From: Ostreococcus lucimarinus
Taxonomy: Eukaryota
Length of the DNA: 64,000 nucleotides
Strand: one strand, 5' to 3'
Assembly: GCA_000092065.1 (NCBI GenBank)
Contig: CP000585.1
In this document: in pieces, positions 1 to 64,000 of the stretch
Position numbering within the stretch: the first letter of the stretch is position 1
Layout: each line of letters starts with the position of its first letter
Program-made: the position numbers and the translations under genes
Notes under the pieces: generated by a model
What the model was told of the DNA's origin: nothing
Databases searched by the model: none
The model's input: the letters and a program-made list of their open reading frames with translations, nothing else

Positions 1-889
1 GATCGGCGAATATCAACGTCCCACCGCTCGACACCCAGTGAGTGCCGAGAACGTTGCCGACGCCGTTCGGACCGTGGTCGAACGGGTAAAACGGTCCCAT
101 TTCGATTTTCGCTCGCTCGAGCGGCCAGAGCTGCTTCAGCAAATGCGACCCACCGTACCAGTGGTCTTCGTCCGCTCCATCGCACAGCTTCACCGTCAAC
201 TCCGCCGCTCCCGAATCCTCCATCGGCGCGCTCACCTCGAGCAATAACCCGTCCGCGATGTTTCGACACCACGCGTCGCTCTCCCCATCCGCATCGTTCG
301 TTTTCCTCACCCGGAGCACCGTTCCATCGCTCCACAGCGCTGTCAACTCCCCCTCGTCCTCTTTCGCGTCGATTCGAATAACCTTAACCCCGTCTCCGGT
401 CGCCGTCGTCCCTCGTCCGAGCGGCACCGCCAACGTCTGCGCCCGCGTCTCTCTCGTCCCGTCCACCCTCCACAGCAGCATCGTCCCATTTTCCCGCACG
501 TCCAGCGCGCTCGCGCCGCTTCGCACGCGCCACGTTCTTCCGACGTACGCCTTCGCGTCATCGATCGCCAGCGTCGTCGTCCCGACGTCGTCTCGTCGCG
601 GCGCCGCCGCGTCGCGCGCGCGATTCGTCCCCGCCACCACCGCCCCGCTCGCGATCGCCGCTCGCACGATCTCCGACCTCGACACGCTTCCCGACGCGAC
701 GCCGCTCGCGTCGTCGTCTCCGCCGGCGTCCTCGTCCGTCGCCCGCGCCGTCGTCGTCGTCGTCGTCGTCGTCGAGTTTCGTTCCGGCCGCCACCCGCGG
801 TGTCGACACCGCGCGCGCGGCGCCCGCGCGCGCGCGCGCGCGACGCCCGCGCGCGGTCGCGCGACCGACGACGCGCGCGCGCGCGCCAT
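1..889 (-). CDS. Hypothetical protein, 3' part truncated by the left window edge (repeat-rich, possibly beta-propeller-like).
   Basis: Reverse frame is open from position 1 up to an ATG at 889..887. It is absent from the ORF track because there is no stop inside the window. The translation reads ...RTWRVRSGASALDVRENGTMLLWRVDGTRETRAQTLAVPLGRGTTATGDGVKVIRIDAKEDEGELTALWSDGTVLRVRKTNDADGESDAWCRNIADGLLLEVSAPMEDSGAAELTVKLCDGADEDHWYGGSHLLKQLWPLERAKIEMGPFYPFDHGPNGVGNVLGTHWVSSGGTLIFAD. It is protein-like and not low-complexity over positions 1-600. The start position is a guess. Confidence 0.35.
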   Translation of the reverse strand, partial: MARARASSVARPRAGVARARARAPRARCRHRGWRPERNSTTTTTTTTARATDEDAGGDDDASGVASGSVSRSEIVRAAIASGAVVAGTNRARDAAAPRRDDVGTTTLAIDDAKAYVGRTWRVRSGASALDVRENGTMLLWRVDGTRETRAQTLAVPLGRGTTATGDGVKVIRIDAKEDEGELTALWSDGTVLRVRKTNDADGESDAWCRNIADGLLLEVSAPMEDSGAAELTVKLCDGADEDHWYGGSHLLKQLWPLERAKIEMGPFYPFDHGPNGVGNVLGTHWVSSGGTLIFAD

Positions 890-1062
890 GGCGCGCCGAC
901 GTCGAGCGACCGCCGGCGACGACGCGCGGCGTCGCGGTGTCGCGACGCGTCGTCAGTCCCGCGCGCGGTGTCGACGGAACGACCGACGGACGCGCGCGCG
1001 CGCGCGCGCGAGGACGCGCGCGCGGACGCGACGACGACGACGACGACGACGCGACGATCGGC

Positions 1063-2064
1063 ATGCCGTCGTTCACGCCGTCGACGTCGGACGCCGCGGG
1101 ATGCCTGACCGCGCTCGAGGACGTGTCCCCGTCGCTCCGAGTCCTCGGCGCGATGTCCTTCGTCGTGAGCGCGCTGATCGGGGCGCCGCAGGCGTACAAG
1201 ATTTACGCGCGCAAGAGCTCGCGCGGGGTGTCGTTCTGGACGCTCGCGCTCGGGAACGTCGGTGGATTTCTGTGCGTGCTGAATCTGTACGTGCTGCACT
1301 ACGACCAGATCAAACTGAGCGGGAACGCGTTCGCGGATTTTAAGGGCTGGGCGCGCGGACAGCCGAGCCTGCTGTTCATATGGGTTGAATTGGCGAACAC
1401 GCTGTCGATGCTGATCGTGACGCCGATGGCGTACGCGTACGTGGAGGATAGCGAACACGCGTTCGCGGTGACGACGCCGCTCGGCGGCGTGGACTGGTCG
1501 ATGAAAAAGGCGGTGAGAGCGGGAGTGCTGTTGCAAATGGTGATCGTGGCGTGCGCGTGGGCGCCGGCGTTGATCGTGTTGCATCGGGCGGGGGAGTGCG
1601 CGCCGATGGCGTGGTACGGCAACGCCATCGGCGTGGTGGTGGCGATGATTATTTGCTTAAAGTTTATACCGCAGGTGAAAGAATCGTACGAAAACAAAGG
1701 CAGTGGGTCGCTGTCGTACCTGACGTACGGCGCGGATTTGTGCGGTGGGTTGGTGGCGTTCTTGCAAAAGTTGCTCGTGACGAATGAGCGCGTGTCCACG
1801 TGGCTACCACCGCTGATACTGCATTCCCTGGAGGCGTACGTGCTCGGGATGAACGCAATCAACGACAAAGCGCGCCTCGGCGCGGGCGCCGCCCGGCGAG
1901 ATCGTGACGCGGACGATGCGAACGAACCGGATGAGGAACGCGTGCAGAGCGAGCGTTTGTTGCCGCGCGCGAGTCGAGGTGCGAGCGGCGCAACGTCGCC
2001 TCGCGCCTCGTCGCCGACGCGCGCCGACGCGGCCTCGTGGTGGAAATCGGCTACTTGGTTGTAG
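1063..2064 (+). CDS. PQ-loop repeat membrane protein (cystinosin / LAAT-1 / PQLC-type transporter family).
   Basis: Two PQ-loop motifs are present: SFVVSALIGAPQAYKIYARKSSRGVSFWTLAL and IICLKFIPQVKESYENKGSGSLSYLTYGADL, inside a seven-hydrophobic-segment protein. The first ATG in the ORF 937..2064 is at 1063 (MPSFTPS...). The Arg/Asp-rich stretch upstream is probably 5'UTR. Confidence 0.6.
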   Translation: MPSFTPSTSDAAGCLTALEDVSPSLRVLGAMSFVVSALIGAPQAYKIYARKSSRGVSFWTLALGNVGGFLCVLNLYVLHYDQIKLSGNAFADFKGWARGQPSLLFIWVELANTLSMLIVTPMAYAYVEDSEHAFAVTTPLGGVDWSMKKAVRAGVLLQMVIVACAWAPALIVLHRAGECAPMAWYGNAIGVVVAMIICLKFIPQVKESYENKGSGSLSYLTYGADLCGGLVAFLQKLLVTNERVSTWLPPLILHSLEAYVLGMNAINDKARLGAGAARRDRDADDANEPDEERVQSERLLPRASRGASGATSPRASSPTRADAASWWKSATWL

Positions 2065-2127
2065 GGCTTTCGCAAAGAATCGTTGGATATTGTTGCAAAG
2101 TGCGGAAATAATCACCTAGATCTATTG

Positions 2128-2148
2128 TGTAATAGAGTGTAACCTATA
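2128..2148 (+). terminator. Putative poly(A) signals: two TGTAA pentamers in the AT-richer spacer between the convergent PQ-loop and PP2C genes.
   Basis: The sequence ttgtgTAATagagTGTAAcc lies about 65-85 nt after the PQ-loop stop. TGTAA is the usual chlorophyte polyadenylation signal. Confidence 0.25.
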
Positions 2149-2237
2149 TGATGATGGTGTGTATCGTTCGGGAAAAAGTGGTTCAGCGAAACCACTCAAT
2201 ACATGTTGTTTGGCTGTAATATTTTTGGCAAGTGAAG

Positions 2238-3638
2238 TCAGTGAAGGTACATGGCGACGACGACGGTGACGTTGTCGCTCGATCCTCGATGCATACTCGT
2301 ATCCAGAAGTTCCTGGGACGCGGCCGTACAGGCCGCTTCGATGGCTTTCTTGTCGGTCGATGTACACTTGCCTTCGCTCAAGACGCCGCGCGTGGCGAGT
2401 ATTTTGCGAGCAATGTCACCCGCCTCTTGATCTCGAATGACGTCCCACATGCCGTCAGAGGCGAGAATAATGAAATTGATATCTTCGGTGAGCTCGTAAC
2501 GCGACACGTCTGGTTCTGCGGTGACGCCAGAGTCTTTCGGTCGCTTGAAATCGATGTCCCCGAGCGAACGCGAGACGGCCAAAGCCGCTCGCACGGGTTT
2601 GTACGGATGATCCGCGATGACTCGCCAGCAGCCGCAAAATTCAATCTTGCCCCCCACTGCGGTTATTCTGCGCCGTTCATTCGACATCGACGGCTTGTGG
2701 TCTTCGGTCATGGCGCGAGTGCGTCCATCAGCGTAGCTGACGACTGCTCTAGAGTCGCCAGCATGCGCTGTGAAGAGCGCGCCGCCGATTTGCAAGACGC
2801 ACACCGCCGTGCTCCCGTCTCGCCTGCCCTCCGCGGCGGTGCTGTTGAGAATTTCGTCGTCGCAATCCATGTACATTTTCTTCAAAGACGTTTCCATATC
2901 AACGTTGAACCGCGTGAGTCTTTCCGGGCACGACGGCGACGAATCTTGTAAGAGCACGTCTGGCGCGAGAAAAGTGTGCATGCGTTCGCTTGCAAACTGC
3001 GCCGCCCAGTCACCGTTGTGACCATCGTACACGCCCAAAAACGAACGACGAACGCCATCGCAACCCGTCAACCCAAAAGGTTTCAGCTCAGTCACGGCGC
3101 TGTACCTGTCCTCCATGTACGCCCGCTGTCCTTGTTCGAAAGCCACGCCGACGACGACCTGGGCGCCCACCAAAGGAATATTCGCCTCGCCATCCGCCGT
3201 CGCCGTCGCCGCCTCGCTCACTTCATCGGACAACGGCGGACTCGCGCGCGCGGAATCTAAATCTCTCGCTCCCCCAGAACTCGTAGATTCCGATCCCATA
3301 TCGACATCCTCGCGCGCTTTCGCGCTCTCATCCGTCGTCGCGCGCGCCTTTTCGCGTCGCTCTCGTCGACTCTTCCCGTGCTTCCCCTTCCTCCGGCGTT
3401 TCTCTCGCGCCTCCCACGCCTCCGCCGCCGCGTTCGCCTCCCCCCGTCTCTTCTCCTGACCCACCGCGCGCGCTTCATTCGTCTCGCGCGCCTCCTCCTC
3501 GCTCGACGACCCCGCGCCTCGGCGTTCGCGCGTCGCCTTCGCCCCGTCCCTCGCGCCCTCATCCCTCATCACCCCCTCCCGTCCTCGTCCGGCGTCCTCC
3601 ATCGCTCCGCTTTCGCTCGCGTCCGCGCGAACCATCAT
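2238..3638 (-). CDS. PP2C-type (PPM family) serine/threonine protein phosphatase.
   Basis: Catalytic-domain motifs are present: AFEQGQRAYMEDRYS, FLGVYDGHNGDWAAQF, TAHAGDSRAVV, LAVSRSLGDIDFK, ILASDGMWDV and GSSDNVTVVVA. The real ATG pair (MM) is at 3638/3635. The N-terminus is a long acidic/basic low-complexity extension. Confidence 0.8.
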   Translation of the reverse strand: MMVRADASESGAMEDAGRGREGVMRDEGARDGAKATRERRGAGSSSEEEARETNEARAVGQEKRRGEANAAAEAWEAREKRRRKGKHGKSRRERREKARATTDESAKAREDVDMGSESTSSGGARDLDSARASPPLSDEVSEAATATADGEANIPLVGAQVVVGVAFEQGQRAYMEDRYSAVTELKPFGLTGCDGVRRSFLGVYDGHNGDWAAQFASERMHTFLAPDVLLQDSSPSCPERLTRFNVDMETSLKKMYMDCDDEILNSTAAEGRRDGSTAVCVLQIGGALFTAHAGDSRAVVSYADGRTRAMTEDHKPSMSNERRRITAVGGKIEFCGCWRVIADHPYKPVRAALAVSRSLGDIDFKRPKDSGVTAEPDVSRYELTEDINFIILASDGMWDVIRDQEAGDIARKILATRGVLSEGKCTSTDKKAIEAACTAASQELLDTSMHRGSSDNVTVVVAMYLH

Positions 3639-4003
3639 CGATCGTCGTCCCGCGCCGAGCGCGTCTCCCGCCGCCGCCGTCGCGACGCGCGTCGCGCGCG
3701 CGGATTCGAACGTTCACGATGCCGCGCCGCCGGTCCGCGTTCGCGCGCGTCGCGCGTCGCGCGCCGTCGCGCGTCGCGCGCGCGCGTCGAGCGTCGCGAG
3801 ACGCGCGCGCTCGAGTCGATCGCGCGCTCTTCGCGCGCGTCGCGCGTCGCGTCGCGCGTCGCGGAGCGTCGACCGGCGGCGCGCGCGCGGCGGGAAAAGC
3901 GCGCGAAGAGCGCGCGCGCGCGCGATCGGGGGTCGTATTGAAACACCCGGAAGTACTATCAACGCGCACGCCCGAGATGCGGATCACGCGCCAGCGCTGG
4001 CGG

Positions 4004-4403
4004 CCCGTGCGCGCTGTGTCCGTATAAAGACGCGCGAAGGACCCATGTGCGCGCTGTGTCCGTATAAAGACGCGCGAAGGACCCATGTGCGCGCTGTGTC
4101 CGTATAAAGACGCGCGAAGGACCCATGTGCGCGCTGTGTCCGTATAAAGACGCGCGAAGGACCCATGTGCGCGCTGTGTCCGTATAAAGACGCGCGAAGG
4201 CCCGTGTGCGCGCTGTGTCCGTATAAAGACGCGCGAAGGCCCGTGTGCGCGCTGTGTCCGTATAAAGACGCGCGAAGGACCCATGTGCGCGCTGTGTCCG
4301 TATAAAGACGCGCGAAGGCCCGTGTGCGCGCTGTGTCCGTATAAAGACGCGCGAAGGCCCGTGTGCGCGCTGTGTCCGTATAAAGACGCGCGAAGGCCCG
4401 TGT
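4004..4403. repeat. Minisatellite of 10 tandem copies of a 39/40-bp unit, GTGCGCGCTGTGTCCGTATAAAGACGCGCGAAGG(A)CCC(A)T. Each unit contains a TATAAAG box.
   Basis: I counted the units directly. Units 1-4 and 7 carry ...aaggacccat (40 bp). Units 5, 6, 8, 9 and 10 carry ...aaggcccgt (39 bp). The last unit ends about 60 bp upstream of the ATG at 4465. The array sits in the 826-bp spacer between the divergent PP2C gene (start 3638) and the TPR/J-domain gene. Confidence 0.9.
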
Positions 4404-4464
4404 GCGACGAACGTCGACCGGCGCGAGCGTTTCGCGAGCGTTTCGAACGCCAGACGACGACGCC

Positions 4465-7122
4465 ATGGCGCGCGTCGACGTCGAGCGCGCGGCGCGCGCG
4501 TCGAGCGCGCGCGAGGCGAGCGACGCGGGACGACGCGCGCTCGCGATGGGGGAACACGCGCTCGCGCGGGCGTTTTACGACGACGCGCTGGCGATGATGA
4601 CGGAAGACGCGACGGACGAGGCGAGGGACGAGCGGGAGGGGCGACGACGGCGCGCGGAGGTGATGGCGAATCAGAGCGCGTGCGCGCTGGCGGTCGAGGC
4701 GTGGGACGACGCGATGGAGCGCGCGGAGCGGGCGATCGCGTGCGATGAGGGGTACGCGAAGGCGCACGCGAGACGGGCGGCGGCGCTGCGAGGGAAGCGG
4801 GAGTACGCGCGCGCGAGGGAGAGTTTGAAGGTGTGTCGCGCGTTGCTCGCGCGGGAGGGGGAGACGAAGATGATTCGTGACGTGGACGCGATGGTGGCGG
4901 AGATAGACGCGGACGAGGCGCGAGGAGAACAAGCTGCACGCGTGGGGATGCAAGTAAAGATGGGATCGAAGGCGCAGGCGAAACCAAACTTTTCAGCGGC
5001 GACGACGAAGGCGAAGAAGGTGGTGACTTTCGATCCAAAGCTCGACATAGATTGCGACGAGGATGTGTTCGATTCGCGAGCGTCTCAACCGCCGAGTCGG
5101 CGTTCGTCGTCGAAGCCCATGCTGATGGATCTAGGCGTGTTGGCGGTGGAAAAGGCGATCGAGATGCAACGCGCCGTCGTCGAAGCTAGAGTCGAGGGAG
5201 GCTTCGAGCACAAGCGATGTAAGATGTGCGGCAACGTGTGTCACGCAAAACTCACCGCGTGTTCGTCGTGCTGCTTGCCGCTTGTATCGGTGGATTCTTA
5301 CGAGCCGGCGACTTTGCCGCGCGCGGGCGCTGAGGCGATTTACGAGAGCGATTCTGACGACGGTGAGGAGAACGCGACGACGACGAGCGCTGAGAAAGAC
5401 GCTGAGCCGTCGTATCTCGACTCTGATCCTTGGTGGGTGAGATATTACACCCGCTCGGCGCTGACCGAGCCGACGCACTCACGTGGTTTGGACCCGGCGC
5501 TTCGATCGAGTTACGCCGCGCTCGACGTTGCGCCGGGGAGCGACGAAGTCACTGTGCGCGCGGCGTTTAGAAACGCGCTCGCGCGAGCGCACCCCGACGC
5601 CGGCGGATCCGCAAAGGAGCTAGACGTGGTAGCGAGAGCTTATGACGCGATATCTCTCGACTTTTGGCGACATGATGAAGGCGCAGCGCGATTGCGTTTG
5701 CAGTCTCGAAGGCTCGCCGACGGATCGATTGAATTCTTCGACTCGGCGAATGAAGACATATTCGTCGTACTCGAAGTTTACAGAAACAGAGAAGCAGAGC
5801 ACACGTTGAAACGGTTATTCAGCGAAGCTTCCGATCCTTCGCGCGTCTACGTCGGCGTTACATGGCAATACAAGTCCACGACGCCGCCGCCCGACGCGCT
5901 CGGCGCGCGCATCGACCGCTTGCACACGAACGTCTACGTACTGACAGAGGAAATCCAAAAGCGCGCGGCGGACGTGAAAGATCCGGTAGAGCAGGAGAAA
6001 TATTTGACTAAAATGCGACGCTTGCAACTCAAAGCTCAGCGAACGGAAGACGCGGAGGAAAAGAGGTGTCACTCAGCAAGGGTGCTCGAAGCTCGTTTCC
6101 GAGATCACGTGCGAGAGACTCACATGCCGTGGGACGCTTCGGAAGGTCCATCGTACGCGCGACATTTAGCGATGCGCAAATGGGGTGGGGAAAAGTATGT
6201 TTTGCACATTGACGCCATGACGGTCGTCGACAAGGGATGGGATGAAATCTTGGTGTCTGAACTCGAACGCTGCGGCGACGACAAACGCGTACTCACGGCT
6301 GCGCCGTTAGGATACGAGCTTAAAACTCAACCGGTCGTCGAAGAAGAGACGTTCAGACAAATGTATCAGACCGACGTGTACGGCACGATCAAAGATCGGC
6401 TGCCAGCCGTGAGTGCTCTCGGTGAAATCGATCCCGCGCGCGCGCCCGCGATTACGTGCGCGCGCGAATTCGGCGAGTCGTTGTTCCGCACGCACGCCAG
6501 GCAACTCGCGGAGGTTCCGAGCGAGCCGACGCCGGCGCTCTTCTTCAACAGTAGTTTTGCGTTCGCGCGCGCCGAGGCTTTCGTCAGAGACGCCCCGCCC
6601 GACGCCCACGCGCCGTTCTTACATCTAGGGGAAGACTTGAGCGCGAGCGCGAGGCTGTACACGCGCGGCTGGAACTTGTGCACGCCCGCGCGCGTTCCCG
6701 TGTTACGCTGCTACTCGAACGCGCCGCGCGCGATGTGGATGGAAGATCACCGTTCGGGTAAAATGCTGTACGCCGACGCGCGTTTCGGCGTCGGTAACGA
6801 ATCCGACGCGGCGCGGCGAGAATTTCTCAATTTACTCTCGCGCCGGCGCGTCCTGCAGTTGGTCGCCGCCGCGGACGACAGCTCGCAGACCTCCCGGGAC
6901 GATCCCGTGCGTTTCACGCGCGCCTACGGCGCCGGGCGCGACAGATCCATCGAGTCATTCATCGAGCACATCGGCGTCGACTTCACCGCGAAACGAATCT
7001 CGACGCGCGCCGCGTGCGGCGGACACGACGGCGCGTTCGTCGCGTCTTCGAAATCGCTTCCCGCGCCGTTCGCGAGCGCTCGGACGGGCCCGAGCGAGCG
7101 CGCCGCGCGTCGGTATGTGTAA
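4465..7122 (+). CDS. Multidomain protein with N-terminal TPR repeats, a J (DnaJ) domain with an HPD motif, and a C-terminal GT-A glycosyltransferase-like domain (Pfam 'GlcNAc' / Gnt1-like).
   Basis: TPR-like helices are seen in ALAMGEHALARAFYDDALAMM...AKAHARRAAALRGKREYARARESL. The J domain reads YAALDVAPGSDEVTVRAAFRNALARAHPDAGGSAKELDVVARAYDAISL. The C-terminal domain begins IFVVLEVYRNREAEHTLKRLFSEASDPSRVYVGVTWQ...YVLHIDAMTVVDKGWDEIL...FLHLGEDLSASARLYTRGWNL, which resembles the opening of Gnt1-type GlcNAc-transferase domains. The first ATG in this frame is at 4465 (MARVDVE...). Confidence 0.6.
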   Translation: MARVDVERAARASSAREASDAGRRALAMGEHALARAFYDDALAMMTEDATDEARDEREGRRRRAEVMANQSACALAVEAWDDAMERAERAIACDEGYAKAHARRAAALRGKREYARARESLKVCRALLAREGETKMIRDVDAMVAEIDADEARGEQAARVGMQVKMGSKAQAKPNFSAATTKAKKVVTFDPKLDIDCDEDVFDSRASQPPSRRSSSKPMLMDLGVLAVEKAIEMQRAVVEARVEGGFEHKRCKMCGNVCHAKLTACSSCCLPLVSVDSYEPATLPRAGAEAIYESDSDDGEENATTTSAEKDAEPSYLDSDPWWVRYYTRSALTEPTHSRGLDPALRSSYAALDVAPGSDEVTVRAAFRNALARAHPDAGGSAKELDVVARAYDAISLDFWRHDEGAARLRLQSRRLADGSIEFFDSANEDIFVVLEVYRNREAEHTLKRLFSEASDPSRVYVGVTWQYKSTTPPPDALGARIDRLHTNVYVLTEEIQKRAADVKDPVEQEKYLTKMRRLQLKAQRTEDAEEKRCHSARVLEARFRDHVRETHMPWDASEGPSYARHLAMRKWGGEKYVLHIDAMTVVDKGWDEILVSELERCGDDKRVLTAAPLGYELKTQPVVEEETFRQMYQTDVYGTIKDRLPAVSALGEIDPARAPAITCAREFGESLFRTHARQLAEVPSEPTPALFFNSSFAFARAEAFVRDAPPDAHAPFLHLGEDLSASARLYTRGWNLCTPARVPVLRCYSNAPRAMWMEDHRSGKMLYADARFGVGNESDAARREFLNLLSRRRVLQLVAAADDSSQTSRDDPVRFTRAYGAGRDRSIESFIEHIGVDFTAKRISTRAACGGHDGAFVASSKSLPAPFASARTGPSERAARRYV

Positions 7123-7194
7123 AGCGCGCGTCTCCGGTCGCCAATCCATCACTGCACCGCGCGCTCGTCGATTCGCGCGCGCGCGGTCGTCGCG

Positions 7195-8301
7195 ATGCGA
7201 TCGTCGGCGTCGGCGTCGCGCGCGCCGCCGCGCGCGCGACGGCGCGCGCGCGCGCGGCGCGCGGCGCGCGATGGACGCGCCGCGACGCGTCGCGACGCCG
7301 GCGCGCGCGCGCTCGCGGACGTCGCGCGCGTCGTCGCGCTCGTCGGGACGCTCGGCGCGAGCGCGGCGGAACGGTTCGAGGCGCGCGCGCCGGACGACGG
7401 CGTCGCGAGCGCGGTGGCGAGCGCGGTGGCGCTCGTCGCGGGCGCGGCGGGGATGGCGATGAGCCTGGAGCGCGAGACGGACGCGCGCGAGGCGGCGCTC
7501 GCGGATAAAGTGCGCGCGCAGGCGGACGCGATGGCGGACGCGGCGTGGGAGAAGATCGAGGCGAGCGAGGCGAGCGCGGAGGCGGTGAGGCGCGACGTCG
7601 CCGCGCGAGGGGTGGCGCGAGTGAACGGAGTGATGCGGGAGGACACGGCGAGGGCGACGGAGGCGTACGTGCGCGAGACGCTGCGGACGAACGACGCGGG
7701 AGGGGATGGGAGGAATTTATCCGTGGAGTCGTTCGGGAACGTGTATTGCAAGAAGAATAGGTGGGATTTGAAACTCGCGTACGACGCGCCCGTGCGCGCG
7801 GCGCTGCGGGAGTGCGTGGCGTCGATGGGGGAAGCGCTGACGGCGGTGTGCGGCGCGGATGCGAAACTCGTCGAGCTCGCGGCGTTGGTGAGCGACCCGG
7901 GGTCGACGCGACAGCCGGTGCACCCGGACACGGCGTACAGGAGAGATCCCTCCGTGTTCACGTGCTTCGTGGCGCTGCAGGACGTCGAGCGAGACATGGG
8001 TCCGACGCTGTTCATCCCAGGAACGAACAACGCGCAGGCGCACGTCGAATTTAGGGAGGGTAACGAACGCGAAGGGCCAGTGTTTCGTCGACCGTACGAG
8101 CTCGGCGTCATCTCTCGCGGCGATGCGACTTTGTTTGATAGCAGAACGTTGCACTGCGGAACGGAAAACGACAGCTCGCGACGACGAGTGTTGTTTTACT
8201 TTTCGTTTCAACGAGCGGACGGCGACAATCCAAACGCCGCGATTAGCACGATTAGAACCGAGTTGCGTGACAAGTACACGCTCGCAGATTTATTGGCTTA
8301 A
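7195..8301 (+). CDS. Phytanoyl-CoA dioxygenase (PhyH)-like Fe(II)/2-oxoglutarate oxygenase, paralog A.
   Basis: HxD...H facial-triad context is present: TRQPVHPDTAYRRDPSVFTCFVALQDVERDMGPTLFIPGTNN...ATLFDSRTLHCGTEN. The ATG is at 7195. The N-terminal 90 aa are Ala/Arg-rich, either a targeting peptide or an over-extension. Confidence 0.6.
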   Translation: MRSSASASRAPPRARRRARARRAARDGRAATRRDAGARALADVARVVALVGTLGASAAERFEARAPDDGVASAVASAVALVAGAAGMAMSLERETDAREAALADKVRAQADAMADAAWEKIEASEASAEAVRRDVAARGVARVNGVMREDTARATEAYVRETLRTNDAGGDGRNLSVESFGNVYCKKNRWDLKLAYDAPVRAALRECVASMGEALTAVCGADAKLVELAALVSDPGSTRQPVHPDTAYRRDPSVFTCFVALQDVERDMGPTLFIPGTNNAQAHVEFREGNEREGPVFRRPYELGVISRGDATLFDSRTLHCGTENDSSRRRVLFYFSFQRADGDNPNAAISTIRTELRDKYTLADLLA

Positions 8302-8306
8302 GATGT

Positions 8307-9401
8307 TTAATGATTATACGACGACGAATCCATGGACGCCATGCGTCCCGCCGTGAGGCGCATGTCGAAGACGTCGCTTCGTATGCTCCACTCCGCGCCC
8401 GCATTTCTACGCGTCGGGGCGTCAGGAATGGGAGGTTTCAAAAACGTCAGCGTCATCAACGCGCGACGCCCGTATTCGTTCGCACCGCCTTGGTGAAATG
8501 TGCGCGCATCGTACAACACGGCATCGCCTTTACGCAACTCGGCGTCGCAACACCTCGATTTGGCGAGTCGCGCAAACTGTTCTTCGTTCCACTTCGTCAC
8601 CGGAAACGCGTCGTGTGACGCCTTGTCTTGCGTGCCGAGCACAAAACACGTCGGTCCCATCTCCGGGATGACGTCTTGTAGCGCTATGAACAAAGAATAC
8701 AGCGGCGCGTGCGGCGCGTCGAACGCCACATCCGGATGCAAAACTTGTCTATCCGCCCCTCGTTCTGTCGCCAGCACGCTCATCTCCACCATCATCGCCT
8801 CCGCAGTTGCGTCTTCGACGTGCTCTAATATCGAATTCACCCCTCCTCGACCGCACGCTCGCAACAGCAAATCACGCGTGGCCCCATCGAATCCGAGCTT
8901 GACGTCGGTGCGCCGCAACGCGTCCCCGTACGTCGCCTTGACGGAATCACAAATCACGTTCAACTCCCCGAGCACCGCATCACACGCATCGTGCGGGACG
9001 ACATCTTTCAAAAATACCGCCCCATCGCGCTTCAACACCGCCGCGGCGTCGCGCGCGTCGTCATTCGTAATTATCCTTCGCGCCGCCGGCGCCGCCGCGA
9101 GCGCCCCGCCTCGCACCATCGCCTCGCGCTGCGCCGCGCTCTCCACTCTCAGGTACGTCGCGAGCGCGACTTCGGGCGATGAAGGTCCGAGTCCGTCGTC
9201 TTCACCGCCGTCCACGGCGTCGAGCGCCGGATCGACGACGGCGGTGACAAAGTCACTGATTCGTCTCCATACATTCGTCCGCGTCATCGTCCTATCGCGT
9301 CGCGACGTCGCGGCGCTCGTCGACGCGCGCCGCGACCGCGAGACGCGATCGCTCGACGCCGCGCGCGCGGCGACGGCTGGCGACGCGACGACGCGCGTCA
9401 T
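8307..9401 (-). CDS. PhyH-like Fe(II)/2-oxoglutarate oxygenase, paralog B, convergent with paralog A.
   Basis: The core ADRQVLHPDVAFDAPHAPLYSLFIALQDVIPEMGPTCFVLGTQD...AVLYDARTFHQGGAN is clearly homologous to the core of 7195..8301. The ATG is at 9401 (MTRVVAS...). The two stop codons are 5 bp apart. Confidence 0.6.
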   Translation of the reverse strand: MTRVVASPAVAARAASSDRVSRSRRASTSAATSRRDRTMTRTNVWRRISDFVTAVVDPALDAVDGGEDDGLGPSSPEVALATYLRVESAAQREAMVRGGALAAAPAARRIITNDDARDAAAVLKRDGAVFLKDVVPHDACDAVLGELNVICDSVKATYGDALRRTDVKLGFDGATRDLLLRACGRGGVNSILEHVEDATAEAMMVEMSVLATERGADRQVLHPDVAFDAPHAPLYSLFIALQDVIPEMGPTCFVLGTQDKASHDAFPVTKWNEEQFARLAKSRCCDAELRKGDAVLYDARTFHQGGANEYGRRALMTLTFLKPPIPDAPTRRNAGAEWSIRSDVFDMRLTAGRMASMDSSSYNH

Positions 9402-9503
9402 GACGACCGCGAAGTGACGTCAAAAAGTGTCACTTTTTGCGCATAAAAACTCCGCGTCACACGCGCGCGCGAGCGACCGCGGCGACCGCCGAGACGACGC
9501 GGT

Positions 9504-10977
9504 GATGACGTCCAAACCCGCGTCTTCGAAGTCCGCGGGGAAGCGCGCGGCGGAAGCGCGCGGGCGCGACGCGGGCGGCGGCGGCGGCGGCGCCTTTGCG
9601 AAGTGGCTTCGGGACAACAAAGTTGAGCTCGACGGCGTGGAGGTGGCGCGATTCGCGCGCACGGGGCGCGGCGTGCGAGCGACGCGTGATTTGCGCGTCG
9701 GTGAAGTCGTCGTGAGCGTTCCGGACGATGCCGTGCTCACGGTGGATGCGTGCGCGGTGAAGAAGGAATTGGGGGAGTTCGTCGGCGACGGGGACGACGA
9801 GGCGCCGTCGCCGCGGCTGGATAAAGAGCTGTTGGTCATCGCGGTGATGTGCGAGATGTGCGCGGGTAAGTCGAGCGCGTGGTGTGAGTATTTGGAGACC
9901 GTGCACGAGGCCGTGCGCGTCGGACACTCCGTGTTGGCGTGGGACGACGAACAGGTGACGGCGCTCTTCGGCACGGACGCGTGGCGAGACGCGTACGAAA
10001 ACGACGACGAGACGCTCGACCTTCCGATGATGACGGAGGAGCATTTTGAAAACGTTGTTACACTGTTTTTCAAGCTCTTTCCAAAACTGGCGAGCGGACT
10101 TTCTGTGGAAGCGCTGCGCGAACTTCATTTCGCGGCGACGGCGATGGTGGCGGGGTACTCGTTCACCCTTGGCGACGACGAGATTCAGGCCATGGTTCCG
10201 TTCTGGGACATGCTCAATCACGCGCCACCGTGCGAGGCTTCGGTGCGGCTGCATCACGATCAAAAGAATGGATGCTTGCAAATGATTACCGTGCGTGGAG
10301 TGAAGAAGGGCGAGGAAGTGTTCAACACGTACGGGCCGCTGCGAAACGCCGAGCTGTTGCGACGATACGGCTTCGTTTTGCCGCGGAACCCGCACGGTGG
10401 TACCACGGTAGGCTTGGCCGAGGTGATTCAGGCTGCCATGGGGGCAAATCCGCTCGTTGTGGACGAGCTGCCGCTTCGTTTAGCATGGCTCGAGTCTCGC
10501 GGTTTGGCGGACGAGGAGCTCAGCACGAGATTCTTCGTGCACCGGACTGGACGCCCGAGCGATAAACTTTTAATCGCGATGCGTTTGCTCACGCTTAAGC
10601 CGGAAGAGATGACGGCGCTCATAGAAGCCGACTTTGATGACGAAGAGCAGTTGATGCTTTTAGAAGGAAACGATGAAGAACGAACAGAGCAGTCATACAT
10701 GGTCGGCGCGTCGTTGCAATTTTTGGGCATGTATGCCAAATCGCGTTACGCCGAGTCCATGAAGGCGTCTCGTTTGACGTATAAAATGTACGCCAGTGTG
10801 TCGCCGCATGTGCAGAAGCATGAGAGTATCTATCGTGCGTGGGCCGCCGCTGTGGTGCGCATGGATGAGCAGCGTGCGTTGACGAAGCTTGGACGATGGA
10901 CGTACCACCCCGGACGATCCGAAGACGCGCTTTTGCACGCGTGGCCGTTTCCCGTGGCAGACGAAGAGGGGAGGTAG
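9504..10977 (+). CDS. SET-domain protein lysine N-methyltransferase with a Rubisco-LSMT-type substrate-binding C-terminal domain (SETD3/SETD6/LSMT-like).
   Basis: The SET N-region reads VELDGVEVARFARTGRGVRATRDLRVGEVVVSVPDDAVLTV. The SET core reads MVPFWDMLNHAPPCEASVRLHHD...GEEVFNTYGPLRNAELLRRYGFVLPRNPHG. The track start is GTG; the first ATG is at 9504 (MTSKPASS...). Confidence 0.65.
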
Positions 10978-10981
10978 TAGT

Positions 10982-11659
10982 CTATTGTTGTTTATCATCA
11001 CATCGATCGTCCAGTCGCATTCCTTGCGGAACGTTGTGTCCTCCGGGCGGAGTGCAATCGATAAAGGCGCCGGCGTCGCCGAATTCGCCCGCGCGATCGG
11101 CGACCCAGATTCTATCGATTGCCTCGGCGTTTATCAGCCCGTGCACGCGCACGCGATCACCAGTATCCGACGTAGACCCCCATCGATCGTGCGCGAGCAC
11201 CTTTTCGTCCGGCGCCGCGCTCGGTTCGTCTTCGTCCTCCACCACGGTGATGTCTGACACGTCGGTCAACTTGGCACCGTCAATCTGTATGACGTAATAC
11301 ATCCCTTTCTTCCGCCGCAGGCGCGCGTTTGCGTGCAGCTGCAAAGATCGCAGATTCGTAAACGCGTCGATGTGTCCTAACAAGTGAAAGTCCTCGCTCG
11401 CAAACATCCGCGTCCTCGATTTCGATTGCCCAGCGGCGTCCTCACCGCCTCCGTCGCTCGTCGCCGTCAGCGGCAGCTGCGCGTTGAACCTCTGCGCCTC
11501 GCACAAAACGTACAGATGACACTCCCCGTCCGTGACTTGAGACGGCGTCTTGTACACTCCTCGAAACTTGATGCGTTTCGCGCGACGAAACAACTCATCG
11601 TTCGGCAGCCCAACCTGCGCGGCGCGCGGCGAGTCGAAATCGAATCGCGTCAGTCGCAC
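10982..11659 (-). CDS. Hypothetical conserved-looking protein with uncertain 5' structure. The track start is GTG and the first in-frame ATG is at 11407. An upstream exon is possible.
   Basis: Non-repetitive translation ...GVYKTPSQVTDGECHLYVLCEAQRFNAQLPLTATSDGG...MFASEDFHLLGHIDAFTNLRSLQLHANARLRRKKGMYYVIQIDGAKLTDVSDITVVEDEDEP...RIWVADRAGEFGDAGAFIDCTPPGGHNVPQGMRLDDRCDDKQQ. I do not recognise the family. Confidence 0.3.
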   Translation of the reverse strand: MRLTRFDFDSPRAAQVGLPNDELFRRAKRIKFRGVYKTPSQVTDGECHLYVLCEAQRFNAQLPLTATSDGGGEDAAGQSKSRTRMFASEDFHLLGHIDAFTNLRSLQLHANARLRRKKGMYYVIQIDGAKLTDVSDITVVEDEDEPSAAPDEKVLAHDRWGSTSDTGDRVRVHGLINAEAIDRIWVADRAGEFGDAGAFIDCTPPGGHNVPQGMRLDDRCDDKQQ

Positions 11660-11925
11660 CGACGCCGCGCGCGCGTCGCGATCGAACGAACGCGCGCACG
11701 CATCGCACGCACCACGCTCGCATCCGTCAAGCTCTGCATCCCGGCCTCGCGCGAGCCCGCGTCGTCGCGCTTCACACTGACGTCGCGTCGTGCGTCGTGC
11801 GTTTTATCGAGCGTTTTTTCCCCGCCGCATCCTCTTTTCTTTCGGGTCGACGCGGCGTCGGTGCGTGGTGTTCGTAGTCGTGTTGAATCCACGCGTATCT
11901 GTCTATTACGTGCACATCGCTAGAG

Positions 11926-12560
11926 CTATCCCACCATTTTCAAGCACCGCGTCTCCGCGTGCACGGCGGAGCACTTTTTCGAGCAAAAGCGCATCCCGCA
12001 GCGAGCGCAGCCGTACGGCGCTTGAAACCCGCACACGCTACAAAACTTCCTCGGCGCGCCCGCCTTCGACGGTCCCGCCGCGGCGGTGAGATACGTCGGC
12101 GTACCCTCAGGCGCGCGATCGATGAAGCTCTGCTCGAGCAGGGCGTTGAAGGTGCGCGCCGCCACCGCCCGTCTGTTCTCCGCCACGCCTCGCGTCGTGC
12201 GTTTGCCCGCCTTCTTTTTTCCTTTCACGATCACCGCCTCCCCATCGCGTGCGTTTTCGTTGAACACGAATTCATCGTCGTCTTCGTCTTCCCCCTCGCC
12301 CTCGCCGGTGGTGCCGGGAACGATGGCGACGTCGGATTCGAACGAGTCCAAGCGCGCCGCCGCCACCTCGGCGCGCGTCGCCGCGTCCACCCTTCGCAGC
12401 GCCTTACTGATCTTCCGCGCCCGTCCGCTCTTTCGCGCCCCGTCCGCGGACGCGCCACCGAGCGCGCCACCCGCGCTCGCGCCCGCGCTCGCGTTCGACG
12501 CGCTCGCGACGCCGAACCGCGACGACGCGAGTTCGGGGGTGACGTCTTGTACGAAATCCA
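11926..12560 (-). CDS. HIT-type zinc-finger protein (ZNHIT1 / Vps71-like).
   Basis: The C-terminal zf-HIT reads FCSVCGFQAPYGCARCGMRFCSKKCSAVHAETRC. The first ATG is at 12560 (MDFVQDVTPE...). The ORF-track 5' extension begins with a non-ATG codon. Confidence 0.6.
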
Positions 12561-12921
12561 TGACGGCGGAAACGACGCTTTCACCGCGTCGCTCGGCGCG
12601 CGCGAGACGACGATCGACGTTTGACACGCCTGATGGCGTTTGAGACGCCCGACGCCGAGTCGCGACGACGCGCGCGCGCGAGATGCGGCGCGAACTGCGG
12701 CGCGTCTCGCGCGCGACTTCGACCAAACCTCGAGCGCGCGACGCCGACGGCGAGGATTCGATTCGAAACTTTACTGCGTACACATCGATTAAAACGAGGC
12801 CTAGGCGATCGTCACTAATTGTTCAAAATTTATTTCCCTCGTTCGCCGAACCCGCGCGGCGTCGACGTCGATCGTCGCGTCGCCGACGTCGCGCGTCGGC
12901 GCGAAGAATGCTTCAATTCGC

Positions 12922-13392
12922 TCACTTGTCCTTATTCTTCTTATCCTTTTTGTGCGACTTGTCCTTCTTGTGCTTGTCCTTCATCGCCGGGGGCGTGGAC
13001 ACCGGGTTCAGCGACCCACCGCCCTGCAGGCTTCCCTGCGTCCTCGACTTTTTCTCTCTCCAGCGTCGCGCGCACTCCGTGAACACCTCCTTCGGGCTCA
13101 GGTCTCCTCGCTCCACCCGCACGCGTTGCACCTCATCCTTCATGAACATGTTGAACGCCGTCGGCGCGCGCGGCGGTTTCAATTCGCGCTTCTGCGCCTT
13201 CGTCAGCCGCTTTCCCTCGCTGTCCATCCCGCGTCCGCGCTTCACGAGCGTCGATTCGTTCGGAATCTTTGCGAATTTCGACAGCATTCCCGACGCTTCG
13301 TGCGCCGCCTCCGCCATCTTCGCGAACGCCGGCGCCAATCGTTTCGCCAGCTCCATCGCCGTCATCTCCTCGTCCCGCTCGTCGTCCGACAT
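12922..13392 (-). CDS. Small HMG-box DNA-binding protein with a lysine-rich tail.
   Basis: The HMG box reads KPPRAPTAFNMFMKDEVQRVRVERGDLSPKEVFTECARRWREKK. The tail reads KDKHKKDKSHKKDKKNKDK. The ATG is at 13392 (MSDDERDEE...). Confidence 0.65.
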   Translation of the reverse strand: MSDDERDEEMTAMELAKRLAPAFAKMAEAAHEASGMLSKFAKIPNESTLVKRGRGMDSEGKRLTKAQKRELKPPRAPTAFNMFMKDEVQRVRVERGDLSPKEVFTECARRWREKKSRTQGSLQGGGSLNPVSTPPAMKDKHKKDKSHKKDKKNKDK

Positions 13393-13480
13393 CGCCTTGC
13401 GCGCGCGGTCGTCCGCGTGTGTCGTCGTCGCGCGATTCGAATTCGAATTCAAACGGGCGCGCGCGGGCGGTCGACGAGTG

Positions 13481-13538
13481 AGACTGAATCTCACACACGG
13501 AGTCGTATGTATTTTAAGACTGAATCTCACACACGGAT
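13481..13538. repeat. Direct repeat of a 21-22 bp element, AGACTGAATCTCACACACGGA, present twice 36 bp apart and flanking an AT-rich tatgtatttta. It lies in the HMG-box / cysteine-synthase bidirectional promoter, and (GAATTC)3 sits just upstream at 13436-13455.
   Basis: I read the two copies directly at about 13481-13502 and 13517-13538. Confidence 0.7.
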
Positions 13539-13723
13539 ATCGGACGCGATCGCTCGATCGATGGAAGACTGCGCGACGCGCGCGCACACGGCGACGCTCG
13601 GCGACGCCGCGCGACGGACGACGCGACGTGAAGCGACGCGACACGCGCGGTTTTCGACGCGAGCGTTCGGTGAATTAAAGCGACGTAAAAAGTAACGCAA
13701 TCGACGCGCGTCGCGATCGAAGG

Positions 13724-14905
13724 ATGACGACGACGCGCGGGATGACGATGCGAGCGCATCACGCGCGCGCGACGGTGACGACGACGAAGAGAGGGCGATG
13801 CGAGCGACGCGATAGGGCGCGAACGACGCCGCGGGCGCGGATTTATGAAAATATTCTCGAGACGGTCGGGGACACGCCGGTGATCAAGGTCAACCGACTG
13901 GCGCCGGCGGGGATCGATATGTACGTCAAGTGCGAGTATTTTAATCCGTTGAGCAGCGTGAAGGATCGATTGGCGGTGGCGGTGATCACGGATGCCGAAC
14001 GACGGGGGTTGTTGAAGCCGGGGGATACGGTGGTGGAGGCGACTTCGGGCAACACCGGGATCGCGGTGGCAATGGCGTGCGCTCAACGCGGCTACAGATG
14101 CGTCATCTGCATGGCCGAGCCGTTTTCTGTGGAACGTCGGAAGATCATGCGCATGCTCGGCGCGAAAGTCATCGTGACGCCGAAGGGGGGTAAAGGTACG
14201 GGGATGGTGGCCAAGGCGGAGGAATTGGCGGAAAAGAATGGTTGGTTTTTGTGCCGACAATTCGAGAACGAAGCCAATCCCGCGTACCACGCCTCGACTA
14301 CGGGGCCGGAAATCTTGCGAGACTTCGCGGGTAAGAAGCTCGACTATTTCGTCACCGGTTACGGCACCGGCGGTACGTTCCAGGGCGTCGCGCGAACGCT
14401 CAAGGAATCTCGTCCGGACACCAAGGTGATTTTGCTCGAACCCGAAGCCGCGGCGTTGGTGACTTCCGGCATCAAGACCGAGCGTAAGCCCACGGGCGCC
14501 CCGAATGGGTCTCATCCGGCGTTCGCGGCGCACCCTGTGCAAGGTTGGACGCCCGATTTCATCCCTTTGGTTCTCGAAAATGGTTTGAACATGAACCTCT
14601 ACGACGAACTCGTGAAGATCGAAGGCGGCGACGCCGTCAAGACGGCGCAAGCGTTGGCGAGAAGCGAAGGTATCTTCACCGGTATTTCTGGTGGCGCCAC
14701 GTTCGCCGGTGCGCTCAAGGTTGCCGAAAAGGCGCCGAAGGGCTCGGTGATCTTGGCGATGTTGCCGGATACGTCTGAGCGTTACATGAGCACGCCACTT
14801 TACGACTCGATCGAGGCGGACATGAACGAGGAAGAGCTCGAGATCGCGAAGTCGACGCCGTCTTTCCAACTTATCCCGGGCCAAGAACCGACGCTGCAAA
14901 TGTAA
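13724..14905 (+). CDS. Cysteine synthase / O-acetylserine (thiol) lyase (PLP-dependent) with an N-terminal organellar-targeting-like extension.
   Basis: Diagnostic segments are present: PVIKVNRL, EYFNPLSSVKDRLAVAVI, VVEATSGNTGIAVAMACAQRGYRCVICMAEPFSVERRKIMRMLGAKVIVT and GISGGATFAGALKVAEK. The ATG is at 13724. The first 45 aa are basic and S/T/R-rich. Confidence 0.85.
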   Translation: MTTTRGMTMRAHHARATVTTTKRGRCERRDRARTTPRARIYENILETVGDTPVIKVNRLAPAGIDMYVKCEYFNPLSSVKDRLAVAVITDAERRGLLKPGDTVVEATSGNTGIAVAMACAQRGYRCVICMAEPFSVERRKIMRMLGAKVIVTPKGGKGTGMVAKAEELAEKNGWFLCRQFENEANPAYHASTTGPEILRDFAGKKLDYFVTGYGTGGTFQGVARTLKESRPDTKVILLEPEAAALVTSGIKTERKPTGAPNGSHPAFAAHPVQGWTPDFIPLVLENGLNMNLYDELVKIEGGDAVKTAQALARSEGIFTGISGGATFAGALKVAEKAPKGSVILAMLPDTSERYMSTPLYDSIEADMNEEELEIAKSTPSFQLIPGQEPTLQM

Positions 14906-15046
14906 GGCGCTCGCGAAAGCCGTGTGACGCAAGTTTTTTGAAGTTTAATAAAGTCAAATCAAGTTTCATAAAGTCGTCATCCAATAACAAAAATCTCGGC
15001 TAATGATCTGCGGCGTTGCGTGCGATAAAATCCGTGCTAATCGATC

Positions 15047-15892
15047 TCAAGGTGGCGACGAATCCGCGTCGTCGGCGTCTCTTCGTTCCTCCGCCCTCTT
15101 TTTCGCCTTTCTCCGCACTCTCGCCGTCCAAATGGTATCGCCCATCCCCGCCTCCGCTCGCGTCAAGCTCTCCTCTCTCTCCTTCGCCTTTTCCCAAATC
15201 AACCTCAACGTATCCGCCCTCTGCTGCAACTCCACGCGCCATAATAAACTCCCTATGATCATCACGCACGCATCGCTCAGCGCGCTCGCCACGGGCGACT
15301 CAAAACTCCCCGGCTCCATCGCAATCATCACCGCCTGCGCCGCCGCCGCGCTCGCGCTCAGCGCGTACACCACCAACCTCGGCCGTCTCAGCGGCGACGA
15401 CTTCCGCTCCGCCTCTATGATCGCTTGTGGCACGAATTCAGCGCCGACGACTCGTTCGAGTCGAGTTCCACTCTCGCTCGCGTCTCGCAGCGCCTCGACG
15501 CTGAAGATTTCCCGCAGCGGCGACGACGACGTATCGACGAGCAATTCCTTCCGCTTCGCGTCCACGTCGGGGTCGTCGTCCCACGCACCGTCGTCCCACG
15601 CATCGTCTTTGCTCTCGTCGTCGTCCGCCTCGCGCGCGCGCGCGCGCGCGCTCGCGCCGCGTTCAATGCTTTCGTCACGCGCGACAGCCCCACCGACGGC
15701 GCCGACGCGCGAGCGCGCCGACGCGCGCGCGACCCGCGGCGCGCGACGACGCGTCGACGGTGCGGATGCCGACGTTGTCGTCGCGCGGTGCGGCGAAATC
15801 GCGCGCATCGCACCGCGCGCGACGAACTGACGACGTCGCGCGCGAGGGTTGGTCCCTCGAGCGAGCGTCGCCGCTCGAGGTCGCGCGTCCAT
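15047..15892 (-). CDS. Hypothetical protein with a basic, transit-peptide-like N-terminus, an acidic DDWDD stretch and a conserved-looking C-terminal half.
   Basis: The ATG at 15892 is verified (MDARPRAA...). The translation ...EADDDESKDDAWDDGAWDDDPDVDAKRKELLVDTSSSPLREIFSVEALRDASESGTRLERVVGAEFVPQAIIEAERK...LLWRVELQQRADTLRLIWEKAKEREESLTRAEAGMGDTIWTARVRRKAKKRAEERRDADDADSSPP looks more protein-like than the overlapping plus-strand ORF 15003..15830. Confidence 0.4.
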   Translation of the reverse strand: MDARPRAATLARGTNPRARRRQFVARGAMRAISPHRATTTSASAPSTRRRAPRVARASARSRVGAVGGAVARDESIERGASARARAREADDDESKDDAWDDGAWDDDPDVDAKRKELLVDTSSSPLREIFSVEALRDASESGTRLERVVGAEFVPQAIIEAERKSSPLRRPRLVVYALSASAAAAQAVMIAMEPGSFESPVASALSDACVMIIGSLLWRVELQQRADTLRLIWEKAKEREESLTRAEAGMGDTIWTARVRRKAKKRAEERRDADDADSSPP

Positions 15893-15980
15893 CGTCGTTC
15901 GTCGGCGAACGTCGTCGGCGCGCGGACGCGATCGTCGCGCGCGGAGGGAAATCGGGAATTGTGTTACAGCGAGGCGCGCG

Positions 15981-17820
15981 CTACGATTTTTCGATCGTGT
16001 CGTCGACTTGTCGAAGCTTTTCGAGCGTCTTCGTGAGGTCGTCGATTTTGGATTTGAGCGCAGCGATGGCGTCGTCGCGGGACGCGGTCGACAGCGATGG
16101 TGGTGGTGAAGACGTGAGCTCGGCGCTCGGGGTGGGATCTATGCCGCCGACGTTCGCCGCTGCGGACGCGTTCGAAGCGTTGGGGGTGTTCGCTCCGACA
16201 AAATCTGGATCGATTGGTACGTCGCACGAGTGAATGCACGACTGTGATTCTTCCTGAGAGAAACCGATGATGTCCAGCTTACACATCGACGGACCGCAGC
16301 ACGGGGGTTGAATGACGTATTGAAAGTTTCCAAAACGTCCATCGCCTGGGAGCATGCCGGCGTACAATTTTTTCGCCGTGCGCTCGAATCCGAGGTCCAA
16401 CAAGTCGTGCACGCGCGCCTTGAATTTCGTGGCAAACTCGGGAGTAGCCATACCAAAGTACTCGTACACTTCTTCTTCTTCCATTGCGTCCACTTTTCGC
16501 AAGAATTCTTCAAACTGCTTTGGATACTTTTTACCGATCGACCCTCCGTCGACGTAGCATCGATAATCGAGCATCGCACCGAGAGTTGAAGGGGAGGGCC
16601 GCGCGGTATCACAGTTGTTCCGCAACGAACAGACCGTATGTATGAAGCCAACCCGGTAGGTTTCGAACTTTTGGCCTCCAGGAATAAGCATCGAATTCAA
16701 TTGGTTACGCATCGAGCTCTCGTTATCGATGCCGTGAATTAGACCATCCTCCGTGATGAATATGTTCTGACCGTGCCTATCGCCTTGTGAGGTCAGCAAA
16801 TCAAAAAGTGCCAATTTGAGTATCCTATCTGGGTCTATTTTGCGAAGTAACTCCAACAGCGTTGGCGTTATCCTTGGACCAAGAGATTCAAATCCGACGC
16901 CTGGCGCCGCGCCAAAGACCATGACGTCCATGTCTTGCTTCACACCCGACGACGTCTCCTTCCCCTCATCCCAGGGTGCGAAAGTTTTGGCCCGCATATA
17001 CTTAGCGCGTGGAATCACATCGCTCAACCCCGCTTCGTGTGATATCTTATCCAGGGCGCCCAGAAACGCTCCGTTACAAAACGTCCTCTTAGCCATGCCG
17101 CGCTCCGCTGAACAAAACGGCCCCTTCGTAAACGTCGGATGACTCGTCACCCTGTCGCTGCACGTTTCGCTCACCGTATCTTTCGTCCATATGAGTCGCT
17201 TGTAATCGCCTCTCACCCCACACCACGCCTTGACGAACACATCGAGCACCTCACCGTTCTCGCCGTCGCCGCCGCCGCTGAAGAAATCGCCATCCATGAT
17301 TTTCCCTTTCCACACCGGCGCGCCGCTCGCGCCGTGCGGTACGTCGACCGCGTCATCCCTAAACGTCGCCCGTTGTTCCATGCGCCCGATCAACACGTTA
17401 CATCCGTAACACGTCTTACAGTGCACTTTCCGCTTCGTCTTCTTCGTCGGCGCGTTCAACGCCACGCCGTCTGGCGCGTCGCCGAGCGCGCACGCCTCGC
17501 ACGTATCGCACGCGTCGTACGTCCCGACGAATCCGCCTTCGTCCTCGTCCTCGCCGTCGTCGTCCGAGCGAAATCCCGGTTCTTCCTCGTCGTCCTCCTC
17601 GCCGTCATCGTCGCCTTCGCGCGCCGCCTCGACGTCCCCGCGCGCCGCCGCCGCCTCGCGCGCCTCGCGCAGGCGCGCGCGCGCGCGCTCGACGTTCGAC
17701 GACGCGCTCGCGTCGACAACGCGCGCGCGCGCGACGACGAGCGCGCACGCGCACGCCGCGGCGAGCGCGACGACGCACCATCGCCGCGCGCGGCGTGCGC
17801 GGCGCGGGCGCGACGGCATC
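15981..17820 (-). CDS. Signal-anchored protein with a Cys-rich region and an atypical kinase-like domain carrying a PI3K/PI4K-type GDRHxxN catalytic-loop motif.
   Basis: The ATG at 17820 begins MPSRPRRARRARRWCVVALAAACACALVVARA (hydrophobic signal/anchor). An acidic tract EGDDDGEEDDEEE follows. A Cys cluster reads CDTCEACALGD...HCKTCYGCN. Then comes LFDLLTSQGDRHGQNIFITEDGLIHGIDNESS, i.e. DRHxxN plus IDN roughly where DFG would sit. A C-terminal coiled coil reads DDAIAALKSKIDDLTKTLEKLRQ. The kinase assignment is tentative. Confidence 0.4.
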
Positions 17821-17878
17821 GCGCGCGCGACGGCGCGATGTGATGGTTCGGTTCGGTTGGTTGCGCGCTTGCAGAGCT

Positions 17879-19873
17879 CTAGCGCGAATCTACGGCGACG
17901 CGACTTTCGGCTAGCAGCTCGCGCAGGGCTCGGTTTAAGACGACGATGAGCTCGGTGAAATCCGGTCGAGCGTCGGGGGCGGTTTGCCAAGCGGGCACGA
18001 TGACGTCGTCGACCAACGCGCGGACGACGACGTCGTCGCGCGCGAACGGCGGCGCGTCCAGCGGTAGACGCTGCGATTGGATGGCGACGGCGAAGATGAT
18101 TTGCATGTGGTTCGCGAACCACTCCCAGGGGATCGACCGCGCGAGTGATTCCCACAGAAGGACGGAGAAGGAGAAGACGTCGCATTTGGTCGTCACCGCG
18201 TCGGCGTCGCCGTGAAAAAGCTCTGGAGCCATGTACGCGGGCGTTCCGGCGGTTCCGGCGGACGCGCCGCCGGCGCTCGTCGCCGAACCGCCGGCGCTGA
18301 GCAACGTCCGCTCAAGCGCGCGCGCGATGCCGAAATCCGCAACTTTGGCGCCACGGCCGTTGAGAAGCACGTTGTGCGATTTCAAGTCTCGGTGAACGAT
18401 GCATCTGGAGTGCAAATACGCCATCGCCTGCGCTACGTCGAGCGCTATCCTCACGACGTCGTCTAGACTCACGTCGTACTGCTTGTCTTGGTGAAGAAGC
18501 GCGTGCAAGCTTCCTCCGTCCATCATTTCCTCGACTATACAAAGATGCGGCAGCTTGAGACACGCTCCAAACATGCGCACGATTTTTGGATGTCGCACCG
18601 CGCTCAACACGGCGACTTCTCTCACGAACGTCTTCAAATCGCTCTTTCCAGCACCGGGTGGGACACCGTGTAACTTTTTCACCGCGACGACGCGTTTGTT
18701 CCACTTTCCCACGTACACCGCACCGTAAGCGCCCTGACCAATTAGTCTTCCGAGTTTGATGTTGCTGAGATGAATTTCAACGACGTCGTCGTCGTCGTCG
18801 GAAACCGTATTCGCATCCTTTGCGCTCTCCGCGTACGTCGCGAGCGACGCTTCGAATAAATCACCGTTGGTAGTTTTCTTTGCGCCTCGACGCGATGGAT
18901 GTGAGCCAGTGTTTATACGAGCCGTATCATCACCAGCGCGAGCGACCACGCCCTCCAAATCGTAATCTTTTGTTCTGAAGCATTGACCCGGTAACATGAG
19001 TGTATTTTTACGCTTCGCCGGCGCGATGATTTCATCGACGTCGACGTTTGCGAGCGGCACATCGTCGTCTTTACCAAACATGCACGATATCAACTGACGG
19101 ATAATTTCAATCATGAATACTAAGACGACCAGACAAGCGACGAGAAGCGCGCTCATCGTGCTTCCGTTTCTTAACCACGCCGTGCCGCCCGCCGCCGCTT
19201 GTGCGATGACGCCACCCTGCGCGACGACTGTTGGTCCACCCTGCGCGACGACTGTCGGTGGTTTTGGCGGCGCCGGTGGCGCTGGTGGAGGAAACGGTGG
19301 AGGCGATGGGACTACTCGTCCACAGCAGAACTGGTACTCTCTCCGAGCACACGTTCCGTCATCGATGAAGCTCACGGCGGAGTTCTCCATAAAGACCGGC
19401 GAGTTGCACCAGACACCGTTCACGGCGACTCGAAGGATGTTCGAGGGAATGTCGCCATTTGTGACGTAGCCAGTGAATGAAAATTGTCTTCGAGGGATGC
19501 CAAGTTGATTTACGACGCGTGCTGGCTGCCCTGAAGGCCCGCCTGGATTGATGAGCAACGCGTCCTCGACTCTGCCTTCGTGCACGCCCTGCCCGTTCGG
19601 AAAGATCCAAGCGACTTGCCAGCTCGCCAGTGCCTCTGGATGAACACTCGTCATTGTAAACGTACCGGTGAATAGATTTAAATCATCGTCGTCGCTCTCT
19701 GCCGAGAGCTCCGTGGCGTACGCGACATCTATGCTGCACCTCGCGCAAGGTCGCGTCGAGTCGTCGCACTCGCGACAAGTTTGCGCCAAGCTGCTCCGTA
19801 TAGGCAAGACGAGCGCGCCGAGGGCGCCTACAATTATCCGTACCGAGACATAACCCCGATGACATTTCTTCAT
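17879..19873 (-). CDS. Receptor-like Ser/Thr protein kinase (TKL-type) with a signal peptide, Cys/Pro-rich ectodomain, one TM helix and a cytosolic kinase domain.
   Basis: The ATG at 19873 begins MKKCHRGYVSVRIIVGALGALVLPIRSSLAQ (signal peptide). A PPPFPPPAPPAPPKPP stalk follows. The TM helix reads STMSALLVACLVVLVFMIEII. Kinase motifs are GQGAYGAVYVG, VAVKKL, HRDLKSHNVLL, DFGIAR and PAYMAPE. Confidence 0.75.
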   Translation of the reverse strand: MKKCHRGYVSVRIIVGALGALVLPIRSSLAQTCRECDDSTRPCARCSIDVAYATELSAESDDDDLNLFTGTFTMTSVHPEALASWQVAWIFPNGQGVHEGRVEDALLINPGGPSGQPARVVNQLGIPRRQFSFTGYVTNGDIPSNILRVAVNGVWCNSPVFMENSAVSFIDDGTCARREYQFCCGRVVPSPPPFPPPAPPAPPKPPTVVAQGGPTVVAQGGVIAQAAAGGTAWLRNGSTMSALLVACLVVLVFMIEIIRQLISCMFGKDDDVPLANVDVDEIIAPAKRKNTLMLPGQCFRTKDYDLEGVVARAGDDTARINTGSHPSRRGAKKTTNGDLFEASLATYAESAKDANTVSDDDDDVVEIHLSNIKLGRLIGQGAYGAVYVGKWNKRVVAVKKLHGVPPGAGKSDLKTFVREVAVLSAVRHPKIVRMFGACLKLPHLCIVEEMMDGGSLHALLHQDKQYDVSLDDVVRIALDVAQAMAYLHSRCIVHRDLKSHNVLLNGRGAKVADFGIARALERTLLSAGGSATSAGGASAGTAGTPAYMAPELFHGDADAVTTKCDVFSFSVLLWESLARSIPWEWFANHMQIIFAVAIQSQRLPLDAPPFARDDVVVRALVDDVIVPAWQTAPDARPDFTELIVVLNRALRELLAESRVAVDSR

Positions 19874-19963
19874 CTGCGCGCGCGAGCATGTCACGACGAG
19901 ACCCGCTCGAGATGGCGAACCGTTACATTCGAGGCGACCTCGCCGACGCAAACGTCAGCCGCC

Positions 19964-20752
19964 TTAACTTTCTTCGATTCCATCGCCATCGTCTTCGCTC
20001 GCGCCGTCGCCTTCCCCGCTGAACGTCACCTTTTTACGAACACGTCGCACGCTCATCGCGCTCGCACCGAACGCGCCCAACGACGAATCGCCGCCGCTCC
20101 CCGTCATCGCCCACGGCGCGACGCCGTCGCCGCCGCGCATCGTCTGCGCCACCATCGACCGCACGCCGCTCGTCCTCGCCCCCGGTCCGCACTCTCCTCG
20201 ATCGAACCCACCTCCTATAATCCCTCCGCGTCCTCGTCCTGCCGCGAACACGTGCCCAGACCTCGGTCCCGCGCCCGTCCCCGCCGACGCCGGCGGCGGC
20301 GCCTTCATCGCGTACCGATCGCTCTCCCACGCCTCCTCGTCTCGACTCAGCCGCACCAACACCCGTCCCGACGCATCATCTTCCCTCACTTCGTGCACGC
20401 GCTGTTTTCGCGCGATCCCGACGTATTCACCGTTCAAATCTCTGTACACGCGTTCGCCCGTCGTCAGCGCGACGTGATACCGGTGCCACGGGCACACCGC
20501 GCACGCCCCTCGCCCCGGCACCTCCTCGATCTCCGCCCACAGCAGCGGTCCGCCCATGTGATAGCACGTCGCGTCGATCGCGTGCAAGCGCGCGCTCGGC
20601 GCCGGCGCGCGCACGAGCGCGAGGTGTCGTCCCGCGACGCACACCGCGCGCCGCGCGTTCGACCGGGACACCTCTTCGACGCCGCAGACGTCGTGCCAGC
20701 CGTCGTCGCGCGCCGTCGCGTCGCGCGTCGCGCGCGCGGCGTTCGCGCGCAT
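19964..20752 (-). CDS. Rieske [2Fe-2S] domain protein.
   Basis: The ATG at 20752 is verified. Rieske boxes read CYHMGGPL (CxH) and CAVCPWHRY (CxxH), separated by about 17 residues. Confidence 0.6.
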   Translation of the reverse strand: MRANAARATRDATARDDGWHDVCGVEEVSRSNARRAVCVAGRHLALVRAPAPSARLHAIDATCYHMGGPLLWAEIEEVPGRGACAVCPWHRYHVALTTGERVYRDLNGEYVGIARKQRVHEVREDDASGRVLVRLSRDEEAWESDRYAMKAPPPASAGTGAGPRSGHVFAAGRGRGGIIGGGFDRGECGPGARTSGVRSMVAQTMRGGDGVAPWAMTGSGGDSSLGAFGASAMSVRRVRKKVTFSGEGDGASEDDGDGIEES

Positions 20753-20852
20753 CGCGTCGTCCGCGCTCGAGCGCGCGCGACGCGATCGCGGCGCAGTGCC
20801 GCGCGCGAGAGAGAGAGTTCGTTAGCCGACGCGTCAGACGCGGACGCGCGGC

Positions 20853-21329
20853 ATGTTCGTCGTCGCGCGCGCGCGCGCGACGCCCGCGCGCGCTCGGACG
20901 CGCGCCGAGGCGAAGGCGCGCGCGTCGACGCGCGCGACGCGCGCGACGCGCGCGACGCCGCGCGCGAAGGCGACGTTTGGGTTTCGTCGACGAGAGTTCG
21001 TGAACGCGCTGACGACGTTCGGCGTGCTCGCGCTGTTCGACCGGTCCTCGGACGAGGACGAGGACGAGGAGGAGGAGGAGGAGGAGGAGGAGACGCTGGT
21101 GGACGAAGACGGGCGCGCGGTGTGGTACGACGAGGAGACGGAGGCGTATTATTACTACGAGGACGAAGACGGCGAGGCGTTCGCGGAGGAGGAGGAGGAG
21201 GAGGAGGAGGAGGAGGAAGAATACGTCGACGAGGAAGACGACGAGGCGTACGTCGGAGAAGACGAGGAGGCGCGCGAGGGTGAGGACGAGGCGTATCGCG
21301 ACGACGCGGAGGAGGAGGACGAAGGATGA
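20853..21329 (+). CDS. Small hyper-acidic protein. It has a basic N-terminus, one hydrophobic segment, and then poly-E/D runs interspersed with Y/W.
   Basis: The ATG is at 20853. Basic region: MFVVARARATPARARTRAEAKARASTRATRATRATPRAKATFGFRRREF. Hydrophobic segment: VNALTTFGVLALF. Acidic region: DRSSDEDEDEEEEEEEEETLVDEDGRAVWYDEETEAYYYYEDEDGEAFAEEEEEEEEEEEEYVDEEDDEAYVGEDEEAREGEDEAYRDDAEEEDEG. The coding (GAG)n runs are at 21058-21095 and 21181-21216. Confidence 0.45.
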   Translation: MFVVARARATPARARTRAEAKARASTRATRATRATPRAKATFGFRRREFVNALTTFGVLALFDRSSDEDEDEEEEEEEEETLVDEDGRAVWYDEETEAYYYYEDEDGEAFAEEEEEEEEEEEEYVDEEDDEAYVGEDEEAREGEDEAYRDDAEEEDEG

Positions 21330-21400
21330 ATTACGTTTCGTTTCCGGCGGACGCGACGCTCGACTAATACTACGAGCGCGCGCGCGCGCGCGGCGCGGTC

Positions 21401-22204
21401 TCAAGATTCCACGACGTCTTCACGCAGTAATACGTAATCTCTCGAGCTGTGAGCAAACTTGATGACGTCCTTGGACTTTAACCGCACGTACGCTTTGGCT
21501 TCGATCGCGCGCTTGTTCACGCGCGTCCCGTTCGCGCTTCCCAAATCGTACGCGTACGGTTCGCTCCCGCGCCCGTCGTCTAAATCTCGAAACTGAATCA
21601 CGCAGTGCTGCTTCGAACAGCTCGGGTGGTCGCTCGGAATATCCACCACCGCTCGATCGCGTCCAATCAGATAACTCGTCTTCGAACCGGACAACTTGTA
21701 CGGCGGCTCGCACTCGACGTCCCCCTTGAAGCAATACAACCGCCACGCCGCGCTCGGCGGTTTTGCCTCCCCCAGCGGCTCGCTATGTTTCAGCGCCACC
21801 CCTCGCACCGAGTTCGTCTCCGCGGCGAGCAATCCGCTCAGCGCAAAGTTCGCTTCCTCCTTCGGAACCTTCGGCGCGTCCTCCGCCGCCGCCGCGCCGA
21901 CGCCGCCGTACGTCCCTCCATCGCCCGGTCTCGCGAGCGCCGCCCGCGCGCCCGCGCCCGCGCGCGCGTCGTCGCGAGCGCCGTCTCGCGCGTCGCGATC
22001 GCGCGAGTCATCGCGTCGTCGCCGCGTCGTCCGCGCGTTCGAATCGTCGTCGTCCGCCTCCCGCGAGCGTTCGTCTCGACCTCGCGCGCGTCCCGCGACC
22101 GAGCACGACCCCGCGCGTCGCGCGCGATCGTCGTCGTCATCGTCGTCGCGCGTCGACCGCGCGCGCGCGGTGTCCAGGTCACCGTCGCGCGCGCGCGCCG
22201 TCAT
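21401..22204 (-). CDS. FHA-domain protein, SNIP1/Pml1-like, with an R/D-rich N-terminus.
   Basis: The C-terminal FHA domain reads PYKLSGSKTSYLIGRDRAVVDIPSDHPSCSKQHCVIQFRDL...YAYDLGSANGTRVNKRAIEAKAYVRLKSKDVIKF. The only in-frame ATG upstream of the FHA domain is at 22204 (MTARARDGDLDT...). The track start at 22723 is GTG and lies antisense to the helicase gene. Confidence 0.55.
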   Translation of the reverse strand: MTARARDGDLDTARARSTRDDDDDDDRARRAGSCSVAGRARGRDERSREADDDDSNARTTRRRRDDSRDRDARDGARDDARAGAGARAALARPGDGGTYGGVGAAAAEDAPKVPKEEANFALSGLLAAETNSVRGVALKHSEPLGEAKPPSAAWRLYCFKGDVECEPPYKLSGSKTSYLIGRDRAVVDIPSDHPSCSKQHCVIQFRDLDDGRGSEPYAYDLGSANGTRVNKRAIEAKAYVRLKSKDVIKFAHSSRDYVLLREDVVES

Positions 22205-22258
22205 GACGAAACGAATCCAATCTTCGGCGCCGCGGAGTGGCGCCACTCGCGCGCGCGC

Positions 22259-22259
22259 C

Positions 22260-22300
<41 letters not shown>
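22259..22300. repeat. (GAC/GTC)n trinucleotide microsatellite of about 14 units. Similar runs occur at 1021-1050, 32208-32232 and 55181-55200.
   Basis: The run gacgacgacgacgacgacgacgacgacgacgac is read directly. Confidence 0.8.
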
Positions 22301-22302
<2 letters not shown>

Positions 22303-22321
22303 CATCGCTCGCGCGACCGCG

Positions 22322-22392
22322 CATGCTCGCGCTCGCGCGTCGCGCGTGCGGCGCGACGCGACGAATGCGCGCGGCGGCGGCGGCGGCGCGAC

Positions 22393-22430
<38 letters not shown>

Positions 22431-23945
22431 CGAACGGCGACGCGCGGACGCGCGCGGACGTGGACGCGCGGCGCGGTGGCGTGGACGCGCGCGGACGCGG
22501 GCGCGAGCGCGACGACGGTCGGGACGCGGCGCGGGGAGGCGCGAGGGACGGCGCGAGGGACGGCGACGACGACGCGAGGGACGTTCGAGGACGCGGGATT
22601 GACGGACGAGAGCCTGCGACGGGCGCTGGAGAACATGAACATCGTGGAACCTACGGAGATACAGACGAAGGCGATCGATGTCATCGGTCGAGGGGCGGGG
22701 AACGCGTTCGTCGCGTCGCACACGGGGAGCGGGAAGACGTTGGCGTACTTGTTGCCGGTGATTCAACGCATGAAGGCGGCGGAGATCGCGGCGGGGGATC
22801 GGTTGGCGAAACCGAAGAGACCGAAAGTGGTCGTGGCGTGCCCGACGCGAGAGCTGGCGGAACAAGTCGCGGAGGTGGCGAAGGCGTTGAGTCACGTGGC
22901 GAAATTTAGTTCGTATTTAGTCGTCGGAGGTAGACGTTTAGGGACGCAAAAGGAGCGGTTAGACTCCGCGATCGATGTCGTGATCGGGACTCCGGGTCGA
23001 TTGATCAAGCACGTCGATCAGGGGAACTTATTCTTGGGGAGCGTGGACGCGATGGTGTTGGACGAGGCGGACACGCTCTTTGAAGCCGGATTTGGCGACG
23101 AGGTAAAGCGGTTGTTACGACCACTCAAGGCGCGTCCAGAGGGAAAGACGTGCGTCCTCGTCTCGGCCACCATGCCGGATCGACTAAAGAAGCTCGTGGA
23201 CGAGGAGCTTCCGGCTTTGCAGTACATTAAGACGGATTCATTGCATCGCTCCGCGCCAGGGCTCAAGCACCGCTTCGTCGACTGTCCGGGCGACGTGGAC
23301 AAGATGACGGTGCTCGAGCAAATCGTCGCGCCCGAGCACAAACAGGGGAAAAAGCTGATGATCTTTTGCAACACGCTTCCCTCGTGCATCGCGGTCGAGC
23401 GCACCATGTTCGAGGCAGATATTCGCACCGTGCAGTACCACGGCGACATGACGAGCGACGCTCGCGCCGACGCCATGCGCGAATTCATCGACGCCGACGC
23501 CGACGAAAACCTCACCATGGTGTGCACCGACCTCGCCGCTAGAGGTTTGGATTTTGGTCGCGTCAAGGTCGATCACGTGGTGAACTTTGACTTCCCCATG
23601 AACTCGCTCGACTACATTCACCGCTCCGGTCGCACCGCTCGCGCGGGCGCCGGCGGTAAAGTCACCAACCTCGTCGCCAAAAAGGACCGCGTTCTCGCGA
23701 GCGAGATCGACAACGCCGTCAAGCTCGGTCTGCCGATCGACAACGCCACGAGCTCACGCGCCGTGAGCGAAGCTCGCAAGAAAAAATCCATCGCCGACGC
23801 TCGCGACAGGCGCACCGGAGGCCGTTCTCGCGCCAAGCCGAGCACCGTGCGCGATTCCAAACCTTCCAACCGCGGTCGTCGCGGCGCCGCGCGGTTCACC
23901 ACGGACGACACTAAGACTAAGCCTTCCAACCGAGGTCGTCGCTGA
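22322..23945 (+). CDS. DEAD-box ATP-dependent RNA helicase with an N-terminal targeting-like extension.
   Basis: Motif I reads ASHTGSGKTLAYLLP and motif Ia reads ACPTRELAEQV. GTPGRL is present. Motif II reads VLDEADTLF and motif III reads SAT. Motif V reads ARGLDF and motif VI reads HRSGRTARAG. The C-terminus carries a tandem 10-aa duplication KPSNRGRRGA...KPSNRGRR. The start is placed at the ATG at 22322 (MLALARRACG...). An alternative in-frame ATG at 22204 shares a palindromic TCATGA with the FHA gene start. Confidence 0.75.
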
Positions 23946-24232
23946 CCTCCTTGTAACACGCGTCGCATCACATCGCACCGCTCCGTCCCGCGCCCGCGCG
24001 ACCCGGTGGCCGAGCGACCGGTGCCGTTGGTGGTCGTTATCCAACCCACCCGACCGTCGTCACTCGCGCGCGCGCCGCCTCTCGTCGGCGTCGTCCGTCG
24101 CGAAACGAGCGAAACCGTCACCGCGGCGAAGCGCCCGGTCGTTCGAAGCGGCGTCACGCGCGCGCGCGACGCCAAAGTCGCGAACGCGTCGTCGTTCGAG
24201 TTATCCAAACGCCTTCGTTCCATTCTCCGCGG

Positions 24233-25112
24233 ATGAAATTGCTCGTCGAGCCGGACGTGGCGGCGTTGAACGCGTTCCTGACGAACGTGAACGTCGGAGA
24301 CTACGTCGTGAGCGGACAGGTGGAGAGTTACAGCTGTGCGTGCGCGAAGCGAGGCGAGGCGAGGGGACGCGCGAGCGCGAGGGGGCGAACGGGACGACGC
24401 GACGGCGCGGGACGGGATGACTGACGATGGAAACGCGAATGGACGGTGATGTGATGCAGGTAAATTAGCGGGCACTGATAAGAAATTGTCGCGCTCGCTC
24501 GATGCGGAGGTGGTGACGGAGATTGTGTCGAGCTGCTCGCCGACGAACCTGAGCACGTCGCCGGTGGGGCCGTTGACGGATCAAAACAGTCGGAAGACGT
24601 TAATTTATCTTATACTGACTCTGAATCACATCTATCCGGATTACGACTTCAGTAGTTTGCGCGCGGAGCATTTCACCAAGGAAGGGACGCTGAGCGACGT
24701 GAAGACGGACATAGATACGTTGCTCATGGAGAGTAGTAAAGTTTGGGCGGCGCGGTACGGGAACGAGGAGCCTTTTCTCGAGGTTTTGTGGAAGACGATC
24801 GATGCCGCGATCGAAGTGTTTGATTGCGACGTGTATTCTTACAAAGCCGTGGCCGAGGGTGATCCGTTCACAGACGACGGTAATCTGTGGTCGTTCAATT
24901 ACTTCTTCTACAACAAAAAGCTGAAGAGAATTCTCTACTTCACGATGCACGCGACTTCAAAGACGATGTTAGACTTAGACTCCGACGACGAACTCGACTT
25001 GGACGAGTCGAATGACCAAACAGGCGGAACGGGGTACAATTCCTACGATGGATCGTACCGAGAATCATTCGGTAACGATGACTCGATGGTCTTTGACGAG
25101 ATGGACCTATGA
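24233..25112 (+). CDS. MAF1: Maf1, repressor of RNA polymerase III transcription. The coding sequence is split into two exons by one spliceosomal intron.
   Basis: Exon 1 (ATG 24233) reads MKLLVEPDVAALNAFLTNVNVGDYVVSGQVESYSCA, which matches the Maf1 N-terminal box (human MKLLENSSFEAINSQL...IESYSCK). Exon 2 reads ...PVGPLTDQNSRKTLIYLILTLNHIYPDYDFSSLRAEHF and ...DPFTDDGNLWSFNYFFYNKKLKRILYF, the Maf1 PDYDFS and WSFNYFFYNKK signature boxes. The two ORFs are in different frames and are separated by in-frame stops. Joining them needs a GT..AG intron of about 190-215 nt. Confidence 0.7.
24340..24552 (+). other. Putative spliceosomal intron of MAF1 (donor gc|GTGCGC). The phase-compatible acceptor is ...cctgAG|c at about 24552; an alternative is ...gtcgAG|c at about 24531.
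   Basis: Phase analysis: exon 1 ends in phase 2 after ...tgt gc. Either AG restores ...SYSCA|(A)TSPVGPLTDQNSRKTL in frame. An in-frame TGA at 24422 excludes read-through. Coordinates are ±2 nt. Confidence 0.45.
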
Positions 25113-25170
25113 GAAAAATAGCGAGCCGTGGTTTCTTGTATTACAGTACAACGTGTAACAACTCTACAAC

Positions 25171-27045
25171 TTAGCCGAGGTGTTCGCCTTTCGAATCGCG
25201 GCGCAATTTACGAATAGCGTTGGAAAATTTCTTGCGTACAGTTTTCCGGCTCGCGGCGTACAGTGCGCACGCGAGAAGCATGACGATGACGAGATTACGA
25301 GACTGCTGCGCGGAGTGCGCCGCAGCGTCCTCAGCGAGTTGAATCTTGGCTTCCGCTTCGCGAAGCTTCAGTTTGACGTCCTGGTCGACCTTTTCGGGTT
25401 CTTCGCCAGATTTTTGAGAAGTGGGTCGATTTGATCGCGTGAGTTGCGGCTTTTCGATCACTTTAGCCCCGTCTCGCTTCGCTTCCTCACGCGCCACTTC
25501 TGCAGCGTGCGGGCGCTCCTCCTCGACGTGCACCTTTTTTGCTTCGACGTGCACCTTTTCTTCTTCGACGTGTGTCTCTTCCTCGGTCTGTTTGCTCTTC
25601 ATCGCCTTGATGGGTTGTGCAGACGGCAGTGGCACATGAAGTATGTTGAGGGATTCTTCGCACGGTTTCGCCAACGATGCGGACGGCATGCTCTTGACGT
25701 CCCAGAGACAGGACGTGATCAATCCGTATCCACTCTGCACTCCTCCGCAATTTTCTTTGATATCCGCCTCGCACACGTCCTTGACTTTTTCTTCCGCGTG
25801 CCAGAACTCATACACTCGAGCTTGCGCAGCCTTATACTCTTGATGACACTCCTTCGTTATGATGCTCTTGCGCCCGCCCGGTTTTCCGAACTCCATGAAT
25901 GTTTCCAGCGCAACCTTCTCTTCAGACTTGATGACGTATTCGACGCAATCAAAATAACTTCTCGAAATTACTGGAATCTTTTTCATGAGGTGGTCGTACA
26001 TATCCTTCGCGTTTTGTTGCGGCGCGCGGTGTCGTCGACCGTTTCGATTACGGTAGCTCGTGCGTCCGCCACGATCGTCGTTCATGAACCAGTGATCTTC
26101 CTTCTGTTCGCCTGCTTCCAAGGCGCCACCTCTGAAGCCCAAATCCCCCGCCGCGTTGATCATCCTTTTTTTATCACCGTTCAGCTTTTGCAAGCGTTTT
26201 TGATACATGACATTGTCAGGCTCTTCTTTCAGCTTTGCCTCCACCGCGGCGATGTCGTTCTCGAGCTTCTCCGGATCGTTCGCGAGCGTGCCTTTGGGAA
26301 AGCTTTTCAGCGCATCAAACTTCATTTGTTCAGCCCTCTCTATGACTTCTTGTTTCGCTTGCGCTTCTGCTTCCTCTTTCTCTCGTTTCGCTTCTTCTTT
26401 TGACTCGCGCTCTGCGCGCCCTCTGTTCATTCTGTCGCTCAGCGATCCTCTGGAGCCTCGGCTCGGGCTCGCGCGCGAGCCGCCGCGTCGCGCCAAGAGC
26501 GATCTCGTCCCACCCACGGACCCGATCGACTCCATAGACGCCGCCGCAGCGTCAACGCTCGCTTCCTTCGCCTCCGCGCCCGTCATCGTTCGTTTCTTCT
26601 CCCTTCGCCGCGCCGCCTTCGCCGCCAACTCCTCCTCGTACCGCACCCTTCGCCACGCCTCCGCCGCCAGGTCCCTCGCCTGTCGCACGTGCGAGCACTG
26701 CTTCTTCAGCACCATCCCACACGCACCGTCCACCTCCAAATCATTCTGCGGGTGTCGCAGCGCGCGTTCAAGCGCCGTCTTCGTCTCCCACGCCTCGAGC
26801 GCGCGCTCCGCGCGCGTCCTCCTCGGCGTCTCGCCCCCCCCCCCCGTCATCGGTCGCGCCGCCCGCGCCGTTCCCGCGACGACGCCGCAGAGCGCGATCG
26901 CGACGATCGTCGCGATCGTTCGCGCCGACCCTCGATCGCCCCCTCGCGCGCGTCGTCTCGGCGCCGACGCTTCGCCGTCGTCCAATCGCGCCTTCGATGA
27001 TTTCCGACGCGCCGCGCGCGCGCCCGCGCGTCGTTCGAGCGCCAT
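25171..27045 (-). CDS. Membrane protein with an N-terminal hydrophobic anchor or signal, long charged coiled-coil regions, Cys-rich repeats resembling GLG1/ESL-1 Golgi-apparatus-protein repeats, and a C-terminal TM helix.
   Basis: N-terminal hydrophobic segment: TIATIVAIALCGVVAGTARA. Cys-rich units: DGACGMVLKKQCSHVRQARDLAAEAW, CHQEYKAAQARVYEFW and CEADIKENCGGVQSGYGLITSCLWD. C-terminal TM: LVIVMLLACALYAA. The start is uncertain. An ATG at 27318 would overlap the MMACHC start by 11 nt; the next ATGs are at 27045 (MALERR...) and 26856. Confidence 0.4.
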   Translation of the reverse strand: MALERRAGARAARRKSSKARLDDGEASAPRRRARGGDRGSARTIATIVAIALCGVVAGTARAARPMTGGGGETPRRTRAERALEAWETKTALERALRHPQNDLEVDGACGMVLKKQCSHVRQARDLAAEAWRRVRYEEELAAKAARRREKKRTMTGAEAKEASVDAAAASMESIGSVGGTRSLLARRGGSRASPSRGSRGSLSDRMNRGRAERESKEEAKREKEEAEAQAKQEVIERAEQMKFDALKSFPKGTLANDPEKLENDIAAVEAKLKEEPDNVMYQKRLQKLNGDKKRMINAAGDLGFRGGALEAGEQKEDHWFMNDDRGGRTSYRNRNGRRHRAPQQNAKDMYDHLMKKIPVISRSYFDCVEYVIKSEEKVALETFMEFGKPGGRKSIITKECHQEYKAAQARVYEFWHAEEKVKDVCEADIKENCGGVQSGYGLITSCLWDVKSMPSASLAKPCEESLNILHVPLPSAQPIKAMKSKQTEEETHVEEEKVHVEAKKVHVEEERPHAAEVAREEAKRDGAKVIEKPQLTRSNRPTSQKSGEEPEKVDQDVKLKLREAEAKIQLAEDAAAHSAQQSRNLVIVMLLACALYAASRKTVRKKFSNAIRKLRRDSKGEHLG

Positions 27046-27307
27046 CGCGCGTTCGCGCGCCGCGTCGATCGATGTCGCGCGCGCGCCGCGCTCGACGATC
27101 GGCAGCGCGTCGCGACGGCGCGCCGCGGCGTCGCGATGTCGCGCGTCGAGGCGTTGGCGCGATCGGCACGTCGCGCGGCATCGCGCGGCGCGCGCGTGGT
27201 TCGCGACGCGCGGACGCGGGACGGTGCGCGCGGTCGCCGCCGCGGGCGCGGGCGCCGGCGCGCTGACGCTCGCGCGCGCGCGGCTGGAGACGCGCGAGCG
27301 CGAAGCG

Positions 27308-28102
27308 ATGGAAAACATCGACGCGGTGGAGGTGGTGGAGACGCTGGCGCGCGCGTGCGCGGCGAGAGGTTTGGACGTCGTCGCGGCGTGCTCGGCGGCG
27401 GATTACGACGCGGCGGCGCCGGAGACGGCGAGGATCGGCGCGAGGGAAGACGGACGCGCGACGTCGCCGTTGGTCGCGTTGATTGGAAATTCGAAAGCGC
27501 TGTGGCCGGCGTTCGCGGACGCGTTGGCGAGGGATGGGACGATGACGCTGGATGAATATTGCGAACGCGTCGTTCGCGACGCCGCGGCGGACGCGATTGA
27601 GGTGGCGCGCGGATTTAAGCGACGTTCGGGGGAGGATTCGTCGAGTAGAGTGCGAATTTTTTGGGCGTCGGACGTCGAGGAAGGAAAGGTGATCGCCATT
27701 CAACGCTTGGCGCACGTCGCAAACTGCGCGTGGTTGGATGAGAACACGCATCAGTCGATTCATCCGCTGCACGGGCCGTGGTGCGCGTTTCGAGCGGCGG
27801 TGGTCTTTGACGACGTCGAAGAGCCGGACGAAGAGGACTTGCAGCCGAAGATAGAGAAGTGTCCGGTGAGCGATGAGACACTGGCGAACGCAAAGGCGGC
27901 GTTCGACGTCGCCGTTGAGCGATTCAACGCGACCGACGGGAAAGATCCCGAGCAGTGGCGGTTGTGGCTCGCCGCGCGAGACGCGATGGGTGGTGGTGCG
28001 TTTGCGAAAGAGCGATATTACGAGGATCAAATCCTTTGGCATTATGACGTCGATCGAGAGGGGGTGCGTAAAAGGCTGGCACGCGGCGTGAAAACGGTGT
28101 AG
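27308..28102 (+). CDS. MMACHC: MMACHC (CblC)-like cobalamin-processing protein (cyanocobalamin decyanase / alkylcobalamin dealkylase family).
   Basis: The ATG is at 27308 ([10 protein letters not shown]...). [20 protein letters not shown] matches human [65 protein letters not shown] matches human KILAQTAAHVAGAAYYYQ...[33 protein letters not shown] matches human ERYSEEQKAYF. Confidence 0.6.
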   Translation: [264 protein letters not shown]

Positions 28103-28129
28103 AAAATGTGTTGTAAATTCTATTAAGAG

Positions 28130-29380
28130 CTATTGGAACTTTGGCAGCACCGAGCGCTGAAAATCTTCTTCCCAGAGCGCGCGGCGACCTTCCCACGCCT
28201 CACCGAGAGGCGGTGGATGAAACCAATAATTGAATGCAACGTGTCCTTCGCCTGCATCTCGGCTCGAGACGTCGTGGAACCATCCCGTGGGTAAGTACAG
28301 CGCTTCGCCAGCTTTCACGGTGAACTCCATCGCCGACGCGGTTTTGAAGAGAGGAAATTCATCGAGACGGTCGTAATCGATCCGGCTAAAACTCGGTGGG
28401 TCCTCTTCGTCATCATCGTCTTTTCGTTTTTCCTCTTCGGCCGAATCGTCGTCGGAAGGTTCTGGAGTTTGATTGAGTTCATCGTAATCATCGACGCCGT
28501 CAAAGTCGGCGAAATCGTCGTCGCTACTGCCGATCGCCGGTTCGTCTTCATCTTCGTCGCCGCGAGCCTTGCGCAATCTAAACTCCAACGCGGACTCCCC
28601 CGTGGCTAATGCCACATCGCCATCCTGAAGCGTGCTCGCGCCTTTGTAATTAATGAGCCCGTTCTCGTGCACCCAACATATCTTCCCAGTCGTGTACATG
28701 CGTCCAGCGTCGCGCGGAGAAAACACTTTGAAAGTCTTCTCGCCTCGCACCAACACGTACAAATTGTCGTGATAATCGTGATGCAGACCGCTCGACGTCG
28801 AGGTCGAATTCCTACCCATCCATAAATTCACATCCGCCGGCACGAGCGAGCGAGGCACTCCTTTCGGACGTAACGGCAGCTTCCCTTTGCTCGACTTCGC
28901 CGTCTCGCTCGCCAACAACCGTCCCGGCGCCGCAAACGGTTCCGCCTTCCCTCCCGCTGAGAGATACCATCCCCCGTCTCGCGCCTCGTACTTATCCATG
29001 AACGCATCGAACGTCATGGATTTATATTTTCCTCGTCCGAACCGTTCGTTCGCGCCTTCATCGCGCGATTCTACGCGCGACGTCGACGCGTCGCCGCCGC
29101 ACGCGTCCCGCAGAAAAGCGTTTGTCCACATGTTCGCCCCCGCGAGATCGCTCTCGTCGCTCAGGGCGTCCGTGAGGATCACCGGACGACGACCGAGGAC
29201 GTATTTCGTCTCGAACGCGTCGGCGTCGAGCGAGGCGTAGCGCACGCGATCGATCTGAGGTGGGTTTCCGTGGTCGGGGACGGCGCAGCCGGCGTACTGA
29301 TTGAGAAACGCTCGAAGCAGCGGATCGTCGCCGACGGCGATTTTGCGGCGTTTCGCGCCCGAGCGAGATTGGTGCGACAT
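28130..29380 (-). CDS. JmjC-domain (cupin) protein, probably a 2OG/Fe(II) hydroxylase of the FIH/JMJD5/JMJD7 type.
   Basis: The ATG at 29380 is verified (MSHQSR...). GLHHDYHDNLYVLVRGEKTFKVFSP gives the HxD. ...GEALYLPTGWFHDV gives the distal His. An acidic insert reads DEDEDEPAIGSSDDDFADFDGVDDYDE. Confidence 0.6.
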   Translation of the reverse strand: MSHQSRSGAKRRKIAVGDDPLLRAFLNQYAGCAVPDHGNPPQIDRVRYASLDADAFETKYVLGRRPVILTDALSDESDLAGANMWTNAFLRDACGGDASTSRVESRDEGANERFGRGKYKSMTFDAFMDKYEARDGGWYLSAGGKAEPFAAPGRLLASETAKSSKGKLPLRPKGVPRSLVPADVNLWMGRNSTSTSSGLHHDYHDNLYVLVRGEKTFKVFSPRDAGRMYTTGKICWVHENGLINYKGASTLQDGDVALATGESALEFRLRKARGDEDEDEPAIGSSDDDFADFDGVDDYDELNQTPEPSDDDSAEEEKRKDDDDEEDPPSFSRIDYDRLDEFPLFKTASAMEFTVKAGEALYLPTGWFHDVSSRDAGEGHVAFNYWFHPPPLGEAWEGRRALWEEDFQRSVLPKFQ

Positions 29381-29474
29381 CGCACGCGATGGCGTCGGCG
29401 GCGCGCGCGCCGACGCGCGGCGCGGTGAGCGAAGTGACGTCTATGAAGAATCAACTATAACAACTCGCTCTTCG

Positions 29475-31907
29475 CTACGCGACGAAGACTTCGTCGCCGA
29501 GGAGAGAACGTAAATACGACGCTTTCTCTTCAATGGTGAGCATGTCGCCCCAATCGGCGTAGGGAACGATGACGACACGCCAACCCCATGATTTTAAAAG
29601 ATTGTTGCGCATGACGGTTTGACCGAGCTCGCGAAGACGACCGGATGCGTCGCGGCTGTAGTGATGCGGACCGTCGACTTCAACGACGATTCGCGAGTTC
29701 GGGAATACGATATCAGAACGAATCTTGCCGCCCTCCACGAGCGCTTCAACCTCAAAATCTTGCGCGCCAATTTCGCGGAGTACTTCGCCGATGTGATGCT
29801 GAACTTTGCTAATCGTCGGATCTTGAGCCTTTGCGCGGAGCCAGGCACGCTCGCATTCGTCGGCGACGCCATCCGTGACGCCAAGGATGAGCTCTTCGAA
29901 CGGCTTTCCCATAGAAGTGAGACGCGCCATGTAGAGAGAGCATAGTTGCGCATCCTCCAAGTCTTCCGAACTCGTCAAAGCACCACCTTGAAGTTTGACG
30001 AGCGCGTGCAAGACACGCACGACACTGTCTCGCGCGTCTTCCAGTGAGCCGAGCAAAACGAGCGACCACAAAGCCAACACAAAGTTTTGCGGTTTGAACT
30101 GGGACGCAGAACCTCGAATCTCGTCTTCAATCCGCGCGAGTAAAGCATCATGAGGCTGTGCGCACAGCGTCGCGTGCGACCATAAAGTCATGCTTATCCT
30201 GTATGAGTCGAAGCGATCAAGCGTCTTCGCCGAGCTTACGCCGATGAAATCGAAAGTTTCGTCCGCGAGCATGTACCTAAGCCTCGCGAATACGCGCAAG
30301 AATTCGGTGAAATCTTGCGATTCAAACGCATGCGCCGATTTCATGAGCTTGTTTTCGAACTGTAACATCATCTGTGGTCCCGGATCGTAGTTACTACTCG
30401 CCAAAGCCGAGCAAACCATGAAGATTCCAACTGGTGTAAACTCTTCCAGTTTTTGCGAGACGCAAAACATGGCGTGCGTAAACACTCCGAGTCCTGCCAA
30501 GTTTAGCGTTCCAAATCCGTACAATAGGTTTGATAGATTTTTTGCGCTCGCTTCTTCGATTTTATCGATCGCTTCTTCCTCGAGCCGTCGAACAAACTCG
30601 TCACTGGGCCGATGCTCCAGGTGCGCGAACGCCCACATTACGTAGCTCAAATCGTCCATGTTGCACTTCGCGATGGAGGCCAGAAAGGTGTTCTCCAGAG
30701 CTACGATCGCGGATTTGAGCGCCGCTCGTGTTTGCGCACTCATTCGAAGATGCGAAAGCGGACTTCCGGTCTCGCAATTGTAGTGCGTCACCGTGACGTC
30801 GTCCGTGAACGTCGCAAACGATCCCGTGATCAAGGCAATTTGTTGTGGCTCCAATCGTTTGGCGCCGCTCGCTCGCCTCTCAACTACTTTGAATATCTCC
30901 ATCGCATCGTCGTCGTCCAGGTAGTAACCCGCGTTTGACAACCCCCAGAGAAACATCGCAAGTTCCGTGTTGTCGAATTCGTGCAGAATGGTGAAAGCAT
31001 TCGAGGCTAACTCTTTCAGGAAACCTTGAGTCCCCTGACGCACTCTCCGTCCGCTGATGCGCGCGTACGCCGAAGCGATGTTCGTAAGCTCTTGTGAACC
31101 ACACGATTGAAGTCGCATCTCGCGCTCGAATACATCTAGCATTTCCTCCGTCGGAATGTCTCCAAACTTCGTGAGCGCCCAAAACGTGATGCTCAATTCG
31201 AACGGTTTGTACGCACTCGCATTTTGCACAATGTGCTTTTCTATGGCGTTGCGAATGCCGTTCGGCATGCGCATCTCAAGCTTTGCGTACGCCCACGCGA
31301 CGTTACTCGCACCTTGTGGCTCGCATTTACTAATTTCTCTCTCAATAGCCCGCTCTAATTCATCCCAAAACGCATCTTCACCATGCAGATGTCGACCCCT
31401 ATCCAAGTACCCGCACGCCCACGCAATTTGCGCGACGGCGCGCGCCTTGGTTTCGCACTCCCCCAGCTTCTCCATCGCGCGCTCTTCGAGTTCGGCGAAC
31501 CATTCCGACCGCTTGATCTCTTCACTAACTTTCCCTCGTCCCCCTCGCGCGAACCTGGCCAATTTTCCGTACGTCGTCGCGACGTTTACCGCCGACATGT
31601 CCCGCGCGACGCGACGCGACGTCTCCGCCAACGCCTCCAACGTCTCACACGACATCAGCTCTTTATTCAACGCCACGCTCGGTCCGAACGCCGCTCGTCG
31701 CTCCTTCTTTCCCATTTTCTTCTTCTCCGCCGTCATCGGCGTCGCTCGCGTCGTCGGCGTCTCGCCTCGTCCCTCGTCCCGCGTCCCGCTCGACGTCTCA
31801 ACCGCCGCCGCGTCCGCGCCGCCGCTCGCGCGCGCGCGATCGGGCACGACCCGCCGCGCGCCGCGCCGCACGCGTCGCGTCACCGCGCGTCCGCGTCCAC
31901 CGTCCAT
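29475..31907 (-). CDS. RAP-domain protein with FAST-kinase-like helical repeats (organellar RNA-binding protein family common in green algae).
   Basis: FASTK-like repeats read NVAWAYAKLEM, ITFWALTKFGD and LTNIASAYARI. The C-terminal RAP domain reads IVVEVDGPHHYSRDASGRLRELGQTVMRNNLLKSWGWRVVIVPYADW. The start is uncertain. ATGs lie at 31736, 31907 and 32132; I chose 31907 and the R/A-rich N-terminus looks like a transit peptide. Confidence 0.55.
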   Translation of the reverse strand: MDGGRGRAVTRRVRRGARRVVPDRARASGGADAAAVETSSGTRDEGRGETPTTRATPMTAEKKKMGKKERRAAFGPSVALNKELMSCETLEALAETSRRVARDMSAVNVATTYGKLARFARGGRGKVSEEIKRSEWFAELEERAMEKLGECETKARAVAQIAWACGYLDRGRHLHGEDAFWDELERAIEREISKCEPQGASNVAWAYAKLEMRMPNGIRNAIEKHIVQNASAYKPFELSITFWALTKFGDIPTEEMLDVFEREMRLQSCGSQELTNIASAYARISGRRVRQGTQGFLKELASNAFTILHEFDNTELAMFLWGLSNAGYYLDDDDAMEIFKVVERRASGAKRLEPQQIALITGSFATFTDDVTVTHYNCETGSPLSHLRMSAQTRAALKSAIVALENTFLASIAKCNMDDLSYVMWAFAHLEHRPSDEFVRRLEEEAIDKIEEASAKNLSNLLYGFGTLNLAGLGVFTHAMFCVSQKLEEFTPVGIFMVCSALASSNYDPGPQMMLQFENKLMKSAHAFESQDFTEFLRVFARLRYMLADETFDFIGVSSAKTLDRFDSYRISMTLWSHATLCAQPHDALLARIEDEIRGSASQFKPQNFVLALWSLVLLGSLEDARDSVVRVLHALVKLQGGALTSSEDLEDAQLCSLYMARLTSMGKPFEELILGVTDGVADECERAWLRAKAQDPTISKVQHHIGEVLREIGAQDFEVEALVEGGKIRSDIVFPNSRIVVEVDGPHHYSRDASGRLRELGQTVMRNNLLKSWGWRVVIVPYADWGDMLTIEEKASYLRSLLGDEVFVA

Positions 31908-32154
31908 CGCCGCGCGCGCGCGCGCATCGCGCCCGTCGTCGTCGTCGCCGTCGCCGTCCTCGTCCTCGCGCGCGCGTCGTCCCGCCGCGTCCGCGCCGCC
32001 GTCCGCGCGCCCGCGCGTCGCGCGCGCGACGCCCGCGAGACGCGCGCCGTCCCGCGCGCGCCGTCCGCGCGCGCCCGCGAGACGCGCGCGCCCGAGACGC
32101 GCGTCGCGCGCGCCCGCGAGACGCGTCGACATCACTCGGCGTCGCGCAGTGCCG

Positions 32155-32194
32155 ATGCCGCGCGACGACGCCGACGCGCGCGCGAACGCGACGC

Positions 32195-32232
<38 letters not shown>

Positions 32233-35200
32233 TCGCGCGAACGCGCGGCGACGGCGAGCGCGAGCGCGTCGAGCGCGGGCTTGCAAGAATCGCGCGACTT
32301 TAAGTTTCCGTACGACGTCCGGGACGCGGCCGCGGCGCGCGAGAGACTGCCGATCGGACCGAGCGAGCGCACGCGGAGCGGAAAGCTGCGAAATGGGATG
32401 GCGTACTACGTGGCGGAGAGCCAGAAGCCGAGGGAACACGCGGCGCTGGCGCTGGCGGTGGACGCGGGGTCGGTGTTCGAGGGCGAGGGCGAGCGAGGGG
32501 CGGCGCACGTGGTGGAACACCTGGCGTTTCGATGCACGGAATCGTACGAACACTTTGCGATTGTGAACTTTTTAGAGTCGATCGGGGCGGAATTCGGTGC
32601 GTGCTCGAACGCGTACACGAGCATGGATGAGACGGTGTACGAGTTGACGATTCCGACGCAAAAGGCGGAAGTGTTGGCGACGTCGATGCATATTTTGAGC
32701 GAATTCGCGAGCGCGGTGCGGATATCGAACGAGGATGTGGCGTGCGAACGAGGGTCCGTGATGGAAGAATGGCGTTTAGGACGGGACGCGCGAGGACGCG
32801 CGGCGGAGGCGTATTGGAAGACGTTGATGGAGGGGTCGTTGTACGCCGAACGCTCGCCCATCGGATTGGAGGACTTTATACAAAACGCCGACCCGCAGGT
32901 TTTGCGAGACTTTTACGCCAAATGGTACCGACCTGAACGCATGGCGGTGATTGCGGTTGGAGATTTTCAAGACCTGGACGACGTCGTGAGCCTGATCGAG
33001 AGCACGTTTCAAGACTTGAAGCCGAAAGAAGGGCAGCCCGCGGAGAATCCAGTCATGGAACGACCAAAAAACTCCGCGATGGAGCATTCCGAACCGCGCG
33101 TCGTGACGCACGTCGATCGCGAGTTGAAGCAGACGGCGGTGACAGTGACGTTCAAGTACGCGAGTATTCCGGTGGACACTCCGCGCGGGTATTATTTGAA
33201 GACGGTCGAGGATATTTACAAGACGGCGCTCGATAATCGATTGTATCGCATGATGCGTCAACCAAAGCCCCCATTTTTCAGCGCGGGTGGCATCATCGAG
33301 GACGCGACGAGGACGACGACTTTACTCAGCGTGCAGGCGACGTGCGCGGAGAGCCGTGCGAGCACAGGTTTAGAGGCGTTACTTCGCGAACTCGCGCGTA
33401 TTCGATTGCACGGAATTTCGGAGCAAGAGTTGAAAATCGCCAAGTCGCGCATGCTCGCCGATACAGAGCAATTGTACGCAGAACGCGAGCAGACATATTG
33501 TGAGTCTGTTCGCGATGAGCTAGTGTGCCATTTCTTGCGCGGTGATCTCGTCATCGGAGCTGAAGACGAGGCGGCTCTTGCCAAGGCGTGCATTGAGCGC
33601 GTGTCACAAGAAGACGTGTTGGCGTTTGCGCGTCAATTGAACGTGCGTAACTCGTGCGTGATTCGCGTACAAGAAGGTAGAAAGCGTACAAGTGAAGATG
33701 ATTTGCGAGAAGCGATCGAGAATGTCCGCTTGAGGGAAATTGAGGGTGCAATTGACCAAAGCGAAGTGTTTGATATTCCCGAGGTATTGATGGACGCGAC
33801 TTCATTGACTTCTGGCACCATCGTCGGCTCGCGAGAGTTACCGGCGTTGGAGGTGAATGAGATCACCCTGAATAACGGTATGCGCATCGCCATTCGCGTG
33901 ACTGATTTTCTTGACGATCAAGTCCTCATACGTGGTGTCGCACGAGGTGGCCTTTCGGAGGTAGCGCAGATTGATTACATCGATGCGATGTGCTCAAACA
34001 TGGTCGCCAGCGAACTTGGCATCTACGGCCATCGACCGGATGTCTACGACGGTATCATAGCGGGTCTAAGATCGGACGTGCACGCCAACGTAACCATGTA
34101 TCGCCGTAATATTGAAGGTGAAACATCACCAGTGGACATCGAAAGCGCGCTGCAGTGCATTCATCTTTTGTTCACGCACGACGTGAGCACGACGAATGAT
34201 CCGGAAGTTTTAGAGACACTGATGCAGATGCAGGAGGAAAAAATTAGAAATCAAAGTCGAGACCCCGAAAGTAAATATAGCGAGGTCGTTCGCTCGCTCG
34301 TCTACGGCGAGTCGTACCATAGTCAGCGAATTACCGTCAAGTCGTTGCGTGAGATGGACAGCAAAAAGGCTTGCGCGTTCTTCGACGCTTGCTTCTTGGA
34401 TCCGTCTGAATTTACCATGGTTTTCGTCGGAGCGATCGATTCGAAGACACTCGTTCCGCTCATCGAAAAGTATCTCGGCTCGATTCCGCCGGCGTCACCC
34501 ACCAAGGTTCTCAAGGCCTTTGAAGGTATTAGTCAACGCAAACGCAGCTTGACACCGTTCCTGCTGAAGTTCCCGACGCGCGTCATCTCGCGCACTGTGC
34601 GAGCGCACATGCGGGAAGGGATGTCTAAGGCGTCGATTACGTTTCCCGTGCGCATACAAAATCCGGACTTTCACAACAGTCGCGGACGTTCGACGCTCTT
34701 GGGCGGAAAAGAGTTGACCGTGGCAAAGTTTAAGACGGTCATGACGGCGGCAATCATCGAGAGACGATTGCTGGCTTTGCTGAGATTTGAATACGGCGAG
34801 ATTTACACCTGCCACGCGGATGCATCGTTCGGCTACCAAGACCCGGATGTCGCTGGTGAAATGTACTCGGGCGATATCATGGTATCATTCTCGTGCGCTC
34901 CGGAGCGAGGCGCTCACCTCGCGGCACACGCCCGAGAAGTCGTGAGACATCTTCGCGAACACGGTCCGACGGAGGAAGACGTGCACGCCGTTCGCGAATG
35001 CGAAATTCGAGACTTTGAAGTCAGTCGACAAGAGAACACATTTTGGCGCGAGTATATCACCGAACTCTATAAATCGCGGATGATGCACAAGAGTATTCTG
35101 AACGGCGATATCGAAGCGCTATATCGAATGACTGAAGAAGTGCGAGAGGAAGTTATCGAGTCCCTCTCCCCGGCGGTGATTCGCGAGCATTTACAATGCG

Positions 35201-35376
35201 TCATGAGCATGAATAATTCCGTTACCGTCGTTCTCAAGCCGCAGCGATCGCTCTTGCGACGCATCTTCGTTCCATCGTTCGAAACCCGCGGAGAGGCGAT
35301 TTACTCCGCGGTTTACTTATCAGGAATCGCGCTCACTGCGAGCGCGATATATGCGAGATGCCACAAGAAGGACTGA
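32155..35376 (+). CDS. M16 (pitrilysin/insulinase) family zinc metallopeptidase, probably a chloroplast stromal processing peptidase (SPP)-like protein.
   Basis: The inverted zinc motif plus downstream Glu reads GAAHVVEHLAFRCTESYEHFAIVNFLESIGAEFGACSNAYTSMDETVYELTIP (HxxEH...E, with SNAYT as in SPP). Its large size, about 1070 aa from the ATG at 32155, fits SPP. The first 1 kb of the 1406-aa track ORF is antisense to the RAP gene and is excluded. Confidence 0.6.
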
Positions 35377-35402
35377 ATCGCGTCGTCGCGCGTTGGAATA
35401 CA

Positions 35403-36260
35403 ATGTTGGAATACACGATAATACCATACACACCACAACACGCCGCCACCATGTACGCGAGTCGTTTTAGTTCAATCATTCCCACGCTTGACTTCCACCG
35501 TCGCGGTATCGTCTCGCGCGCGTCGCCACGTTCAACTGTTCCCACGCTTGACTTCCACCGTCGCGGTATCGTCTCGCGCGCGTCGCCACGGCGCGGAGGC
35601 ATCTCAGGAGTCACTTCGGCGCACCTCAACGTGCACCGGCCTAGCGGTGGCGACGATGCCATGGACCGCGTTCAGATCTCGGATCCGGACCCGTTCAGCG
35701 CGAAGGCATCGGATTACATGTCAACTCCCGCAGCCTTCGTAACGCCAGAGCTTGAACTGGGCGACCCGATCGTCAAAAAGCTTCTGCGTTCCTACTCTGG
35801 CGTTCCGGTGCTCGATAAATCGCGACACGTCATTGGAGTGCTCTCGCACAAGGACATATCGGCCGTCGAAGTGCTCGAGAAGAGCAAGGTGAAAGATGTC
35901 ATGAGCAAACCAGCACACGTCGTGACGAGTGGTGCGAATCTCGCCCAAGTCTGGGCTGAAATGCTGCAGTGGAAGGTCTGGCGGCTGCCCGTGGTCGATC
36001 CAGTGTCGAAGCAACTCGTTGGCGTATTGTGCCGCTCGGACATCCTGACTCCGATACTGAACACTGCTGAAGACATTCGTACGCACGGTGAGGAAGTCGA
36101 GCGTGAAGAACACATGGGCATGCTCAAAGACGAAAAAGACGAAGAGGATGCGTTGGCCGATGACGAAGGAAGCGCTGAATTCTTCTCGGCCGACGCCGAC
36201 GCCGACGTCGTCGACGACGCCGACGACGACAACGGCGAGCCGTACTCGCGCACCCCTTAA
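35403..36260 (+). CDS. CBS-pair domain protein with an acidic C-terminal tail.
   Basis: Two CBS motifs are present: DYMSTPAAFVTPELELGDPIVKKLLRSYSGVPVLDKSRHVIGVLSHKDI and VKDVMSKPAHVVTSGANLAQVWAEMLQWKVWRLPVVDPVSKQLVGVLCRSDIL. The ATG at 35358 would overlap the M16 stop (35376) by 19 nt, so the start is placed at the next ATG, about 35403 (MLEYT...). The N-terminus carries a 60-bp in-frame tandem duplication (PTLDFHRRGIVSRASPR x2). Confidence 0.55.
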   Translation: MLEYTIIPYTPQHAATMYASRFSSIIPTLDFHRRGIVSRASPRSTVPTLDFHRRGIVSRASPRRGGISGVTSAHLNVHRPSGGDDAMDRVQISDPDPFSAKASDYMSTPAAFVTPELELGDPIVKKLLRSYSGVPVLDKSRHVIGVLSHKDISAVEVLEKSKVKDVMSKPAHVVTSGANLAQVWAEMLQWKVWRLPVVDPVSKQLVGVLCRSDILTPILNTAEDIRTHGEEVEREEHMGMLKDEKDEEDALADDEGSAEFFSADADADVVDDADDDNGEPYSRTP

Positions 36261-36421
36261 AATCACTCACTTCGCTCCGAACCGCGTTTACTCGATGCAC
36301 TCAATACGATCGAATGGATTGAAACGTCGACGCGCGCTCGGCGTCGCCCAACCGCCCGACCGTCGCCTCACACCTCGCCCAACCGTCGCCTCACACCTCG
36401 ACTCGCGCCGCCTCGCGCGCG

Positions 36422-37000
36422 ATGTCCATCGCGCGCGCGATTCAACACCTCGATCGATACGCTCAAAAAGATCTTCGCGCGCTCACCGCGCGCGTGCTCG
36501 AACCCGCGCTGCGCGCGCTGCCCGAGGCATTCGAAAACGACTCCGAGGACGCGCTCGCGCTTCGCGAGGCGTTCGACGCGAACGAACGCGAGTGCGCGCG
36601 CGTGAGCTCGAGCGCGAAGGATGTCTTCGCGTTCGCGGCGTCGTCGGGCGCGAGCGGGGAGACGTTGGTGGCGATGTTGATCGAACGCGGGGCGAGCGCG
36701 GCGTTGGCGAGCGCGTGCGGCGGCGCGTGGGCGTCGAAGGGAGAAGAGGCGCTGAAGCGGGTGAAATCGACCCCGTTCGGGGCGCCGAAAATAATGACGG
36801 ACGTGCAGTGGGAGCTGAGTCTGCCGCTCACGGGATCGGAGCAAGAGTTATTAGGGAGTTTAGACATAGAATTGAGCGAACCGACGCCGAGCGGGGTGAT
36901 GAAACGCGAGACGTTTAACTGCGAGTTTGATCGCGCCGGGCTCGTGGATTTCTTCCGCGACGTGGAGAAGATACAGACGCAAATAGATGCTTTGATGTAA
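36422..37000 (+). CDS. COMM-domain (COMMD-family) protein.
   Basis: The ATG is at 36422. The C-terminal COMM-like domain reads STPFGAPKIMTDVQWELSLPLTGSEQELLGSLDIELSEPTPSGVMKRETFNCEFDRAGLVDFFRDVEKIQTQIDAL. The assignment is moderate. Confidence 0.45.
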   Translation: MSIARAIQHLDRYAQKDLRALTARVLEPALRALPEAFENDSEDALALREAFDANERECARVSSSAKDVFAFAASSGASGETLVAMLIERGASAALASACGGAWASKGEEALKRVKSTPFGAPKIMTDVQWELSLPLTGSEQELLGSLDIELSEPTPSGVMKRETFNCEFDRAGLVDFFRDVEKIQTQIDALM

Positions 37001-37019
37001 CGTGAGCGTATTTACAATC

Positions 37020-39368
37020 CTAAGCTCGTCGAGGACTCATTAACGGTGAGTCGCGCACGACGCTCGGCGATTTTACGTCGCGCGAGAGTCCAAAGTCCAA
37101 AATCGACCCTCCCTCGTCGCCTTCGTCGTCGAAATATCCTCCCGTACCCGCGATTCCGGCGTTGTCGCCATCATTCGCGCATTTGCTACGCTTATTGAGC
37201 CAGTCGAAAAGAATGGGTGCACTTTCTTTGCTCAACTTCTTCGTCGACGCGAAGAGCTCGCACGCCGCTCGGATGCTATCCACGCTCGCCGCGCTTGTGC
37301 TGCTCGCTGCGATTCCGTGCACGTCTGCCGTGGCGCCAAAGTTGTGTGAACTACCATGACGAGCGTGCTTCGAAGTATCGATCGGTTCGTATTCGTATAC
37401 GATCTGTTTTGCCCGTTTTTTGCGTTGCTTACGACTCTTCTTCGTATTTATCAGCGTCGCCTCGACGGCGGTCGCCAACGCCTCAGTGGTGAGCTCATCT
37501 GCGGCGAGCATGAGCATTCGCAGGACTTCTTCGTGCACTTCTAAGCTCGCCGACGTCGAGCGGATCAAAATACCATCGACAGCATACTTCCAAAGCGCGC
37601 TGTCTACGGTAGTCTGCTTCTTTTTCAGCATCGTTGACATGCGATTTGCCAAAGTCAAGGCGAACGCGCCTTCGTAAATGATGACGTCGTCGATGAGCAC
37701 GTCGGCGGCAATTTCTAAAACCTCCGTCGCCGTTCGGATGTTGTTGCGCTGTAAACAAATCAATGCGTACGTCAACATAATTTTACGTATGGCAGGAGAC
37801 CAGATCATCAACTCTTTGAACTTGCCGCGAGTTTCAACATCTATGTCGGGCTCGTGCGCGCCATCCGTCTCCATATCGTCGTCGTTGTCTCTCAGCATCA
37901 CGTCCAACATGAGCTTACCCAAGAGCGTGTAGAAGTCTTTGACAATTGGCTCTGGTGTAGCTGGGACCTCTGAAAAGTTCTCACGCAAACATGCCTGAGA
38001 TGTGAGCGCGAGACAGATGAACTTGGTCAAATCATGCAAGCGCGGCTCCTTCTTCGGTACGCCCTCCGCCTCGATGACGGCTTCGAGCGTGCGAATGGTT
38101 TCGTGCAACAGCAGGTGTAATACCGGAGGATCTTGTAAAATCATCCCCATATCTCCCGGTACTTGTTCTAGTGTGTCATCCCTTTCGTGCACGTCGTGCA
38201 CACGACTGATACTACCGCCGTCGTCGCTCTCGTTCCCATCTTTCTTTGCTTCAGCCTTCTTCGCGCCAAAACCGACGATTCGGAATCGCGTTGGCTTTGT
38301 TTTTGTTGGTTTCTTCACGGTTTTGCTTTTGGCTTTCTTCACCGCATTATCAATCAAGCTCCCCATCTCTTTGAGACGTCTTCCATCCAGGTATCTGTCT
38401 CGAATGCACGCATCCATGAGCCACGCTAAGCGATGACACTTATCCATCGAGCACAATTCATTTTCACCCGCGTCGTGATACGACATGAGCAACTGCGATC
38501 GCAGCGAGCACGCGGAGTCGTCCCCGCTGTTCGCGAAGTGCGCGCGGCACAGACGAATCACTTCAATGTACAAGGATGGGTTCATGCTGTTTTTCGTCGT
38601 ACCGATGATGTTCCTCAATCTATTGACGCTGGCGCTCTCGGTGCGCAACGCCTTTCTGCTCTTCGCGCCGCCCGCGCCGCCGTCGCTCGTCCCCCGCGCC
38701 GCGCTCGTGGGCGACCAATCATCACTCGCGTTCAACTCCGCCAGCGTCATATCCTGATTCATATTCATCCTAACCGCCTCCGTCTCCTCGCCGTACGCCA
38801 TCATCGACGGCGAGACGTGCCTTCGCAGCAACGCCGCGTCCTTCACCCAGCACTGTCGCTGCACCTCCACCGGCAGTTGTCGAAACATTCCCATGTCTCG
38901 GCTCACCTGCTTCAAGTACGAGCTCGGCACCGGTGTCATGTGCGCGAATACCGTCAACGGCACCGCTTTCAATTCCTCGATCCCGATGTACGGAAACGAC
39001 GCATCCAGCAGGCTCAGCAGCGTCCCCTGCGGCAGCGTCGGCGCGCGGCGCGTCAGCTCCGCCACCGCTCGCTCCAGCATCTCCCTGTACGCCTCCCCTC
39101 GTTTCACTCCGAGCGCGCTCAGCAATCCAAGCACGGGTTCGGTGTCGGTATCGAGCAACGCTCCGTGCTTGCGCACGCGCTCCATCGCCGCCGCGACGTC
39201 GTCAGCGCGGCTCAGCGTCGCGGCGATGTAATCTTGCCCCTCACCACCGACGAGCACTTTCCCGTCGAGCGACGCGCGACGACGCGCCATGGCGCCCTCG
39301 GCGACGTCGGCGGACGCATCGTCCGCGTTCGCGCGGCTCGGCGAGCGCGGCTCGGCCTCGGACGGCAT
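37020..39368 (-). CDS. NELFB: NELF-B (negative elongation factor B / COBRA1)-like protein.
   Basis: The ATG at 39368 is verified (MPSEAEP...). LYIEVIRLCRAHFANSGDDSACSLRSQLLMSYHDAGENELCSMDKCHRLAWLMDACIRDRYLDGRRLKEMGSLIDNAVKK aligns closely with human NELF-B LYDMVLQFLRTLFLRTRNVHYCTLRAELLMSLHDLDVGEICTVDPCHKFTWCLDACIRERFVDSKRARELQGFLDGVKK. DMGMILQDPPVLHLLLHETIRTLEAVI aligns with DLSMILCDPFAINTLALSTVRHLQELV. Confidence 0.6.
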   Translation of the reverse strand: MPSEAEPRSPSRANADDASADVAEGAMARRRASLDGKVLVGGEGQDYIAATLSRADDVAAAMERVRKHGALLDTDTEPVLGLLSALGVKRGEAYREMLERAVAELTRRAPTLPQGTLLSLLDASFPYIGIEELKAVPLTVFAHMTPVPSSYLKQVSRDMGMFRQLPVEVQRQCWVKDAALLRRHVSPSMMAYGEETEAVRMNMNQDMTLAELNASDDWSPTSAARGTSDGGAGGAKSRKALRTESASVNRLRNIIGTTKNSMNPSLYIEVIRLCRAHFANSGDDSACSLRSQLLMSYHDAGENELCSMDKCHRLAWLMDACIRDRYLDGRRLKEMGSLIDNAVKKAKSKTVKKPTKTKPTRFRIVGFGAKKAEAKKDGNESDDGGSISRVHDVHERDDTLEQVPGDMGMILQDPPVLHLLLHETIRTLEAVIEAEGVPKKEPRLHDLTKFICLALTSQACLRENFSEVPATPEPIVKDFYTLLGKLMLDVMLRDNDDDMETDGAHEPDIDVETRGKFKELMIWSPAIRKIMLTYALICLQRNNIRTATEVLEIAADVLIDDVIIYEGAFALTLANRMSTMLKKKQTTVDSALWKYAVDGILIRSTSASLEVHEEVLRMLMLAADELTTEALATAVEATLINTKKSRKQRKKRAKQIVYEYEPIDTSKHARHGSSHNFGATADVHGIAASSTSAASVDSIRAACELFASTKKLSKESAPILFDWLNKRSKCANDGDNAGIAGTGGYFDDEGDEGGSILDFGLSRDVKSPSVVRDSPLMSPRRA

Positions 39369-39439
39369 CGTCGCGGGCGAATGCCGAATGCGCGTCGGAT
39401 TGTGTCGTCGAGTTTCTTCGCGCGCGACGGCACAGCGCG

Positions 39440-41062
39440 ATGTCCGCCGCCGCGGCGCGAGGACGCGCGCGACTCGATGCGTTTCGCGCGCGTCGCGCGA
39501 GCGCGGAGAAAGCGGCGGACGCGGTGGAGGCGCGCGAAGGCGATGGATTGAAGATTAATCACGCAGACGCGAACGCGAACGCGCGCGACGCGACGCGCGC
39601 GCGCGTCGAGACGAGCGTCGGCGACGCGTCGCGGGATGGAGCGATGAGCTCACGCGCCGAGGCGTCGAGCGCGAGGACGACGACGGGGGTGGACGTCGTC
39701 GCGGAGGAGAACGCGCGCGGCGGCGCGCGGGACGCCGCGGCGTTCGAAGCGGCGACGCCGTTCGACGTCGAAGACGACGACGCTCGCGAGGTGGCGAACG
39801 CGGGGGAGACGACGATGGGGGTGCGAAATGCGTACGCGGATTTGGCGGACGCGTACGTGGAGACGGTGGTGACGAGATCGGACGCGGCGACGCGAGAGGA
39901 CGCGCGAGACGCGAAGACGGGCGTGTTGGGCGTGACGACGTCGACGGATCGCGCGCGGGAACAGTACGAACGGGTGATGCGCGCGATCGGCGGGGGTGCT
40001 GAGATCGATGCGAGGCTGTTCGATGATCCCGAACGCGCGGATGATGGCGCGAATGATGCGACGGATGAAGCGGAGAAATCGTCGACTGAGACGTTTCCAG
40101 AATTGGACGCAATAATCGAACAAGTACGCGTGAGTGGTGTCATCAGTGACGCGTCCTCGCGCGTCGTGCGGGACGACCAAAGCGAGATCTCGATGTTGCA
40201 GGAAGTCATTGACGATATGACGACCGAAAAGCTCGGGCTCATGCGCGGTTTGCAAAAGTCTCAAGCCATGGTGGACAAACTGGCGAATGAAAACGATGCG
40301 CTGATGCAGAGATACAACGAAACTAAGTCGCAGCTCTCGCACACGCGCGACGAACTCGATCGTTTATGGTTGCAGTATCAAGAGCGTTCAGCCATGGGTG
40401 GTGATAACGATGGTTTAATGATGGGCAATCCAGACACGAGCGAGCGAGTGCAATCGCTCGCGGCGGAAGTCGTCGCTCTGGAGGAACGCTTGCAAGACAT
40501 GGCTCGGATCGAGGATGAGAACGATCGACTACGCGCGGAGGCGAAACGATCAAATTCGCACGCTTCCGAACTCGAGCTCGTACTCGAGGCCACGCGAGAG
40601 CAAGATCGTTTGTTCAAAGAGCGCATTCGCGAATCAAACTTTATGAAGACGCTCGAGAAACTCGACGAGGACGAAGCCGTGTTTCTTTGTGCGTGGTTAA
40701 AGAAGAAGGATGCAGACGTCGAACGAGAAGCTAGAGAAAAAGCGTCATCCATGGAGAAGCAACGAGAGCAGGCCGAGTTATCGGCAAATACCACGGAAAC
40801 GGACGACGAGCAAATCGAGTTACTATCATCGATTCACGAACTGCTCGAGCAGCTCGAGATCGAAAAGAAGACTTTATCGCGGCAACTTAACAGTGCGAAT
40901 GAGGCAAAACAGCAACTCTCTGAGCGTAACACATTGCTAGAGTCACAGCTGGCGAAGGTTTTGAATCGACTCGCCGACGGTGGCGACGGTTGGAGTAGCG
41001 AAGAAGAAGAGAAACCGAGACGCGGCGGATTGTTTTCGTTTTTACGTCGCCGGCAAGAGTAG
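39440..41062 (+). CDS. Long coiled-coil protein of unknown function (golgin/tether-like heptad-repeat protein).
   Basis: The ATG at 39440 (MSAAAARG...) lies 71 bp from the divergent NELF-B start. The C-terminal two thirds are heptad-rich: LQEVIDDMTTEKLGLMRGLQKSQAMVDKLANENDALMQRYNETKSQLSHTRDELDRLWLQYQE...LEQLEIEKKTLSRQLNSANEAKQQLSERNTLLESQLAKVLNRL. The 5' 500 nt of the track ORF 38933.. is antisense to NELF-B and is excluded. Confidence 0.5.
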   Translation: MSAAAARGRARLDAFRARRASAEKAADAVEAREGDGLKINHADANANARDATRARVETSVGDASRDGAMSSRAEASSARTTTGVDVVAEENARGGARDAAAFEAATPFDVEDDDAREVANAGETTMGVRNAYADLADAYVETVVTRSDAATREDARDAKTGVLGVTTSTDRAREQYERVMRAIGGGAEIDARLFDDPERADDGANDATDEAEKSSTETFPELDAIIEQVRVSGVISDASSRVVRDDQSEISMLQEVIDDMTTEKLGLMRGLQKSQAMVDKLANENDALMQRYNETKSQLSHTRDELDRLWLQYQERSAMGGDNDGLMMGNPDTSERVQSLAAEVVALEERLQDMARIEDENDRLRAEAKRSNSHASELELVLEATREQDRLFKERIRESNFMKTLEKLDEDEAVFLCAWLKKKDADVEREAREKASSMEKQREQAELSANTTETDDEQIELLSSIHELLEQLEIEKKTLSRQLNSANEAKQQLSERNTLLESQLAKVLNRLADGGDGWSSEEEEKPRRGGLFSFLRRRQE

Positions 41063-41209
41063 GACACAACTAGTTAGCTAGATGACCGTTTGACCGTTGC
41101 CGATAACCGGCAGTGTCAGATTGTACACAATTTCTTATCACATTAGCTATATCGGACGTCCGCGCATGACATTGACACGAATCTCGCTTGGTCTCGTCGC
41201 ATCAAAAGG

Positions 41210-42689
41210 TTAAACGTTTTCGTATACGTGTACCTTCCCCGAATACCCGGCGGCCAGAATGATCTGGCCGGTGGTACCACTGAGTTCCTCTAAAGGAAAC
41301 GCTCTCGTGGTGCGAAGATCGTCTGGTCCGAATCGCGCTACGGTTACGTGCTGTTCGCTCGTCGTGAACTTTTCGTAAGTGCTCTGCTTTGCTGTCGCAC
41401 CTCCACCGCACGCGCAGGCGGGTAGCGTCGTACAATGTGCGCGCCAGATGAACACATCCGGGCTCTCGCTACCACTAACGATGTACTCGCCGTTCGTAGA
41501 ATAACTCGCTTGAATTTGTGCGTTTTGATTTGAGTGCCCTTTATACTTGCATTGTAAGACGGCGCTACCATCGTACAGGCGAAGTCTGCTATCGTTTGCG
41601 GTGACGAGTAATTCGTCTTGTTCATCATCCGCGGGCATGAAATTCAGTCCCGTGATCTTTCTGCCCAAGAGTTTGGAGCCGCGCGCGTTCTTAACTTGGA
41701 TTTGATGCGAGTACTTAAACTTGAAACTATCCGTGCCATAAAAGTGACATTTTCCCTTGTGCGTCCCGACGACGGCGCGACGACCGCAAGACGAGAACGT
41801 GCACGAGGTCACCATTTCACCAATATCAACCCAATCAACCACCTTTAAATCAGGGATGTTCCACATACGCAATTTTCCATCGAGCGAGCCGGAGATGAAG
41901 AATTTGTCGTTGACGGGATTAAATTTTATCGACGTCACGAAGTCTTGATGTGTGAAGATTCGTAAGCATTCATCCATCGTCGTGTACCACAGTCGTACCG
42001 TCTTATCCATCGAACTCGACAGCAACCAATCGGTGTGCGACCAACAGAGATCCAAAATATCGCCGCGATGTCCTGTGTACGCGCGAACCGGAGCGTCCTC
42101 GAACAGCGCCTCCCCTCGCAGCTTGCCCGAGCGAAACGTTTTCCATACCCTCACCACTCTGTCTTGCCCCGCTGTCGCAAGATAGCTACCGTTTGCGTTG
42201 AATTGCATCGCCCAAACCGCGCCTTCTTGCGAACCCAGCGCTTGAATGCGTCGAAGATTTTTTAACGATTTCTCCGTTCCGCGCGCGTGCACCGTCACCG
42301 GCGGTGCTTGATCTGGCAACCCAGCGCGCGAACCGAACTCATTCACCGTCAGCGACGTCCCAGTCGCGGCGTCTTTTACGATTTTACGCGACGAATGATG
42401 CGCGGTCAAAAATGCGCTCGCTTCGGACTTGTGCATGATAAACTCCTCCCCCGTGTCCACGTCTTTGATTTTCAGCGTCCCCGCCTTCTCGAGCGCCTTT
42501 TTCGATCGCACGTCGCCCTCGCGCGTCTTCTCAACGCCCCGTTGTCTTAAATCACCCGGTTCCATCGCGTTTCGATCGGCCACGGACCCACTCGATCCGT
42601 CGGAGACGTCTCCTCCCCACTGCGTTCGCCTTCGCGAGCCTCCGAGCTGCTCGTCGCCGCCCACGAGCGCGCGCGGCGACGTCATCGGC
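41210..42689 (-). CDS. WD40-repeat protein, WDR44/rabphilin-11-like.
   Basis: WD repeats read GAVWAMQFNANGSYLATAGQDRVVRVWK, GHRGDILDLCWSHTDWLLSSSMDKTVRLW, FTHQDFVTSIKFNPVNDKFFISGSLDGKLRMWN and ...YKGHSNQNAQIQASYSTNGEYIVSGSESPDVFIWR. The track start is GTG; the first ATG is at 42689 (MTSPRALV...). Confidence 0.65.
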
Positions 42690-43408
42690 GAATGAAATCC
42701 ACCCCCGGTGTCGCTCGTCCTACGGATCACCCAACGTTCGCGCGCGCGTCAGTCACCTTCGCCTCGATCGTCCAATCATCGCGCGTCGACGTCGTCGCGT
42801 CCTCCCGCGCGCGCGCGTCCCGTCTCGCCGCCGACGCGACCTTCTCCGGTCGACGCGATCGCTCCCATCGTCTTCCCCCACCGTCCATCGCGCGCGTTCG
42901 CGCCCGCGCGTCGACGTCCGATCGCATCGCATCGCTCTCTCGCGCACCCGCTCGGCGACGGTTCCTCCGATCGCGCGGCGTCGTCCATCGCGCTCGCGAA
43001 CGCGTCCGCGTCCGCGCTCAGGTACCGACTCTCCGTTCGCGTCCGCGTCCGCGCGCGCGCGACGGCGCGCGCGTCGTCGCGCGCGCCGTCGGCGTCGCGC
43101 ATCGATCTTCGCGCGGCGATCGGCGATCGGCGCGCGGCGCGTCGCGAAGTCGCGCGTCGCGTCGCGCGCGCGCGGACGCGACCGAACATCGCGACGCGCG
43201 AGAGACGACGCGCGAGCGACGCGCGAGCGCGCGAGAGAGAGAGCGAGAGAGGCGCGCGCGCGAACGCCGCGCGTTTGCGCGCGCGAACCGCGACGGCGCG
43301 CGAACGCGGCGCGACGCGCGCGAACGCGACGCGACGCGCGACGGTTGGGTGTGGACGTTGGACGTTTGAATTCATCGTCGAGCGCGTTCGGCGCGAGAGA
43401 CGCGCGTG

Positions 43409-44968
43409 ATGCCGGACTACGCGTATAAAACGTGCGCGGAGATGTGGCACGATCGCGCGCGGGAGCTGGGCGCGGAGAAGCAGTACGTGAACGTGTACGG
43501 GATCGTCAAGGATGCGACGGCGGTGTCCAAGACGCGCGGGAGCGATTCGAAGATGACGTTGAAAATCTACGACGAGACGACGACGACGGATGCGGTGGTG
43601 TACGGAAGCGCGGATGACTTGGAAACGGTGCCGAGTGAATTGTCGTTGACGTTCTTCGATCAGAATCCGTACGAATTGCCGAGACCGGCGGATGGGGATG
43701 TGATTCGAATTCATCGCGTGCAGGCGCAAACGTTTCAAGGAAGGCCGCAATTCATCGCGAAGACTGGATCGATGATGAGTTATGGACACTCTAAGACGGC
43801 GTGGTGTTTGTTTAGCGGACGGGATGATAGCGAAACGCCGTACGCGCAGAGCTCGGTGAATCTGACGCCGGCGGATTTGAAGCGCGTGCAAGAGTTGCGC
43901 CGATACGCGAAGCGGGCGACGTCGATGCCGTTTTTGAACGAGTTCAACGGCGCCTCGGGGCAGAGCAAGCAGAGAAGGCTTTGTGAAATCAAGCAAGAAG
44001 AGTTTTTCGACTTGTATTGCTTGATCTTGGACGCGCATTTCGTGGAGGGCACGGATGGTTCGTACGTCATGCTCGTGTGGGACGGCACGGACGCGCCGCC
44101 TTTGCCGCCGTCGATGACGACGTCGCTTTCGCAACAGCGAGAAGAGATGCGCTTAGACGAAACAGATTTCGAGTTGGAAAGTGCATTAGACAAGAGACAG
44201 TTCTATGCACACGGGTTTGATTTCAGAGGCCAAGATGCGGTGCCAGAAAACGAGATCAACTCAACTGTACCGCTCATCGGATCGGCGCTCCCAGTCTTCA
44301 TGCACGGCGCAAAGCTCGACATGGATGAAGTTCCGCAACCCGGAGAGTGGGTGAAGATTCGCAACTTGAACACACAAGTGGTGCGTGGCCAACTGCAGGG
44401 ATTTGTGCGCCGTGAGACGGCGTTCATTCGAAACAAACAGCCGCTTCCCGCGATTATGGAGGCGTACCGTTTGCGCAAGCAACAAAATTTGGTCTCAAGC
44501 TGGGGCGCCCCCGGGCACTCCACCACGATCACCGTCACAAAGCATCCAAACATGCGATACAGTACGATTCGTGAGATGTTAATGACCAAGCCACCGATGC
44601 GTCACAAGTTGCGCGTCATAGTTAGAGGATTTAGCCCAGACATCGTGGAGATGTGCCAGCTCGCGAAAGGTTCCAAAAAGTACGAGTTTGGTTGCCGTTT
44701 TCGCGTCATTGACGGCACCGATTCCGTCGACGTCAACCTTTACGGCGATGAGGCGGCACAGTTCTTCCATAACGTAACGCCGACTGATCTGAGCAAACCA
44801 TCCACGGCGCGCGAGAGGTTGACGAATATGATGGCAAAGTTGACTGTACACGAATCCGTCGAAGAATCGGCGCCGTGGATCGATTTGTGCGTCATGCAAT
44901 ACATCGTCCGTAGCAAAAAGTCCTCCAAGCGCGTGTTTCAGGTGTTTAGCACGTCTATGATAGCGTGA
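43409..44968 (+). CDS. POT1: POT1-like telomeric single-stranded-DNA-binding protein (N-terminal tandem OB folds).
   Basis: [32 protein letters not shown]...[26 protein letters not shown] aligns with human POT1 OB1 [32 protein letters not shown]...[60 protein letters not shown] aligns with human [32 protein letters not shown]. The ATG is at 43409. Confidence 0.55.
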   Translation: [519 protein letters not shown]

Positions 44969-45040
44969 TTTCACTCCGGTGAAAAGGTATTTTGCAGTAA
45001 CATACACAAGTTTAGTAGCTAAATTCCGCTCTCGCTTATT

Positions 45041-45868
45041 TTATTTTGTTTCCTTCTTGTCCGCGACAAACTTGGAGACGTTTCCGAGCCAATTCGTGTA
45101 CTCTCTTTGCTCTTTATCGAGATGAGCCTCGACTATGTACGACGCGAGATCGGAGTTGATGCCTCTGACTTCCAAGTAGTCGTGGAACTTGTCCTGCACG
45201 GTTTCTTCCAAGTCTTCAAAGTTTGGCCCCGAGTACGCCGTGCCTAAAATTGGATTGTTCTCGTCGTACTGTTCGTAAGACACGTGCCTGATCTCGATGA
45301 TTTCTCCATCCGTCACGCAGTCGAAATCGAGGTGTGCGCTCCCATCCGTCTTACTGACGACCACGTTAAAGTCGATCGCGATACTCTCATCTTCTTCGAG
45401 TTCCAATTCCTCATCCAACCCGTCCTCCTCCTCGTCGAAATCATCCTCATCGAGCATATCATCGTCGTACGGCTCTTCTTGCGCCACAAACGTCACCGCG
45501 ATTTCCTCGTCGTCACCGTACGTCTTCGTCAACGTCACCTCGGCGTCACCATCCGTCTCGTGTAACTCGAACGGTTCCGGCGGTCCGCTCGCCGCCGCCG
45601 CGCTCGGCTCGTACGCCGCGCTCTCGTGCGCGCGCTCCTCCAGCAGCGCTTCGCTCAGCGTGCGCGCGCTCACCGGCGCAGACGCATCGCTCGCGAATCC
45701 ACGCGCGCAGAAACGCGCGTCGAGCGCGATCCGCGGCGCCGCGGCACTCGCGCGAGTCGTTAACCTCGGCAACGTTCGAGGCGACGCATTCGTCGACGAC
45801 GCGCGCGGCGTCGCGCGCGCGACGACGCGCGAGGCGCACGACGCGATAGATCGGAGACTCTTGCGCAT
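45041..45868 (-). CDS. MAM33 / p32 (gC1qR, C1QBP) family mitochondrial acidic matrix protein with an N-terminal presequence.
   Basis: The ATG at 45868 is verified. The family signature reads GPNFEDLEETVQDKFHDYLEVRGINSDLASYIVEAHLDKEQREYTNWLGNVSKFV. An acidic D/E-rich middle region follows a basic R/S/A presequence. Confidence 0.65.
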   Translation of the reverse strand: MRKSLRSIASCASRVVARATPRASSTNASPRTLPRLTTRASAAAPRIALDARFCARGFASDASAPVSARTLSEALLEERAHESAAYEPSAAAASGPPEPFELHETDGDAEVTLTKTYGDDEEIAVTFVAQEEPYDDDMLDEDDFDEEEDGLDEELELEEDESIAIDFNVVVSKTDGSAHLDFDCVTDGEIIEIRHVSYEQYDENNPILGTAYSGPNFEDLEETVQDKFHDYLEVRGINSDLASYIVEAHLDKEQREYTNWLGNVSKFVADKKETK

Positions 45869-45930
45869 GTTTCCAGCGCGCGCGAGCGCGAGCGGTCCGG
45901 GACGACGAGACGCGCGGCGAGCGACGTCGA

Positions 45931-46830
45931 ATGCAGCGCCAGACGGCGGCGGCGCCGCGCGTCATGATCGCGACGTCGACCGCGCGCGTCGCGACGGCGG
46001 CGACGACGGCGTGTCATCGCGCGCGCGCGGTCGCGGTCGGCGCGCGACGCGCGCGCGGTGAGCGACGCGCGCGAGCGTCGGGACAACCGTCGAGTTGGAG
46101 CGATGCGCGCGCGGGGGCGGGAGAGACGCGCCGTGCACGCGCGATGGCGGTCGTCGCGCGCGCGAATGGTGGCTTAGACGCCATCGTCGTCGTAGCGGGC
46201 GGAATCGAAGACGATGGGACGCTGCCGGCGTGGGTGACGCCGCGATTGGATTACGCGGCGACGGCGTACGCGAACGCGACGGCGGACGCCAAGCCGCGGA
46301 TCCTGCTTTCAGGATCGATGACGCCGCATAAACCGCCGCCGATGGCGAAAGGTGGGTTTAATCTTCACGAGTCGACGTCTATGGCGTCGTATTTAATGGA
46401 TAAGGGCGTGCCCGCGGATTCGATGCTGAAGGATACGGCGTCTATGGATACCATCGGCAACGCGTACTATTCTTTGTGCTTGCACGCGATTCCGCGCGCG
46501 TGGACGCGCGTGGAGGTGGTGACGAGTGCGTTTCACATGGAACGCACGCGCGCGGCGTTCGAGTGGGTGTGGGGTCTCGCCCCGCACGGGGTTGTGGACA
46601 TGCGGTTCGTGAGCACGGAGGACGCCGGCGTTTCGGAATCCGCCTTGCGTGCTCGCGCGAAGCGCGAGGCCGCGTCGGCGGCGGCGTTACGGGACAACGC
46701 GTCTAGGATAACTACCATGGAGGCGTTTTCGGAGTGGTTATTCACCACGCACAAGTGTTACGCCGTCTCTCGCCAACACGAGATTGGTATATTCGACGAG
46801 TTAGATGAAGAATCGCGCAAGTCGTATTGA
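45931..46830 (+). CDS. DUF218 (YdcF/ElyC/SanA-like) domain protein with an N-terminal targeting-like extension.
   Basis: The ATG is at 45931. DUF218 core elements read AIVVVAGGIEDDGTLPAWVTPRLDYAATAY...PRILLSGSMTPHKPPPMAKGGFNLHESTSMASYLMDKGVP. The ATG lies 62 bp from the divergent MAM33 ATG. Confidence 0.5.
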   Translation: MQRQTAAAPRVMIATSTARVATAATTACHRARAVAVGARRARGERRARASGQPSSWSDARAGAGETRRARAMAVVARANGGLDAIVVVAGGIEDDGTLPAWVTPRLDYAATAYANATADAKPRILLSGSMTPHKPPPMAKGGFNLHESTSMASYLMDKGVPADSMLKDTASMDTIGNAYYSLCLHAIPRAWTRVEVVTSAFHMERTRAAFEWVWGLAPHGVVDMRFVSTEDAGVSESALRARAKREAASAAALRDNASRITTMEAFSEWLFTTHKCYAVSRQHEIGIFDELDEESRKSY

Positions 46831-46859
46831 TGGTATCGGTACAATCTGTAAAACATGTC

Positions 46860-47875
46860 CTAAACGCCGCGCATGAGTTTATCCAACACGCTGTTCACTT
46901 CGATTTTCTTTCCTGTGGCCGCCATCTCGCCGACGACGCCCAACACCTGTTCGCGGCTAAAGCCCATGTTGCCGAAGTCGGCGATCATGTGCTCGAGCGG
47001 CACCGCTCCGGATGTTTGCACCGCGCTCGCAGGCGGCGGCGGCGGCGGCGAAGACTCGATCGGAGTGTACGCGGGGTACGCCGTCGGATAGGCTGGAGAT
47101 TCCGGTCGCGGCTGCTCGAATGGCGGCGGCGGCGCACCGTACCCGTGGGGAGAACCGTGCGGTGGCGGCGCGCCGTATCCGTGAGGAGGACCGTGCGGTG
47201 GCGGAGGACCGCGATGCGGTGGTCCGCGCTCGTGTGGTGGCGGGTGACGATGCGGCGGAGGTCCACGCTCGTGCGGCGGAGGTCCACGCTCGTGCGGCGG
47301 AGGCCCACGCTCGTGCGGCGGAGGCCCACGCTCGTGCGGCGGAGGTCCACGCTCGTGCGGCGGAGGACCGTGTCCGCCTCGAGGCGGCGGACCGTGGCGT
47401 CGCGGCGTCGGTCCCCGATCCCCCCTTCGCGGCGGCGGCGGCGGCGGGCACTCCTCGTAGTGCTCCTCGTAATCATCATCGTACGACCCCGAGCCGTCGT
47501 CTTCCTCCGTCGCCTCGAACCTTTCCGACGTCGTCGACAGCGTCTCGACGCGTTCGCTCAACGCCGCCACCTGTCCCGTCAACGTTTTCAACGCCGCGCT
47601 CATCTCCGCGAACCCCTCGCGCGCGATCGCCTCCAGCGCCCGCACGCGCGCCGTGACATCTTCGATCTCCTCGTCCGCGCGCGTTTTCACCCCCTCCGTC
47701 GTCGTCTCGGCGCGTCGCGCGTTCGTTTTCGTCGTCGAGATTCGCTCGGCGTCCTCGTCAGCCTTCACCGTCGCGCGTTCGCGCTCGCGCGGCGCGCGGC
47801 GCGCGATCGGCGCCAACAGCTCGAACGGATCGCGTTGCTCGCGGTCGTTTTCGGCGTCGTCGCGGGCGACCATCG
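46860..47875 (-). CDS. Protein with an N-terminal coiled coil, a central proline-rich heptapeptide repeat region (GPPPHER)n, and a C-terminal UBA-like domain.
   Basis: The first ATG is at about 47875 (MVARDDAEND...). The repeat reads GPPPRGGHGPPPHERGPPPHERGPPPHERGPPPHERGPPPHERGPPPHRHPPPHERGPPHRGPPPPHGPPHGYGAPPPHGSPHGYGAPPPP. The C-terminus reads LEHMIADFGNMGFSREQVLGVVGEMAATGKKIEVNSVLDKLMRGV (UBA-like). Confidence 0.5.
47150..47400. repeat. Coding 21-bp minisatellite. The core GGAGGTCCACGCTCGTGCGGC has 5 near-perfect copies at about 47257-47365, flanked by degenerate copies, and encodes (GPPPHER)n on the minus strand.
   Basis: The units are read directly. They differ only at C/T in ggaggTccacg versus ggaggCccacg. 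Confidence 0.8.
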
Positions 47876-47981
47876 CGCGCGTCGACGAGTGCGCGCGCGC
47901 GCGCGGATTCGGTCGCGCGAAACGCGTTGAGACAGACAACAAATTACAAGGACAAGCGCGAGCGAAGGTACAAGAAGAGTT

Positions 47982-49571
47982 TCAACCGGACGCTAAACCG
48001 TCGGTGGTGCAGTCGATGAAGCGCTCGCCGCGCTTGGCCGCGGCCTGAGCGCGGGAGGTCTCGTCGTCGACGCGCTCGCGCTCGGCCGTGCGAGGCGATT
48101 CCAAGAGCTGAGCGACGAGAGCGGAGACGCAACTCAACGCGGCGGCGACGTACAGGGCGAAGGAATAATCGCCGTACGAATCATAGAATAAACCCGCGAC
48201 GTAAGGCGCGGCGAGACCGGAGAGCCCCCAAGCGGTAAAAATGCGCCCGTAAGTGCGCGCAAAATCGCCCGCGCCGGCGACGCGGCGAACCTCCACCGGT
48301 ATGGTGCTCGCGAACATGCCGTACACGACGCCCGCGGCGGCGAGGGCGAGTTTACCGGCGAGAATGCTCGTCTTATCCATGGCAGCCCACATTAGCGGTC
48401 CAACCGCGAGAAGTGGTGTGAGCACGAGCACGCGCTTCGGCGACACTCGATCGCAAAGCCATCCGCCAAAGATGCGACCGGCGGATGTCGTAAAGGAGAC
48501 GATGGACACGCCGCCGATGATGAGCGTTTGCGCGGAAAGACCGCGAGACGACAGCAAGGTGGCGCCGTGTGACATGACCATGAGTCCAGAAAACAATCCA
48601 GTCGCCATGCACACCCACAGCACGCGTATGAGCGGTGCGAGCTTGATGTCGCGTTCCATCTCGTCGAGCATGACGTTATCCTTGTCGCGCATCTTCGCCA
48701 GCGGCGCCGCCAACCCGCACGCGCGAAAGAGAAGGAATATAGGCACGGCAGAGAACGCGATGTAATTTCCGAGCGTATTAAGAGCGTATTGCGGCCCTCC
48801 CGAAAACACCATCGCCTTCACCATCGGCGCGAACAAAAACGCCCCGAACGCGCGCGCCGACGTCACCAGCCCCGTGGCGAGCCCCGCGCTCAGGGGCGCG
48901 TACGGCGACATCTGCACCGACAGTCCGTACCCGAGTCCACTCGCGAACCCAAACATCACCCCATACCCCAAAAACAGCGGCCATACCGCCCTGAGCGGCA
49001 CCGCCAGCGCCGCCGTCCACAGCCCGCACCCCGCGAACGCCGCCGCGAACGCCGCCACGCGAGACGCCGAGTACGTCGCGTACACCCACGGCCCCGCGAA
49101 CGACATCGCGCTCACCGTGGCCACCGTGCAGAGCGAAAACACGCTCGACAGCACCGCTCGCCCCACCCCCAGCCCTTGTTCGAGCGGCACCAAGTAAATC
49201 GACCAACAAAACAGCGTCCCGAGTCCCAAGTTCAACCCGAGCGCGCCCGCGTACCCCGCCCATCGCCTCGCCGCCGTCGCGTCCTCCGCCTCGTCCTCCG
49301 CCTCGTCCTCGCCCGCGTCGAACCCGTCCCACGACGCGTTATATATCGCCCCCGCCCGTCCCGCCGCGCGCCGTCGCCCGTCGCGCGTCCGTCCCGTCGC
49401 GCTTTTCCGCGCTTTTTCCTCCCACGCCGTCGTCGCCGTCGTCGCCCGCGTCGTCGTCGCGTCCGCGCGTCGACGCCGCGCGCGCGTCGTCGTCCGCGCG
49501 CGCCGCGCCCGCGTCGTCGTCGCGCGCGCCGTCGCCGTCGCCGTCACCGTCGCGCGCGCCGTCGCCGTCAT
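47982..49571 (-). CDS. Major facilitator superfamily (MFS) transporter with 12 predicted TM helices.
   Basis: The ATG at 49571 is verified (MTATARAT...). Hydrophobic helices occur throughout, with about 12 segments such as GALGLNLGLGTLFCWSIYLV, LWTAALAVPLRAVWPLFLGYGVMFGFASGLGYGL, IRVLWVCMATGLFSGLMVMS and GLAAPYVAGLFYD. The N-terminal 60 aa are T/A/R-rich. Confidence 0.65.
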   Translation of the reverse strand: MTATARATVTATATARATTTRARRARTTTRARRRRADATTTRATTATTAWEEKARKSATGRTRDGRRRAAGRAGAIYNASWDGFDAGEDEAEDEAEDATAARRWAGYAGALGLNLGLGTLFCWSIYLVPLEQGLGVGRAVLSSVFSLCTVATVSAMSFAGPWVYATYSASRVAAFAAAFAGCGLWTAALAVPLRAVWPLFLGYGVMFGFASGLGYGLSVQMSPYAPLSAGLATGLVTSARAFGAFLFAPMVKAMVFSGGPQYALNTLGNYIAFSAVPIFLLFRACGLAAPLAKMRDKDNVMLDEMERDIKLAPLIRVLWVCMATGLFSGLMVMSHGATLLSSRGLSAQTLIIGGVSIVSFTTSAGRIFGGWLCDRVSPKRVLVLTPLLAVGPLMWAAMDKTSILAGKLALAAAGVVYGMFASTIPVEVRRVAGAGDFARTYGRIFTAWGLSGLAAPYVAGLFYDSYGDYSFALYVAAALSCVSALVAQLLESPRTAERERVDDETSRAQAAAKRGERFIDCTTDGLASG

Positions 49572-49835
49572 CCGCCCCGCGCGCGCGTCTGCGCGTCGTC
49601 GCGTCGCCGCGTCGCGATCGGTCGACGTCGATCGACATTTCGATCGCGCGTCGACCCTCGCGCCGTCGATCGCGCGGACGCGTCGACCCTCGCGCGGTCG
49701 ATCGACCGACCGACCCGCGCGACGCGTCCCCGGAAACCCTCGGTCCTCTCGACGAGTCGTGACTCGAGAACGAGGGACTCCGATTTCGGTCGTTCGTTAT
49801 TCCGCGTCGCATTGCGCGACGCCGCGTCGCGCGCG

Positions 49836-52800
49836 ATGGCGCGCGATCGCGCGTCGCGAGCGCGCGCGCGCGCCTCGAGGGGCGACGGATGGACGTCGAC
49901 GGCGCGGCGCGCGCGCGGAGGGGGCGCGCGGGCGCGAGGCGGGCGCGCGTCGGCGTCGTCGACGGCGTCGGAGAGCTCGAGCGGGACGGCGACGGGGACG
50001 AGCGGGACGACGAGCGACGCGACGGAGACGAGCGAGAGCGAGAGCGAGCGCGAGGGCGAGGGCGAGCGCGAGAGTGGGACGCGCGAGCGGGGGTTCGTCG
50101 GACGCGTCGTGGGGGCGCTGACGCCGGCGAATTGGGGATTCATGCGGAGCGGCCGAGACGAGGGCGCGAGACGCGAGAGGGCGGCGAGCGAGAGCGAGAG
50201 CGAGAGCGATTCCGACGACGAGGACTCGTGTGGTGCGGTAGGTGAGGCGTCTGAGAGTGGTGAACGCGAGAGCGCGACGAGCGAAGGGTCGAGCGAGGAG
50301 GAGACGGACGCGAGGCGACGGACGAGCGGCGGCGAGGCGACGACGAAGAAGGCGGACGAGGAAGACGACGAACGGTCGTCCCCGAGGAAATCTCGACCGA
50401 GTTGGGCGCGGAAAAGCGCGCCGATAGAGCCGACGCCTTGGTTAAATCGCGATACCGCGTACGGTGGACCGTTTCGGGACAACATCAAATCATTTCTGAA
50501 TCGATACGCCGAGTGCGACGGAAGATACACCGAGGTCGGGATTATGGGATACTCCGTGGTACTCTCTAAAGGTCAGCCCCACGCGACGACGCTGCGCATT
50601 TACGAAGAAGTCGTGGAGGAATCCGAGCGCGCGCACTGCGATTGCTGTCGATGCATCGGTTGGGTGCATCATCCGGTGAACAAGAAGCAGTATCATTTCA
50701 TCGTGCACACCGATTTCAAAGCTCGGAACAAACCCGAACTCACGGGTAAGCGCATTTGTCAGCTTTGCTGCTGCGCCGTGAGCTCGAGCGAACGTAAGTG
50801 CTCGGTATGCGACGAAGTGGACAAAGAATGTTCCATTTTAGATCACCAGACACATCTTTTACACGGCATGATTCACGCAAACGGTTTCGGTCACCTGAAA
50901 CGCATCAATGGGCGCGAAGCGGGGAGCATGGCGCTGAGTGGAACGCAATTGATGGGTTTATGGGAAACAATTTGCTACCAGCTTCGCGCGAGAGAGGTGA
51001 GTGTGGAGGATGTGAGTCAGAAATACGGTGTAGAGCTTCGTTTGTTGAATCCGGTTTCGCGCGGCGCGACGTGGTACGGGACGTACGGCTACATCTTCGG
51101 CAAGGGAAGCTTCGGGAACACCCTGATGACGCACAAGCGAGCGAGCGAGCTTTTACGCAAGTTTCCAGTGCGACAACTTCGTAACGATTTTTCGTACGTC
51201 AAGGATCTTTTAGATAAGGAAGGAAACGAAGACGCCGTGGACGTCGTGGCATTGGTGGACAAGTATGTGAAAATCTTCAACAACGAGGATATCGGGATCA
51301 ACACTGTGGGTGATTTGGTCAACAACGTCATGATGTTGCAAAGAGATATTCGTCTGGCCGTTAAGGAAGGTCGTCGACCGCCCGAGCGATTGGCCCTGCA
51401 CGGCGTGGCTGCAGTATTAGCGGGCACAAAGATTGTCGACAAGAAGGGCGAGTACAAGCGCAATATCACAGATTCTCCGAAATTAGCCAGACGTCCGCCA
51501 CCGAATTCACAACAAGTGTCAAAGAAGGCAAAGACGAGTGCAGCTCCGCCGCCGCCGCGGACCGAGCGAGCTCGCGCGCTTCGGCGTCGCGACGAAGAAA
51601 GTCCCGCCGTTGCGCCAGAGGATATTAAAATCAACTTGCCGAGTGATCCGATGGTACACTGGGATTCGCGCGGTCGGGACTCGCACCATGCGCCGAGCAC
51701 GACGTCAAGATGGAGTCAGGCGAGACTTAACGTCGCGGCCAATGCGTGCGTACTCGCCCTGAACGATCAGCGAGACCGATGGATTTCTAGACAAGAAGTT
51801 CGCGCCGGTGCGAGAGAAAAGGGCATTGGCGACACGGGACTCTTGGATCACATCTTGAAGACGCTCAATGACCGTCAAGTGACGCTTCCGAGTGGAAAAC
51901 AATGTATCGTTCGTCGTCGTCAGGGTAAGAATCAGATGGAGTTCACGTTAGAGGTGACACGCTCGAAGCCGCTGCAACTCGTCGCCATCAAGGACGAAGC
52001 GCCGACGCCAGTGAAAGTTGAGCCGCGATCGGAAGTTACGCCAGCGAAAATGCTCGCGCAAAAGTTCAAGAACGGTCGCGTAGCTCGCACTGTGGATGAG
52101 CTCACCGCGGCAGAGGTGGATCGGGATTTGCTCACGTTGTACCACGATGTGCTGGAAAGCTACAAACCGGCGCGGTTGCAAAAGAATGCGGGTCAACGCG
52201 TCACCGTCAAAGGTGCTCCGCTCATCGAAGCAGCTCGTACGCTTCTCGATACGAAACAATTCGTCAAAATTTACACCCCAGTCGAAGATTTGCTCGATTC
52301 CACGCCAGCGAGTAAGCTGGTCAAGCCGGCACCGAATGCTCAAAAGGCTATTCGAATCATCGTCACGGCGGTCATCGACACTCGCAATCAAGGTCCCCTG
52401 CTCAGTGGATTGGGCGCAAACAACGGCAAGTCGCGTCAACGCATCGGAACGATCACGCGGCCACCCCCTGAGATGGTTTGGCTTCCAAGTGATCCTACGC
52501 TCGGTGATTTGAAGCGCGTTGCGTCCAAGGCGTTTCGAGATTTGTACGTCGTCTTGTCCGACTTCAAAGTGACTCGAGTGAAAGGGTACGAGGGCGTGAG
52601 CGACAAGACTCGCTTGGGTTGGCGTAAAATGCACGGTGCGTTCGTCGAAGTCCATGGCGAGGGCGCTGATTTAGAAAGTGAATTCCGTTACCAGGGCGGC
52701 TTGGAACAGTGGACGGTCAAGTGCATGTGCGGCACAGGAGACGACGACGGCGAACGAATGATCGCGTGCGACGAGTGCGGTATTTGGATGCACACTCGCT

Positions 52801-52931
52801 GCGTCGGCATCAAGGATAGCGCCAAGGCGCCTAGCAATTGGATTTGTCCTAAATGCGCGCCTACTCCAGCGGTGGCAGTCGACGTCGCCCCCAAGGCACC
52901 GAGACCTGCGCCTCGAAGACGACGCGAGTAA
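49836..52931 (+). CDS. PHD-finger protein of the plant MS1/MMD1 (MALE STERILITY 1 / MALE MEIOCYTE DEATH 1)-like family.
   Basis: The C-terminal PHD reads CMCGTGDDDGERMIACDECGIWMHTRCVGIKDSAKAPSNWICPKC. The conserved N-terminal module reads FRDNIKSFLNRYAECDGRYTEVGIMGYSVVLSKGQPHATTLRIYEEVVEESERAHCDCCRCIGWVHHPVNKKQYHFIVH, which matches the MS1/MMD1 architecture. The start is chosen at the ATG at 49836 (an alternative is 50142). The S/E-rich acidic linker follows. The 5' 1 kb of the 1380-aa track ORF is antisense to the MFS gene and is excluded. Confidence 0.6.
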   Translation: MARDRASRARARASRGDGWTSTARRARGGGARARGGRASASSTASESSSGTATGTSGTTSDATETSESESEREGEGERESGTRERGFVGRVVGALTPANWGFMRSGRDEGARRERAASESESESDSDDEDSCGAVGEASESGERESATSEGSSEEETDARRRTSGGEATTKKADEEDDERSSPRKSRPSWARKSAPIEPTPWLNRDTAYGGPFRDNIKSFLNRYAECDGRYTEVGIMGYSVVLSKGQPHATTLRIYEEVVEESERAHCDCCRCIGWVHHPVNKKQYHFIVHTDFKARNKPELTGKRICQLCCCAVSSSERKCSVCDEVDKECSILDHQTHLLHGMIHANGFGHLKRINGREAGSMALSGTQLMGLWETICYQLRAREVSVEDVSQKYGVELRLLNPVSRGATWYGTYGYIFGKGSFGNTLMTHKRASELLRKFPVRQLRNDFSYVKDLLDKEGNEDAVDVVALVDKYVKIFNNEDIGINTVGDLVNNVMMLQRDIRLAVKEGRRPPERLALHGVAAVLAGTKIVDKKGEYKRNITDSPKLARRPPPNSQQVSKKAKTSAAPPPPRTERARALRRRDEESPAVAPEDIKINLPSDPMVHWDSRGRDSHHAPSTTSRWSQARLNVAANACVLALNDQRDRWISRQEVRAGAREKGIGDTGLLDHILKTLNDRQVTLPSGKQCIVRRRQGKNQMEFTLEVTRSKPLQLVAIKDEAPTPVKVEPRSEVTPAKMLAQKFKNGRVARTVDELTAAEVDRDLLTLYHDVLESYKPARLQKNAGQRVTVKGAPLIEAARTLLDTKQFVKIYTPVEDLLDSTPASKLVKPAPNAQKAIRIIVTAVIDTRNQGPLLSGLGANNGKSRQRIGTITRPPPEMVWLPSDPTLGDLKRVASKAFRDLYVVLSDFKVTRVKGYEGVSDKTRLGWRKMHGAFVEVHGEGADLESEFRYQGGLEQWTVKCMCGTGDDDGERMIACDECGIWMHTRCVGIKDSAKAPSNWICPKCAPTPAVAVDVAPKAPRPAPRRRRE

Positions 52932-53048
52932 GACATGCTTTTTAGAAGTTGTCTTTTAGCGACCCGACAGTAATAAAATGAATAATAAGAATTGAATGAA
53001 TGTTGAGAATACAAGGATAAAGCTGAGCGAAGCGAGCCGTATGTAAAC

Positions 53049-54335
53049 TTAGTGCATTTGCGCTTTTTGAGCTTTCAAGTACGATTGCGGGAGCATGAGA
53101 AACTTCTCAACCTTGGGCACGTAAGCGCGCTGATTGAAGTTGTTGTACCCATTTGCCTCGATCGCATCTAAAATGTTTCTGTACACATCCAACGCACTCC
53201 AGACGGGCCAGCGAGCGTCCTTGTGCAAGCAGTTGACGCCATCTTCGGCGTCTTTAAACACTTGGCGCGCGCGTTCGATTTGAAACTTCATAAACGCCAC
53301 CCAGCGGTCGTCAACCTTGCCCGTGGACGGGCTGAACATACCTCGCAAAACCTCTTGCTCGGTGATGCCGAATCTGTTCAAATCCTCGATCGGGACGTAA
53401 ATGCGGTTGCGCGTTTGCGCATCTTCGCCGACGTCGCGCAAAATGTTTGTCAATTGATTCGCGAGCCCAAGCGCCAACGCAGCTTTGTACACCTTCTTGA
53501 CGTCGCCCTGGAAATTCTCGTCGCATCCCATGATGGGCATGGACATCAAACCCACCGTGCCGGCGACGCGGTAGCAATACTCGTAAAGCTCGTCGAAAGT
53601 CTCGTACCGCGGCTTAACGAGATCCATTCGCATACCATCAATCATGTCTCTGAACGGCTGAATATCGACCGGAAATCGCGAGAGGGTATCGCACAGCGTC
53701 GCGTCGATCATATCCACCGGCTTCCCGTCAAAGATACCCTCGAGGCGTTCTTCCCATCGATCGAGCGCTTCCGGGGTGATGTGCGACGCATTCGGTCCGT
53801 CGACTAGCTCATCCGTTCTCCGGCACCACACATAAATCGCCCAAATCGCTCGTTGCTTCTCCGGTGTCATGAGCTTTGTGCCGAGATAAAACGTCTTCGC
53901 GTACTCAGCCGTCACTTCTCTGCAGCGTTCGTACGCCGCGTCCAAACTCTCGATCGGCACGTTAATCTTCGGCGCTCGCTCGTTCGCCGTTTGTCTCGCC
54001 ACGCACGCCTCCAACGCGCGCTGTTCCACCTCGTACCCACTCGCCCCATCCCCGACGACGTCCTCCGGACGTCGTCTCGCGCTCGCCGGGGCGCTCAGCA
54101 ACGATCCATCCACCACCGCGCGATTCTTATTCCGCATCACTCGCGTCCCACTCGACGTTTTCCCCGTCGACGCGTTCGATGACACCGCCATCGTCACCAC
54201 CGCGCGTTCCCGCGCGCGTCCTCGCGTCGCCGCCGTCGCCGTCGTCGCCGCCGTCGTCGTCGTTCGTCCCCGTCCTATCGCCGCCGTCCCGCGCGCGCCT
54301 CGCGTCGCGTTCGCCATCGCGCGCGTCGCCATCGC
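53049..54335 (-). CDS. PSY: Phytoene synthase, with a plastid transit-peptide-like N-terminus.
   Basis: Squalene/phytoene synthase signatures are present: [53 protein letters not shown] and [14 protein letters not shown]. The track start is TTG; the first ATG is at about 54335 ([12 protein letters not shown]...). The presequence is T/A/R-rich. Confidence 0.85.
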
Positions 54336-54601
54336 GCGCGTCGTCGTCGCTCGGATCGACGCTTTCCGCGATCGTCGCTCGGATCGGCGCTCGCGTCGCG
54401 CGTCGTCGCGTGCGCGCGCGCGTCGCAATCCCGCGCGCGCGCGCCGCGGAAAGCGTCGATCCTATCCACGCCGCGGCGAATGTCCGACCGACCGCGTGGC
54501 GCGATCGATGTCGTATGGGAGTCAGTGAGCGCGGGCGAGACTGGATTACACGGTCGTCGAGGCGGTCGCGGTCGCGCACTTCTTCGCCTCCTCGACGGCG
54601 C

Positions 54602-55204
54602 TCACTTCTTCGCCTCCTCGCGATCGGTGACCAAGATTAAATGACTGCCGAACTGCGTGTCCACCGGCCCTAGGACGGCGCCGATCTCGCCGCTGAAGAC
54701 GACGGCGTCGAACTCCTTGACCATTTGTCCCGGCTTGAACGCGCCGAGCTCGCCGCCCTTCTTGGCGCTCGGACACGTCGAGTGCTGCTCCGCCACGCGC
54801 GCGAATTTCGCTCGTAACGGTGCGCCTCCGGCGACGTCGGCTTCGATCTCCGCCTTGAGCGCCTCCGCGCGCGCTCGATCCTTCACGAGCACGTGCGACG
54901 CCGTCGCCGTCGGCCCGAACATCATCGACCCGAACGCGCGGTACACGAAGAACGCGATAGTCGCGACGAACACGCCTATAGAGCCGTACGTCAGCATCAC
55001 CGTCTCCGCGTCCGCGACGTCACCGAGCGGCGTCGCGCCCGTCGCGACGCGCGACGTCGTCGTCCGCGTCGTCGTCCGCGTCGCGCCCGGACGCATCGCC
55101 GTCGTCGCGCGCGGCGTCGCGCGCGCGCGTCGCGTCGCGCGCGGCGTCGCGCGCGTCGGCGCCGTCGCGCGCGGCGTCGCCGTCGCCGTCGTCGTCGTCG
55201 TCAT
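54602..55204 (-). CDS. PpiC-type (parvulin) peptidyl-prolyl cis-trans isomerase with a T/A/R-rich presequence and one TM helix (thylakoid-type small parvulin candidate).
   Basis: The parvulin core reads ASHVLVKDRARAEALKAEIEA...FARVAEQHSTCPSAKKGGELGAFKPGQMVKEFDAVVFSGEIGAVLGPVDTQFGSHLILV. The TM helix reads IGVFVATIAFFVYRAF. An ATG at 55204 (MTTTTTATATPRATAP...) gives a 69-aa presequence. An alternative ATG at 54997 would start at the TM. Confidence 0.5.
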   Translation of the reverse strand: MTTTTTATATPRATAPTRATPRATRRARATPRATTAMRPGATRTTTRTTTSRVATGATPLGDVADAETVMLTYGSIGVFVATIAFFVYRAFGSMMFGPTATASHVLVKDRARAEALKAEIEADVAGGAPLRAKFARVAEQHSTCPSAKKGGELGAFKPGQMVKEFDAVVFSGEIGAVLGPVDTQFGSHLILVTDREEAKK

Positions 55205-55432
55205 CGTCGCGCGCGCCGGCCGCGTCGTCGTCTCGCGCGGTCGACGCGCGGTCGATCGGTTCGCGATCGATCGCGCGCGCGCGTCGTCCAACCTCGCGCC
55301 GTCGATCGATCGCGCGCGCGCGAACCTCGCGCGCGGTGGTTCGAATCGCGACGCATCGCGTCCCGCCGGCGCGCGCATTCGTGCGCGACGGCGGACGACG
55401 ACGCCGCGGCGCGCGGCGCGCGGCGCGCACGA

Positions 55433-57991
55433 ATGCGCGCGACGTCGTGCGTCGAGTGCGCGCGCGTCGTCGCGGACGCGCGCGCGACGCGCGAGCGACG
55501 CGAGGCGGCGGAGCGCGAGCTCGCGGCGGCGACGCGCGACGGCGCGTGCGCGCTCGAGCTGCTGCGCGCGGTGACGACGAGCGACGACGGCGAGGGCGAA
55601 GCGCTGACGGCGGCGGAGCGGCAGACGTGCGGGGTGCTGGCGGCGAACGCGCTGGGGACGTCTTGGCGCGGGACGGAGGCGACGACGCGCGAGGCGTGCC
55701 GAGCGGAGACGCTTCGCGCGTTGTTTCCGGCGAACGCGGGAGGCGAGGATGGTGGACGCGGAGGGCGAGCGTCGATGCGAGCGTTCGTGAATTGCGTGGA
55801 TGTTCTGGCGCAGTGCGGGTGCGCGGAGGGAGGAGAGGGGTGGGAATGGCGCGAGTTGTGGACGGCGCTCGACGCGGCGAGCGCGAGCGGCGAGGCGAGT
55901 CATCGAGAGGCGAGCGCGCGGACGTACGCGGTGCTTTGTGAATCGCTCGGTGCGCGCATGGTGAGCGAACATGAGAGGTTACTGGTGATGTTCGTGCGAA
56001 TGGTGTCGTCGGATGAAGACGCGAACGTGAGGTACGCGGCTTTGGACGGCGTCGGCAAGTTGGCGGGAAGTTGGTGCGTCGCGCCGACGCTCGGACCCGC
56101 GCTGTCCGCGTGCGCAGTCGAGTTGGTACGATGTGCGGAACGATCGCTAGAAATAGGAGACGGCAGGCTGCTCGGCGCGTCGCTCGAAGCGATGTCGGCT
56201 TTAGTCGGGGCGCGAGAGGACGTTTACGGCGCGCACAACGCCGCGCTGATTCAAATCTTGGAGCTCGCGCTACGCCTCGGCACCAATCCAAAGCTAGACG
56301 CCGGCTCTATTCGTGCGCCAGCACTGCTGATTTTGACAAAGATGGCGAAGAAGCACGCCGAGCTGTTGACGGAAACGATGGCTGGTCAGATTGATTTACA
56401 GTACGACCCGCACGTTTTGGGTCAGGGCGGTCCAATTTCCGCCGCGCTCGTGCCGCCGTTGCTGACGATTTCTTTGGAAGCCGAAGAGCGTTCATTTGAT
56501 GACGAAGATGTCGAGGGCGAAGGTTTGGACGAACAGAGTTCGTCGCCCGCGGCGTTAGCTCGAGGTGCTCTTCGCGCGCTTGCGAGTACGATTCCCAACC
56601 ACTTCGTCGTCGCCCCGGCGCTGAATCTTCTCGAGCGGCTGCGAGGCGGCGCGAACGCACCCGCGGCGTGGAGAGTGTTTGCGGCGATCACAGAAGGTAC
56701 CCAAGGTGAGGGCGTGACATCACATCTCCCGGTGCTCATTCCCGAGCTCACTGAGACCATGAAATGCGTCGATGTGAATCTCAGAGTTGCCGCGATGGAG
56801 GCCATGTGCATGATGGCGACGCACTGTCAGCCAGAGATGGCGGATGAATACGCGGGTACGACTTTCTCGCTCATCGCGAGCATGTTGACACACGCGCCTC
56901 GAAGTTGCCAGTGGGCTGTGCACGGTGCGTTATCGAAGATGTGCGAAAACTCCCTCGGTGAGGCAATCGCGCCGCTTATAGTGCCGCTCATAGAGGCTTT
57001 AAAGGCGCAGACGATGGACCTTTCTTGGCGTACAGCCGCGCGTGCGACGCATTCATTTGGTGCAGTGGCGCAATGCTCTCTTGATTACTTCACTCCGTAC
57101 GCTAGTGATATTTTGTCACTTTTGCTTGCTCGCGCTAAATCGGCGGAACAAACCGGAAACGGTACGGAGTTGCAAGCGAGATCAGTGGCGACGATGGCGA
57201 CCATCTTGGGTGTCGTAGGCATCGAGCGCGCTCCGAATGGATTGCTTGAGTTGCTGCTCCAGACCGCGGCATCGGCGCTAACGTCCGCAGACACTATTGC
57301 TCGCGAGTGCGCGCACGAGTGCTTGGGTAGATTAGCCGTCGCACTGGAGGACAAGTTTGAGCCGTATGCGATCGATGCGGCATCTGCGGCAGTCGCGGCT
57401 CTCGCTCAAACAGAGTCAGCTTCGCATAGAACAGCCATCACCACTGGCGTCGTCGAAGAGCAGATGGCTGCGGCGGAGGCTTTGGGCCAGTACTTCAACA
57501 GCGGCGTGGTGTGTCTCCGGCCCTTCTTACCGACCACGCTCGAAGCGCTTGCGTTCGCATCTGATACGACTCGACCGACACCGCTTCGGTTGGCGGCAAT
57601 TCGCGCCTTGGAGTTCATATTCTCTCCGTGGTCGAGTGCAGAGAAGGGCGACGTCGCGTTTCTCGCTCTCAGTACGGCGACGATTAAGCTTCTTTGCGAG
57701 CGCGTCAGATTCGATCCGGACGCCGCCGTGGTGTTAGCCGCGATCCAAGGCATCAGCGAGTTATTAGATAAGGCAAAAACTTTGGCAACTTTACCTATGG
57801 ACGTTCTTGAGGGCGCAAAAGACGCTGCGGAAGTTGTTATTCGCTGGCAAAGCGTGTGTCAAATCGAGTTCGAGGCAAAAGAAGACGCTGCGGAGAACGA
57901 CGACGACGACGAAAGCGATGATAATGATATTTTTGACTCAATGGTGTTTTGGGCTGAACGAATCGCGCCACAGGACGAAGATAGCGACTGA
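55433..57991 (+). CDS. HEAT/ARM-repeat protein, importin-beta/karyopherin-like.
   Basis: The region from the ATG at 55433 is alpha-helical-repeat rich, for example ...LIQILELALRLGTNPKLDAGSIRAPALLILTKMAKKHAELL..., ...LPVLIPELTETMKCVDVNLRVAAMEAMCMMATHC... and ...AIRALEFIFSPWSS.... An acidic C-terminal tail reads ENDDDDESDDNDIFD. The family assignment is tentative. Confidence 0.4.
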   Translation: MRATSCVECARVVADARATRERREAAERELAAATRDGACALELLRAVTTSDDGEGEALTAAERQTCGVLAANALGTSWRGTEATTREACRAETLRALFPANAGGEDGGRGGRASMRAFVNCVDVLAQCGCAEGGEGWEWRELWTALDAASASGEASHREASARTYAVLCESLGARMVSEHERLLVMFVRMVSSDEDANVRYAALDGVGKLAGSWCVAPTLGPALSACAVELVRCAERSLEIGDGRLLGASLEAMSALVGAREDVYGAHNAALIQILELALRLGTNPKLDAGSIRAPALLILTKMAKKHAELLTETMAGQIDLQYDPHVLGQGGPISAALVPPLLTISLEAEERSFDDEDVEGEGLDEQSSSPAALARGALRALASTIPNHFVVAPALNLLERLRGGANAPAAWRVFAAITEGTQGEGVTSHLPVLIPELTETMKCVDVNLRVAAMEAMCMMATHCQPEMADEYAGTTFSLIASMLTHAPRSCQWAVHGALSKMCENSLGEAIAPLIVPLIEALKAQTMDLSWRTAARATHSFGAVAQCSLDYFTPYASDILSLLLARAKSAEQTGNGTELQARSVATMATILGVVGIERAPNGLLELLLQTAASALTSADTIARECAHECLGRLAVALEDKFEPYAIDAASAAVAALAQTESASHRTAITTGVVEEQMAAAEALGQYFNSGVVCLRPFLPTTLEALAFASDTTRPTPLRLAAIRALEFIFSPWSSAEKGDVAFLALSTATIKLLCERVRFDPDAAVVLAAIQGISELLDKAKTLATLPMDVLEGAKDAAEVVIRWQSVCQIEFEAKEDAAENDDDDESDDNDIFDSMVFWAERIAPQDEDSD

Positions 57992-58004
57992 GACTTTTGT
58001 AAAA

Positions 58005-60476
58005 TTAATGTAAATGCCTCTGTCTGATTCTATCGCCAAACTTTATTGCGAACAGTCCGCAGAGCGTGCACGCACAAAGTAAACCAGTCAGTCCGAAAAG
58101 ATTGCGTCCAACGTGATCATATTCGACGCCAATGACATTCAAGTAAGTTGCGCCGCGTACTGGGACCTTGACTTGCTGGCCATCGAAGTCAGCATTGAAC
58201 AAGTACGGACCGCCTCGCATCTCGGAGGCAAGAATGCCTCCCCATGAGAAATAGAAAGGCGATAGGTAACGCACCCACGCACTTCCGCGGGGGAGTAATT
58301 TGACGTTTATCAAGAATCCAGCAAACACTGCATCGACGAGTAAGACGACAGTGTTGGCCAAAGTTGTGGCAGCCGTTGAAGTAGAAACAAACGTCATCGT
58401 GGCGCACTGAGCCGACTGACATAAAATAAAAAGCAGAATGAAGGCAAGAAAGGTAAAGAACGCGGTGAACGAAAGTCTAAGACCCATCAAAAAGTAGAAA
58501 ACCACAATTGCGAGACAGGCCGGTGGGATTCTCAAAAACAGCCAATCGATTGCGAGTTTGGTGAAAAAGTACAGCTCGCTTCCGTAGAACTTGGCGCGGA
58601 CTTGTCGCCTCGCAATTTCCCGTTCGTTGTTTATCCCATCGATAAGAGTCATCGCTGACAATGCAAAGTACACCAGAAGAAAGAACGTAGATCCCATTCG
58701 ATTCTGGAAGCCCTCGAGATCGTTAGTCGCGTCAGTCAGAAGACCTAAAATCAAACCGATCACGATTGGCGTAAAATAGTGCGAGACTAGCACTCTTCGC
58801 TCTCTACTGATGACCGCAAACGCACGCCACAAGAGCACGCGTGCTGTTTTTATGGCAGATGTGTACTCATCGTACATACATTCGGCGGCTGGAACTTGAA
58901 GTCTGGAGTGTTGTTTCGACGCCACCGACGATGGCTTTTCGTCGCGCGTCGCTTGTACTGCACAGATGAAACGATTCTGCTTGGCTTCATCGCATGCGAT
59001 ATCCAACAACCACTCCGCAGTGCTCACTCCAGGCGGAGCTTCCATGTCAATCATAGTCAACGTATTATCAAGCTCGGCCGGCGAACCCGTCCACAGCAAG
59101 CGGCCGTTCTGCGTGAGAACAAGAATTTTGTGAAAATTATCCAGGACACGCCTCGACGGTTGATGCACGGTTGCGACGACGACCTTTTCTTGGTGAGATG
59201 CGAGATCACGCAGGAGTGTGAATACGCGCCAGGACGTGTGTGCATCTAGTCCAGAAGTCGGCTCATCTAAGATAATCGTTGTTGGATCCACAACCAGCTC
59301 CTGCGCGATCGCAACCCTGCGCAATTCGCCTCCACTCAATGTTTGTTTCTGTGACAGCGTCCCGCCAACGCGAGAGTTGGAGACGTGTGTTAATCCGAGA
59401 GAATTTATGACATCATGAGTGCGCTCATGCAGCTCGTTCGCGTGCAAGAACCAGGGTAGTCGTAGGCTTGCTGCGACCCAGCACGTTTCGTAAACGCTTA
59501 ACTGCGCGATCATAGGCGTGTGCTGCGCAACAAACGCGAGGTTGTGTCGCTTTTCGTCCAACTCTTCTCCATTTACCAATATCGTTCCACTTTTGAGAAA
59601 GTTTCCGTGAACAAGCGCGTTCATGAGCGTCGTCTTTCCACAGCCGCTCGGTCCCAGAACGCCCACGATTTCCCCTGGGTGAAACGTCGCACTTACGTCA
59701 TCAATTATGATGCGATCATCATCCACGGAGCACGTCACGTTTTTCAGCTCTACCGTAGTAGGGTACTTATAACGTGGCACTACGTTGTGCGCAAAGATTT
59801 CACGGAGTTTCCAACGCTGCTGAGATCTAAATCTGACAAAGACGAACGCGGCCATGCCCACAACGCCAGCCACAACGCCGAGTGCGATGCCTGCAGTCGC
59901 CGCTGACTTGTCCGAAGTCTCCATCCCTCCAGTTCCATTCATAGCTTCTACCGCACCAAATGCATCCTCAATATCCGGACGAATGTACGATTCATTCGTG
60001 TTTCGAGCTTCTACCGCACCAAATTCATCCTCAATATCCGGACGAATGTACGATTCATTCGTGTTTCGAAGCCATTCCGTCGGCATCGGTGGAGCGCGAG
60101 GCGGCGGTGGCGTCGTCAAACAAGGCAAATCGTCTCGAGGACACTGCGAAACTCGAAGGAACGCCGCGATGGTCGCCCCGTTTTGTAATAGTACGTCTAG
60201 ATTCTGCACCGCACATGCGTCCAGGTCCAGTTGCGACACGTCATACCCAGCTTGCGCCAATCTCTCGCCTAAGAAGCACACGCAGCTCTCGCAGAGGTCT
60301 TCGAGCGACAGGGAGCACGCCTCGCCGAGCCCAACCAGATCAACTCGGCCAGCGTCGATCGGGCACGTGTTTTGCGCGAGAGCGATGACGAAGTGCGATG
60401 AGACGACCAGATATACGATGAGAAACTTGAAACGCATGGTTGCGGCTCGGAGTGAAGCCCGCCTCGATACCGACAT
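58005..60476 (-). CDS. ABCG (White)-type half-transporter with an atypical N-terminal extension: signal peptide, Cys-containing ectodomain, an extra TM helix, then the NBD and a 6-TM ABC-2 membrane domain.
   Basis: ATGs lie at 60476 and 60437; the second begins the signal peptide MRFKFLIVYLVVSSHFVIALA. The ectodomain has spaced Cys, a PPPPRAPPMP stretch and an internal 21-aa duplication RNTNESYIRPDIED(E/A)FGAVEA. The extra TM reads AGIALGVVAGVVGMAAFVFV. In the NBD, Walker A reads GVLGPSGCGKTTLMNAL and the signature plus Walker B reads LSGGELRRVAIAQELVVDPTTIILDEPTSGLD. The H-loop reads VVATVHQPS. Confidence 0.75.
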   Translation of the reverse strand: MSVSRRASLRAATMRFKFLIVYLVVSSHFVIALAQNTCPIDAGRVDLVGLGEACSLSLEDLCESCVCFLGERLAQAGYDVSQLDLDACAVQNLDVLLQNGATIAAFLRVSQCPRDDLPCLTTPPPPRAPPMPTEWLRNTNESYIRPDIEDEFGAVEARNTNESYIRPDIEDAFGAVEAMNGTGGMETSDKSAATAGIALGVVAGVVGMAAFVFVRFRSQQRWKLREIFAHNVVPRYKYPTTVELKNVTCSVDDDRIIIDDVSATFHPGEIVGVLGPSGCGKTTLMNALVHGNFLKSGTILVNGEELDEKRHNLAFVAQHTPMIAQLSVYETCWVAASLRLPWFLHANELHERTHDVINSLGLTHVSNSRVGGTLSQKQTLSGGELRRVAIAQELVVDPTTIILDEPTSGLDAHTSWRVFTLLRDLASHQEKVVVATVHQPSRRVLDNFHKILVLTQNGRLLWTGSPAELDNTLTMIDMEAPPGVSTAEWLLDIACDEAKQNRFICAVQATRDEKPSSVASKQHSRLQVPAAECMYDEYTSAIKTARVLLWRAFAVISRERRVLVSHYFTPIVIGLILGLLTDATNDLEGFQNRMGSTFFLLVYFALSAMTLIDGINNEREIARRQVRAKFYGSELYFFTKLAIDWLFLRIPPACLAIVVFYFLMGLRLSFTAFFTFLAFILLFILCQSAQCATMTFVSTSTAATTLANTVVLLVDAVFAGFLINVKLLPRGSAWVRYLSPFYFSWGGILASEMRGGPYLFNADFDGQQVKVPVRGATYLNVIGVEYDHVGRNLFGLTGLLCACTLCGLFAIKFGDRIRQRHLH

Positions 60477-60591
60477 AGTTTTGGTGACTGTCTCGGGATC
60501 GTCAGCGCGTGGCGACGAGCGTTTGAACGTCGACGATTACTATTGCAAACGACAACGCACGCGCTAAAGACTATGAACTAATTCTAAAGTG

Positions 60592-63500
60592 CTACATTTT
60601 GAATATTTTTGTGTAGTCGAATGCGAAATCGATCGGATTACCGCGCGAAATCGCGATTGGAATGTCTCCTTCTGCTTTTGCAGGAGATTTGCATCGCACG
60701 CTTCCGTCGCCGTTGAACAGCGCGTGGATGGGACCAGTGGTGCCGAATTTACACCAAACTGGAGTGTCTGGAGGGAAATAACTACTCGCAACAGTGAGTG
60801 TGGTACCACCAGCGCGAGTCCCAGCAAGTGGTGACAACGAAGAGAGCGGCATATTTTCAATCGGTTCAAAGACGATTTGAGAACCGGTCCAATCGTCCGC
60901 ATTCAAGGAGAGATCAACCACAAGGGGCGCGTCCATCAAACCGATGGAGAACGTGGGAGTCTCACATCGCATGATCGTGGAAGACACATGAACGGCACCA
61001 ACGGTATACATCCCGCCGAAGCGGCAAGATAAGCCGTCCACCGACGTTCCTGGCATCATCGGCGATCCATGTGAGGCGACAGAAACGGATTGAATCAAGT
61101 TGTCTCCGTGCACATTGATGACTGTCCCACCCCCGAAGACGCCCATCTCCGGGTATACCATGTCGATTTCTGGTGCTTCTTGGAACTCGAACTGAATCCC
61201 AATTGCAGTGTACGAAGTCCCAGCTTCGGAACTGGGCGACAGTTGCACTGGCACAAAGCCTGCGTCACTCGATGGTGTCAAGCACTTGGCCGTGCTCGAA
61301 TCGCTGATGAAACCGTTTCCATATCTCGAAAAAAACTTGCACGCTAACGAAGAGGGTACAGAAGCACTGAACGAGAATGAAATTAATGTGCCTCCTGAGT
61401 TGGGTCCGAAGAGGTTCGTGGCGGAATTGATACCACCAGTGAAGTCTGGTACAGGAGTGACTGTGGCGTCGGTGTCGCTGTCAGAACTTGCAGAGTTGAC
61501 AAATTTGCTGTAATCCAGCATGTTGTTTGACACTCTGACCGAATAAGTCTGAGGTTTAAGACCAGGAGCGACGCAATTCAAAATCGTAGCGCTCACATAA
61601 GTAGCTCGAACATGAATTTCACCAAACTTGCAAAATAAATCGCGGTTCGACACGAACCCACTTCCAGTTAACTTGACGAGCCTGCCTCCTGATTCCAGAG
61701 TTTCCAAAGCGGCGGCATTCGTCATGCTTGGCAAACTGCGGTACTTCATAACGGCTCCTGCCGAGCCCCACGAATCGGAATCGACGAAACCTGTGGATGT
61801 GTAGATGCTGGCAGTCGCATCAGAGGCGCCCGCTGGGGCCTCGAAGCGAATCAACGCCGAAGACAAAAAGCTCTGTGAAATGTATGGGTTCGTCTGTGCC
61901 ACATCGCCGAGACGAATCGACGTCATGCCCTCGACGAAGTTCACTCCTGACACGACCGCGACAGTGCCACCTCCCGTCACCGCAATGTTTGGCTGAACAG
62001 TGGCGGATGATGCGCCATCCACGTAAGCGAGCTGCGGGACATTCACAGTCAGATTTGCTCCTCCTGGGAGTTGAAGTATCGCAAAGTTGACCGAGTGAAT
62101 TTGCGTGAGGATTCCGCCTATGTTATTGGCTTCTTGACAGAGCGTGTACTGCGGCGCAGCTGGATTGCACGTCGGTACTGACGAAGGCAGGCTACCGATG
62201 TGCGCGTGCAAACGAACGAATACGTTGTCCTTCGCCGGTACGACACTCGGGATGAGCGGACTCGGTTCGAATGGCTTGAAGAACGTCAACTCTGCCTCGT
62301 ATGGATCACTTCTCGCCGATAAGGCGTGCGACAAAAACAGCATTTTATTTCCACTGACAGTCGCGGGGCTGATTGCTTCGACTTGTGCAGCGGTCACCCA
62401 GCGCAAAGCGAGAGGCGAAATCGTACCAAGTGACGCATACAGATCATACACTTGCATACCCAAATCAGTTCCGAAAATGTTCATGGCGCTACCGCCATCG
62501 AGGAATAAGCTATCCGCTTGTAAACTCGTAATAGCTGGTCGCATGATCGAGTTAAGCTCGGCTTGCCCATCTTCCGGTGTCGTACCCAATAAGCCAGCCG
62601 TCAGGCCAATTTCAATCAGGGGATCTGCGTACGGTGACTCGCAAATAATCAACGATGAACTCACAAAGTGTGCATCGATGGCGAACGTCGCGGTGAACTC
62701 GTTCTGATACCAAGGCGAGAACATGCACACTAATCCGTCCGAAATCGCATCGACCAGCATGACAGAGACTAATGTGCCGCCGCCGGTGTGAATCACCTCT
62801 GGCCCCCACGCGTCGATTGTCGGCGACGTGACATAATGGAAACTACCAGAGAACGACGTATTGGCGGCATCAGGTCCTGTGATTATGATGGGATACATTC
62901 CTTCGATGAACGAATCTCGTTCCAACGTGCATAGAATGGAGTAGATATTCGTCGTCACAGAGTAAGTACTCGTTAATGTAGTACCTCCCGTGAGGCAACC
63001 TCGTGAGGAGACGTTTTGAGCTGGATACGGCGCTTCGTAAAAGGCCTCAACGGTCGCAACTTGATCCGTCACGTGACCAGCGCGAGGAAGGACATCCTTG
63101 ATTTTCGCTGGGAAAACGTAATCAAGCGTCAAAATAGAATCCACCGACGTACCAGATGGTAACGCGGGGTTCGCAAGACTGAGCGTGAGCTCATAACGCC
63201 AGTCTCGCTTGTTCATGGAAATTTGAAGATGCACGCTCTCTTTGCTGTGAGCCGGAGAGATACACTTGAGTACTTTGGAATCGTATGCACGTGCATAAAA
63301 AGGACCAATTGTGCCGGCACGGCACCAAATAGTGGACGGCGCTGAAAGTTTATCACCACTGACGATCAATGTCGACCCCCCTTCGATAGGGGAAAACGTG
63401 GGCGAGACGGATGAAAGTAACAGCTGATCGAGCGCAGTGAAGGCAGTCGATGGCGAATGCTCATGCGTCGACGCGTAAAGCGCTTTTGTTCCTTTCGTCG

Positions 63501-64000
63501 CGAATGTGGGCGTTTCGATAATGCCGAGAGCAGAAGAAACGACGTGCGAAACGACGGCGGTACTTCCAAACATGACTCGGCTCACGTCGCCTTTGCGGAA
63601 ATTTGCGCCAGACATGAATAGAACCGTGCCACCATCCACGGGTCCAACCAGTGGATCCACACTAGTCACCGATAGAGGATCATAGTACTCAAACTGCGTT
63701 TGTGTCGAATCATATTGCGTGTATGTGGATACGATTGCATAGACTCCAACCTGTACGAAACCCGCCACTGCGCTTGCACCCCAGGAACACGTGATGGAAC
63801 CGTCGGTCGATGAGACTTGTCTTGCGGTGACGTTTAACGAGCTGCACAAGTCTGTAACGGCAGAGTCCAATCCCGCGCCGAATATTGTGTATTCAGTCGT
63901 GATATGCATTGGTCCGTGCGCTGGTATGACTGCATCGACGTTATATGGGGACTTTGCATAAGTGTACGTGACGCCTCTGTATGTTGTCGGTGTACCACCC
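60592..64000 (-). CDS. Very large extracellular/surface protein built from many IPT/TIG-like immunoglobulin-fold repeats. The N-terminus lies beyond the right window edge.
   Basis: IPT/TIG-style units recur at least 10 times, for example SVDPLVGPVDGGTVLFMSGANFRKGDVSRVMFGS, VSPTFSPIEGGSTLIVSGDKL, TSLQADSLFLDGGSAMNIFGTDL, ALETLESGGRLVKLTGSGFVSNRDLFCKFGEIHVRATYVSATILNCVAP and DMVYPEMGVFGGGTVINVHGDNL. The frame stays open upstream of the track ATG at 63909 as far as position 64000 (GGTPTTYRGVTYTYAKSPYNVDAVIPAHGP-MHITTEY...). Confidence 0.6.
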   Translation of the reverse strand, partial: GGTPTTYRGVTYTYAKSPYNVDAVIPAHGPMHITTEYTIFGAGLDSAVTDLCSSLNVTARQVSSTDGSITCSWGASAVAGFVQVGVYAIVSTYTQYDSTQTQFEYYDPLSVTSVDPLVGPVDGGTVLFMSGANFRKGDVSRVMFGSTAVVSHVVSSALGIIETPTFATKGTKALYASTHEHSPSTAFTALDQLLLSSVSPTFSPIEGGSTLIVSGDKLSAPSTIWCRAGTIGPFYARAYDSKVLKCISPAHSKESVHLQISMNKRDWRYELTLSLANPALPSGTSVDSILTLDYVFPAKIKDVLPRAGHVTDQVATVEAFYEAPYPAQNVSSRGCLTGGTTLTSTYSVTTNIYSILCTLERDSFIEGMYPIIITGPDAANTSFSGSFHYVTSPTIDAWGPEVIHTGGGTLVSVMLVDAISDGLVCMFSPWYQNEFTATFAIDAHFVSSSLIICESPYADPLIEIGLTAGLLGTTPEDGQAELNSIMRPAITSLQADSLFLDGGSAMNIFGTDLGMQVYDLYASLGTISPLALRWVTAAQVEAISPATVSGNKMLFLSHALSARSDPYEAELTFFKPFEPSPLIPSVVPAKDNVFVRLHAHIGSLPSSVPTCNPAAPQYTLCQEANNIGGILTQIHSVNFAILQLPGGANLTVNVPQLAYVDGASSATVQPNIAVTGGGTVAVVSGVNFVEGMTSIRLGDVAQTNPYISQSFLSSALIRFEAPAGASDATASIYTSTGFVDSDSWGSAGAVMKYRSLPSMTNAAALETLESGGRLVKLTGSGFVSNRDLFCKFGEIHVRATYVSATILNCVAPGLKPQTYSVRVSNNMLDYSKFVNSASSDSDTDATVTPVPDFTGGINSATNLFGPNSGGTLISFSFSASVPSSLACKFFSRYGNGFISDSSTAKCLTPSSDAGFVPVQLSPSSEAGTSYTAIGIQFEFQEAPEIDMVYPEMGVFGGGTVINVHGDNLIQSVSVASHGSPMMPGTSVDGLSCRFGGMYTVGAVHVSSTIMRCETPTFSIGLMDAPLVVDLSLNADDWTGSQIVFEPIENMPLSSLSPLAGTRAGGTTLTVASSYFPPDTPVWCKFGTTGPIHALFNGDGSVRCKSPAKAEGDIPIAISRGNPIDFAFDYTKIFKM

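Follow-up and report, generated by a model that had tools for sequence, protein, structure and literature searches.

We report a minisatellite of about 40-bp units, each carrying a TATAAAG motif, directly upstream of a glycosyltransferase (GT) gene in the tiny marine green alga Ostreococcus lucimarinus (GenBank assembly GCA_000092065.1, contig CP000585.1). The array lies within the 64,000-nucleotide stretch of DNA analyzed here (hereafter the window) and is a genuine VNTR of the promoter region, a type of repeat that is well known. The reading we favor, with a probability of roughly 0.55, is that of a lineage-specific promoter VNTR in which the proximal copy would act as the working core promoter and the distal copies would be redundant or modulatory.

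An array of TATAAAG units between divergent genes

Tandem Repeats Finder (TRF) detects a repeat of period 40 at 4007–4406, with 10.1 copies, 98% matches and a score of 730; no other tandem repeat in the window stands out to this degree, the second-ranked array scoring 247. The window contains the 21-mer GTGTCCGTATAAAGACGCGCG exactly 10 times, always inside the array, against a chance expectation of 0.01, and no copy exists elsewhere in the 64 kb at up to three mismatches. A preliminary description of this DNA had proposed a tandem TATAAAG array immediately 5’ of the gene at 4465, which is real and far beyond chance (10 units, 98% identity), although its start was given as 4004, 3 bp too early.

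The ten units begin at positions 4007, 4047, 4087, 4127, 4167, 4206, 4245, 4285, 4324 and 4363 and belong to two subtypes, A (ending in GGACCCAT, 40 bp) and B (ending in GGCCCGT, 39 bp), whose 4-2-1-3 order (AAAA BB A BBB) is as previously described. Every unit contains TATAAAG in the same orientation, with starts running from 4023 to 4379, and the last TATA, earlier estimated to lie ~80 bp before the ATG, is 86 bp from it by measurement. Superimposed on the units is a higher-order duplication of A-B-B blocks (Table 1), and the repeat copies at 4122–4239 and 4240–4357 are 99% identical. The left junction TGGCGGCCC and the end of the array (GGCCCGTGTGCG, 4395–4406) together form a short direct repeat, which we infer may have seeded slippage. 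The left flank, too, differs among alleles (GGCGGCCC or GGCGGACC), and this difference parallels that between the unit subtypes.

Table 1. Coordinates of the array and neighboring features in the window
Feature	Position	Strand	Remarks
Divergent upstream gene, PP2C phosphatase	2238..3638	-	466-aa ORF; PF00481 3e-50
Conserved spacer block CGCGCGCGATCGGGGGTCGTATTGAAACACCCGGAAG	3917..3953	.	54 bp left of array, outside repeat; near-perfect alignment with outgroup L009
Left junction TGGCGGCCC	3998..4006	+	Read from sequence; similar to unit 3’ end (GAAGGCCCGT)
Minisatellite array	4007..4406	+	10 full units, order AAAABBABBB, plus partial GTGCG (4402–4406)
Higher-order duplication, two adjoining 118-bp A-B-B blocks (units 4–6 and 7–9)	4127..4362	+	TRF period 118, 97%
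Proximal B-type unit and 59-bp unique leader	4363..4464	+	0/102 variable sites among 27 sequences, owing something to locus collection and anchoring
Proximal TATAAAG, candidate working TATA box, toward GT gene	4379..4385	+	86 bp upstream of ATG; putative function
Downstream gene, GlcNAc-type GT domain, weak J-domain, weak TPR-like N-terminus	4465..7122	+	885-aa protein

The downstream gene had been labeled as encoding a TPR/J-domain/glycosyltransferase protein. Its glycosyltransferase domain is solid (PF11397, 3.4e-105); the J-domain (22.9 bits versus a cutoff of 27.8) and TPR matches (E 0.03–0.16) are sub-threshold here, although homologues do have J-domain and TPR Pfam matches. The protein is identical to O. 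lucimarinus CCE9901 XP_001417797.1 at 819/819 positions, and the ATG at 4465 is supported because the N-terminal 66 aa are conserved among orthologues. Both flanking genes have RefSeq models that appear to be truncated at the N-terminus. The PP2C/GT synteny is kept at every related locus.

With the longest ORFs, the PP2C(−)/GT(+) spacer spans 3639–4464, reproducing the unusual length of 826 bp noted before; the range of 60–330 bp then given for spacers elsewhere is only approximate, those cleanly defined in the window measuring 5–264 bp on a crude gene list with several larger gaps unresolved. The array stops 59 bp short of the start codon at 4465, which places it in the promoter or 5’ region. 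To its left, the conserved spacer block is unique within the window and, unlike this block, the array region gives no alignment with outgroup L009.

Several candidate readings of the array were examined and set aside. Formation of a DNA hairpin or cruciform by the unit was rejected, as fold z-scores of −1.15, −0.35 and −0.13 were no better than those of shuffles. ORFs that cross the array on the minus strand (such as 3984–4466, 160 aa) are artefacts: alleles combine 40- and 39-bp units in differing numbers, so that no reading frame is kept throughout. Searches for Rfam families gave nothing meaningful in the spacer, in the window as a whole or in the outgroup spacers, and a search for tRNA genes found none.

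Allelic variation and the gene-proximal unit

The length polymorphism between strains that the preliminary description anticipated is extensive and is seen between wild populations as well: across 36 independent O. lucimarinus-type contigs that share the flanks and the array, we counted 2–10 units in more than 12 arrangements. The numbers of units in complete arrays are 2, 3, 4, 5, 6, 7 or 10; 2-unit alleles from short-read assemblies may be collapsed, and four chromosome-scale contigs have 5, 5, 5 and 6 units versus 10 in the CCE9901 reference, the allele of the window. Copy number is evidently free of tight constraint. The array makes short-read assemblies break, collapse or gap, and N-gaps are present at the array in three scaffolds.

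Alleles are also distinguished by their block structure, which is AAA(ABB)(ABB)B in the window and (AAB)(AAB) in an 834-kb contig (L022). Such block duplications fit unequal exchange; the earlier suggestion of unequal crossing-over, made from the interleaving of subtypes, is supported by the duplicated (ABB) and (AAB) blocks.

In every allele from the O. lucimarinus-type contigs the last unit is of subtype B and is followed by the 59-bp leader. The proximal unit and leader are invariant (Table 1), which owes something to the way loci were collected and anchored; the left flank, for comparison, has ~14 SNP sites plus indels over 368 bp in 14 sequences. Only one of ~15 unit variants has lost TATAAAG (v1, TATAAG). 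Placed at −86 relative to the ATG, the proximal motif would allow a leader of ~55 nt. In the allele of the window, nominal leaders from the four proximal TATAs are clean; those from the six distal TATAs contain 1–4 upstream ATGs, one of which opens an out-of-frame 104-codon ORF overlapping the main ATG. Because the proximal unit and leader are invariant and the distal leaders carry upstream ATGs, these sequences argue that the proximal copies would be the ones that mainly matter.

Contig ends were considered as a proxy for transcript ends and rejected. The Logan contigs all begin precisely 88 bp upstream of the ATG, a point that is k−1 into the last unit, and their 3’ ends are without poly(A); the contig ends are k-mer graph breaks and not TSSs.

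Origin of the unit and its possible functions

A metagenome scan for exact matches to a unit 26-mer returned two contigs, both from this locus, in a collection that is partial: JGI contigs with exact matches (L006, L013–L015, L022 and L028) were missed by the scan. The assignment of the unit to a single locus covers the 64-kb window of a 13-Mb genome and this partial metagenome collection. A viral origin of the unit was rejected on finding 0 matches among viral contigs. In the nearest outgroup, which shows 89% protein identity and the same synteny, the GT promoter contains neither the unit nor a TATA, and the array therefore appears to be recent.

More distant relatives offer a possible trace of the unit. 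Three distant orthologous spacers each contain exactly one TGTGTYY-N(0–12)-TATA on the gene’s strand, with spacer-shuffle p values of 0.0016, 0.0004 and <0.0002 for a motif that was defined post hoc, after seeing the data. How far it lies from the ATG varies, at ~−116 in L024, −340 in L026 and, counted from the called ATG, −129 in L023 (farther if that ATG is over-extended), and it is missing from the nearest outgroup. Whole-unit local alignment to outgroup spacers, evaluated with shuffles, gave a best p of 0.07, and the top match of an nhmmer search of outgroup loci with the unit profile, at E 0.23, fell outside the spacer, leaving the post-hoc composite motif as the only significant result among the homology tests to outgroups. 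The motif hints that the unit may be an amplified piece of the GT gene’s own promoter. A promoter-derived origin, as proposed in the preliminary description, is accordingly plausible from the composite motif in the three distant spacers but gained no confirmation from unbiased searches.

In the history we favor, a ~40-bp segment (TGTGTCC-TATAAAG-...GG(A)CCC(A/G)T), bracketed by a direct repeat (GGCCCGTG..), would have been tandemly duplicated after the split of O. lucimarinus from its nearest sampled relative. The allele structures show a turnover of single units and multi-unit blocks, gained and lost through slippage or unequal exchange, with the gene-proximal unit remaining fixed. The proximal TATAAAG, always 86 bp from the ATG, would most likely be the TATA-type core promoter of the GT gene, giving a ~55-nt leader without an upstream ATG. 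Distal copies would be redundant promoter duplicates that at most tune expression through extra TBP- or factor-binding sites; alternatively, they might provide minor upstream starts, with leaders burdened by upstream ATGs.

Several observations weigh against this explanation. These TATAs are putative promoter elements, and nearly all promoters of the window are without TATAAA, so that initiation could be TATA-independent and TATAAAG incidental. The strict consensus TATAWAW has 0 matches in the array, since TATAAAG has the TATAAA core but a G at position 7. The earlier description of a canonical TATA facing the 4465 gene thus holds for the core and the orientation, but not for position 7, and TATAAA is found in no other promoter of the window. 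The TGTGTYY..TATA motif is likewise weakened by its post-hoc definition, its variable distance to the ATG and its absence from the nearest outgroup.

The alternative we take most seriously, while judging it unlikely, is a neutral minisatellite in which TATAAAG is incidental: the GT gene, like its neighbors, would have a TATA-less promoter, with determinants in the 59-bp leader and/or the block at 3917–3953, and the array would have inserted as a passive spacer that the long intergenic region tolerates. In keeping with this, TATAAA lies within 160 bp of the ATG in none of the ~29 other promoters in the window, the nearest outgroup lacks a TATA at its GT promoter, the GT spacer is long in all relatives even without an array (481–640 bp), 2–10 copies are tolerated, and unbiased tests of homology to outgroup promoters were not significant. 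However, the 18 occurrences of TATAAA in the 64 kb comprise 8 within coding sequence and 10 in the array, so that all ten intergenic ones fall in one element, in sense orientation, with the proximal copy at a plausible −86; TGTGTYY..TATA is found on the same strand and in the same spacer in three distant orthologues; and the proximal unit is invariant in 27–36 sequences. It is unlikely, too, that many or all units serve as core promoters, as the preliminary description suggested, which would produce a ladder of TSSs spaced ~40 bp apart and an output scaling with unit number, as in a promoter-dosage rheostat. Such a role would suit the uniform orientation of TATAAAG in every unit, with its loss in 1 of ~15 variants, and the wide copy-number differences between alleles, and promoter tandem-repeat polymorphisms are known to modify expression in other eukaryotes (PMC4857002, PMC8096271). 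Yet recent duplication or concerted evolution would be expected to preserve TATAAAG, whose persistence is no sign of selection, the six distal leaders carry upstream ATGs and the 104-codon out-of-frame ORF, and the proximal unit alone is fixed across alleles. Less probable still is a functional TATA stack in which unit number would set GT output, noise or TSS choice and the A/B junctions, some with an upstream ATG and some not, would form a translational filter; if this were true, the locus would give wild populations of O. lucimarinus an expression dial that mutates rapidly.

Two further possibilities concern the nature of the unit itself. An origin of the units as copies of an introner-like or satellite element, dispersed or mobile, that landed here by chance was suggested in the preliminary description, and this suggestion is its sole support. 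Introner elements occur in the related genus Micromonas. The window holds no other copy with three mismatches allowed, both metagenome contigs from the partial collection are this locus, viral contigs have none, and the units are intergenic, not intronic, which makes such an origin highly improbable. It is scarcely credible that a unit junction and the next TATA constitute an snRNA-type (type 3, USE plus TATA) promoter of a small non-coding RNA. The O. lucimarinus USE consensus is CCCRTAA (PMC8287931, Table 1), and green-algal type-3 promoters containing TATA are read by Pol III (PMC8287931). The 3’ end of the unit, CCC(A/G)TGT, resembles this consensus and lies ~22 bp upstream of the next TATA; however, the array has CCCRTGT and CCCRTAA is absent from it, no T4 terminator occurs between the last TATA and the ATG, and neither an Rfam family, a tRNA nor above-background structure was detected.

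Significance and comparison with known systems

The Ostreococcus genome is among the most compact of eukaryotes, and intergenic minisatellites are rare there; Ostreococcus is also a transformable green alga. As a single-locus VNTR, the array can serve as a ready, highly informative marker of O. lucimarinus strains and populations in metagenomes, and its natural allelic series, with 2–10 copies of a TATA module, poses the question of TATA dosage versus expression in a TATA-poor alga. On the practical side, it flags short-read assembly faults at the array and the apparent N-terminal truncation of the flanking RefSeq models. Because promoter tandem repeats with variable copy number are already established in yeast and humans, the array extends a known class and opens no new one.

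Repeats in yeast promoters were reportedly described by Vinces and colleagues in Science in 2009. Human promoter tandem repeats and minisatellite VNTRs are polymorphic promoter repeats as well (PMC4857002, PMC8096271), and a further example of promoter-associated tandem repeats appeared in G3 in 2012 (PMC3516485). The array resembles promoter VNTRs and eVNTRs in its head-to-tail units within a few hundred bp upstream of a gene, its strain-variable copy number, its evolution by slippage or unequal exchange, and its candidacy as a quantitative modifier of expression. It differs in that each unit has a TATA-like core-promoter motif instead of a nucleosome-excluding or factor-binding tract, and in that it sits in the extremely compact and TATA-poor genome of a picoalga, where it is known from sequence alone.

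The rDNA intergenic spacers of Xenopus and Drosophila contain spacer promoters and enhancer repeats. Minisatellites of such spacers are covered elsewhere (PMC6589552). As in those spacers, tandem pieces of what may be the gene’s own promoter are stacked upstream of a putative working promoter in variable copy number. Unlike them, the array belongs to a single-copy, protein-coding gene, presumably transcribed by Pol II, and is read from its sequence only; the rDNA spacer promoters are Pol I promoters of a multicopy family, with enhancer and spacer-transcript functions that have been shown experimentally.

The INS VNTR and MAOA-uVNTR are classic human regulatory VNTRs upstream of genes. They share with the array minisatellite-sized units in the proximal 5’ region and alleles defined by unit number and interspersed variants, but their units are G-rich or factor-binding, without a TATA box, and their allele-specific effects on expression are documented. 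Micromonas introner elements are, like the array, short repeats in a Mamiellales genome; those elements lie within genes, scattered over thousands of loci, and are spliced, whereas the unit described here is single-locus, intergenic and tandem.

A TATA-bearing tandem repeat and its flanking genes

Tandem Repeats Finder places the array at 4007–4406 of the window, just upstream of the glycosyltransferase (GT) gene as the preliminary description had it, with a period of 40, 10.1 copies, 98% matches and a score of 730; every other tandem repeat in the window scores at most a third of this. Its 21-nt core, GTGTCCGTATAAAGACGCGCG, occurs ten times, always within the array (0.01 occurrences expected by chance), and no additional copy with up to 3 mismatches was found on either strand of the 64-kb window. 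The decoded units follow the order AAAA BB A BBB, in agreement with the 4-2-1-3 alternation of subtypes read earlier; units 4–6 and 7–9 form two adjacent 118-bp A-B-B blocks. The final TATAAAG begins at position 4379, which puts it 86 bp upstream of the ATG at 4465. Two further near-perfect tandem repeats occur in the window.

Features of the array, its alleles, the flanking genes and other tandem repeats
Feature	Position	Strand	Description
PP2C phosphatase gene	2238-3638	-	PF00481, 3e-50
GT gene, 885 aa	4465-7122	+	GlcNAc-type glycosyltransferase domain PF11397, 3e-105
Array unit starts	4007, 4047, 4087, 4127, 4167, 4206, 4245, 4285, 4324, 4363	+	10 units
A-type unit			ends ..GGACCCAT; 40 bp
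B-type unit			ends ..GGCCCGT; 39 bp
Tandem repeat	47251-47366		21 bp x 5.5, 97%, TGCGGCGGAGGTCCACGCTCG; region without Pfam-annotated ORF
Tandem repeat	59943-60069		63 bp x 2.0, 98%; within ABC-transporter ORF
Array allele, reference			10 units
Array allele, 834-kb contig			6 units, (AAB)(AAB)
Array alleles, three contigs of 837-841 kb			5 units each, two different arrangements
Array alleles, metagenome contigs			7, 6, 4, 3 and 2 units

The 885-aa GT protein, whose J-domain and TPR matches are sub-threshold, is identical at 819/819 residues to XP_001417797.1 (Ostreococcus lucimarinus CCE9901), which identifies the window as that reference genome. This RefSeq model begins at Met67 of the ORF (window 4663). 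Orthologues with as little as 54% identity conserve the 66 residues ahead of Met67 (across orthologues, residues 10–66), which makes the ATG at 4465 the better start and keeps the 86-bp spacing from the last TATA. The PP2C RefSeq model, XP_001418032.1, comprises 329 aa and has an internal gap of 24 aa, whereas the ORF spans 466 aa and is present complete in an MMETSP transcript. For both flanking genes, then, the RefSeq model looks truncated at the N terminus.

Of 18 TATAAA matches in the window, 10 belong to the array and 8 lie inside coding sequence; none lies within 160 bp upstream of the ~29 other gene starts, and most upstream regions are CG-rich without any AT run. As the array motifs are the only intergenic ones in 64 kb, lie in sense orientation and stand at a sensible distance from the ATG, their placement is unlikely to be accidental. 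On the other side, most promoters of this genome evidently lack a TATA, and none is needed for transcription here. TATAAAG mismatches the strict TATAWAW at position 7. Few promoter regions in the window are AT-rich; one of them is the 103-bp divergent spacer (9402–9504) between a PhyH-family gene (8307–9401, minus strand) and a SET-domain gene (9505–10977, plus strand), which holds a perfect palindrome, TGACGTCA (9415–9422), and an 8+1+8 palindrome, AAAAAGTG-T-CACTTTTT (9422–9438), followed by ATAAAAA. At 58000–64000 GC falls to 0.51–0.53, whereas most of the window stands at ~0.6 or above, and GC3 is also lower (~0.55) in an ABC-2 transporter gene (58005–60476) and an IPT/TIG-repeat gene (60592–63909), both on the minus strand.

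Allelic variation and formation of the array

The GT 5’ end is covered by 36 independent contigs of O. lucimarinus type, recovered through exact protein matches and a single pattern scan of metagenomes. In every contig with both flanks the array occupies the identical position between PP2C and GT, and its recurrence in dozens of independent assemblies excludes an assembly artefact. Unit number differs from 2 to 10 among the compared contigs, bearing out the suggested length polymorphism between strains, and about 12 unit variants carry single-base or small-indel changes. Public short-read assemblies systematically break or gap at the array and probably collapse there: every Logan contig begins 30 nt (k-1) inside the last unit, three contigs (L012, L029 and L031) have N-gaps at the array, and others (L001, L019 and L032–L043) start at it. 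The common 2-unit alleles may therefore be collapsed, and copy numbers from short-read assemblies are unreliable, especially for this form. The polymorphism in length and sequence is genuine, as established from chromosome-scale contigs and variant-tagged arrays.

All alleles finish in an identical B unit and an identical 59-bp leader preceding the ATG. This proximal unit and leader (102 bp) contain 0 variable sites in 27 sequences, although protein identity was the basis for collecting the loci and 24 of the 102 nt were used as an anchor; in the 368 bp left of the array, 14 sequences differ at ~14 SNP sites and by indels.

The left junction, TGGCGGCCC followed by GTGCGCGC, resembles the unit end, GAAGGCCCGT followed by GTGCGCGC, and the right end reads GGCCCGT then GTGCG before unique sequence begins. 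These boundaries suggest a single ancestral copy with a short direct repeat on either side, GGCCCGTG(T)GCG, ~39 bp apart. Short direct repeats at such spacing are a classic substrate of replication slippage. A left-flank polymorphism, GGCGGCCC/GGCGGACC, parallels the B/A subtypes. The (ABB)x2 blocks of the reference and (AAB)x2 of the 834-kb contig point to later unequal exchange, with register shifts of three units, and so support the unequal crossing-over that the preliminary description had proposed.

Related spacers and the origin of the unit

The nearest relative recovered (contig L009) shows 89% protein identity and identical gene order, and its 481-bp PP2C/GT spacer contains no array unit and no TATA. 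It shares a PP2C-proximal block, the block at 3917–3953 and the 17 nt that directly precede the ATG; the array region does not align to it. Given the missing unit and unalignable region, the array appears to have arisen after the split from this lineage. The shared 37-bp block, CGCGCGCGATCGGG(G/T)GTCGTATTGAAACACCCGGAAG (3917–3953; L009 5757–5792), is almost perfectly conserved amid otherwise poorly alignable spacer, is unique in the window, holds a small inverted repeat (GGGTGT..ACACCC in most alleles) and is absent from more distant orthologous spacers; possibly it serves PP2C and GT jointly as a regulatory element of this divergent pair.

Three distant orthologous loci (L023, L024 and L026; 54–62% identity) keep the divergent arrangement with spacers of 503–640 bp, so the long spacer is ancestral and the array only adds length. 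Each of these spacers carries one TGTGTYY-N(0–12)-TATA on the GT strand, not found elsewhere in the loci (6–8 kb each), with p = 0.0016, 0.0004 and <0.0002 in dinucleotide shuffles of each spacer for a pattern defined after the sequences were seen. The motif lies at differing distances from the ATG (about −116 to −340), L009 lacks it, and neither whole-unit local alignment to the outgroup spacers nor an nhmmer profile of the unit against the outgroup loci was significant. For these reasons, amplification of the unit from part of an older promoter module is suggestive only: the promoter-derived origin raised earlier is plausible from the motif in three distant spacers, and the alignment and profile searches did not strengthen it. 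Around the motif the sequence forms a local AT/GT-rich patch, with two overlapping TATATA motifs and a T5 run ~70 nt on in L023 (2357–2470) and a second ATTTATAAAT 40 bp downstream in L026 (2150–2210); neither patch has an Rfam match.

The other origin then envisaged, a dispersed or introner-like element, is not supported, as no copy at another locus occurs in the 64 kb of genome or the incomplete metagenome collection scanned. Fold z-scores of only −0.1 to −1.2 speak against structured DNA or RNA in the unit, and no Rfam or tRNA match was found in the spacer or window, nor any Rfam match in the outgroup spacers. As to an snRNA-type promoter, the USE consensus of O. lucimarinus, CCCRTAA (PMC8287931), is approached but not matched by the unit end CCC(A/G)TGT, and no small-RNA gene or terminator follows. 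Against a coding array, minus-strand ORFs that cross it do not keep a consistent frame from one allele to another.

Proposed promoter function and class

With a nominal TSS set 30 bp downstream of each TATA of the reference allele, the four proximal TATAs give leaders of 56–174 nt that are free of upstream ATGs. Leaders from the six distal TATAs contain 1–4 upstream ATGs, which arise at A-type junctions (CCCATGTGC); from the one at 4283, an out-of-frame ORF of 104 codons extends across the main ATG. The terminal B unit of all alleles lacks a junction ATG. Because distal leaders carry upstream ATGs and the proximal unit and leader are invariant, the sequence favours a model in which the proximal copy would be the working core promoter and the upstream copies redundant duplicates that may modulate output without being individually required. 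Multiple TSSs with copy-number dosage, as first proposed, are somewhat disfavoured, and the apparent tolerance of 2–10 copies argues against tight constraint on number.

By its structure, which agrees on every count with a single-locus minisatellite VNTR, the array is best classed as a promoter-region VNTR. It offers a sharp population marker for O. lucimarinus; in this transformable picoalga, where TATA elements are scarce, its alleles also form a natural series of a TATA module. Its layout is similar to that of rDNA spacer promoter duplications. Promoter repeats in yeast were reportedly described by Vinces et al. in 2009 as a source of expression variation. Human studies (PMC4857002, PMC8096271, PMC3516485) document promoter VNTRs as such a source, and the array is a further member of this class already known from yeast and humans.

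Follow-up and report, generated by a model that had tools for sequence, protein, structure and literature searches.

The window, as we call the 64,000-nucleotide stretch of Ostreococcus lucimarinus DNA (contig CP000585.1) analysed here, contains an uninterrupted gene encoding, in this order, a TPR domain, a conserved linker, a C4 zinc ribbon, an acidic stretch, a J domain and a GT60 domain (Table 1). The combination of TPR, J and glycosyltransferase modules that the original prediction placed in one open reading frame (ORF) is real and conserved, and the zinc ribbon is a further part of it. The listed ORF (4402..7122, +) opens with GTG and has its first ATG at 4465. From there, 885 codons, and not the 886 residues first counted, run without an internal stop to the stop codon at 7120-7122.

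Just upstream of the ATG lies a minisatellite, which is probably promoter or 5' region and is not proven to be part of the gene. Synteny is conserved among Ostreococcus-like contigs. Neighbouring genes (two PhyH dioxygenases in Ostreococcus, Cupin_8 in Micromonas) were considered as functional partners and rejected as unsupported, as conservation of the neighbourhood does not reach beyond the highly syntenic Ostreococcus genomes.

Table 1. Features of the fusion gene and its upstream region, in window coordinates
Feature	Residues	Position	Strand	Basis or remark
Minisatellite, ten 40-bp units, each with TATAAA		4007..4406	.	Divergent intergenic region, close to the ATG on its 5' side
Single uninterrupted ORF	885 aa + stop	4465..7122	+	
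TPR domain	~10-155	4492..4929	+	Profile against PDB; AF2 helices, pLDDT ~70-80; dN/dS 0.57
Conserved linker	161-245	4945..5199	+	dN/dS 0.34
C4 zinc ribbon	246-275	5200..5289	+	Invariant columns; dN/dS 0.07
Acidic Ser/Asp/Glu-rich stretch	293-320	5341..5424	+	Predicted disordered
J domain	346-412	5500..5700	+	Pfam of homologues; profile search; AF2; dN/dS 0.20
GT60 / PF11397 GT-A glycosyltransferase domain	431-841	5755..6987	+	Pfam; AF2; Foldseek; dN/dS 0.21
Helical-hairpin insertion, ~60 aa	488-535	5926..6069	+	Separates GT-domain strands beta-2 and beta-3
D583-A584-M585 at family D-x-H position	583-585	6211..6219	+	Asp kept, metal-ligand His replaced by Met
R748 at family's second conserved His (...V-x-x-H-L-W-x-R...)	748	6706..6708	+	Alignment
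C-terminal tail	842-885	6988..7119	+	Weakly conserved; predicted disordered; dN/dS 0.69 (aa 851-885)

Gene continuity and origin of the fusion

Residues 67-885 are 100% identical to the O. lucimarinus CCE9901 protein XP_001417797.1 (UniProt A4RXQ3), an 819-aa RefSeq model whose annotated start, M67, falls inside the TPR domain, and a 5' extension of this model by 66 codons is warranted. Other Ostreococcus lineages, Micromonas, Pycnococcus/Pseudoscourfieldia, Prasinococcus and the haptophyte Diacronema have full-length homologues of 800-990 aa that are likewise uninterrupted and fall into >12 clusters (90% identity); close relatives came from a word-indexed search, which yields these only, and distant ones from an exhaustive search of representatives. 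Thus, orthologues in several algal lineages retain the fusion, and we conclude that it did not arise by the merging of gene models.

Such a merger, in which a TPR/J co-chaperone gene and an adjacent GT60 enzyme gene were read through as one ORF by an error of gene modelling or assembly, is extremely improbable. The shorter RefSeq model might hint at it, as might one Pycnococcus provasolii annotation in which the orthologue appears as two proteins, a J protein of 284 aa (XRB09969.1) and a transferase of 483 aa (XRB09970.1). However, the RefSeq model is shortened at its N-terminus only and covers both J and GT60, and other Pycnococcus and Pseudoscourfieldia records hold a single 837-840-aa protein. 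Independent assemblies of many species have the same continuous ORF, with neither stop nor frameshift at the junction. Additionally, dN/dS against a sister lineage is <1 in every segment, linker included, and the J/GT60 junction (aa 400-430) is conserved and under purifying selection. The artefact is therefore largely refuted, and the gene product is one soluble and probably cytosolic multidomain protein.

The fusion has a single origin, with all 18 J-fused representatives falling in one clade among 210 GT60 domains (bootstrap 74/100). Its sister, P0220, is a PF13640 prolyl-4-hydroxylase (P4H)-GT60 fusion, as are 7 of the 10 nearest neighbours tested. This architecture is found in 40 of 192 non-J domains overall, in 9 of the 20 nearest the window protein and in 16 of the 20 nearest the basal member P0191. 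The p-distance to the P4H-fused group is large, about 0.65, in a set that included no experimentally characterised Gnt1 sequence. The window protein is without a signal anchor (highest Kyte-Doolittle 19-residue mean 1.36), and its N-terminus is a conserved TPR helix. By these sequence comparisons, its ancestry is close to P4H-fused, PhyA-Gnt1-like, Skp1-type cytoplasmic GT60 enzymes, so that the resemblance to a cytoplasmic Skp1-type transferase noted at the outset is fair as a description of descent.

The TPR, zinc-ribbon and J modules

The TPR domain comprises three motifs and a capping helix, with a charged insertion (aa ~48-62) separating motifs 1 and 2. Pfam detects it weakly in the window protein alone (TPR_17, E=0.22), and its TPR cutoffs are passed by more distant relatives. 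Over aa ~10-150, a family profile matches TPRs of Hsp70/Hsp90 co-chaperones, with SPAG1 at 3.7e-9, STIP1 at 4.9e-8 and PP5 at 1.5e-6, followed by Cyp40, SGT, RPAP3 and TOM70 (to 2e-4), which points to a domain of co-chaperone type. In an alignment to manually entered PP5 and Hop reference sequences, 3 of the 5 carboxylate-clamp residues of EEVD-binding TPRs, defined as PP5 K32, N36, N67, K97 and R101, are kept (N69, K99, R103), and A18 and G22 stand in place of K32 and N36, leaving the clamp partial. The helices of the TPR and J domains were placed with a full-length AF2 model built on 15 sequences; its mean pLDDT of 50 confines it to this use, and Foldseek found no match to it at E<=1e-3.

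Two further constrained segments follow. The linker carries the motifs RxGMQMxMG, KPxF, RVSFDPxLDxD and KPMLMELGVxAVE, and a Pfam search of it found no family. The zinc ribbon, which the original prediction lacked, reads HKRCKMCGNVCH-x5-CSSCCLPLV and shows the tightest constraint of any segment. Its C-x2-C-x10-C-x2-C pattern at aa 252-269 (C252, C255, C266, C269) is invariant in aligned homologues. A Pfam search of the ribbon found no family; its similarity to that of eL37 is weak (E=0.0016), and the basal member P0191 has DZR / Zn_ribbon matches there.

The J-domain string originally singled out, ALARAHPDAGGS, lies at aa 371-382, with its HPD at aa 376-378 (nt 5590-5598). AF2, working from a shallow alignment, predicts a four-helix J fold (helices 344-352, 361-375, 383-403 and 405-412, pLDDT ~78-88). 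This segment could be a degenerate J-like fold that does not engage Hsp70, the N-terminal half serving only to scaffold or oligomerise a GT60 protein, and both the sub-threshold PF00226 score of the window protein alone (18.7 bits, gathering cutoff 27.8) and the shortened loop after the HPD (HPDAGGS) would fit. We consider this very unlikely, as HPD-x-GGS (H376, P377, D378, G380, G381, S382) is invariant across 15 aligned homologues, and J-like domains without function typically have lost the HPD. DnaJ is matched by 15/15 homologues at E<=0.01 (best 6.8e-7), and relatives exceed the PF00226 cutoff, at 63.7 bits in P0320/P0331 (Diacronema) and 29.8 in P0129. Over aa 346-400, the family profile matches bona fide J domains of known structure (Ydj1 at 1.3e-5; DnaJ and Sis1 too; range 1e-5 to 1e-4), and dN/dS is 0.20. 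Thus, the J domain is real by its homologues, family profile and invariant HPD, though sub-threshold in the single sequence, and the best reading of the protein is as a putative class-C (type III) J-domain co-chaperone.

The GT60 domain and its metal site

The string on which the glycosyltransferase assignment was first based, IFVVLEVYRNREAEHTLKRLFSEASDPSRVYVGVTWQ, occupies aa 432-468 at the start of a PF11397 'GlcNAc' match that spans aa 431-841 and profile positions 1-351/352 (E=3.4e-105). PDB sequence searches with GT60 profiles found no solved relative, and the fold was therefore assigned through a predicted model of the domain (pLDDT 84.9, pTM 0.87), for which the top 42 Foldseek matches are all GT27 ppGalNAc-transferases (prob 1.0, E ~1e-7). 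The full-length Pfam match and the GT27-like modelled fold bear out the GT-A domain proposed for the C-terminal half, and its predicted fold is GT-A of the GT60/GT27 type. The helical hairpin, predicted helical by AF2 with pLDDT ~90, is specific to the J-fused clade; with two other clade-specific GT insertions it totals ~110 aa. The corresponding segment, aa 468-550, has a median length of 81 aa in J-fused versus 20 aa in non-fused GT60 domains.

The family consensus at the predicted metal site is IDSH...YHLW. The D-x-H and the downstream His, predicted to be Mn2+ ligands, are present in ~93% of non-fused members (first His in 197/212 and second in 196/212 non-J domains) and absent in the window protein, in which 2 of the 3 predicted ligands are replaced and Asp583 is retained. 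Hhalign puts D583, M585 and R748 on D209, H211 and H344 of GalNAc-T1, a weak alignment (E=0.085) to a manually entered GalNAc-T1 sequence; the GT27 metal-ligand mapping thus combines hhalign, motif register and the Foldseek fold match, and is not a residue-level structural superposition. Elsewhere the domain is well kept. Of the 43 columns with >=80% conservation among non-fused GT60 domains, it retains 35, including YR, Q468, R566, E576, D583, W592-D593, E723 and R730, and Asp583 and W592-D593 are invariant in 136/136 fused sequences. The Ostreococcus/Micromonas branch has its predicted Mn2+-ligand His replaced and the rest of the GT domain under purifying selection.

Across the fused clade, the site takes the states D-M-R (window), D-M-H, D-R-V, D-S-A, D-R-S, D-G-K and D-H-T, and D-H-H is found in basal members only. 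As D-x-H is kept in these basal members and in the Pycnococcus protein, we infer that the fusion began with an intact enzyme. Most derived lineages are without one or both His, which are replaced by M, R, S or G at one position and by R, V, A, S, T or K at the other. Because the replacements differ among lineages, they look like relaxed constraint on catalysis, not one adaptive solution, and the loss of 2 of 3 predicted ligands makes canonical metal-dependent transferase activity doubtful in the window protein.

The GT60 domain may nonetheless still be an active cytoplasmic alpha-GlcNAc or other UDP-sugar polypeptide transferase, metal-independent or with altered ligands (Asp583 and Arg748), to which the J and TPR domains would bring Hsp70-bound unfolded clients or Hsp70. 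We regard this as a substantial possibility, if a somewhat doubtful one. The full-length family match, the confident GT-A model, the conserved columns, the dN/dS of 0.21 and the D-x-H of basal and Pycnococcus proteins speak for it. Metal-independent GT-A enzymes, such as GT14 C2GnT-L, neutralise the diphosphate by Arg or Lys, and a basic residue occupies a former His position in several lineages (R748 in the window protein, Arg at DxH in Micromonas and Diacronema, Lys in P0128), so activity may survive. Against it stand the ligand losses here and in most derived lineages, the divergent replacements, and the other Ostreococcus lineages (M/H) and P0122 (S/A), which have no compensating basic residue. 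An active transferase would amount to chaperone-coupled cytosolic glycosylation, as proposed in the original prediction; with two predicted Mn2+ ligands replaced, that coupling of Hsp70 recruitment to a protein-glycosylating enzyme is not established.

Possible roles and comparison with known systems

We tentatively favour, at slightly under an even chance, a cytosolic J co-chaperone whose GT60 module mainly binds clients, with Mn2+-dependent catalysis impaired or lost. The J domain would dock on cytosolic Hsp70 and trigger its ATPase, and Hsp70 would thereby be loaded onto, or act on, the polypeptide bound to the GT60 module, with the TPR domain perhaps touching the chaperone machinery at a second point. 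In O. lucimarinus, the GT60 module would mainly bind polypeptide, and probably UDP-sugar too, with its canonical Mn2+-dependent transferase chemistry impaired or lost, which would make it a glycosyltransferase-derived Hsp70 client adaptor and not a standard enzyme. A precedent is the Skp1 glycosyltransferase GAT1, which binds Skp1 non-enzymatically (PMC13278062). Against this reading, the retained GT60 columns and low dN/dS form the pattern of an active enzyme or nucleotide-sugar binder, and the TPR domain has a partial clamp and a dN/dS of 0.57.

A more specific proposal, possible but rather unlikely, is that a Gnt1-lineage transferase lost its metal site after J fusion and became the client-recognition module of an Hsp70 co-chaperone, perhaps nutrient-responsive through UDP-GlcNAc binding, with Skp1 or another Pro/Hyp-bearing disordered segment as its client. 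The protein could also be an algal Skp1-specific Gnt1 orthologue or Skp1-binding derivative, with (hydroxy)proline-Skp1 recognised by GT60 and SCF ubiquitin-ligase assembly tied to Hsp70 through the J and TPR domains. The nearest P4H-GT60 fusions share the architecture that PMC8724618 (its reference 121) reports for Pythium PhyA/Gnt1 acting on Skp1, the window protein has no signal anchor, and non-catalytic binding of Skp1 is known from Skp1 glycosyltransferases. We judge Skp1 specificity improbable, however, as the p-distances to the P4H-fused group are large and the fused clade carries ~110 aa of its own insertions. Skp1 recognition would be a special case of either the client-adaptor or the active-transferase reading.

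These alternatives differ in what they would imply. If the GT domain is active, a cytosolic glycosylation step is physically joined to Hsp70. An inactive domain would make the clade a clean natural series from enzyme to binding module, from basal D-H-H to at least six degenerate derived states, and an adaptor role would tie Hsp70 in picoplankton to SCF ubiquitin-ligase assembly or to some other pathway. In either case, research on Skp1 glycosylation gains a branch of the Gnt1 lineage, in green algae and a haptophyte, that has taken another partner. Experiments are tractable, as O. tauri permits homologous recombination.

Our literature search found no paper describing a J-domain/GT60 fusion, in line with the original statement that no characterised example was known. 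Ulvskov 2013 only lists prasinophyte GT60 genes, calling functional inference 'speculative at best', and its supplement has no GT60 entry. The Gnt1 proteins of Dictyostelium and Toxoplasma and the PhyA-Gnt1 of Pythium share PF11397/GT60 and are soluble, without a signal anchor. Fusion of GT60 to a same-pathway partner module is a known theme, as in the Pythium P4H-GT60 protein (PMC8724618). In contrast to PhyA-Gnt1, the partner here is a TPR, zinc-ribbon and J front end, not a prolyl hydroxylase, and compared with Gnt1 the window protein has M585 and R748 at the D-x-H His and second His, and the ~60-aa hairpin and two more clade-specific insertions. GT27 enzymes (human GalNAc-T2, 2FFU; T. gondii GalNAc-T3, 8UJF) are the best structural matches to the GT model and share its motif order of D-x-H, a GEE/GEN-x-x-S-x-R-x-W helix and then a His-bearing strand, but identity is just 10-15%, and the window protein is without a lectin domain, a membrane anchor and 2 of the 3 metal ligands.

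Among co-chaperones, DNAJC7 (TPR2/Tpr2) and DNAJC3 (p58IPK), to which the front end was first compared, likewise place co-chaperone-type TPRs N-terminal to an HPD-bearing J domain. They have about 9 TPR motifs and a J domain at the C-terminal end. The analogy is loose beyond the shared order, as the window protein has 3 motifs, a partial clamp (3/5), a ~190-aa linker that contains the zinc ribbon, and an internal J domain followed by a 460-aa GT domain.

Fusions of J domains to enzymes are known in ERdj5/DNAJC10 (J and thioredoxin reductase domains) and GAK/auxilin (kinase/PTEN-like and J), and class-C J-proteins use the J domain to recruit Hsp70 to substrates of the attached catalytic or substrate-binding module. 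These proteins owe their specificity to the J-fused partner. A glycosyltransferase-fold partner as seen here differs from those of ERdj5 and GAK/auxilin and had no described example in our literature search. Toxoplasma GAT1 is a cytoplasmic glycosyltransferase that acts by binding, as the degenerate metal site suggests for the window protein; it differs in being a GT8 enzyme that is still catalytically active and has no J domain.

A conserved fusion of TPR, zinc ribbon, J and GT60 domains

We found that the whole protein is encoded in one uninterrupted frame (see table), as the original prediction had proposed, and both peptides quoted there, HPD and IFVVLEVYRN... (from aa 432), are present. 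The public model from Ostreococcus lucimarinus CCE9901 (XP_001417797.1, UniProt A4RXQ3; named 'predicted protein' or 'J domain-containing protein') is 100% identical to aa 67-885, but at 819 aa it begins at Met67 and lacks the first TPR motif, which is encoded by the missing 66 codons and conserved among homologues. A similar truncation seems to affect the O. tauri model OUS47905.1 (814 aa), and both gene models seem to lack 5' coding sequence.

Features of the locus (window positions unless a related contig is named)
Feature	Position	Strand	Description
PP2C gene	2238-3638	-
CG-rich low-complexity tract	3742-3924		CGCGCGT-like 7-mers and 17-mers; same intergenic region as minisatellite
Minisatellite	4007-4406		ten near-perfect 40-bp units, 98% matches; TATAAA in each unit
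J-GT60 fusion ORF	4465-7122	+	885 codons plus stop; no internal stops
Codons absent from XP_001417797.1	4465-4662	+	aa 1-66
HPD motif	5590-5598	+
First PhyH-family 2OG-Fe(II) dioxygenase gene	7195-8301	+	directly downstream of fusion gene
Second PhyH-family 2OG-Fe(II) dioxygenase gene	8307-9401	-	directly downstream of fusion gene
Dienelactone-hydrolase gene (PF01738), contig L002	5632-6573
Dienelactone-hydrolase gene (PF01738), contig L004	8880-9728
Dienelactone-hydrolase gene (PF01738), contig L006	6467-7303

The predicted TPR and J front end is supported by the family profile, but in this protein alone each call is sub-threshold in Pfam (DnaJ, 18.7 bits against a cutoff of 27.8; TPR_17, E=0.22). 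DnaJ matches occur in 15 of 15 aligned homologues. Against solved structures, the profile matched J domains of Ydj1 (1.3e-5), DnaJ, Sis1 and DNAJB1 at aa 346-400, and Hsp70/Hsp90 co-chaperone TPR domains at aa ~10-150 (SPAG1 at 3.7e-9, also STIP1, PP5, Cyp40, SGT, RPAP3 and TOM70). HPD-x-GGS does not vary among aligned homologues, and a dead J domain is unlikely. Between TPR and J lie a conserved linker and a part missing from the original prediction, a zinc ribbon (aa 250-270) with an invariant C-x2-C-x10-C-x2-C pattern (HKRCKMCGNVCH..C.SCC) and weak similarity to that of eL37 (E=0.0016). No hydrophobic anchor was found in the protein, which is thus predicted to be soluble. As the TPR carboxylate clamp keeps three of five residues (N69, K99, R103; both first-helix positions lost relative to reference sequences), EEVD binding would be possible but is not implied.

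An artefactual gene merger, a worry raised at the outset, is unlikely, because full-length homologues of 800-990 aa are uninterrupted in many independent assemblies and dN/dS against the close sister lineage is below 1 in every segment (TPR 0.57, linker 0.34, J 0.20, GT 0.21 and, lowest of all, zinc ribbon 0.07; 0.28 overall). Pycnococcus provasolii and Pseudoscourfieldia marina carry an 837-840-aa version annotated 'J domain-containing protein', and the fusion is also present in Prasinococcus capsulatus and the haptophyte Diacronema lutheri; Micromonas XP_002500566.1 ('glycosyltransferase family 60 protein') has zinc ribbon, J and GT60 without the TPR domain. The P. provasolii orthologue is a single 840-aa protein in GHP12437.1 and is annotated elsewhere as two, XRB09969.1 (a 284-aa J protein) and XRB09970.1 (a 483-aa 'polypeptide alpha-N-acetylglucosaminyltransferase'). 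The Diacronema protein (P0331, EukProt) carries a second J domain at its N-terminus, giving the order J - TPR - zinc ribbon - J - GT60, and its J and TPR matches are Pfam-significant (DnaJ 63.7 bits, TPR_2 32.9 bits). Together with the P0320/P0127 clusters, it nests among green-algal sequences in the tree, which suggests either that the fusion is old or that it was transferred among marine picoplankton; the EukProt record may instead be contamination.

Ancestry and neighbourhood of the GT60 domain

Both the family and the fold proposed for the C-terminal half are borne out by profile and model: PF11397 'GlcNAc' (CAZy GT60) matches at full length (aa 431-841, E=3.4e-105), and the solved structures that best match an AlphaFold2 model are without exception GT27 polypeptide GalNAc-transferases (E about 1e-7, prob 1.0), consistent with a GT-A-type fold. 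The model, built from a more diverse 28-sequence alignment, is confident (mean pLDDT 84.9, pTM 0.87). Throughout the fused clade except its basal member P0191, a ~60-aa helical hairpin (aa 488-535) is inserted between beta-2 and beta-3, and the domain carries two further expansions.

Out of 1.84 billion proteins, a search with the GT-domain profile retrieved 4018 representatives at E<=1e-3. A neighbour-joining tree built on 210 GT60 domains places all 18 J-fused representatives together in a single clade that contains no unfused sequence (bootstrap 74/100 in a 73-taxon subset). Fusions of a PF13640 prolyl-4-hydroxylase (P4H) with GT60 account for the sister, P0220, and for 7 of the 10 nearest neighbours tested. 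This architecture is found in 21% of non-J domains overall; among the 20 nearest domains it occurs in 9 for the window protein, and in 16 for P0191. P4H-GT60 is also the reported architecture of Pythium PhyA/Gnt1, which modifies Skp1, as cited in PMC8724618. Since most of the nearest neighbours tested share it, the 'Skp1-type' label given originally is reasonable as ancestry.

High-scoring non-fused matches include giant proteins of 1,000-2,460 aa with two to four tandem GT60 domains (P0311, P0312, P0118, P0116-P0125 and P0131, the last from an Alphaproteobacteria MAG). In some, a single chain unites P4H (PF13640), AhpC/TSA peroxiredoxin, GT2 and GT60, and these look like Skp1-pathway enzyme sets joined together.

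Gene order in three other Ostreococcus-like contigs is PP2C / J-GT60 gene / dienelactone hydrolase / PhyH / PhyH / SET. The close sister lineage (L007) has the window's arrangement, and the hydrolase gene is absent both there and from the window (7123-7194 compared). Synteny of the two PhyH genes holds across all Ostreococcus-like contigs, and in the window the first of them begins 73 bp past the fusion gene's stop codon; in Micromonas, a Cupin_8 (JmjC-type) oxygenase lies ~1 kb downstream in its place. Because the nearest relatives of the GT60 domain are fused to a 2OG prolyl hydroxylase, this adjacency may be more than coincidence, the evidence being synteny within one genus. Upstream, the PP2C and J-GT60 genes diverge from an intergenic region, half of which is minisatellite; the repeat terminates 59 bp before the ATG, and some units contain out-of-frame upstream ATGs. 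No further copy occurs in the window, and exact matches to the core 18-mer are absent from 9 related loci. The CG-rich tract adjoins the 5' end of the PP2C gene.

Predicted metal-site replacement and proposed role

The GT60 consensus contains ...LQIDSHMRF... and ...V-x-x-H-L-W-x-R-x-Y-R-P.... Aligned with the GalNAc-T1 catalytic domain by hhalign (weakly, at E=0.085), the consensus D, H and second H fall on D209, H211 and H344, the three Mn2+ ligands of GT27 structures; the register agrees with the motif order common to both. Among 212 non-fused GT60 domains, the first His is kept in 197 and the second in 196. The window protein has D583-A-M585 and R748, and further changes in which YRN replaces YRD and V587/V588 replace R/F. 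Across the fused clade the site reads D-H-H in the basal members P0149 and P0191, D-H-T in Pycnococcus, D-R-S in the Diacronema type, D-R-V in Micromonas, D-M-H in most Ostreococcus, D-M-R in O. lucimarinus and close relatives, and D-G-K or D-S-A in other members. Thus, with D-H-H basal and such varied states, the predicted ligands have been replaced repeatedly, and in different ways, once the fusion existed. The domain remains under purifying selection, with 35 of 43 family-conserved columns retained and Asp583 and W592-D593 invariant.

By architecture the protein is a class-C J-protein, whose J domain would bring in Hsp70 and activate it on whatever is held by the remainder of the protein. 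We tentatively favour a GT60 module that, in this lineage, serves chiefly for binding, with canonical catalysis by way of Mn2+ either impaired or gone. A still active and possibly metal-independent transferase is the chief alternative and a reasonable possibility; in several lineages a position once held by His carries Arg or Lys, which would be compatible with compensation for loss of the metal. Less likely is a role directed at Skp1, which would be one form of either reading. For the favoured binding role, another Skp1 glycosyltransferase, GAT1, with a non-enzymatic binding role toward Skp1 (PMC13278062, a 2026 preprint), offers a useful precedent by analogy, not evidence on this protein.

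The gene already has public database entries and was included in a count of prasinophyte GT60 genes, its function called 'speculative at best' (PMC3797821); the literature searched yielded no description of the J-domain/GT60 fusion. Among the features of this fusion, the progressive loss of its metal site most merits experiment. The protein itself combines two kinds already known, the class-C J-proteins and the GT60 enzymes.
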